Both the position numbers and the translations under genes were made by a program. Source: a virus (lineage: Duplodnaviria; Heunggongvirae; Uroviricota; Caudoviricetes). Taken from it: a DNA stretch of 7,731 bases. Below the pieces are notes generated by a model, which saw only the letters and a program-made list of their open reading frames with translations, was not told the origin of the DNA and searched no databases. Below, piece after piece: positions 1 through 7,731 of this stretch. The number at the start of each line of letters is the position of its first letter. The first letter of the stretch is position 1. Location: IMG/VR virus record IMGVR_UViG_2541047498_000021. The stretch is one strand, 5' to 3'.

Positions 1-185
1 TCGTTAATTGCCGTTTTTGTCAGCTTTTTAGAGGTCAGCAACTGGTTGAACATATTTCCCGTCTTACCGCCGCCAATATACGACCAGCGCCCCCACATAC
101 GTAGTTTCCCCTGAATCCAGACACTTTCCAGCGTGGTGAGACGAAGGTGCTCTCCGCTTTTTCCTGTGTTCGTTGGGTAAATCAT
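1..185 (-). CDS. Antitermination protein Q-like (quuD/PF06530 type), N-terminal part only; the gene runs off the left edge of the window
   Basis: Minus-strand ATG at 185-183 overlaps the TGA stop of the upstream gene (ATGA). Reading down to position 1 gives MIYPTNTGKSGEHLRLTTLESVWIQGKLRMWGRWSYIGGGKTGNMFNQLLTSKKLTKTAIN with no stop. The L-x-(R/M)-W-G-x-W ... F-x-x-L-(I/L)-T-S-K pattern matches my recollection of E. coli prophage Q-like antiterminators, and the position after a ybcO-like gene fits lambdoid gene order. Not in the supplied ORF track because it is truncated. Confidence 0.5.
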   Translation of the reverse strand, partial: MIYPTNTGKSGEHLRLTTLESVWIQGKLRMWGRWSYIGGGKTGNMFNQLLTSKKLTKTAIN

Positions 186-472
186 AAATAACCGTCCTTT
201 CTCCAGATCTCTTGTGTGCGAAAAACACCTTCTGCATGCATCAGGCGCAATTCTTCTTTGGTGTAATCGCTGGTTTTTACTCTCCCGTCGATTAAATCGT
301 GGCATGAGTTACAGGCAATCGCTGCCTGCATATCGTGTGGCTTTATCGCTGTTCCGCACGTTCCCGCCAGCCTGTAATGCGCCAGCACAGAGGTTTCGGG
401 ATTGTGATTGCAGTAGCCAGGGATTCTGATCTGGCATATCTGGCCTTTAGCCGCTTTACGTAAATTCACCAT
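182..472 (-). CDS. YbcO-like DUF1364 protein (Cys-rich, putative metal-binding nuclease-like protein of the lambdoid nin region)
   Basis: 96-aa ORF. Contains spaced cysteines (CQIRIPGYC ... TCGT ... CNSCHD) and the PETSVLAH segment that I recognise from the YbcO/DUF1364 family of E. coli prophages. Sits directly upstream of the Q-like gene as in DLP12-type prophages. Confidence 0.65.
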   Translation of the reverse strand: MVNLRKAAKGQICQIRIPGYCNHNPETSVLAHYRLAGTCGTAIKPHDMQAAIACNSCHDLIDGRVKTSDYTKEELRLMHAEGVFRTQEIWRKDGYL

Positions 473-1071
473 TACGCAAACTCCAGTAGTTGTGCGGCCA
501 CATTTTCAACTTCCTCCTGAGAGGAGAATTTACGGAACAGAATCCAGTTCCACAGCACATTCAGTACAGATTTATAAACCTGCTGAAACTCGACTTCGTC
601 CATATTCGCAAAAGCGATGGATTTTGCCCGACGCCCACGGCTACCGTCCGGATAAATATGCTCGGTGTAAAATCCGGCCTGAATGGTTACCCACTCGCGG
701 AAAGCCTCAAACGACTTTAGCAACGCCGTATCCCGGGTTCTACGAGTCGCAACGGTGTTAAGGTATTGCTCTGCGGCATCACTCAGGGCTGGCGTGTGTT
801 CCCGACCAACTGATTCGCACAGGTAATCAACGAAACCAGACAGCAGTTCTCGTTCGCGAGGCGTGATCGCCCCACCGACCGGAGTCCAGTAATCGAATCC
901 CAGTTGCAGGAGTTTGAAAAAACGCTTGTGGAATGCGTAGTTACGCACACGCTTAAAATCTGCGTGTATCCACTCACCTATTTTGATTTGATGCAGAAAA
1001 TCGCAACTCTCCGGCGTCGCCGGGAGAAGTAAACCAGAAGAAGTTTGTTTGACCAGTTGTATATGCGCCAT
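472..1071 (-). CDS. Conserved lambdoid-prophage protein, DUF1367-like, function unknown
   Basis: 199-aa ORF in GC-normal phage-like DNA, immediately upstream of the YbcO-like gene, with a GAGAG-like Shine-Dalgarno sequence before the ATG at 1071. The family assignment is from memory of nin-region proteins and is not verified. Confidence 0.6.
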   Translation of the reverse strand: MAHIQLVKQTSSGLLLPATPESCDFLHQIKIGEWIHADFKRVRNYAFHKRFFKLLQLGFDYWTPVGGAITPRERELLSGFVDYLCESVGREHTPALSDAAEQYLNTVATRRTRDTALLKSFEAFREWVTIQAGFYTEHIYPDGSRGRRAKSIAFANMDEVEFQQVYKSVLNVLWNWILFRKFSSQEEVENVAAQLLEFA

Positions 1072-1148
1072 TTCTCAATCTCTCGATGGCGCAGTGCAGC
1101 AGATGCCAGTTGTTCAAGCTAGCACGCAAATTGTAAACCAGAATGCCA

Positions 1149-1175
1149 GGAAAAAACAAAACCCGCCGAAGCTGG
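1149..1175 (-). terminator. Possible intrinsic terminator on the minus strand (short GC stem with UUCG loop followed by a U-tract)
   Basis: The minus-strand RNA would read CCAGC-UUCG-GCGGG followed by UUUUGUUUUUU (plus-strand 1162-1175 then the A-run 1149-1161). The stem is short and has one mismatch, so this is weak evidence. Confidence 0.3.
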
Positions 1176-1490
1176 TTGTGTGCGGTTGCGTTGAAGTCTC
1201 CTAGCCAAAGAGTAGCGGTGACCACTCCCCGCCGATAATCTTAGTTGTTTAATTTCGTAAGCTAACTAGGCTAAAAGCTCTCTGTTGTCTGCCTGTTGTA
1301 CAATTAACAAAATGAACAACGAACTAGATATACCAACGCCAGAATGGTGCAACAAATCCCAAACAACACAGCAATGCAACAATAACATATGTTATTTTCC
1401 TCTCACGGGATTCAGTCCTGAATTCTCATAAAGCTAATCTTTTTTTAAAAACATACTGTTAGATCACATGCACTTTCTTTCTTAACATCG

Positions 1491-1518
1491 TTGACTTCGC
1501 ATGCGAAGCGTTTAAAAT
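1491..1518 (+). promoter_or_regulatory. Sigma70-type promoter for the GHKL-ATPase operon
   Basis: TTGACT at 1491-1496, a 16-bp spacer, then TAAAAT at 1513-1518. This is about 50 bp upstream of the ATG at 1571, which has a GAGAG Shine-Dalgarno-like sequence 6-7 nt before it. Confidence 0.5.
1494..1507. promoter_or_regulatory. Perfect 14-bp palindrome CTTCGCATGCGAAG inside the promoter spacer; candidate operator
   Basis: The sequence equals its own reverse complement and lies between the -35 and -10 elements of the operon promoter, where a bound dimeric protein would occlude RNA polymerase. Confidence 0.35.
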
Positions 1519-1570
1519 CAACAATTTGCACTTAAGGTATTTATTTTCCCAAACACATAGAGAGTAAATT

Positions 1571-2962
1571 ATGACTGAGAACACGACTCCAACAGCAGAC
1601 TTTAGTCCTAGTAAAAGATTTTTTGTAAGTATGCTAACTCGAGATATCGACTTAAACGATGCCATACTTGATCTGCTTGATAACTGCGTCGATGGGGCTT
1701 TACGTACAATAAAAGACACAAAAAAAACTTCAAAACCATATGAAGGATTTTATGCGAAACTTACGATTAATAAAGATGTCTTTATTATAGAAGACAATTG
1801 CGGAGGTATCCCTAAAAGCTTCCGAGAATATGCTTTTAAAATGGGACGACCCCATCAAAAAGAAGAAGAAAATGAAGGCACCGTTGGCGTCTATGGTATT
1901 GGTATGAAAAGAGCCATTTTTAAAATGGGTAGAGATTGCTCAATACAATCGAATAATCCCGATGGCGCATTCACTGTAGATATAACACCTGATTGGATCG
2001 ATGGTGATGGTTGGAAAATACCGATGCACGAGAGTGACTATGATAACAAAAATCCAACAGGCACAACTATAGAGATAAAAAAACTCCATTCTAATGTGGC
2101 ACAAAAATTTAATGAGAGCACATATCTTACTGATCTCTTTTTACAGATAAAACACTCATTGTCATTTATTATTCAAAAAGGATTTAAAATAGAATTAAAT
2201 GGAGTTGTTGTTGAACATAATCCGATTAACATCATAACTGATCATTCTAAAATAGAACCATACATATATAAAGCTAAAATAGACGATGTTGATATCGATT
2301 TAGTTGTTGGCTTCTATAAAAATTTAGAAGATGACAATGATGATGTTTTAGAAAAAAGGAGTTCTGATGATGCTGGATGGACTGTCATTTGCAATGACCG
2401 CGTTGTTCTATATTGTGATAAGACACATCTCACAGGTTGGGGCTTTGCTAATGTACCAAGGTTTCATACCCAATTTATAGCAATTTCTGGGGTTGTTCGC
2501 TTTACCAGTAAAAACCCAGAAAAATTACCAATAACAACAACGAAACGAGGTGTCGATCTTAGTTCTACATTGTACAATGATGTACGAAATAAAATGATTG
2601 AAGGGATGATGCATTTTATTCGATTCACCAATCAGTGGAAAGGTGAGCATCTTGAAGAAGGGAAAAAATTACTTAAGTCAGCTCAGTCACATGAAGCTCA
2701 ATCTTTATTTGAAATTACCCCACAATCAACTCCAGAAGATAAAAAAAATAACTGGTCCAACCCTAATAGAAACAAAAATGAGTGGCGATATACACCTAAG
2801 CTGCCTACCCCAGTAAAAAAAAGCTCTACTGTACGAATAATCTTCACCAGAGAGAAAGAAGATGTTAAAATTTTATCTAAATATTTCTTTGGACATGAAG
2901 ATGCTAGCGCTTCTGATGTGGGGATGCAATGCTTTGATACGGTGATTGAAGAGGTGAAGTGA
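1571..2962 (+). CDS. GHKL-superfamily ATPase (Bergerat fold; MORC/paraMORC-like, HATPase_c_3-type) with a C-terminal extension of about 290 aa
   Basis: 463-aa ORF. N-box LDLLDNCVDGA (residues ~33-43), G1 box IIEDNCGGIP (~73-81) and G2 box GVYGIGMKRA (~106-115) are in the canonical order and spacing. The G-x-Y-G-x-G-x-K form of the G2 box is what I associate with MORC-like ATPases. Confidence 0.8.
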   Translation: MTENTTPTADFSPSKRFFVSMLTRDIDLNDAILDLLDNCVDGALRTIKDTKKTSKPYEGFYAKLTINKDVFIIEDNCGGIPKSFREYAFKMGRPHQKEEENEGTVGVYGIGMKRAIFKMGRDCSIQSNNPDGAFTVDITPDWIDGDGWKIPMHESDYDNKNPTGTTIEIKKLHSNVAQKFNESTYLTDLFLQIKHSLSFIIQKGFKIELNGVVVEHNPINIITDHSKIEPYIYKAKIDDVDIDLVVGFYKNLEDDNDDVLEKRSSDDAGWTVICNDRVVLYCDKTHLTGWGFANVPRFHTQFIAISGVVRFTSKNPEKLPITTTKRGVDLSSTLYNDVRNKMIEGMMHFIRFTNQWKGEHLEEGKKLLKSAQSHEAQSLFEITPQSTPEDKKNNWSNPNRNKNEWRYTPKLPTPVKKSSTVRIIFTREKEDVKILSKYFFGHEDASASDVGMQCFDTVIEEVK

Positions 2963-3951
2963 TGTCTGGACAATACATTCCCTATCACTTAAGGCATAAT
3001 AAGTCTATTGATAGAGAGATTTTTCTCGAAAGCCTAAACCTCTTAAGCAAAAGACTAAATATTCAAGAATATACATATATAGGTTTTGGTGGTCCGATGC
3101 TTGAAGATTTTAGAATCATGCATAATCGTATCGCTCTTTCTGATATGATTTCTCTCGAAGAACAAGAGTCTACTCACATCAGACAAAAATATAATTTGCC
3201 TTATAATTGTATTGATTGTAAGCTAATATCAGCTCATGACTTTATTCTTGATTATAGTTTTTCTAAACCATCAATAACATGGTTAGACTATGCCTCCCCG
3301 AAAAAAATACAAACGGATCTAGATGATATACACTTACTAAGTACTAAAGTAAGCTCTTTTGATATTTTGAAGGTCACCTTCCCCATAAATCCTAGTTCTT
3401 ATTACCAACGTAGAGTTGGAGAAAGTTTAGATATTTTTAAAGAAGCTTTTATTAATTCATTAAAATCATTGCTTGGGAAAAAGTATCTTGATTTTAATCT
3501 TCAGATATCAAATGCAGATCTTTCAGATCGTAAGATTAAAGCTCTTTTAATACGAATTATTACAAACGCTTTTAGATCAGCAATAGAACGTGGTCTTTCA
3601 GGACGTAAGGATAAGATTCAGTATTACCCATTATCCTTAAATCAATATAATGATGGCAGTCATACCATGTTGACAATATCAGGTTTTTTCTCCTCAGAAC
3701 AAGAATATATAGAGTTATCTAAGGCATGCGACCTTTCTAACTGGCAATTTTATTCAACAAATTGGGAAGACGTGCAAGAAATAGCAATACCAACACTAAC
3801 AATTAAAGAAAAGATAAATTTAGATAGTAAACTGCCTGATAAAGAAGCATATCAGGCAGCCGCTGAAGAGTTCTCTTTAAACGAAAATGAACGGGATAAC
3901 TATTATAAATACTATAGGTTATACCCTAACTTCCAAAGAATTATGGTTTAA
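2959..3951 (+). CDS. Protein of unknown function, translationally coupled to the GHKL ATPase; candidate effector (possible degenerate PD-(D/E)xK-like core, unverified)
   Basis: 330-aa ORF. The track start is GTG at 2959, but the likely real start is ATG at 2962, which overlaps the upstream TGA (TGATG). I recognise no family. The N-terminal region has an E-rich helix, then YTYIGFGGP, then IALSD, then CIDCK, which is compatible with, but does not prove, a PD-(D/E)xK nuclease core. Confidence 0.75.
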   Translation: MMSGQYIPYHLRHNKSIDREIFLESLNLLSKRLNIQEYTYIGFGGPMLEDFRIMHNRIALSDMISLEEQESTHIRQKYNLPYNCIDCKLISAHDFILDYSFSKPSITWLDYASPKKIQTDLDDIHLLSTKVSSFDILKVTFPINPSSYYQRRVGESLDIFKEAFINSLKSLLGKKYLDFNLQISNADLSDRKIKALLIRIITNAFRSAIERGLSGRKDKIQYYPLSLNQYNDGSHTMLTISGFFSSEQEYIELSKACDLSNWQFYSTNWEDVQEIAIPTLTIKEKINLDSKLPDKEAYQAAAEEFSLNENERDNYYKYYRLYPNFQRIMV

Positions 3952-5070
3952 ATATTCGGGCTGTACTCTTTTATTTAATAAATTGTACAGCCCCTTTAAT
4001 ATATATTCAGCAACTATTGGTGACACGCTATTTCCTATTTGTCTGAAACTATGCCATTTAGTTACATGAAAGCGAAACCAATCAGGGAAGCCTTGTAATC
4101 TAGCAGCTTCTCTTGGTGTAATCACTCTTGGATGATAAGGGTGGATCGGCCTGACGGCTTGAAAGCTTCCTTTATCTCTAGCGGTTCCCGCCCTTAAAGT
4201 CGGGCAAAAACCATTTGGATCTAATCTTGTAGATCTTGAAATTTTATCAGTTTCCCCAAAAGATAAGGAAGCATAACGCTCTTGGACGATTTTGCTATGT
4301 AATGTTCCGGTACATCCAGATATGATATTATTTTTTAACTTAGCGATCGATTCTGTATCACCAACATTCCGAGGGATCTGCCCCCATAATTTTTCATAAA
4401 ATCCCCCTTTTCGATCTTTTTTAATTGTTCGCCAACTCTCAGAGTCTGATTGCCAATTGGCATCGATAATATCTGGTAATCCATACAAAGCATCTTTTAC
4501 AGTAACCGGATCAATCATTTTAGGCATAAATACTTCATCTGAAATATCAAGCTTCAATGATTTTTTTACACCGATAAAAAAATATCTAGTTCGAATAGTT
4601 GGAGCACCATAATCAGATGCTTTTACCTTGATGGGATCAAGAATATCATAATCACCGCTAACCAAATTAAATGCTTTATTTCTAATGCCAGAATATTTCT
4701 CTTGCATAATACCTGGAACATTTTCTGCCAAAAAGAATAATGGCTGTAATTCTGATACTAAACGGTAGAAATGCATGTAAAGCTGATTCCTGCTATCATC
4801 AGGATTCCCCTTGCCTATTGAACTAAATCCTTGGCACGGAGGACCGCCAATAATACCATCTATGGGCATATCGTTTTTAAAAAAACCCTTAATTATTTCT
4901 GCATTTAGTAAAGAAACATCTTCTTGGACGTGCAAACTTCTTGGAAAATTAATTGCGTGAGTATTAATAGCATGTTGATCAATTTCAACTGCCATTTTAA
5001 CATCAAATCCAGCACGTGCAGCACCAAGACTTAGACCTCCAACGCCAGAAAACAAATCTATTACATTCAT
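3919..5070 (-). CDS. DNA (cytosine-5)-methyltransferase
   Basis: 383-aa ORF with the canonical C5-methyltransferase motifs in order: motif I DLFSGVGG, motif IV GGPPCQGFS (catalytic Cys), motif VI ENV (FFLAENVPG), motif VIII-like TIRTRYFF, a variable region of ~130 aa (target-recognition domain), then RLQGFPDWF and motif X GNSVSP. Confidence 0.9.
   Translation of the reverse strand: MNVIDLFSGVGGLSLGAARAGFDVKMAVEIDQHAINTHAINFPRSLHVQEDVSLLNAEIIKGFFKNDMPIDGIIGGPPCQGFSSIGKGNPDDSRNQLYMHFYRLVSELQPLFFLAENVPGIMQEKYSGIRNKAFNLVSGDYDILDPIKVKASDYGAPTIRTRYFFIGVKKSLKLDISDEVFMPKMIDPVTVKDALYGLPDIIDANWQSDSESWRTIKKDRKGGFYEKLWGQIPRNVGDTESIAKLKNNIISGCTGTLHSKIVQERYASLSFGETDKISRSTRLDPNGFCPTLRAGTARDKGSFQAVRPIHPYHPRVITPREAARLQGFPDWFRFHVTKWHSFRQIGNSVSPIVAEYILKGLYNLLNKRVQPEYLNHNSLEVRV
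3958..4005 (+). terminator. Probable intrinsic terminator of the plus-strand operon, embedded in the 3' coding end of the convergent methyltransferase gene
   Basis: 9-bp stem GGGCTGTAC (3958-3966) pairs with GTACAGCCC (3985-3993); the loop is AT-rich with internal pairing potential; the stem is followed by CTTTAATATATATT. It begins 7 nt after the TAA at 3949-3951. Confidence 0.4.
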
Positions 5071-5095
5071 ATAGTTGCAACGTCTCTTATTAGTT

Positions 5096-5132
5096 TCTAT
5101 GTATTATAACACAACTGTTCTTGATGTTTTAA
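5096..5132 (-). promoter_or_regulatory. Candidate extended -10 promoter for the methyltransferase gene
   Basis: The minus strand reads TTAAAA (plus 5127-5132), an 18-bp spacer, then TGT-TATAAT (hexamer at plus 5103-5108 with a TG two bases upstream). This is about 26-30 nt upstream of the ATG at 5070. Confidence 0.45.
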
Positions 5133-5332
5133 CCCCATAAGATAACCTCATAAAGGCTATCCCTTGAAAATACCGGATCGCATAAATTTAATCTTTCAAA
5201 ACTACTTGTCTATTAATCGAGCAATTTAAGGTTGTTTTAGTCATGTCGATACCGACATAGTTAACTAAACCCATTTCATCGTCCAACAAATGGGGGTAAT
5301 ACACTTTGATTTATAGTCGGGTGGGTTTTTCT

Positions 5333-5368
5333 CTATCTGCCTTTGGTGTTCATGCCCAAGGCAGATAG
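5333..5368. repeat. Near-perfect inverted repeat (about 13-bp arms, 9-nt loop) at the cassette/phage junction
   Basis: CTATCTGCCTTTGG (5333-5346) is the reverse complement of CCAAGGCAGATAG (5356-5368) apart from a one-base bulge. No U-tract follows on either strand, so it is not a canonical intrinsic terminator. Confidence 0.5.
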
Positions 5369-5501
5369 CCTCAAGCACCCGCAGCAATTCTACTTAACTA
5401 TCCTTTTCCCGCAAACCGTTTTTATCCCCAGCGGCAAATCGAATACACCACCAGCGCCACCGCCATCGCAATTCCTACCGTTGTGAATGCTTCAGGCCAG
5501 G

Positions 5502-6059
5502 TCATTGATTCACCTCCTGCGGCGGTTCTGGTAGCGACATCCAGTGGGTTGCTTGCCTAAGATCATTACCCGGACTAACTGCTATACCTCCGCGCCGGAA
5601 CGTGCCTCCGAGATAGCGTGCGGAATATATTAATGGCCCAGCCTCGCTATCGATATTCATCGAAATAAGCACGTTCTGGCTCTTTTCAGGCATTCGCTCA
5701 GTACAGCTTATCCAGCCATCCAGAGTTATCGGAGATCTGGTTGACGTTTCCGAGATTTCCCGAAAATTGTTGGTTGACGAATTCTTATTTTCCCGAAAGT
5801 TTCCGGCCTGAAGCATGGCGACGCGGCAGGCGTTCCAGCCATCAGCATATGTTTTAGTTACACCGTCGAGATGGCAGGTAAGCAAATCCATTTCATCAGG
5901 CACTACCATTGCTATCGGCTCTGCTTCCAGTGATGCCAGCGCGATACGAAACACATTAGCCAGCAGGCTGTCTGAAGACTTGTTATCGTGCGCCGAGTCG
6001 CTCAGGAAGCCTGTGATGTATGATTTAATCTCCGCGCGTTCTCTGGTAATAGTGCTCAT
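5502..6059 (-). CDS. Phage protein with a C-terminal DUF551 domain
   Basis: 185-aa ORF. The C-terminal segment GWISCTERMPE ... ATHWMSLPEPP matches the W-I-x-x-x-E-x-x-P ... THWMPLPEPP signature I recall for DUF551 in enterobacterial prophages. GC-normal and tightly packed with its neighbour. Confidence 0.75.
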   Translation of the reverse strand: MSTITRERAEIKSYITGFLSDSAHDNKSSDSLLANVFRIALASLEAEPIAMVVPDEMDLLTCHLDGVTKTYADGWNACRVAMLQAGNFRENKNSSTNNFREISETSTRSPITLDGWISCTERMPEKSQNVLISMNIDSEAGPLIYSARYLGGTFRRGGIAVSPGNDLRQATHWMSLPEPPQEVNQ

Positions 6060-6060
6060 A

Positions 6061-6279
6061 TCAGTTTTCCTTATACGGATTAATTTTATTGTGCAGTGCG
6101 CTGAATGATTCCCATGTCACATCGGTATATAGCTCAATAACTGGTTCAAATGTCCTTCCAATTATCCAGACCAGTAATAGCGGGGATATCGGTATCATCA
6201 ACACTATAAACAGAATGAAAAACAGAAACTCTGTTGTTCTGCTCTTTCGTGGGTAATTTTTTTCTAAATAATGTTTCAT
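6061..6279 (-). CDS. Small single-pass membrane protein (phage, function unknown)
   Basis: 72-aa ORF with one hydrophobic stretch of about 24 residues (FLFFILFIVLMIPISPLLLVWIIG). Its stop lies 1 nt from the start of the DUF551 gene. Confidence 0.5.
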   Translation of the reverse strand: MKHYLEKNYPRKSRTTEFLFFILFIVLMIPISPLLLVWIIGRTFEPVIELYTDVTWESFSALHNKINPYKEN

Positions 6280-6406
6280 TTCTTACCGCCCTTTCGGGCG
6301 GCCTCCTGATGTTCTGAGGGTGCAGGAATCCCTCCGGTTAAGGATTTAATAAAAATCGTTTCTGATTTAAATCTTCAGTATTTAGTTGTTAGTTGGTTTA
6401 TCGCCT

Positions 6407-6718
6407 TTATGCTTCAGCCTTATTTCGCAACCAGACACAAACCGGGCCATCTTCCGTATCATGAATGGAACCAATAAACCAGCCATCGCCCTCTGGTCGT
6501 TCCGGTTCCCATGCAGAAATATCAGCATCACACGCATCAAGGTCAGCACATCCTTCATCTCTGAAGCAGAGGACGTATTGAAGATTATTTTCCTCCATCC
6601 AGGCGTTAAACTCTTCCGTTGAAATATATTCCCGACCATCACAGAATTTTTCATATTCAGGATGTGTCCAGTAGCCATATCCGTCACGAACTACCGGCAT
6701 TTCTTTAATTTCACTCAC
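6407..6718 (-). CDS. Phage hypothetical protein (acidic, Cys-containing; no family recognised)
   Basis: 103-aa ORF in GC-normal DNA. Its start overlaps the stop of the upstream ORF by 8 nt, typical of phage gene packing. I chose it over the overlapping 101-aa and 78-aa alternative frames because its translation is not low-complexity. Confidence 0.55.
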   Translation of the reverse strand: MSEIKEMPVVRDGYGYWTHPEYEKFCDGREYISTEEFNAWMEENNLQYVLCFRDEGCADLDACDADISAWEPERPEGDGWFIGSIHDTEDGPVCVWLRNKAEA

Positions 6719-6938
6719 TGTTAACCTCCTGCAACGCTACACGATACGCCTTCTTTATCCACGCCTTACTGCCATATAATTTCGTCTTCATAATAAACAC
6801 ACCTGCACGACTCGCCGATATCCCCGGACAGGTTAACAGCACAGCATCCACCACACGGTTATGCTTCCGAAACTCCATTACAGTACTGCTGATAACCACC
6901 TGCCCCACCGGGCCGTAATCCTGATACAGGATTTTCAC
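6711..6938 (-). CDS. Phage hypothetical protein
   Basis: 75-aa ORF whose ends overlap both neighbours by a few nt, consistent with coupled translation in a phage operon. No family recognised. Confidence 0.45.
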   Translation of the reverse strand: MKILYQDYGPVGQVVISSTVMEFRKHNRVVDAVLLTCPGISASRAGVFIMKTKLYGSKAWIKKAYRVALQEVNSE

Positions 6939-7216
6939 GCAGACACCCTCCTGTCGAAATAAACGTAGTTATTCACTATGCGCAGCGGCATGCCTAATTT
7001 TCTGGCAATTTCCCTTCTTTGCATGCCTCTCTGATGCAGTTGCCGCGCCAGCTCAATATCACGCTGAGAATATTTTGCCGACGGGTGAAAATCACCACGT
7101 AACATCATGCTGATGCCCAGCTCCCGTGCCTTCGTTCTCACTGCCGCTTCAGTTCGTCCGATAAGTGCGCCAACGCTTTTTACCTTCATCGTTCCCGCAC
7201 ACTGCCGGAGTATCAT
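6935..7216 (-). CDS. Putative helix-turn-helix DNA-binding protein (phage regulator-like)
   Basis: The track ORF runs 6935-7339, but its first ~40 codons are an Arg-rich out-of-frame read through the upstream gene. The likely start is ATG at 7216 (MILRQ...) or 7189 (MKVKS...). The product has two HTH-like segments, SVGALIGRTEAAVRTKARELGI and QRGMQRREIARKLGMPLRIV. Confidence 0.5.
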   Translation of the reverse strand: MILRQCAGTMKVKSVGALIGRTEAAVRTKARELGISMMLRGDFHPSAKYSQRDIELARQLHQRGMQRREIARKLGMPLRIVNNYVYFDRRVSA

Positions 7217-7248
7217 GATTTCCGCCCGGCACCACGTCTTCCACCCAC

Positions 7249-7731
7249 TCACCGCTGCTGTTCTCTGGTGGCGGTAATATCCCGGAGAATATCCCGGCAC
7301 TTGTTCAGCTCCCGCAGCGCGGCGCAGACTCGCTCCCACTTCTGAACCTGACCTTTTGCCCGGCGCAGCTCGCGGTTAGCCACATGCAGCGATGGTAAAA
7401 TCAGACCATCCGGATGCTTTCTGGTGAACGACGGCTGTGACTGCACTGTGACCGCCACACTTTCCGTTTTTATTTCTTCCTGTGTTTCCGCTTCCCCGAC
7501 TGGTAACGCAACACCTGCTGGCTGAGGAAAGGCTTTACCATCCGTTTCCGTTATGGATGCGGCTTTCGGCTCTGCCGGTAAATCAGCGCCCGGTATGCAG
7601 TACCGAAATTTACCGCCCTGATTCACGCGAATCAGACGCCCTTTGCTGATTGCCATGGCCAGTGATGAATTCGCCCGGCGGGAGGTAATCCCGAACATCA
7701 GTGCCAGCTCATCCGCCGTTTGTGGGCCATG
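7249..7731 (-). CDS. Phage protein, 5' end beyond the right edge of the window; N-terminal HTH-like segment and coiled-coil-like C-terminus
   Basis: The track gives 7249-7698, but the frame stays open upstream of the ATG at 7698 to the window edge (…[36 protein letters not shown]…), so the true start is probably outside the window. The C-terminus (…[41 protein letters not shown]) looks like a genuine coding frame. Confidence 0.55.

Follow-up and report, generated by a model that had tools for sequence, protein, structure and literature searches.

A class I methyltransferase-fold protein coupled to a MORC-like ATPase in a mobile prophage cassette

Directly behind the gene for a MORC-like GHKL ATPase, in a 7,731-nt stretch of Caudoviricetes DNA (IMG/VR record IMGVR_UViG_2541047498_000021; 'the window' below), lies the gene for a protein of the Methyltransf_35 family. 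That this protein has a SAM-binding methyltransferase fold and is a partner of the ATPase we regard, taking the two together, as close to certain. The fuller reading that we favor, with moderate confidence, is that it is a divergent enzyme of the class I SAM-dependent methyltransferase fold, obligately coupled to the ATPase, in a mobile cassette that occupies defense slots of temperate phages. The parts of this reading are not equally firm. The protein is probably a catalytically active transferase; its target is somewhat more likely than not nucleic acid; and an anti-phage or anti-invader role, with 5-methylcytosine (m5C) as the mark of self, has about an even chance of being right.

The original prediction recognized no family for the protein, but there is one: Pfam PF20553 (Methyltransf_35) matches the full length at E 2e-89, with 300.4 bits against a gathering cut-off of 27, over model positions 1–308 of 309, and it matches all 69 of 69 diverse homologs, too. 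The open reading frame called at 2959–3951 on the plus strand is present; its start (GTG 2959) and length (330 aa) are amended here to ATG 2962 and 329 aa, an initiating methionine common to the RefSeq entry and to full-length homologs (329–338 aa). The gene matches 33 clusters in a set of 5.8 billion proteins, and an exhaustive profile search puts the family at 2215 representative clusters at 50% identity, nearly all of them stand-alone proteins of ~330 aa. RefSeq names the protein 'O-methyltransferase' (WP_000016656.1, from a Rac-type prophage of Escherichia coli O157:H7 EDL933). Neither it nor its 69 homologs matches an O-methyltransferase family in Pfam, and the closest folds are those of N- and C-methyltransferases of RNA bases; the 'O' of the current Pfam and RefSeq label is unsupported, then, but not disproved.

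Other collections add little. Among weak Pfam matches (E ≤ 10) of the 69 members, PF20553 alone recurs and no other methyltransferase family is hit at all, so that no bridge in sequence connects the family with other methyltransferases. A search of PDB sequences with the family profile found no match even at E 10. No model in NCBIfam or PADLOC covers the protein or its ATPase: neither is matched at E ≤ 1 in PADLOC v2 (BREX, DISARM, Druantia, Hma, Mza and others), where only the neighboring cytosine methylase, Dcm, matches, to generic methylase models, and a separate score for an MzaB model (E 0.037) falls far short of the cut-off. None of PF20553, Methyltransf_35, the RefSeq accessions and the gene triad of ATPase, partner and Dcm is named in any paper that a literature search found; and across the whole window no Rfam family reaches its gathering score. 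Features of the region are collected in Table 1.

Table 1. Coordinates of the cassette and of its component features in the window (residues in ATG numbering; conservation as counts among 69 homologs)
Feature	Position	Strand	Details
Low-GC island, three genes within lambdoid prophage DNA	1250..5300	.	~31–39% GC; ~50% in flanks
Promoter-like TTGACT-16-TAAAAT, ~50 nt 5′ of ATPase start	1491..1518	+	Consensus match only; regional site count not above chance
MORC-like GHKL ATPase, 463 aa, upstream partner	1571..2962	+	GHKL domain and S5-type transducer
Coupling junction GAGGTGAAGTGATG	2951..2964	+	GAGG (Shine-Dalgarno-like) 7 nt 5′ of start; ATPase stop TGA 2960–2962; partner start ATG 2962–2964; 1 base in common
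Methyltransf_35 (PF20553) gene, 329 aa, class I SAM-dependent methyltransferase fold	2962..3951	+	Start ATG 2962
N-terminal basic motif R11-x-N13-K14-x-x-D17-R18, first helix (12–28)	2992..3015	+	R11, K14, R18 invariant 69/69
Motif I: beta1 (strand 38–42) and Gly-rich loop Y39-I-G-F-G43-G44, within YTYIGFGGP	3076..3093	+	Y39 69/69, G43 64/69, G44 61/69
Motif II: S64-L-E66, end of beta2 (strand 61–66)	3151..3159	+	S64 67/69; E66 65/69, D in other 4
Motif IV: W107-L-D109-Y110, end of beta4 (strand 104–109)	3280..3291	+	W107 69/69, D109 69/69, Y110 63/69, F in 6
beta6–beta7 hairpin (strands 220–231, 234–244)	3646..3675	+	Y229 69/69, D231 68/69, M236 67/69, T238 65/69
Family-specific C-terminal helical region, residues 246–329	3697..3948	+	Conserved P277, E283, Y314, R319, P322
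C5 cytosine DNA methyltransferase, 383 aa, convergent; 3′ end overlaps partner gene by 33 nt	3919..5070	-	Pfam DNA_methylase 2.6e-61; TIGR00675; PADLOC MTase_II 2e-98
Promoter-like TTAAAA-18-TATAAT with TG, ~30 nt 5′ of cytosine methylase start	5103..5132	-	Consensus match only

The fold is that of a class I methyltransferase: a seven-stranded sheet with a C-terminal beta-hairpin, like solved members of the class. Conservation, scored over the 69 diverse homologs (27–38% identity), falls where such enzymes bind their cofactor and act: beta1 is followed by a Gly-rich motif I, beta2 ends in an acidic residue (motif II), and D109-Y110 closes beta4 (motif IV). E66 would be the acidic residue at the position where methyltransferases bind the ribose of SAM, and D109-Y110 stands at the usual catalytic position of the class, a role it may well perform. 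The basic residues R11, K14 and R18 are candidates for a cofactor- or phosphate-binding lid. For the C-terminal helical region (residues 246–329) we identified no solved counterpart. In the enterobacterial clade that includes the window's protein, P-I replaces the otherwise near-invariant N141-A142.

The best structural neighbors are base methyltransferases of tRNA and rRNA—Trm1, RsmD-like, RlmI, RlmO, RlmJ, METTL16, TrmN and Trm14—and, more generally, the nearest folds belong to methyltransferases that act on RNA and small molecules rather than on DNA. The likeness to Trm1 is structural only. There is no Pfam TRM match, and the family profile, aligned by hhalign with E. coli RsmD and RlmJ and with a two-sequence Trm1 alignment, gives uninformative probabilities of 0.2–1.1%, the value for the two Trm1 sequences being 0.2%. 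Some motifs of Trm1 (FYNP..NRD, LDPFGSP, TATD, Y.DHY) presumably resemble those of the family (YHLR.NK..DR, LDY.SP, TLNAN, Y.DG.H), a likeness that we take as a lead.

The original prediction had proposed, instead, a cryptic PD-(D/E)xK nuclease core. The strings from which it was built lie where they were placed: DREIFLESLNLL at residues 17–28 and YTYIGFGGP at 37–45, IALSD at nt 3130–3144 and CIDCK at nt 3208–3222. IALSD, however, is not a strand ending in Asp but the end of a helix and a loop, and its Asp begins strand beta2; and the order of elements is not that of PD-(D/E)xK proteins (alpha-beta-beta-beta-alpha-beta, mixed sheet), the fold and its structural neighbors both being of methyltransferase type. 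The supposed catalytic residues, D62, D86 and K88 in the former numbering and D61, D85 and K87 in ours, vary over the 69 homologs: mainly K22/D15/N13 in the first column, E16/D14/K9 in the second and L17/K15/R9 in the third. The fallback offered at the same time, a degenerate Rossmann-like nucleotide-binding site, came nearer the mark. The pattern it named, a Gly-rich loop and then an acidic residue, as in a Rossmann-like nucleotide site, is there, but it is conserved rather than degenerate: with G43/G44, with E66 instead of D61 in the acidic place, and with D109-Y110, it makes up a SAM-methyltransferase motif set. Searches for a nuclease family or fold came up empty for the ATPase and for its partner alike.

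Partnership with the ATPase fared better than the nuclease. The ATPase combines GHKL and S5 domains and keeps its ATP-binding motifs intact, as MORC and paraMORC proteins do. The partner gene lies directly 3′ of such an ATPase across 126 non-redundant loci from many phyla, found by a search seeded with alignments narrower than the 69-sequence one. Translational coupling, anticipated from the overlap of stop and start codons at GAGGTGAAGTGATG, is borne out elsewhere, since the two codons likewise overlap in 79 (75%) of 105 non-redundant pairs, and the ATPase is immediately upstream in 73 of the 74 informative loci; the two counts together strongly support the stoichiometric partnership that had been suggested. 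The pairing persists down to ~30% ATPase identity. In one locus (L006) the partner is reduced to its C-terminal 55 residues, fused to the ATPase. A long variant of the ATPase without a partner carries an extra C-terminal domain, for which a HEPN-like reading, on the strength of an 'R-x4-H' string, was considered and found no support in Pfam.

Within a mobile cassette, these two genes form the core that does not vary, and their most frequent companion is a DNA methylase, a conserved linkage of the kind expected of MORC and paraMORC systems. Among 35 fully flanked loci, Dcm adjoins the pair in 27–28, as it does in almost every viral locus (~80–95% overall). In seven of the 35, no DNA methylase lies closer than 6 kb; the pair, therefore, need not rely on self-marking by m5C, or else is not toxic without it; such Dcm-less pairs adjoin DarT/Macro, CHAT-TPR and MoxR genes. 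Vsr occurs in 30 of the 126 loci (~24%), and in 16 of these it is co-directional with the ATPase and directly upstream of it; the window contains no Vsr remnant. When 589 neighboring ORFs were clustered, no further conserved partner, nuclease or helicase, emerged beyond Dcm and Vsr, and the other recurrent families were phage core genes.

In the window, the ATPase and its partner are read in the direction opposite to that of the phage early genes around them, in the manner of a moron expressed in the lysogen. Elsewhere the cassette sits in the P2 gpA–gpQ hotspot, recurs in the same lambdoid slot, adjoining DUF1367, and lies at the accessory end of the Pf prophage PfAC20; as evidence of an immune role these hotspot locations are suggestive, but they are not proof. 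Only one of 50,697 deposited phage genomes matches, that of a temperate filamentous phage. Of 5426 complete E. coli genomes, 172 carry the partner, and because these include O157:H7 EDL933, a reference strain, the system is open to direct testing. The raw P2-hotspot table of Rousset 2022 includes a matching arrangement, 'DNA_methylase + HATPase_c_3 + hypothetical'—'hypothetical' being matched by arrangement only—and this is not among the tested systems in the searchable text and supplements of that paper.

How might such a cassette work? We suppose that the ATPase would dimerize on ATP and clamp DNA, in the manner of MORC and MutL-type GHKL proteins, and that, once clamped, it would recruit the methyltransferase subunit to the same DNA. 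That subunit would then use SAM to methylate a nucleic-acid acceptor by way of the invariant D109-Y110 site, while the linked Dcm would write the m5C that marks DNA as self. Clamp, methyl transfer and self mark together would make the cassette a restriction-modification-like immunity module with a methyltransferase in the nuclease's place. One form of this idea, restriction by writing, we offer tentatively and consider unlikely. In it, the MORC-like clamp would load on DNA that lacks the cassette's m5C, and Methyltransf_35 would halt replication or transcription by methylating bases or the backbone in a non-canonical way, or else would attach some other alkyl group derived from SAM, such that the invader is inactivated without a nuclease.

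Alternatively, the partner could be a second protective or epigenetic DNA methyltransferase: an ATP-driven, clamp-loaded methylase that, with Dcm, modifies the DNA of the element or the host for anti-restriction or gene control, with no restriction at all and with Vsr repairing deaminated m5C. We consider this unlikely. Several observations would suit it, nonetheless: neither partner shows a nuclease domain, the catalytic-type motifs are conserved, Dcm-less pairs appear viable, and the linkage to Vsr suits m5C housekeeping. Eukaryotic MORCs, moreover, assist the DNA-methylation machinery. Yet virulent phages, in which anti-restriction methylases are common, lack the cassette; the one match among deposited phage genomes is temperate; the pair's antisense orientation is lysogen-moron-like; the slots in which it recurs are mostly occupied by defense genes; and the folds nearest to the partner are not those of DNA methylases.

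The structural neighbors raise an abortive-infection alternative, namely that the ATPase senses invading or abnormal DNA and the methyltransferase then methylates tRNA or rRNA, bringing translation to a stop. The tRNA and rRNA base methyltransferases at the top of the structural comparison favor it, as do the conserved basic residues R11, K14, R18 and R74, which suit nucleic-acid binding, and the islands in which Dcm-less pairs lie beside toxin-type systems. It is improbable, all the same. MORC and MutL-type partners act on DNA, the close linkage to Dcm and Vsr likewise indicates DNA, and no sequence relation to RNA methyltransferase families is detectable.

Very improbable, in our judgment, is a partner that does no catalysis but serves as adaptor or sensor, its fold binding SAM or SAH, or flipping and reading a base for cytosine methylation, and so gating an ATPase that silences foreign DNA by compaction. 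DNA compaction by MORC proteins needs no nuclease, the window's clade does without the family's N141-A142, and locus L006 retains the last 55 residues alone. Against this, D109 is invariant (69/69) and Y110, G43 and E66 exceed 90%, which is the pattern expected of catalysis and not of binding alone. Finally, a cryptic PD-(D/E)xK nuclease cutting DNA under ATPase control, for which there speak local strings only (the Gly-rich turn, IALSD and CIDCK) and the supposition that an operon with a methylase should have a nuclease, is ruled out computationally by the fold, the structural neighbors and the lack of conservation of its residues, and has next to no chance of being right.

What is at stake depends on which of these accounts is correct. 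The eukaryotic MORC gene-silencing ATPases are presumed to descend from the prokaryotic MORC and paraMORC ATPases, and the cassette is a compact, widespread example of the restriction-modification-like systems predicted around them. Should the pair turn out to act as an effector in immunity, or as a DNA methylase driven by ATP, bacterial immunity would gain a new mechanism, and MORC ATPases would be tied to methylation in bacteria as they are in eukaryotes. Restriction by writing, if real, would give immunity an effector of a new class and would be a precedent, in prokaryotes, for DNA methylation coupled to MORC. A second housekeeping methylase, and no more, would make the finding a modest one.

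Set beside known enzymes, the partner is distant from Trm1 (tRNA guanine-26 N2-dimethyltransferase) and the RsmD/RlmJ type: there is no detectable sequence relation (hhalign probability <2%), the TM-score is only 0.44, the partner has an extra helical insert (144–212) and a C-terminal domain, and its genomic context is a DNA-acting ATPase. Set beside known systems, the cassette as a whole recalls the Dcm-Vsr-MutL very-short-patch repair of E. coli, in which three comparable proteins, a cytosine methylase, Vsr as the nicking enzyme and a GHKL ATPase of the MutL family, act at the same DNA sites; in 16 loci, the cassette's Vsr and ATPase genes are co-directional and presumably co-transcribed. 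BREX, too, requires an ATPase, marks self DNA by methylation (a step that is proposed for the cassette), and has no recognizable nuclease. It shares no homologous component with the cassette, however, neither partner being matched in PADLOC, and it comprises 4–8 genes with a single methylase, PglX, as the self-marking enzyme, whereas the cassette has a separate Dcm as proposed marker and a second methyltransferase-fold protein as an extra part. As in classical Type II restriction-modification systems, the cassette's genes are convergent and tightly packed and include a C5 methylase, and they lie as a prophage moron in a mobile island of low GC. Type II systems pair the methylase with a cognate endonuclease, but no nuclease was found here in the ATPase or the partner, and the putative R side consists of two proteins, the ATPase and the methyltransferase fold.

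The closest parallel is with the restriction-modification-like operons containing paraMORC or MORC that were predicted by Iyer, Abhiman and Aravind in 2008 (PMC2292703). According to the available text of that paper, those operons, like the cassette, are laterally mobile and combine a GHKL and S5 ATPase, its ATP motifs intact, with a cytosine DNA methylase and often a Vsr-superfamily endonuclease. Theirs include helicases, or else nuclease candidates of the RE-fold, HNH, TIR or unknown C-terminal kinds, whereas here neither partner shows a nuclease domain and the constant companion of the ATPase is a methyltransferase fold, which the same text does not mention. The cassette is best described as a new variant of these paraMORC-linked systems.

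The protein that follows the ATPase is a member of an already curated family: it matches the whole of the Pfam model PF20553 (Methyltransf_35, 'Putative O-methyltransferase') with an E-value of 2e-89 and 300 bits. The original prediction—an unknown protein, of no recognized family, with a cryptic nuclease core—is therefore wrong as written. The open reading frame is real and lies, with the peptides quoted from it, exactly where it had been placed, but its start is the ATG at 2962, giving 329 aa, rather than the GTG at 2959, giving 330, because full-length homologs (329–338 aa) and RefSeq begin at that methionine. The ATPase stop codon, TGA (2960–2962), and this ATG have one base in common at a junction that reads GAGGTGAAGTGATG, and GAGG lies 7 nt upstream of the ATG. 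At 50% identity the family comprises 2215 representative clusters (E ≤ 1e-3), or 1194 at E ≤ 1e-30, nearly all of them stand-alone proteins of ~320–345 aa. By sequence it is isolated: only PF20553 recurs among the Pfam matches of 69 members, and no other methyltransferase family is matched, even at E 10; a PDB sequence search found nothing; and profile comparisons with E. coli RsmD, RlmJ and two Trm1 sequences were not significant. NCBIfam and PADLOC searches with the partner also returned nothing. The closest folds methylate base nitrogens or carbons and, given the family's isolation, the 'O' of the database name is without visible support.

Two alignments were made, of 20 and then 69 homologs, and residues were counted per column in the latter; the wider set is 27–38% identical to the window protein, one close relative excepted, and numbering is from ATG 2962. 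The catalytic residues proposed for a PD-(D/E)xK core were D61 (IALSD), D85 and K87 (both CIDCK), and none of the three columns is conserved: the first is K in 22, D in 15 and N in 13 of the 69, the second E in 16, D in 14 and K in 9, and the third L in 17, K in 15 and R in 9. From the alignment, AlphaFold2 gave a confident model (mean pLDDT 88.5, pTM 0.87). It has strands at 38–42, 61–66, 84–88, 104–109 and 135–141 with helices between, then a helical insert (144–212), a beta6/beta7 hairpin (220–231, 234–244) and a helical C-terminal region, and the predicted topology is that of a class I SAM-methyltransferase; IALSD, supposedly an Asp-terminated strand, closes a helix and runs on into a loop. 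In a first comparison the structural neighbors included METTL16, RlmJ, TrmN and Trm14; in a Foldseek search Trm1 was again best (E 1.9e-6, TM 0.44), all matches listed were methyltransferases, and neither list contained a nuclease. With the residues not conserved, the fold that of a methyltransferase and no nuclease among the neighbors listed, we reject the nuclease reading.

The fallback offered, a degenerate Rossmann-like nucleotide site, was right in kind, since motif I, E66 and the beta4 motif are conserved, but 'degenerate' does not describe a site whose cofactor-type motifs are under strong constraint. The Gly-rich loop already noticed is motif I (Y39 in 69/69, G43 in 64/69, G44 in 61/69); the acidic residue that pairs with it is E66, at the end of beta2 (E in 65, D in 4), which holds the place that D61 would have filled. 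Beta4 ends in W107-L-D109-Y110 (69, 64, 69 and 63 of 69), which is the catalytic-motif position of class I methyltransferases. Further residues invariant or nearly so among the 69 are R11, K14 and R18 in the first helix; R74, Q75 and N78; Y229 and D231; M236 and T238; and P277, E283, Y314 and R319. Directly after strand beta5, beside the presumed substrate pocket, residues 141–142 show a lineage-specific change at a near-invariant position: the enterobacterial clade, the window included, reads T-F-P-I-N-P and almost all others T-L-N-A-N-P (N at 141 in 64/69, A at 142 in 63/69).

Features of the window and its island
Feature	Coordinates	Strand	Remark
DUF1364 and DUF1367 genes	182–1071	-	left flank, ordinary lambdoid prophage genes
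ATPase	1571–2962	+	463 aa, island
Partner (target ORF)	2959/2962–3951	+	island
Codons for residues 141–142	3382–3387	+	lineage-specific change
Partner/methylase overlap	3919–3951		33 nt
C5 cytosine DNA methyltransferase	3919–5070	-	383 aa, island, convergent to target
sokW-like segment	5302–5399		upstream of cytosine methylase
Terminator-like hairpin	5318–5339	+	within sokW-like segment
Small hypothetical, DUF977 and DUF1627-type genes	5502–7698	-	right flank, lambdoid prophage genes

The window (7.7 kb) is lambdoid prophage DNA of ~50% GC, broken by a 4-kb island of ~31–39% GC that carries the three genes. The ordinary lambdoid genes of the flanks confirm that the island is an insertion, placed in the region that separates replication genes from late-gene regulator. 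Its 4.2 kb recurs at 100% identity in E. coli O157:H7 EDL933 as well as in many further Shiga-toxin-producing strains, and of 5426 complete E. coli genomes 172 contain the full stretch; in EDL933 it lies inside a Rac-type prophage, with a DUF1367 gene on one side and replication genes on the other. RefSeq names the three products 'ATP-binding protein', 'O-methyltransferase' (WP_000016656.1) and 'DNA cytosine methyltransferase'. The ATPase–partner operon is antisense to the neighboring phage early genes, the methylase in the same orientation as they are; promoter-like sites precede both transcription units, such sites being no commoner than chance. The partner and methylase genes overlap at their 3' ends, here and, by 19–50 nt, at other loci (L118, L061 and many more of those collected for comparison). 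This leaves no room for a terminator, so transcription of one unit must enter the other; by analogy with some Type II systems, the overlap may be regulatory. At the island's right edge, ~77–98 nt are 93–96% identical to a Stx-phage segment annotated 'sokW antisense RNA' in phage 933W, and may be a hok/sok-type remnant; no Rfam family reached its gathering score in the window.

The ATPase has a complete set of GHKL ATP-binding motifs and, in its second domain, an invariant TTKRG lysine (K325). Its structure model (pLDDT 81.6) best matches MORC3 (score 19.9), SMCHD1 (18.7), MORC2 (17.8), the Hsp90 family (TRAP1, GRP94; up to 15.5), ATPase subunits of type II topoisomerases (ParE, Topo VI-B; about 14) and MutL (13.3). 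It is a MORC-like GHKL-plus-S5 protein, and no nuclease domain was seen in it.

Related loci were drawn from genomes, viral contigs and metagenomes, the three gene families being called by iterated profile searches; 126 remained after duplicate removal, from Proteobacteria, Spirochaetes, and human-gut and other metagenomes. The coupling to the ATPase noted originally recurs: the ATPase lies directly upstream of the partner in 73 of the 74 loci with more than 1 kb of upstream sequence, and of 105 pairs 79 have an ATPase stop that overlaps the partner's start, usually by 4 nt, while in 103 the two lie no more than 18 nt apart. This obligate, translationally coupled partnership holds to ~30% ATPase identity. 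In the one exception (L006 5657–7183, a Nevskia MAG), the methyltransferase core is deleted and the ATPase is fused in frame to partner residues 274–327 only, in a single 508-aa ORF; the contig ends shortly after. The fusion is a hint that the partner contacts the ATPase through its C-terminal helical region; or else the fused gene is a copy in decay. Three viral contigs lack the partner gene (L170 5977–7722, L171 5965–7686, L173 5989–7749) and have a cytosine methylase followed by a longer ATPase (573–586 aa), which adds a low-complexity linker and, at its C-terminus, a conserved helical domain of ~180 aa (e.g. HSLRRFxxH...LNSAMHN); in L171, Vsr follows. This domain, which matches nothing in Pfam, may substitute for the methyltransferase partner.

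Linkage of the pair to Dcm and Vsr is frequent. Of 35 loci flanked by 1.7 kb or more on each side, 27–28 have a cytosine methylase next to the pair (downstream and convergent in 22, upstream and co-directional in 5), as do nearly all viral loci. Vsr, absent from the window, occurs in 30 of the 126 loci; in 16 of them it immediately precedes the ATPase gene in the same orientation, and the two sometimes overlap (L002 5167–5577, L003 1228–1650, L004 5220–5627, L023, L026, L037 and others). So placed, it is co-transcribed with the ATPase–partner pair and not with the cytosine methylase, whereas in the classical dcm–vsr arrangement vsr goes with dcm. Clustering of 589 neighboring ORFs revealed no recurrent partner besides Dcm and Vsr.

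The cassette resides repeatedly in prophage defense slots. About 15 non-redundant loci are P2-like prophages with the cassette between replication gene A and the portal/terminase genes, that is, in the gpA–gpQ hotspot shown to hold anti-phage systems (PMC9122126). The raw hotspot table of that paper lists a matching arrangement, 'DNA_methylase + HATPase_c_3 + hypothetical', whose 'hypothetical' protein is a candidate member of the partner family; within the paper's searchable text and supplements, the arrangement was not found among the systems tested. At other loci, in lambdoid prophages, it lies beside DUF1367, DUF968 or DnaT-like genes, the window's slot. A single one of 50,697 deposited phage genomes encodes the partner, that of the temperate filamentous Pseudomonas phage PfAC20; there the triad lies at the accessory end, the place of defense genes in related Pf phages, and its authors (PMC11878078) classed it as an incomplete restriction-modification system. 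In this 13.6-kb Pf prophage (L176 1–3711, PP058144) the three genes are all co-directional, with another, short cytosine methylase gene deeper in the prophage (5438–6082). On plasmids the partner is rare (2 matches).

What might such a cassette do? The methyltransferase fold and the ATPase partnership leave little room for doubt; the partner is probably active as an enzyme and, we suggest with less assurance, has nucleic acid as its target. The ATPase would clamp DNA upon ATP binding, the partner would methylate a nucleic-acid acceptor with SAM at the D109-Y110 site, and m5C written by Dcm would mark self; together, these steps would make an immunity module that resembles restriction-modification, a methyltransferase standing in for the nuclease. 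Whether the cassette serves immunity in this way, with m5C marking self, hangs in the balance. Of the fully flanked loci, seven lack any DNA methylase within 6 kb, and their neighbors—DarT and a Macro protein, an MrfA-like helicase, a type IV secretion coupling protein, CHAT-TPR, MoxR and Trypco1—are those of conflict islands and mobile elements. At one Dcm-less locus (L028 7000–8700) the ATPase and partner genes directly adjoin a DarTG-like pair, made up of genes for a DarT toxin and a Macro-domain protein, and the contig encodes a type IV secretion coupling protein as well; these surroundings point to a conjugative-element defense island. The existence of Dcm-less pairs argues against simple lethality of the pair to unmethylated DNA, and so keeps three other explanations alive: that it is a second, protective DNA methylase loaded by ATP, which is unlikely; that it is an abortive-infection effector directed at RNA, less likely still; and, the least probable, that it is a non-catalytic adaptor reading SAM or a base.

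The cassette is easily testable in E. coli. It could amount to 'restriction by writing', in which a clamp-directed methyltransferase inactivates unmarked DNA without cutting it, although we think this doubtful. Iyer and colleagues (2008; PMC2292703) predicted 'paraMORC' ATPases in restriction-modification systems with cytosine methylases and Vsr endonucleases, and the window's ATPase agrees with the type described there; the system around the partner belongs with these paraMORC-linked, restriction-modification-like systems, as a new version of them.

Follow-up and report, generated by a model that had tools for sequence, protein, structure and literature searches.

The convergent gene junction of a 7,731-nt stretch of tailed-phage DNA (IMG/VR record IMGVR_UViG_2541047498_000021, called the window here) carries two stem-loops, HP1 on the + strand and HP2 on the − strand. 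The reading that we favor, and hold to be probable from the sequence comparisons below, is that they are paired 3'-end hairpins, each placed in the end of the opposite gene, that the coding overlap between the two genes is a by-product of compaction, and that the genes form a moron-like cassette. The layout is real and conserved. It is a compact but ordinary arrangement of a known kind, and the junction would not surprise a specialist.

The Low-GC Island and Its Genomic Setting

The junction lies in a low-GC island (positions 1250–5350, no strand assigned) that carries the genes for a GHKL ATPase, a PF20553 protein and a Dcm methyltransferase. The composition profile gave a GC fraction of ∼0.29–0.40 in the island vs. 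∼0.45–0.55 in the flanks. Many short A/T palindromes are scattered throughout the island. The site corresponds to the early-right/nin region of a lambdoid prophage, and the flanking genes (DUF1627, DUF4014, DUF551, DUF1367, and YbcO) are all on the − strand. The gene order is GHKL ATPase > PF20553 methyltransferase-fold protein > < Dcm, i.e., two transcription units arranged tail-to-tail. The RefSeq equivalents in prophage Sp10 of E. coli O157:H7 Sakai are ECs_1955 (GHKL), ECs_1954 (PF20553) and ECs_1953 (Dcm). An identical 4-kb stretch was present in 173 of 5426 complete E. coli genomes, and no DNA match to the island was found in the phage collection.

A consensus scan detected a promoter-like TTGACT-N16-TAAAAT (positions 1491–1518, + strand; 10/12 matches) 52 nt 5' of the GHKL start. 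Its TTGAC(T/A) and −10 hexamers are kept in the window and in lineages L065, L087, and L068. In a microarray study of a Sakai lysogen, ECs1955 and ECs1954 were co-expressed (PMC2241611). The same kind of scan found TTAAAA-N18-TATAAT with an extended TG (positions 5103–5132, − strand; 10/12) 5' of the dcm start and within the island. Another promoter-like site on the − strand (4026–3998) was discarded as a chance match: it depends on the AEYIL codons and is lost in L067, L075, and L088.

Prophage morons have deviant GC, their own promoter and stop signal and expression in the lysogen, and are inserted between phage genes; the island resembles them in these respects. Deviant GC, a promoter-like site, HP1 and lysogen co-expression were all found here, the promoter and terminator activities being putative. 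The cassette would be moron-like in prophages, with its own promoter, its own stop signal, an antisense orientation relative to the phage operon and expression in the lysogen. It departs from morons in that the antisense orientation applies to only two of its three genes, dcm being co-oriented with the phage operon.

The 33-bp Coding Overlap and the Dcm C-Terminal Tail

The Dcm-type C5 DNA cytosine methyltransferase (383 aa, ECs_1953; positions 3919–5070, − strand) matches Pfam PF00145 (E 2.6e-61), PADLOC MTase_II (E 2e-98) and TIGR00675. The initial annotation had described a 33-bp convergent coding overlap, and this was confirmed: the + strand ORF ends at 3951 and the − strand ORF at 3919, and RefSeq annotates the same overlap in Sakai and EDL933. 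Positions 3919–3951 are open on both strands, with 11 codon positions in register. The + frame encodes L-Y-P-N-F-Q-R-I-M-V-stop and the − frame L-N-H-N-S-L-E-V-R-V-stop. The TAA that stops Dcm lies antisense to the Leu320 codon TTA of the PF20553 protein.

Close relatives came to light by looking up exact proteins and by scanning viral and metagenome sequences. A scan of one genome per species returned only relatives of ≤36% identity, and the E. coli genomes were of no use for covariation because they hold only identical copies. The overlap and both stem-loops are conserved in an enterobacterial clade, which is also found outside prophages; 11 distinct sequences have the 33-bp overlap together with a hairpin in the same place. 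The overlap measures exactly 33 bp in 11–12 distinct relatives, down to 58% protein identity, and it is kept in relatives of 89, 68, 67, 63, 61, and 58% identity in varied prophage and chromosomal contexts.

Variation within the overlap falls on third codon positions of PF20553, where it is synonymous for this protein; in the Dcm frame it is non-synonymous. The PF20553 frame reads YPNFQR(I/V)(M/I)V and is conserved, and the C-terminus of this protein (YYRLYPNFQRIMV) is conserved family-wide in the Pfam profile and in alignments. On the Dcm side the tail variants include SLEVRV, ALEIRV, SLKIGV, and PLEIRI. Protein-level constraint across the overlap was therefore seen in the PF20553 frame only, not in both frames. 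Leu320 is encoded by TTA or CTA in 12 of 12 sequences vs. a background of 52%, and the lone indel in the HP1 loop is in frame for Dcm. The Dcm frame and its stop may be under some selection, and the pattern is suggestive only, since the lineages are related and the adjacent CAA codon is equally invariant.

The Pfam DNA_methylase match in Dcm stops at residue 361. The C-terminal extension (residues ∼366–383; positions 3919–3975, − strand) continues through the HP1 loop and left arm into the 3' end of PF20553. After the GNSV motif, overlapping relatives carry 28–35 aa and non-overlapping ones 16–22 aa. The tail varies in sequence, apart from positions that are set by the hairpin or by the opposite frame. 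A run-on tail is suggested for the last ∼18 Dcm codons by the non-overlapping relatives, which end 16–22 residues past GNSV. The functional end of Dcm would lie near residue 365 and the rest of the tail would be a passenger, with the ORF continuing across HP1 as far as the stop that lies opposite the partner's Leu320 TTA/CTA codon.

In tail-to-tail gene overlaps of bacteria, one ORF runs on to the first antisense stop, which gives a short 3' overlap. The present case is alike in that this first stop is a Leu TTA/CTA codon read on the complementary strand. It is unlike them in two respects: the overlap keeps its 33 bp in sequences diverged to 58% protein identity, and an RNA hairpin for the other strand has to be encoded in the run-on tail as well. 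From these comparisons the double coding of 33 bp looks like a by-product of compaction.

HP1, a Hairpin of the + Strand Operon

HP1 (positions 3958–3993, + strand) begins 6 nt 3' of the PF20553 stop and lies inside Dcm codons 360–371 of 383. The earlier claim that a hairpin sits inside the C-terminal coding end of the methyltransferase was thus correct, HP1 being within the last 24 Dcm codons. Its arms, GGGCTGTAC (3958–3966) and GTACAGCCC (3985–3993), form a perfect 9-bp stem. In the window 18 nt of A/T separate the perfect arms, and three inner pairs reduce the loop to 8 nt. The predicted dG is −17.2 kcal/mol, with z scores of −3.55 (+) and −4.06 (−), and none of 200 shuffled sequences was as stable. 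The palindrome is perfect in the window copy, and neither strand folds better than the other. HP1 is followed by a U/A-rich tail (CTTTAATATATATTC / CUUUAAUAUAUAUUC; positions 3994–4008, + strand) that is antisense to the Dcm codons A-E-Y-I-L-K.

Across the clade the stem has 9–15 bp, the dG ranges from −15 to −29 kcal/mol, and the hairpin is 6–9 nt away from the PF20553 stop on its 3' side; in every member no fold 3' of that stop is stronger. The predicted loops of 7–13 nt are longer than the 3–8 nt of short-loop terminators. Most lineages have 4–5 U among the first 8 nt of the tail. L067 has only 2, the outer helix of its predicted fold having moved the counted stretch outwards. The U-tracts are short (3–5 U) and no lineage has a run of ≥6. 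HP1 had been singled out as the only terminator-like hairpin of the + strand operon. It is indeed the only strong + strand fold within 430 nt past the stop; a simple terminator scan missed it, however, because the loop is too long and a T-run is lacking. A search of Rfam gave no match in 3700–4300. The more general proposal of a hairpin right past the PF20553 stop in all gene orders was rejected, as only 7 of 44 other loci beat the internal controls.

Over the 11 sequences, 90.1% of the cells pair at HP1, and double changes occur in 10 of the 14 pairs. The covariation score was 0.547 vs. 0.282, slid versions scored ≤0.18 and none of 500 shuffles reached the observed score; in the shuffle controls for both HP1 and HP2 the sequences are phylogenetically related, hence the significance is overstated. 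On the + strand 18 G.U wobbles were counted vs. one A.C, and the + strand fold is more stable than the − strand fold in 10 of the 11 sequences. The strand bias of the G.U wobbles therefore suggests that HP1 works as RNA on the GHKL-PF20553 transcript. As judged from the alignment, HP1 behaves as a structured RNA element of the + strand operon that is under selection.

These data bear on two other readings of HP1. It might act on the − strand or in both directions, either as a dcm attenuator (yielding non-stop mRNA) or as a terminator of phage early transcripts of the nin-region type. The perfect palindrome in the window, with a z of −4.06 on the − strand, would fit such a role, as would a − tail U count equal to that of the + tail in several members and the position of the island in the path of the phage early operon. 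We regard it as very improbable, however: the 18 + strand G.U pairs are C.A mismatches on the − strand, with one converse case, and the − fold is the weaker one in 10 of 11 sequences. In addition, the hairpin lies 12 codons ahead of the Dcm stop, the clade occurs outside prophages too, and the − strand has a separate hairpin of its own, HP2.

It is hardly credible that the palindromes act at the DNA level (operator, recombination site, or cruciform) or arose by chance in A/T-rich DNA, even though short A/T palindromes abound in the island and the gene order at the junction is often reshuffled in the family. A sequence-specific operator would not be expected to covary while its sequence changes, and the strand-biased G.U pairs point to a single-stranded nucleic acid of defined polarity. 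The z scores of −3.5 to −4 and the conservation across 11 sequences speak against chance.

HP2, a Reciprocal Hairpin of the − Strand

A reciprocal − strand hairpin in the PF20553 ORF, absent from the initial annotation, was found 58 nt downstream of the Dcm stop. HP2 (positions 3861–3830, − strand) lies inside the PF20553 codons KLPDKEAYQAA. Its arms (3850–3859 and 3832–3841) are extended by two G.U pairs and enclose a loop of 8 nt. The 3' flank on the − strand is UUUACUAUCUAAAUUUAUCUUUUC, also given as UUUACUAU, with a U-run 15–20 nt further on. In the window the dG is −18.7 and the z score −3.74. In 11/11 clade members no local fold within 500 nt past the Dcm stop is stronger than HP2, which has a stem of 10–14 bp, a dG of −16 to −23 and a loop of 4–8 nt, within the short-loop range of terminators. 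At HP2 85.7% of cells pair, with double changes in 5 of 14 pairs. The covariation score was 0.276 vs. 0.183; slid versions reached at most 0.167 and 2 of 500 shuffles reached the score. The wobbles are 19 G.U on the − strand vs. 4 A.C. In these comparisons the support for HP2 is weaker than that for HP1.

For both HP1 and HP2 compensatory changes exceed the shuffled and slid controls and the G.U vs. A.C counts show strand polarity, as would be found for structured RNA, and both have a stable G/C-containing stem downstream of a stop codon, as terminators do. Neither one is a canonical intrinsic terminator, and the simple terminator consensus scan called neither. Intrinsic (Rho-independent) terminators, including bidirectional ones, can be shared by convergent genes or lie between them. 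The present junction is similar to them in having a G/C-based stem-loop a few nt past a stop, with a U-containing tract behind it. It differs in its long loops and short U-tracts, and in that each strand has a stem-loop of its own, placed where the gene on the other strand ends its coding sequence. The exact intrinsic form is seen in the sister lineages L073 and L074, whose genes lie 58 and 28 bp apart with one hairpin in the gap; their Dcm proteins end 17–18 aa after GNSV, and HP2 is absent from both.

The long loops and poor U-tracts, unlike those of textbook terminators, could also indicate RNA elements with another role, for example a binding site for proteins of the system itself, an RNase processing site or a translational device. 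The absence of an Rfam match would agree with this, and conservation of structure, not sequence, would suit any structured RNA element. We nevertheless consider another role rather unlikely. The hairpins occupy a fixed position past the stop codons (6–9 nt for HP1 after PF20553 and ∼58 nt for HP2 after Dcm), the loop sequence is not conserved, and ordinary intergenic terminator-like hairpins take the place of HP1/HP2 in L073 and L074.

Expected Transcript Ends and Possible Interference

By their placement, HP1 and HP2 each lie within the end of the coding sequence on the other strand. In the paired 3'-end reading, HP1 would generate or shield the 3' terminus of the GHKL-PF20553 mRNA, serving as a weak factor-independent terminator, as a barrier to 3' exonucleases, or as both, and HP2 would do likewise for the dcm mRNA. 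The hairpins would confine each polymerase to the last ∼75–120 nt of the opposite gene, and the implied RNA-RNA 3' overlap would be ∼165 nt. This gives a concrete map of the expected transcript ends for both island units in E. coli O157:H7. The initial annotation proposed that the two units collide with no gap between them, which would invite antisense transcription. In line with this, 3'-overlapping RNAs must arise; the conserved stop-proximal hairpin, on the other hand, would limit read-through into dcm, not invite it.

The same proposal, a built-in balance of the two activities, takes the zero-gap layout as a selected regulator: collision and/or the ∼165-nt duplex (a possible RNase III substrate) would link dcm and GHKL-PF20553 expression in a negative manner and fix the ratio between them. 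Tight or overlapping tail-to-tail junctions recur across many family lineages (overlaps of 50, 47, 40, 33, 18, and 6 bp; gaps of 1–33 bp). The junction also keeps two strand-specific hairpins, each located past the other, and not a single bidirectional terminator for both units, which makes a long RNA overlap obligatory. Convergent RNAs that overlap at the 3' end control the toxin genes of fst RNAI/RNAII and bsrG/SR4, the latter with a 123-bp overlap and RNase III (PMC3874152), and antisense control has been described for EcoRI (PMC3141266). The likeness to fst and bsrG/SR4 extends to convergent promoters, 35–123 nt 3' overlaps with terminator stem-loops and the potential for duplex decay. Those systems, however, pair an mRNA with a small antisense RNA and have demonstrated effects on toxin genes, whereas the present junction would pair two protein-coding mRNAs and no toxin was identified.

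We consider a selected regulator unlikely. The convergent arrangement is one of four gene orders in the family; Dcm>GHKL>PF20553 is co-directional in 27 loci, and two further orders exist besides. Since other orders exist, convergence is not required and collision cannot be a general way of balancing the genes. In L073 and L074, the sister lineages, a simple hairpin between the genes is used, conserved hairpins near the stop codons would act against read-through, and no toxin or nuclease was identifiable that would need dose balance. The hairpins offer a clean natural example of selection on RNA structure laid over the protein-coding sequence of the other strand. Compensation within the stems comes at the price of amino-acid changes, in the Dcm tail, which appears dispensable, for HP1, and even in the partner protein for HP2.

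The Partner Proteins and the Restriction Question

The first gene of the + strand unit (positions 1571–2962; ECs_1955) encodes a MORC/Hsp90-like GHKL ATPase of 463 aa (Pfam PF13589, E 2.9e-9) with a GHKL domain followed by a transducer domain. In Foldseek searches with its AF2 model (pLDDT 83.5), ∼400 residues aligned to the ATPase modules of Hsp90, TRAP1, SMCHD1, MORC2/3, and GyrB. It has >5430 homologues. The second gene (+ strand, 2959 (GTG) or 2962 (ATG) to 3951; ECs_1954) encodes a PF20553 "Methyltransf_35" protein of 329/330 aa (Pfam E 2e-89; profile positions 1–308 of 309). Its predicted class I SAM-methyltransferase fold (AF2 pLDDT 88.7) gave Trm1 as the top Foldseek match, together with other SAM methyltransferases. 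PDB sequence searches were uninformative for both proteins.

A putative restriction function had been assigned to the partner of the methyltransferase. This assignment found no support, as the partners are a MORC/Hsp90-like GHKL ATPase and a protein with a SAM-methyltransferase fold. No nuclease family was found in either protein in Pfam, NCBIfam, PADLOC, or PHROGs, and neither partner gene had a PADLOC match. No nuclease fold was seen among the AF2/Foldseek predictions, which gave a GHKL ATPase module for one partner and a class I SAM methyltransferase for the other. Of the two components of a type II restriction-modification system, the DNA methyltransferase (PF00145, PADLOC MTase_II) was found and a cognate restriction endonuclease was not. 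The predicted folds do not support the partner of the prophage Dcm as a restriction enzyme.

Convergent transcription is described for the type II systems AhdI and Esp1396I, which have a restriction endonuclease and a C-protein regulator (PMC2275141, PMC2691842). As in those systems, a DNA methyltransferase gene here faces its partner operon tail-to-tail in a mobile island; unlike there, the partner operon consists of a GHKL ATPase and a second methyltransferase fold, without nuclease or C-protein. MORC/paraMORC GHKL ATPases in neighborhoods resembling restriction-modification systems are treated by Iyer, Abhiman & Aravind 2008 (PMC2292703), according to whom a minority of neighborhoods pair GHKL ATPases with methylases and lack a helicase. 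The island shares with these a GHKL + transducer ATPase linked to a DNA cytosine methylase. It differs in the PF20553 partner, which did not appear in the passages of PMC2292703 matched by a term search. The GHKL domain with an S5-like transducer domain (PF13589, Foldseek) and the linkage to a DNA methylase are of the MORC/paraMORC type. By its predicted structure the window ATPase is MORC/Hsp90-like, and its placing in MORC or in a particular paraMORC family is a candidate assignment only. Literature searches on PF20553/Methyltransf_35, and on GHKL with cytosine methyltransferase and defence, returned nothing; matches to "paraMORC" were set aside because they concerned other architectures, with Shedu-type nuclease fusions.

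A more elaborate possibility, which we think doubtful, is that the island is a nuclease-less epigenetic or defence module (Dcm, the MORC-like ATPase and the second methyltransferase fold) with a switch encoded in its orientation. In the lysogen, HP1 and HP2 would keep the units separate save for the ∼165-nt RNA duplex, which would set the ratio. At induction, phage transcription under anti-termination would take in dcm, overcome HP2 and go on across PF20553 and GHKL in the antisense direction. If so, induction would shut off the effector pair and boost methylation of progeny DNA. A larger question raised by the island is the role of the widespread triad of Dcm, MORC-like GHKL and PF20553; linkage to Dcm was seen at most of the 62 genome loci. 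The gene order around the junction has been reshuffled many times in the family.

Organization of the island and its convergent junction

A single low-GC island at ~1250-5350 holds three genes. On the plus strand, a GHKL ATPase gene (1571-2962; Pfam PF13589) lies upstream of the ORF for a PF20553 'Methyltransf_35' protein (2959/2962-3951; Pfam E = 2e-89, profile positions 1-308 of 309). The minus strand carries a C5 DNA cytosine methyltransferase gene (Dcm, 3919-5070; PF00145, E = 2.6e-61), and the six-frame ORF list shows both strands open across 3919-3951. Of 5426 complete E. coli genomes, 173 carry the 4-kb block at 100% identity, O157:H7 Sakai and EDL933 among them. The copy in Sakai prophage Sp10 is ECs_1955, ECs_1954 and ECs_1953, and its RefSeq annotation shows the identical 33-bp overlap. 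The ORF list, folding and RefSeq Sakai confirmed the initial annotation as written in describing a 33-bp convergent overlap with a hairpin inside the Dcm frame.

Stem-loops beyond the two stop codons

The plus-strand stem-loop HP1 (3958-3993), with arms at 3958-3966 GGGCTGTAC and 3985-3993 GTACAGCCC, covers Dcm codons 360-371 of 383 and is the strongest plus-strand fold within 430 nt downstream of the PF20553 stop. Its ΔG is -17.2 kcal/mol (z-score -3.55 on the plus and -4.06 on the minus strand), and 0 of 200 shuffles folded as well. A simple terminator scan of the window did not call it, given its overlong loop and lack of a T-run, and Rfam had no match. A 9-15 bp stem (ΔG -15 to -29 kcal/mol) begins 6-9 nt past the PF20553 stop in 11/11 sequences of the clade, that is, the relatives with an overlap of exactly 33 bp, and the stem sequences differ among them.

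Pair counts for a 14-pair helix on alignment A3 of junction relatives gave pairing in 90.1% of cells, with both sides changed in 10 of the 14 pairs. The covariation score was 0.547 vs. 0.282 for shuffled alignments (reached by 0/500 shuffles), and it was at most 0.18 when the partner was slid by 1-3 columns. Wobbles were polarized, with 18 G.U cells on the plus strand vs. one A.C cell (G.U on the minus strand), and in 10 of the 11 sequences the plus strand folded more stably than the minus strand. This fits HP1 being a selected RNA element of the GHKL-PF20553 transcript. A bidirectional or minus-strand role and a DNA operator were both considered; covariation, wobble polarity and fold stability argue against each.

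Two minor features adjoin HP1. The E. coli lineage lacks 3 nt of the HP1 loop (3967-3984), an in-frame deletion relative to all other clade members and the sole indel across the clade's junction. Just upstream of HP1 on the minus strand, within the dcm 3' end, lies a promoter-like sequence (GTGTCA-N17-TATATT, 4026-3998). EYIL codons form its -10 hexamer, which loci L067, L075 and L088 do not retain, so the site is probably due to chance.

The initial annotation missed a reciprocal minus-strand stem-loop, HP2 (3861-3830), 58 nt downstream of the Dcm stop. HP2 has a 10-bp perfect stem (arms 3850-3859 and 3832-3841) plus two extra G.U pairs and an 8-nt loop, lies within the PF20553 ORF (codons KLPDKEAYQAA) and is followed by UUUACUAUCUAAAUUUAUCUUUUC on the minus strand. 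With a ΔG of -18.7 and a z-score of -3.74, it is the strongest minus-strand fold within 500 nt after the Dcm stop in 11/11 clade members. On alignment A8 of junction relatives, 85.7% of cells paired and both sides had changed in 5 of 14 pairs. The covariation score was 0.276 vs. 0.183 shuffled (reached by 2/500 shuffles), slid versions scored at most 0.167, and wobbles comprised 19 G.U cells on the minus strand vs. four A.C cells. These values point in the same direction as those for HP1, less strongly, and suggest a selected minus-strand RNA structure.

HP2 was absent from the sister lineages L073 and L074 when their folds were compared with the clade. Each has one intergenic hairpin, in gaps of 58 and 28 bp, respectively, and that of L074 is of the textbook A-tract/stem/T-tract form. 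Most simply, the junction would have begun with an intergenic terminator in an ancestor and then been compacted, leaving the 3' stem-loop of each unit inside the coding end of the other gene.

Gene orders among relatives

PF20553 homologue loci were collected from one genome per species, exact-protein look-ups, viral contigs and metagenome contigs, and gene orders were surveyed by phmmer over all of them. The Dcm, GHKL and PF20553 triad is conserved over many phyla in four gene orders: co-directional Dcm>GHKL>PF20553 (27 loci), convergent GHKL>PF20553> <Dcm (65 loci, including many redundant copies from E. coli), GHKL>PF20553>Dcm (7 loci) and divergent (1 locus). Its range runs from Enterobacteria to Cyanobacteria, Latescibacterota, Poribacteria, Planctomycetes and one Methanoregulaceae MAG (genome contigs L003-L064). 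Convergent junctions are nearly always tight, with overlaps of 50, 47, 40, 33, 18 and 6 bp and gaps of 1, 1, 6, 9, 11, 12, 28, 33, 58 and 86 bp. The window's clade comprises 11-12 distinct sequences (PF20553 identity 100% to 58%), all with an overlap of exactly 33 bp, in settings that differ: lambdoid prophages of varied make-up and a chromosomal site adjoining purB and umuDC.

In some Nostoc/Scytonema and other loci, no Dcm lies near the GHKL-PF20553 pair. In L011, L014, L015, L019, L028, L058 and L072, which also carry that pair, Dcm directly adjoins a second, longer GHKL ATPase (~550-610 aa). This suggests two combining modules, Dcm with the second GHKL and GHKL with PF20553.

HP1 is absent from the clades with 40- and 50-bp overlaps (L012, L017, L020, L021, L089-L097), which have a different 9-12 bp stem ~27 nt past the PF20553 stop. 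That stem joins the Dcm codons for GNS (GGTAACAGC) and MLLP (GCTGTTACC); 91.7% of cells pair, and two pairs covary, one of them from C-G to T-A via changes synonymous in both codons. Because most pairs are invariant, these data argue only weakly for a conserved RNA structure.

The coding overlap and the Dcm tail

Dcm homologues without a partner overlap end 16-22 residues past the GNSV motif, and those overlapping the partner end 28-35 residues past it. The Pfam match stops at residue 361. Recurrent residues in the tail are confined to the hairpin arms, where CTG(L361)-TAC pairs with GTA-CAG(Q370), and to the final codons, opposite which the other strand encodes the PF20553 C-terminus YPNFQR(I/V)(M/I)V, itself strongly conserved. 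Variation within the 33 bp sits on PF20553 third codon positions and is therefore synonymous for PF20553 while altering the Dcm tail. The coding overlap thus reads as a run-on of the Dcm frame.

The Dcm stop (3919-3921) lies exactly antisense to the invariant PF20553 Leu320 codon, which is TTA or CTA in 12/12 sequences (the window and 11 relatives); these two codons account for 52% of all Leu codons. Some selection for retaining the stop is hinted at, but the lineages are related. Were the stop lost, the next antisense stop would lie 5-55 codons further. Natural variation in the tail predicts that Dcm residues ~366 to 383 are dispensable. Truncation immediately after GNSVSP, as the initial annotation had proposed, would probably not be neutral because the helix directly following is conserved.

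Partner proteins and the reading of the junction

The predicted PF20553 model (pLDDT 88.7) resembles class I SAM methyltransferases, and its top structural match is Trm1 (E = 8e-6, TM 0.45). In the GHKL model (pLDDT 83.5), ~400 residues match the ATPase modules of Hsp90, TRAP1, SMCHD1, MORC2/3 and GyrB. Domain and predicted-structure searches found no nuclease domain or fold in either protein, PADLOC has no model for them, NCBIfam gave nothing, PHROGs lists both as of unknown function, and literature searches returned nothing on the triad. The earlier description of a "putative restriction" partner is therefore unsupported by these searches, the predicted folds being a methyltransferase and a GHKL ATPase. 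MORC/paraMORC ATPases adjoin cytosine methylases in R-M-like neighbourhoods, according to the retrieved passages of Iyer et al. (2008; PMC2292703), which do not mention the triad.

We consider it rather probable, judging from the conserved folds, that HP1 and HP2, each embedded in the opposite gene, form or protect the 3' ends of two convergent units, with double coding as a by-product. Neither is a canonical intrinsic terminator, so predicted termination may be of partial efficiency; it is equally possible that they act as exonuclease blocks after Rho-dependent termination. Because HP1 and HP2 would set the 3' ends, the two mRNAs would have ~165 complementary nt in common (3830 to ~4000). Such complementarity is what antisense coupling of the two units, earlier proposed as a means of balancing them, would expect, and type I toxin-antitoxin pairs offer precedents (PMC3874152). 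As the purpose of the layout such coupling nevertheless seems unlikely, as the family also has other gene orders, the sister lineages use plain intergenic hairpins and no toxic partner is identifiable. Covariation, strand polarity and the reciprocal hairpin give the junction support beyond what the initial annotation knew. The junction is real and conserved, though in kind an ordinary consequence of mobile-island compaction; the uncharacterised triad is more intriguing.

Expression and phage setting

Upstream of the GHKL gene is a promoter-like site (TTGACT-N16-TAAAAT, plus strand, 1491-1518) that four lineages conserve. In the Sakai lysogen, expression of ECs1955 and ECs1954 follows a common profile, with high levels in exponential phase and a 2.6- to 3.2-fold drop at the transition (PMC2241611).

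Phage genes border the island at both ends, DUF1627, DUF4014 and DUF551 at one and DUF1367 and YbcO at the other, and all of them are on the minus strand. This gives dcm the orientation of the phage early operon and places the GHKL-PF20553 pair antisense to that operon. Since both flanks are on the minus strand in prophage-borne copies, the pair would behave like a moron inserted antisense to phage transcription. In Sakai Sp10 (L001 7332-8772 and 9272-12771), the island lies between phage replication/early genes and a Q-like antiterminator (ECs_1958, DUF1133), and early-right transcripts must run antisense through GHKL-PF20553 to reach ECs_1958. In L071, by contrast, Q and the lysis genes flank the island.

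The right flank at 5300-7731 (DUF551, DUF4014, two unknown ORFs, an HTH protein and DUF1627), compared with L001 13001-16000, is arranged unlike Sakai Sp10 or EDL933, and the island is identical despite this difference; a mosaic relative of Sp10 is the apparent source of the window. At the right-hand border of the low-GC island, plus-strand terminator-like sites (5318-5342) and a 14-nt inverted repeat (5333-5346/5355-5368, 93%) may mark the island boundary or be a stop signal for phage genes. The 91-bp same-strand overlap of minus-strand ORFs 6935-7339 and 7249-7698 in the ORF list is probably an over-long GTG start call of the downstream ORF and not a true overlap.
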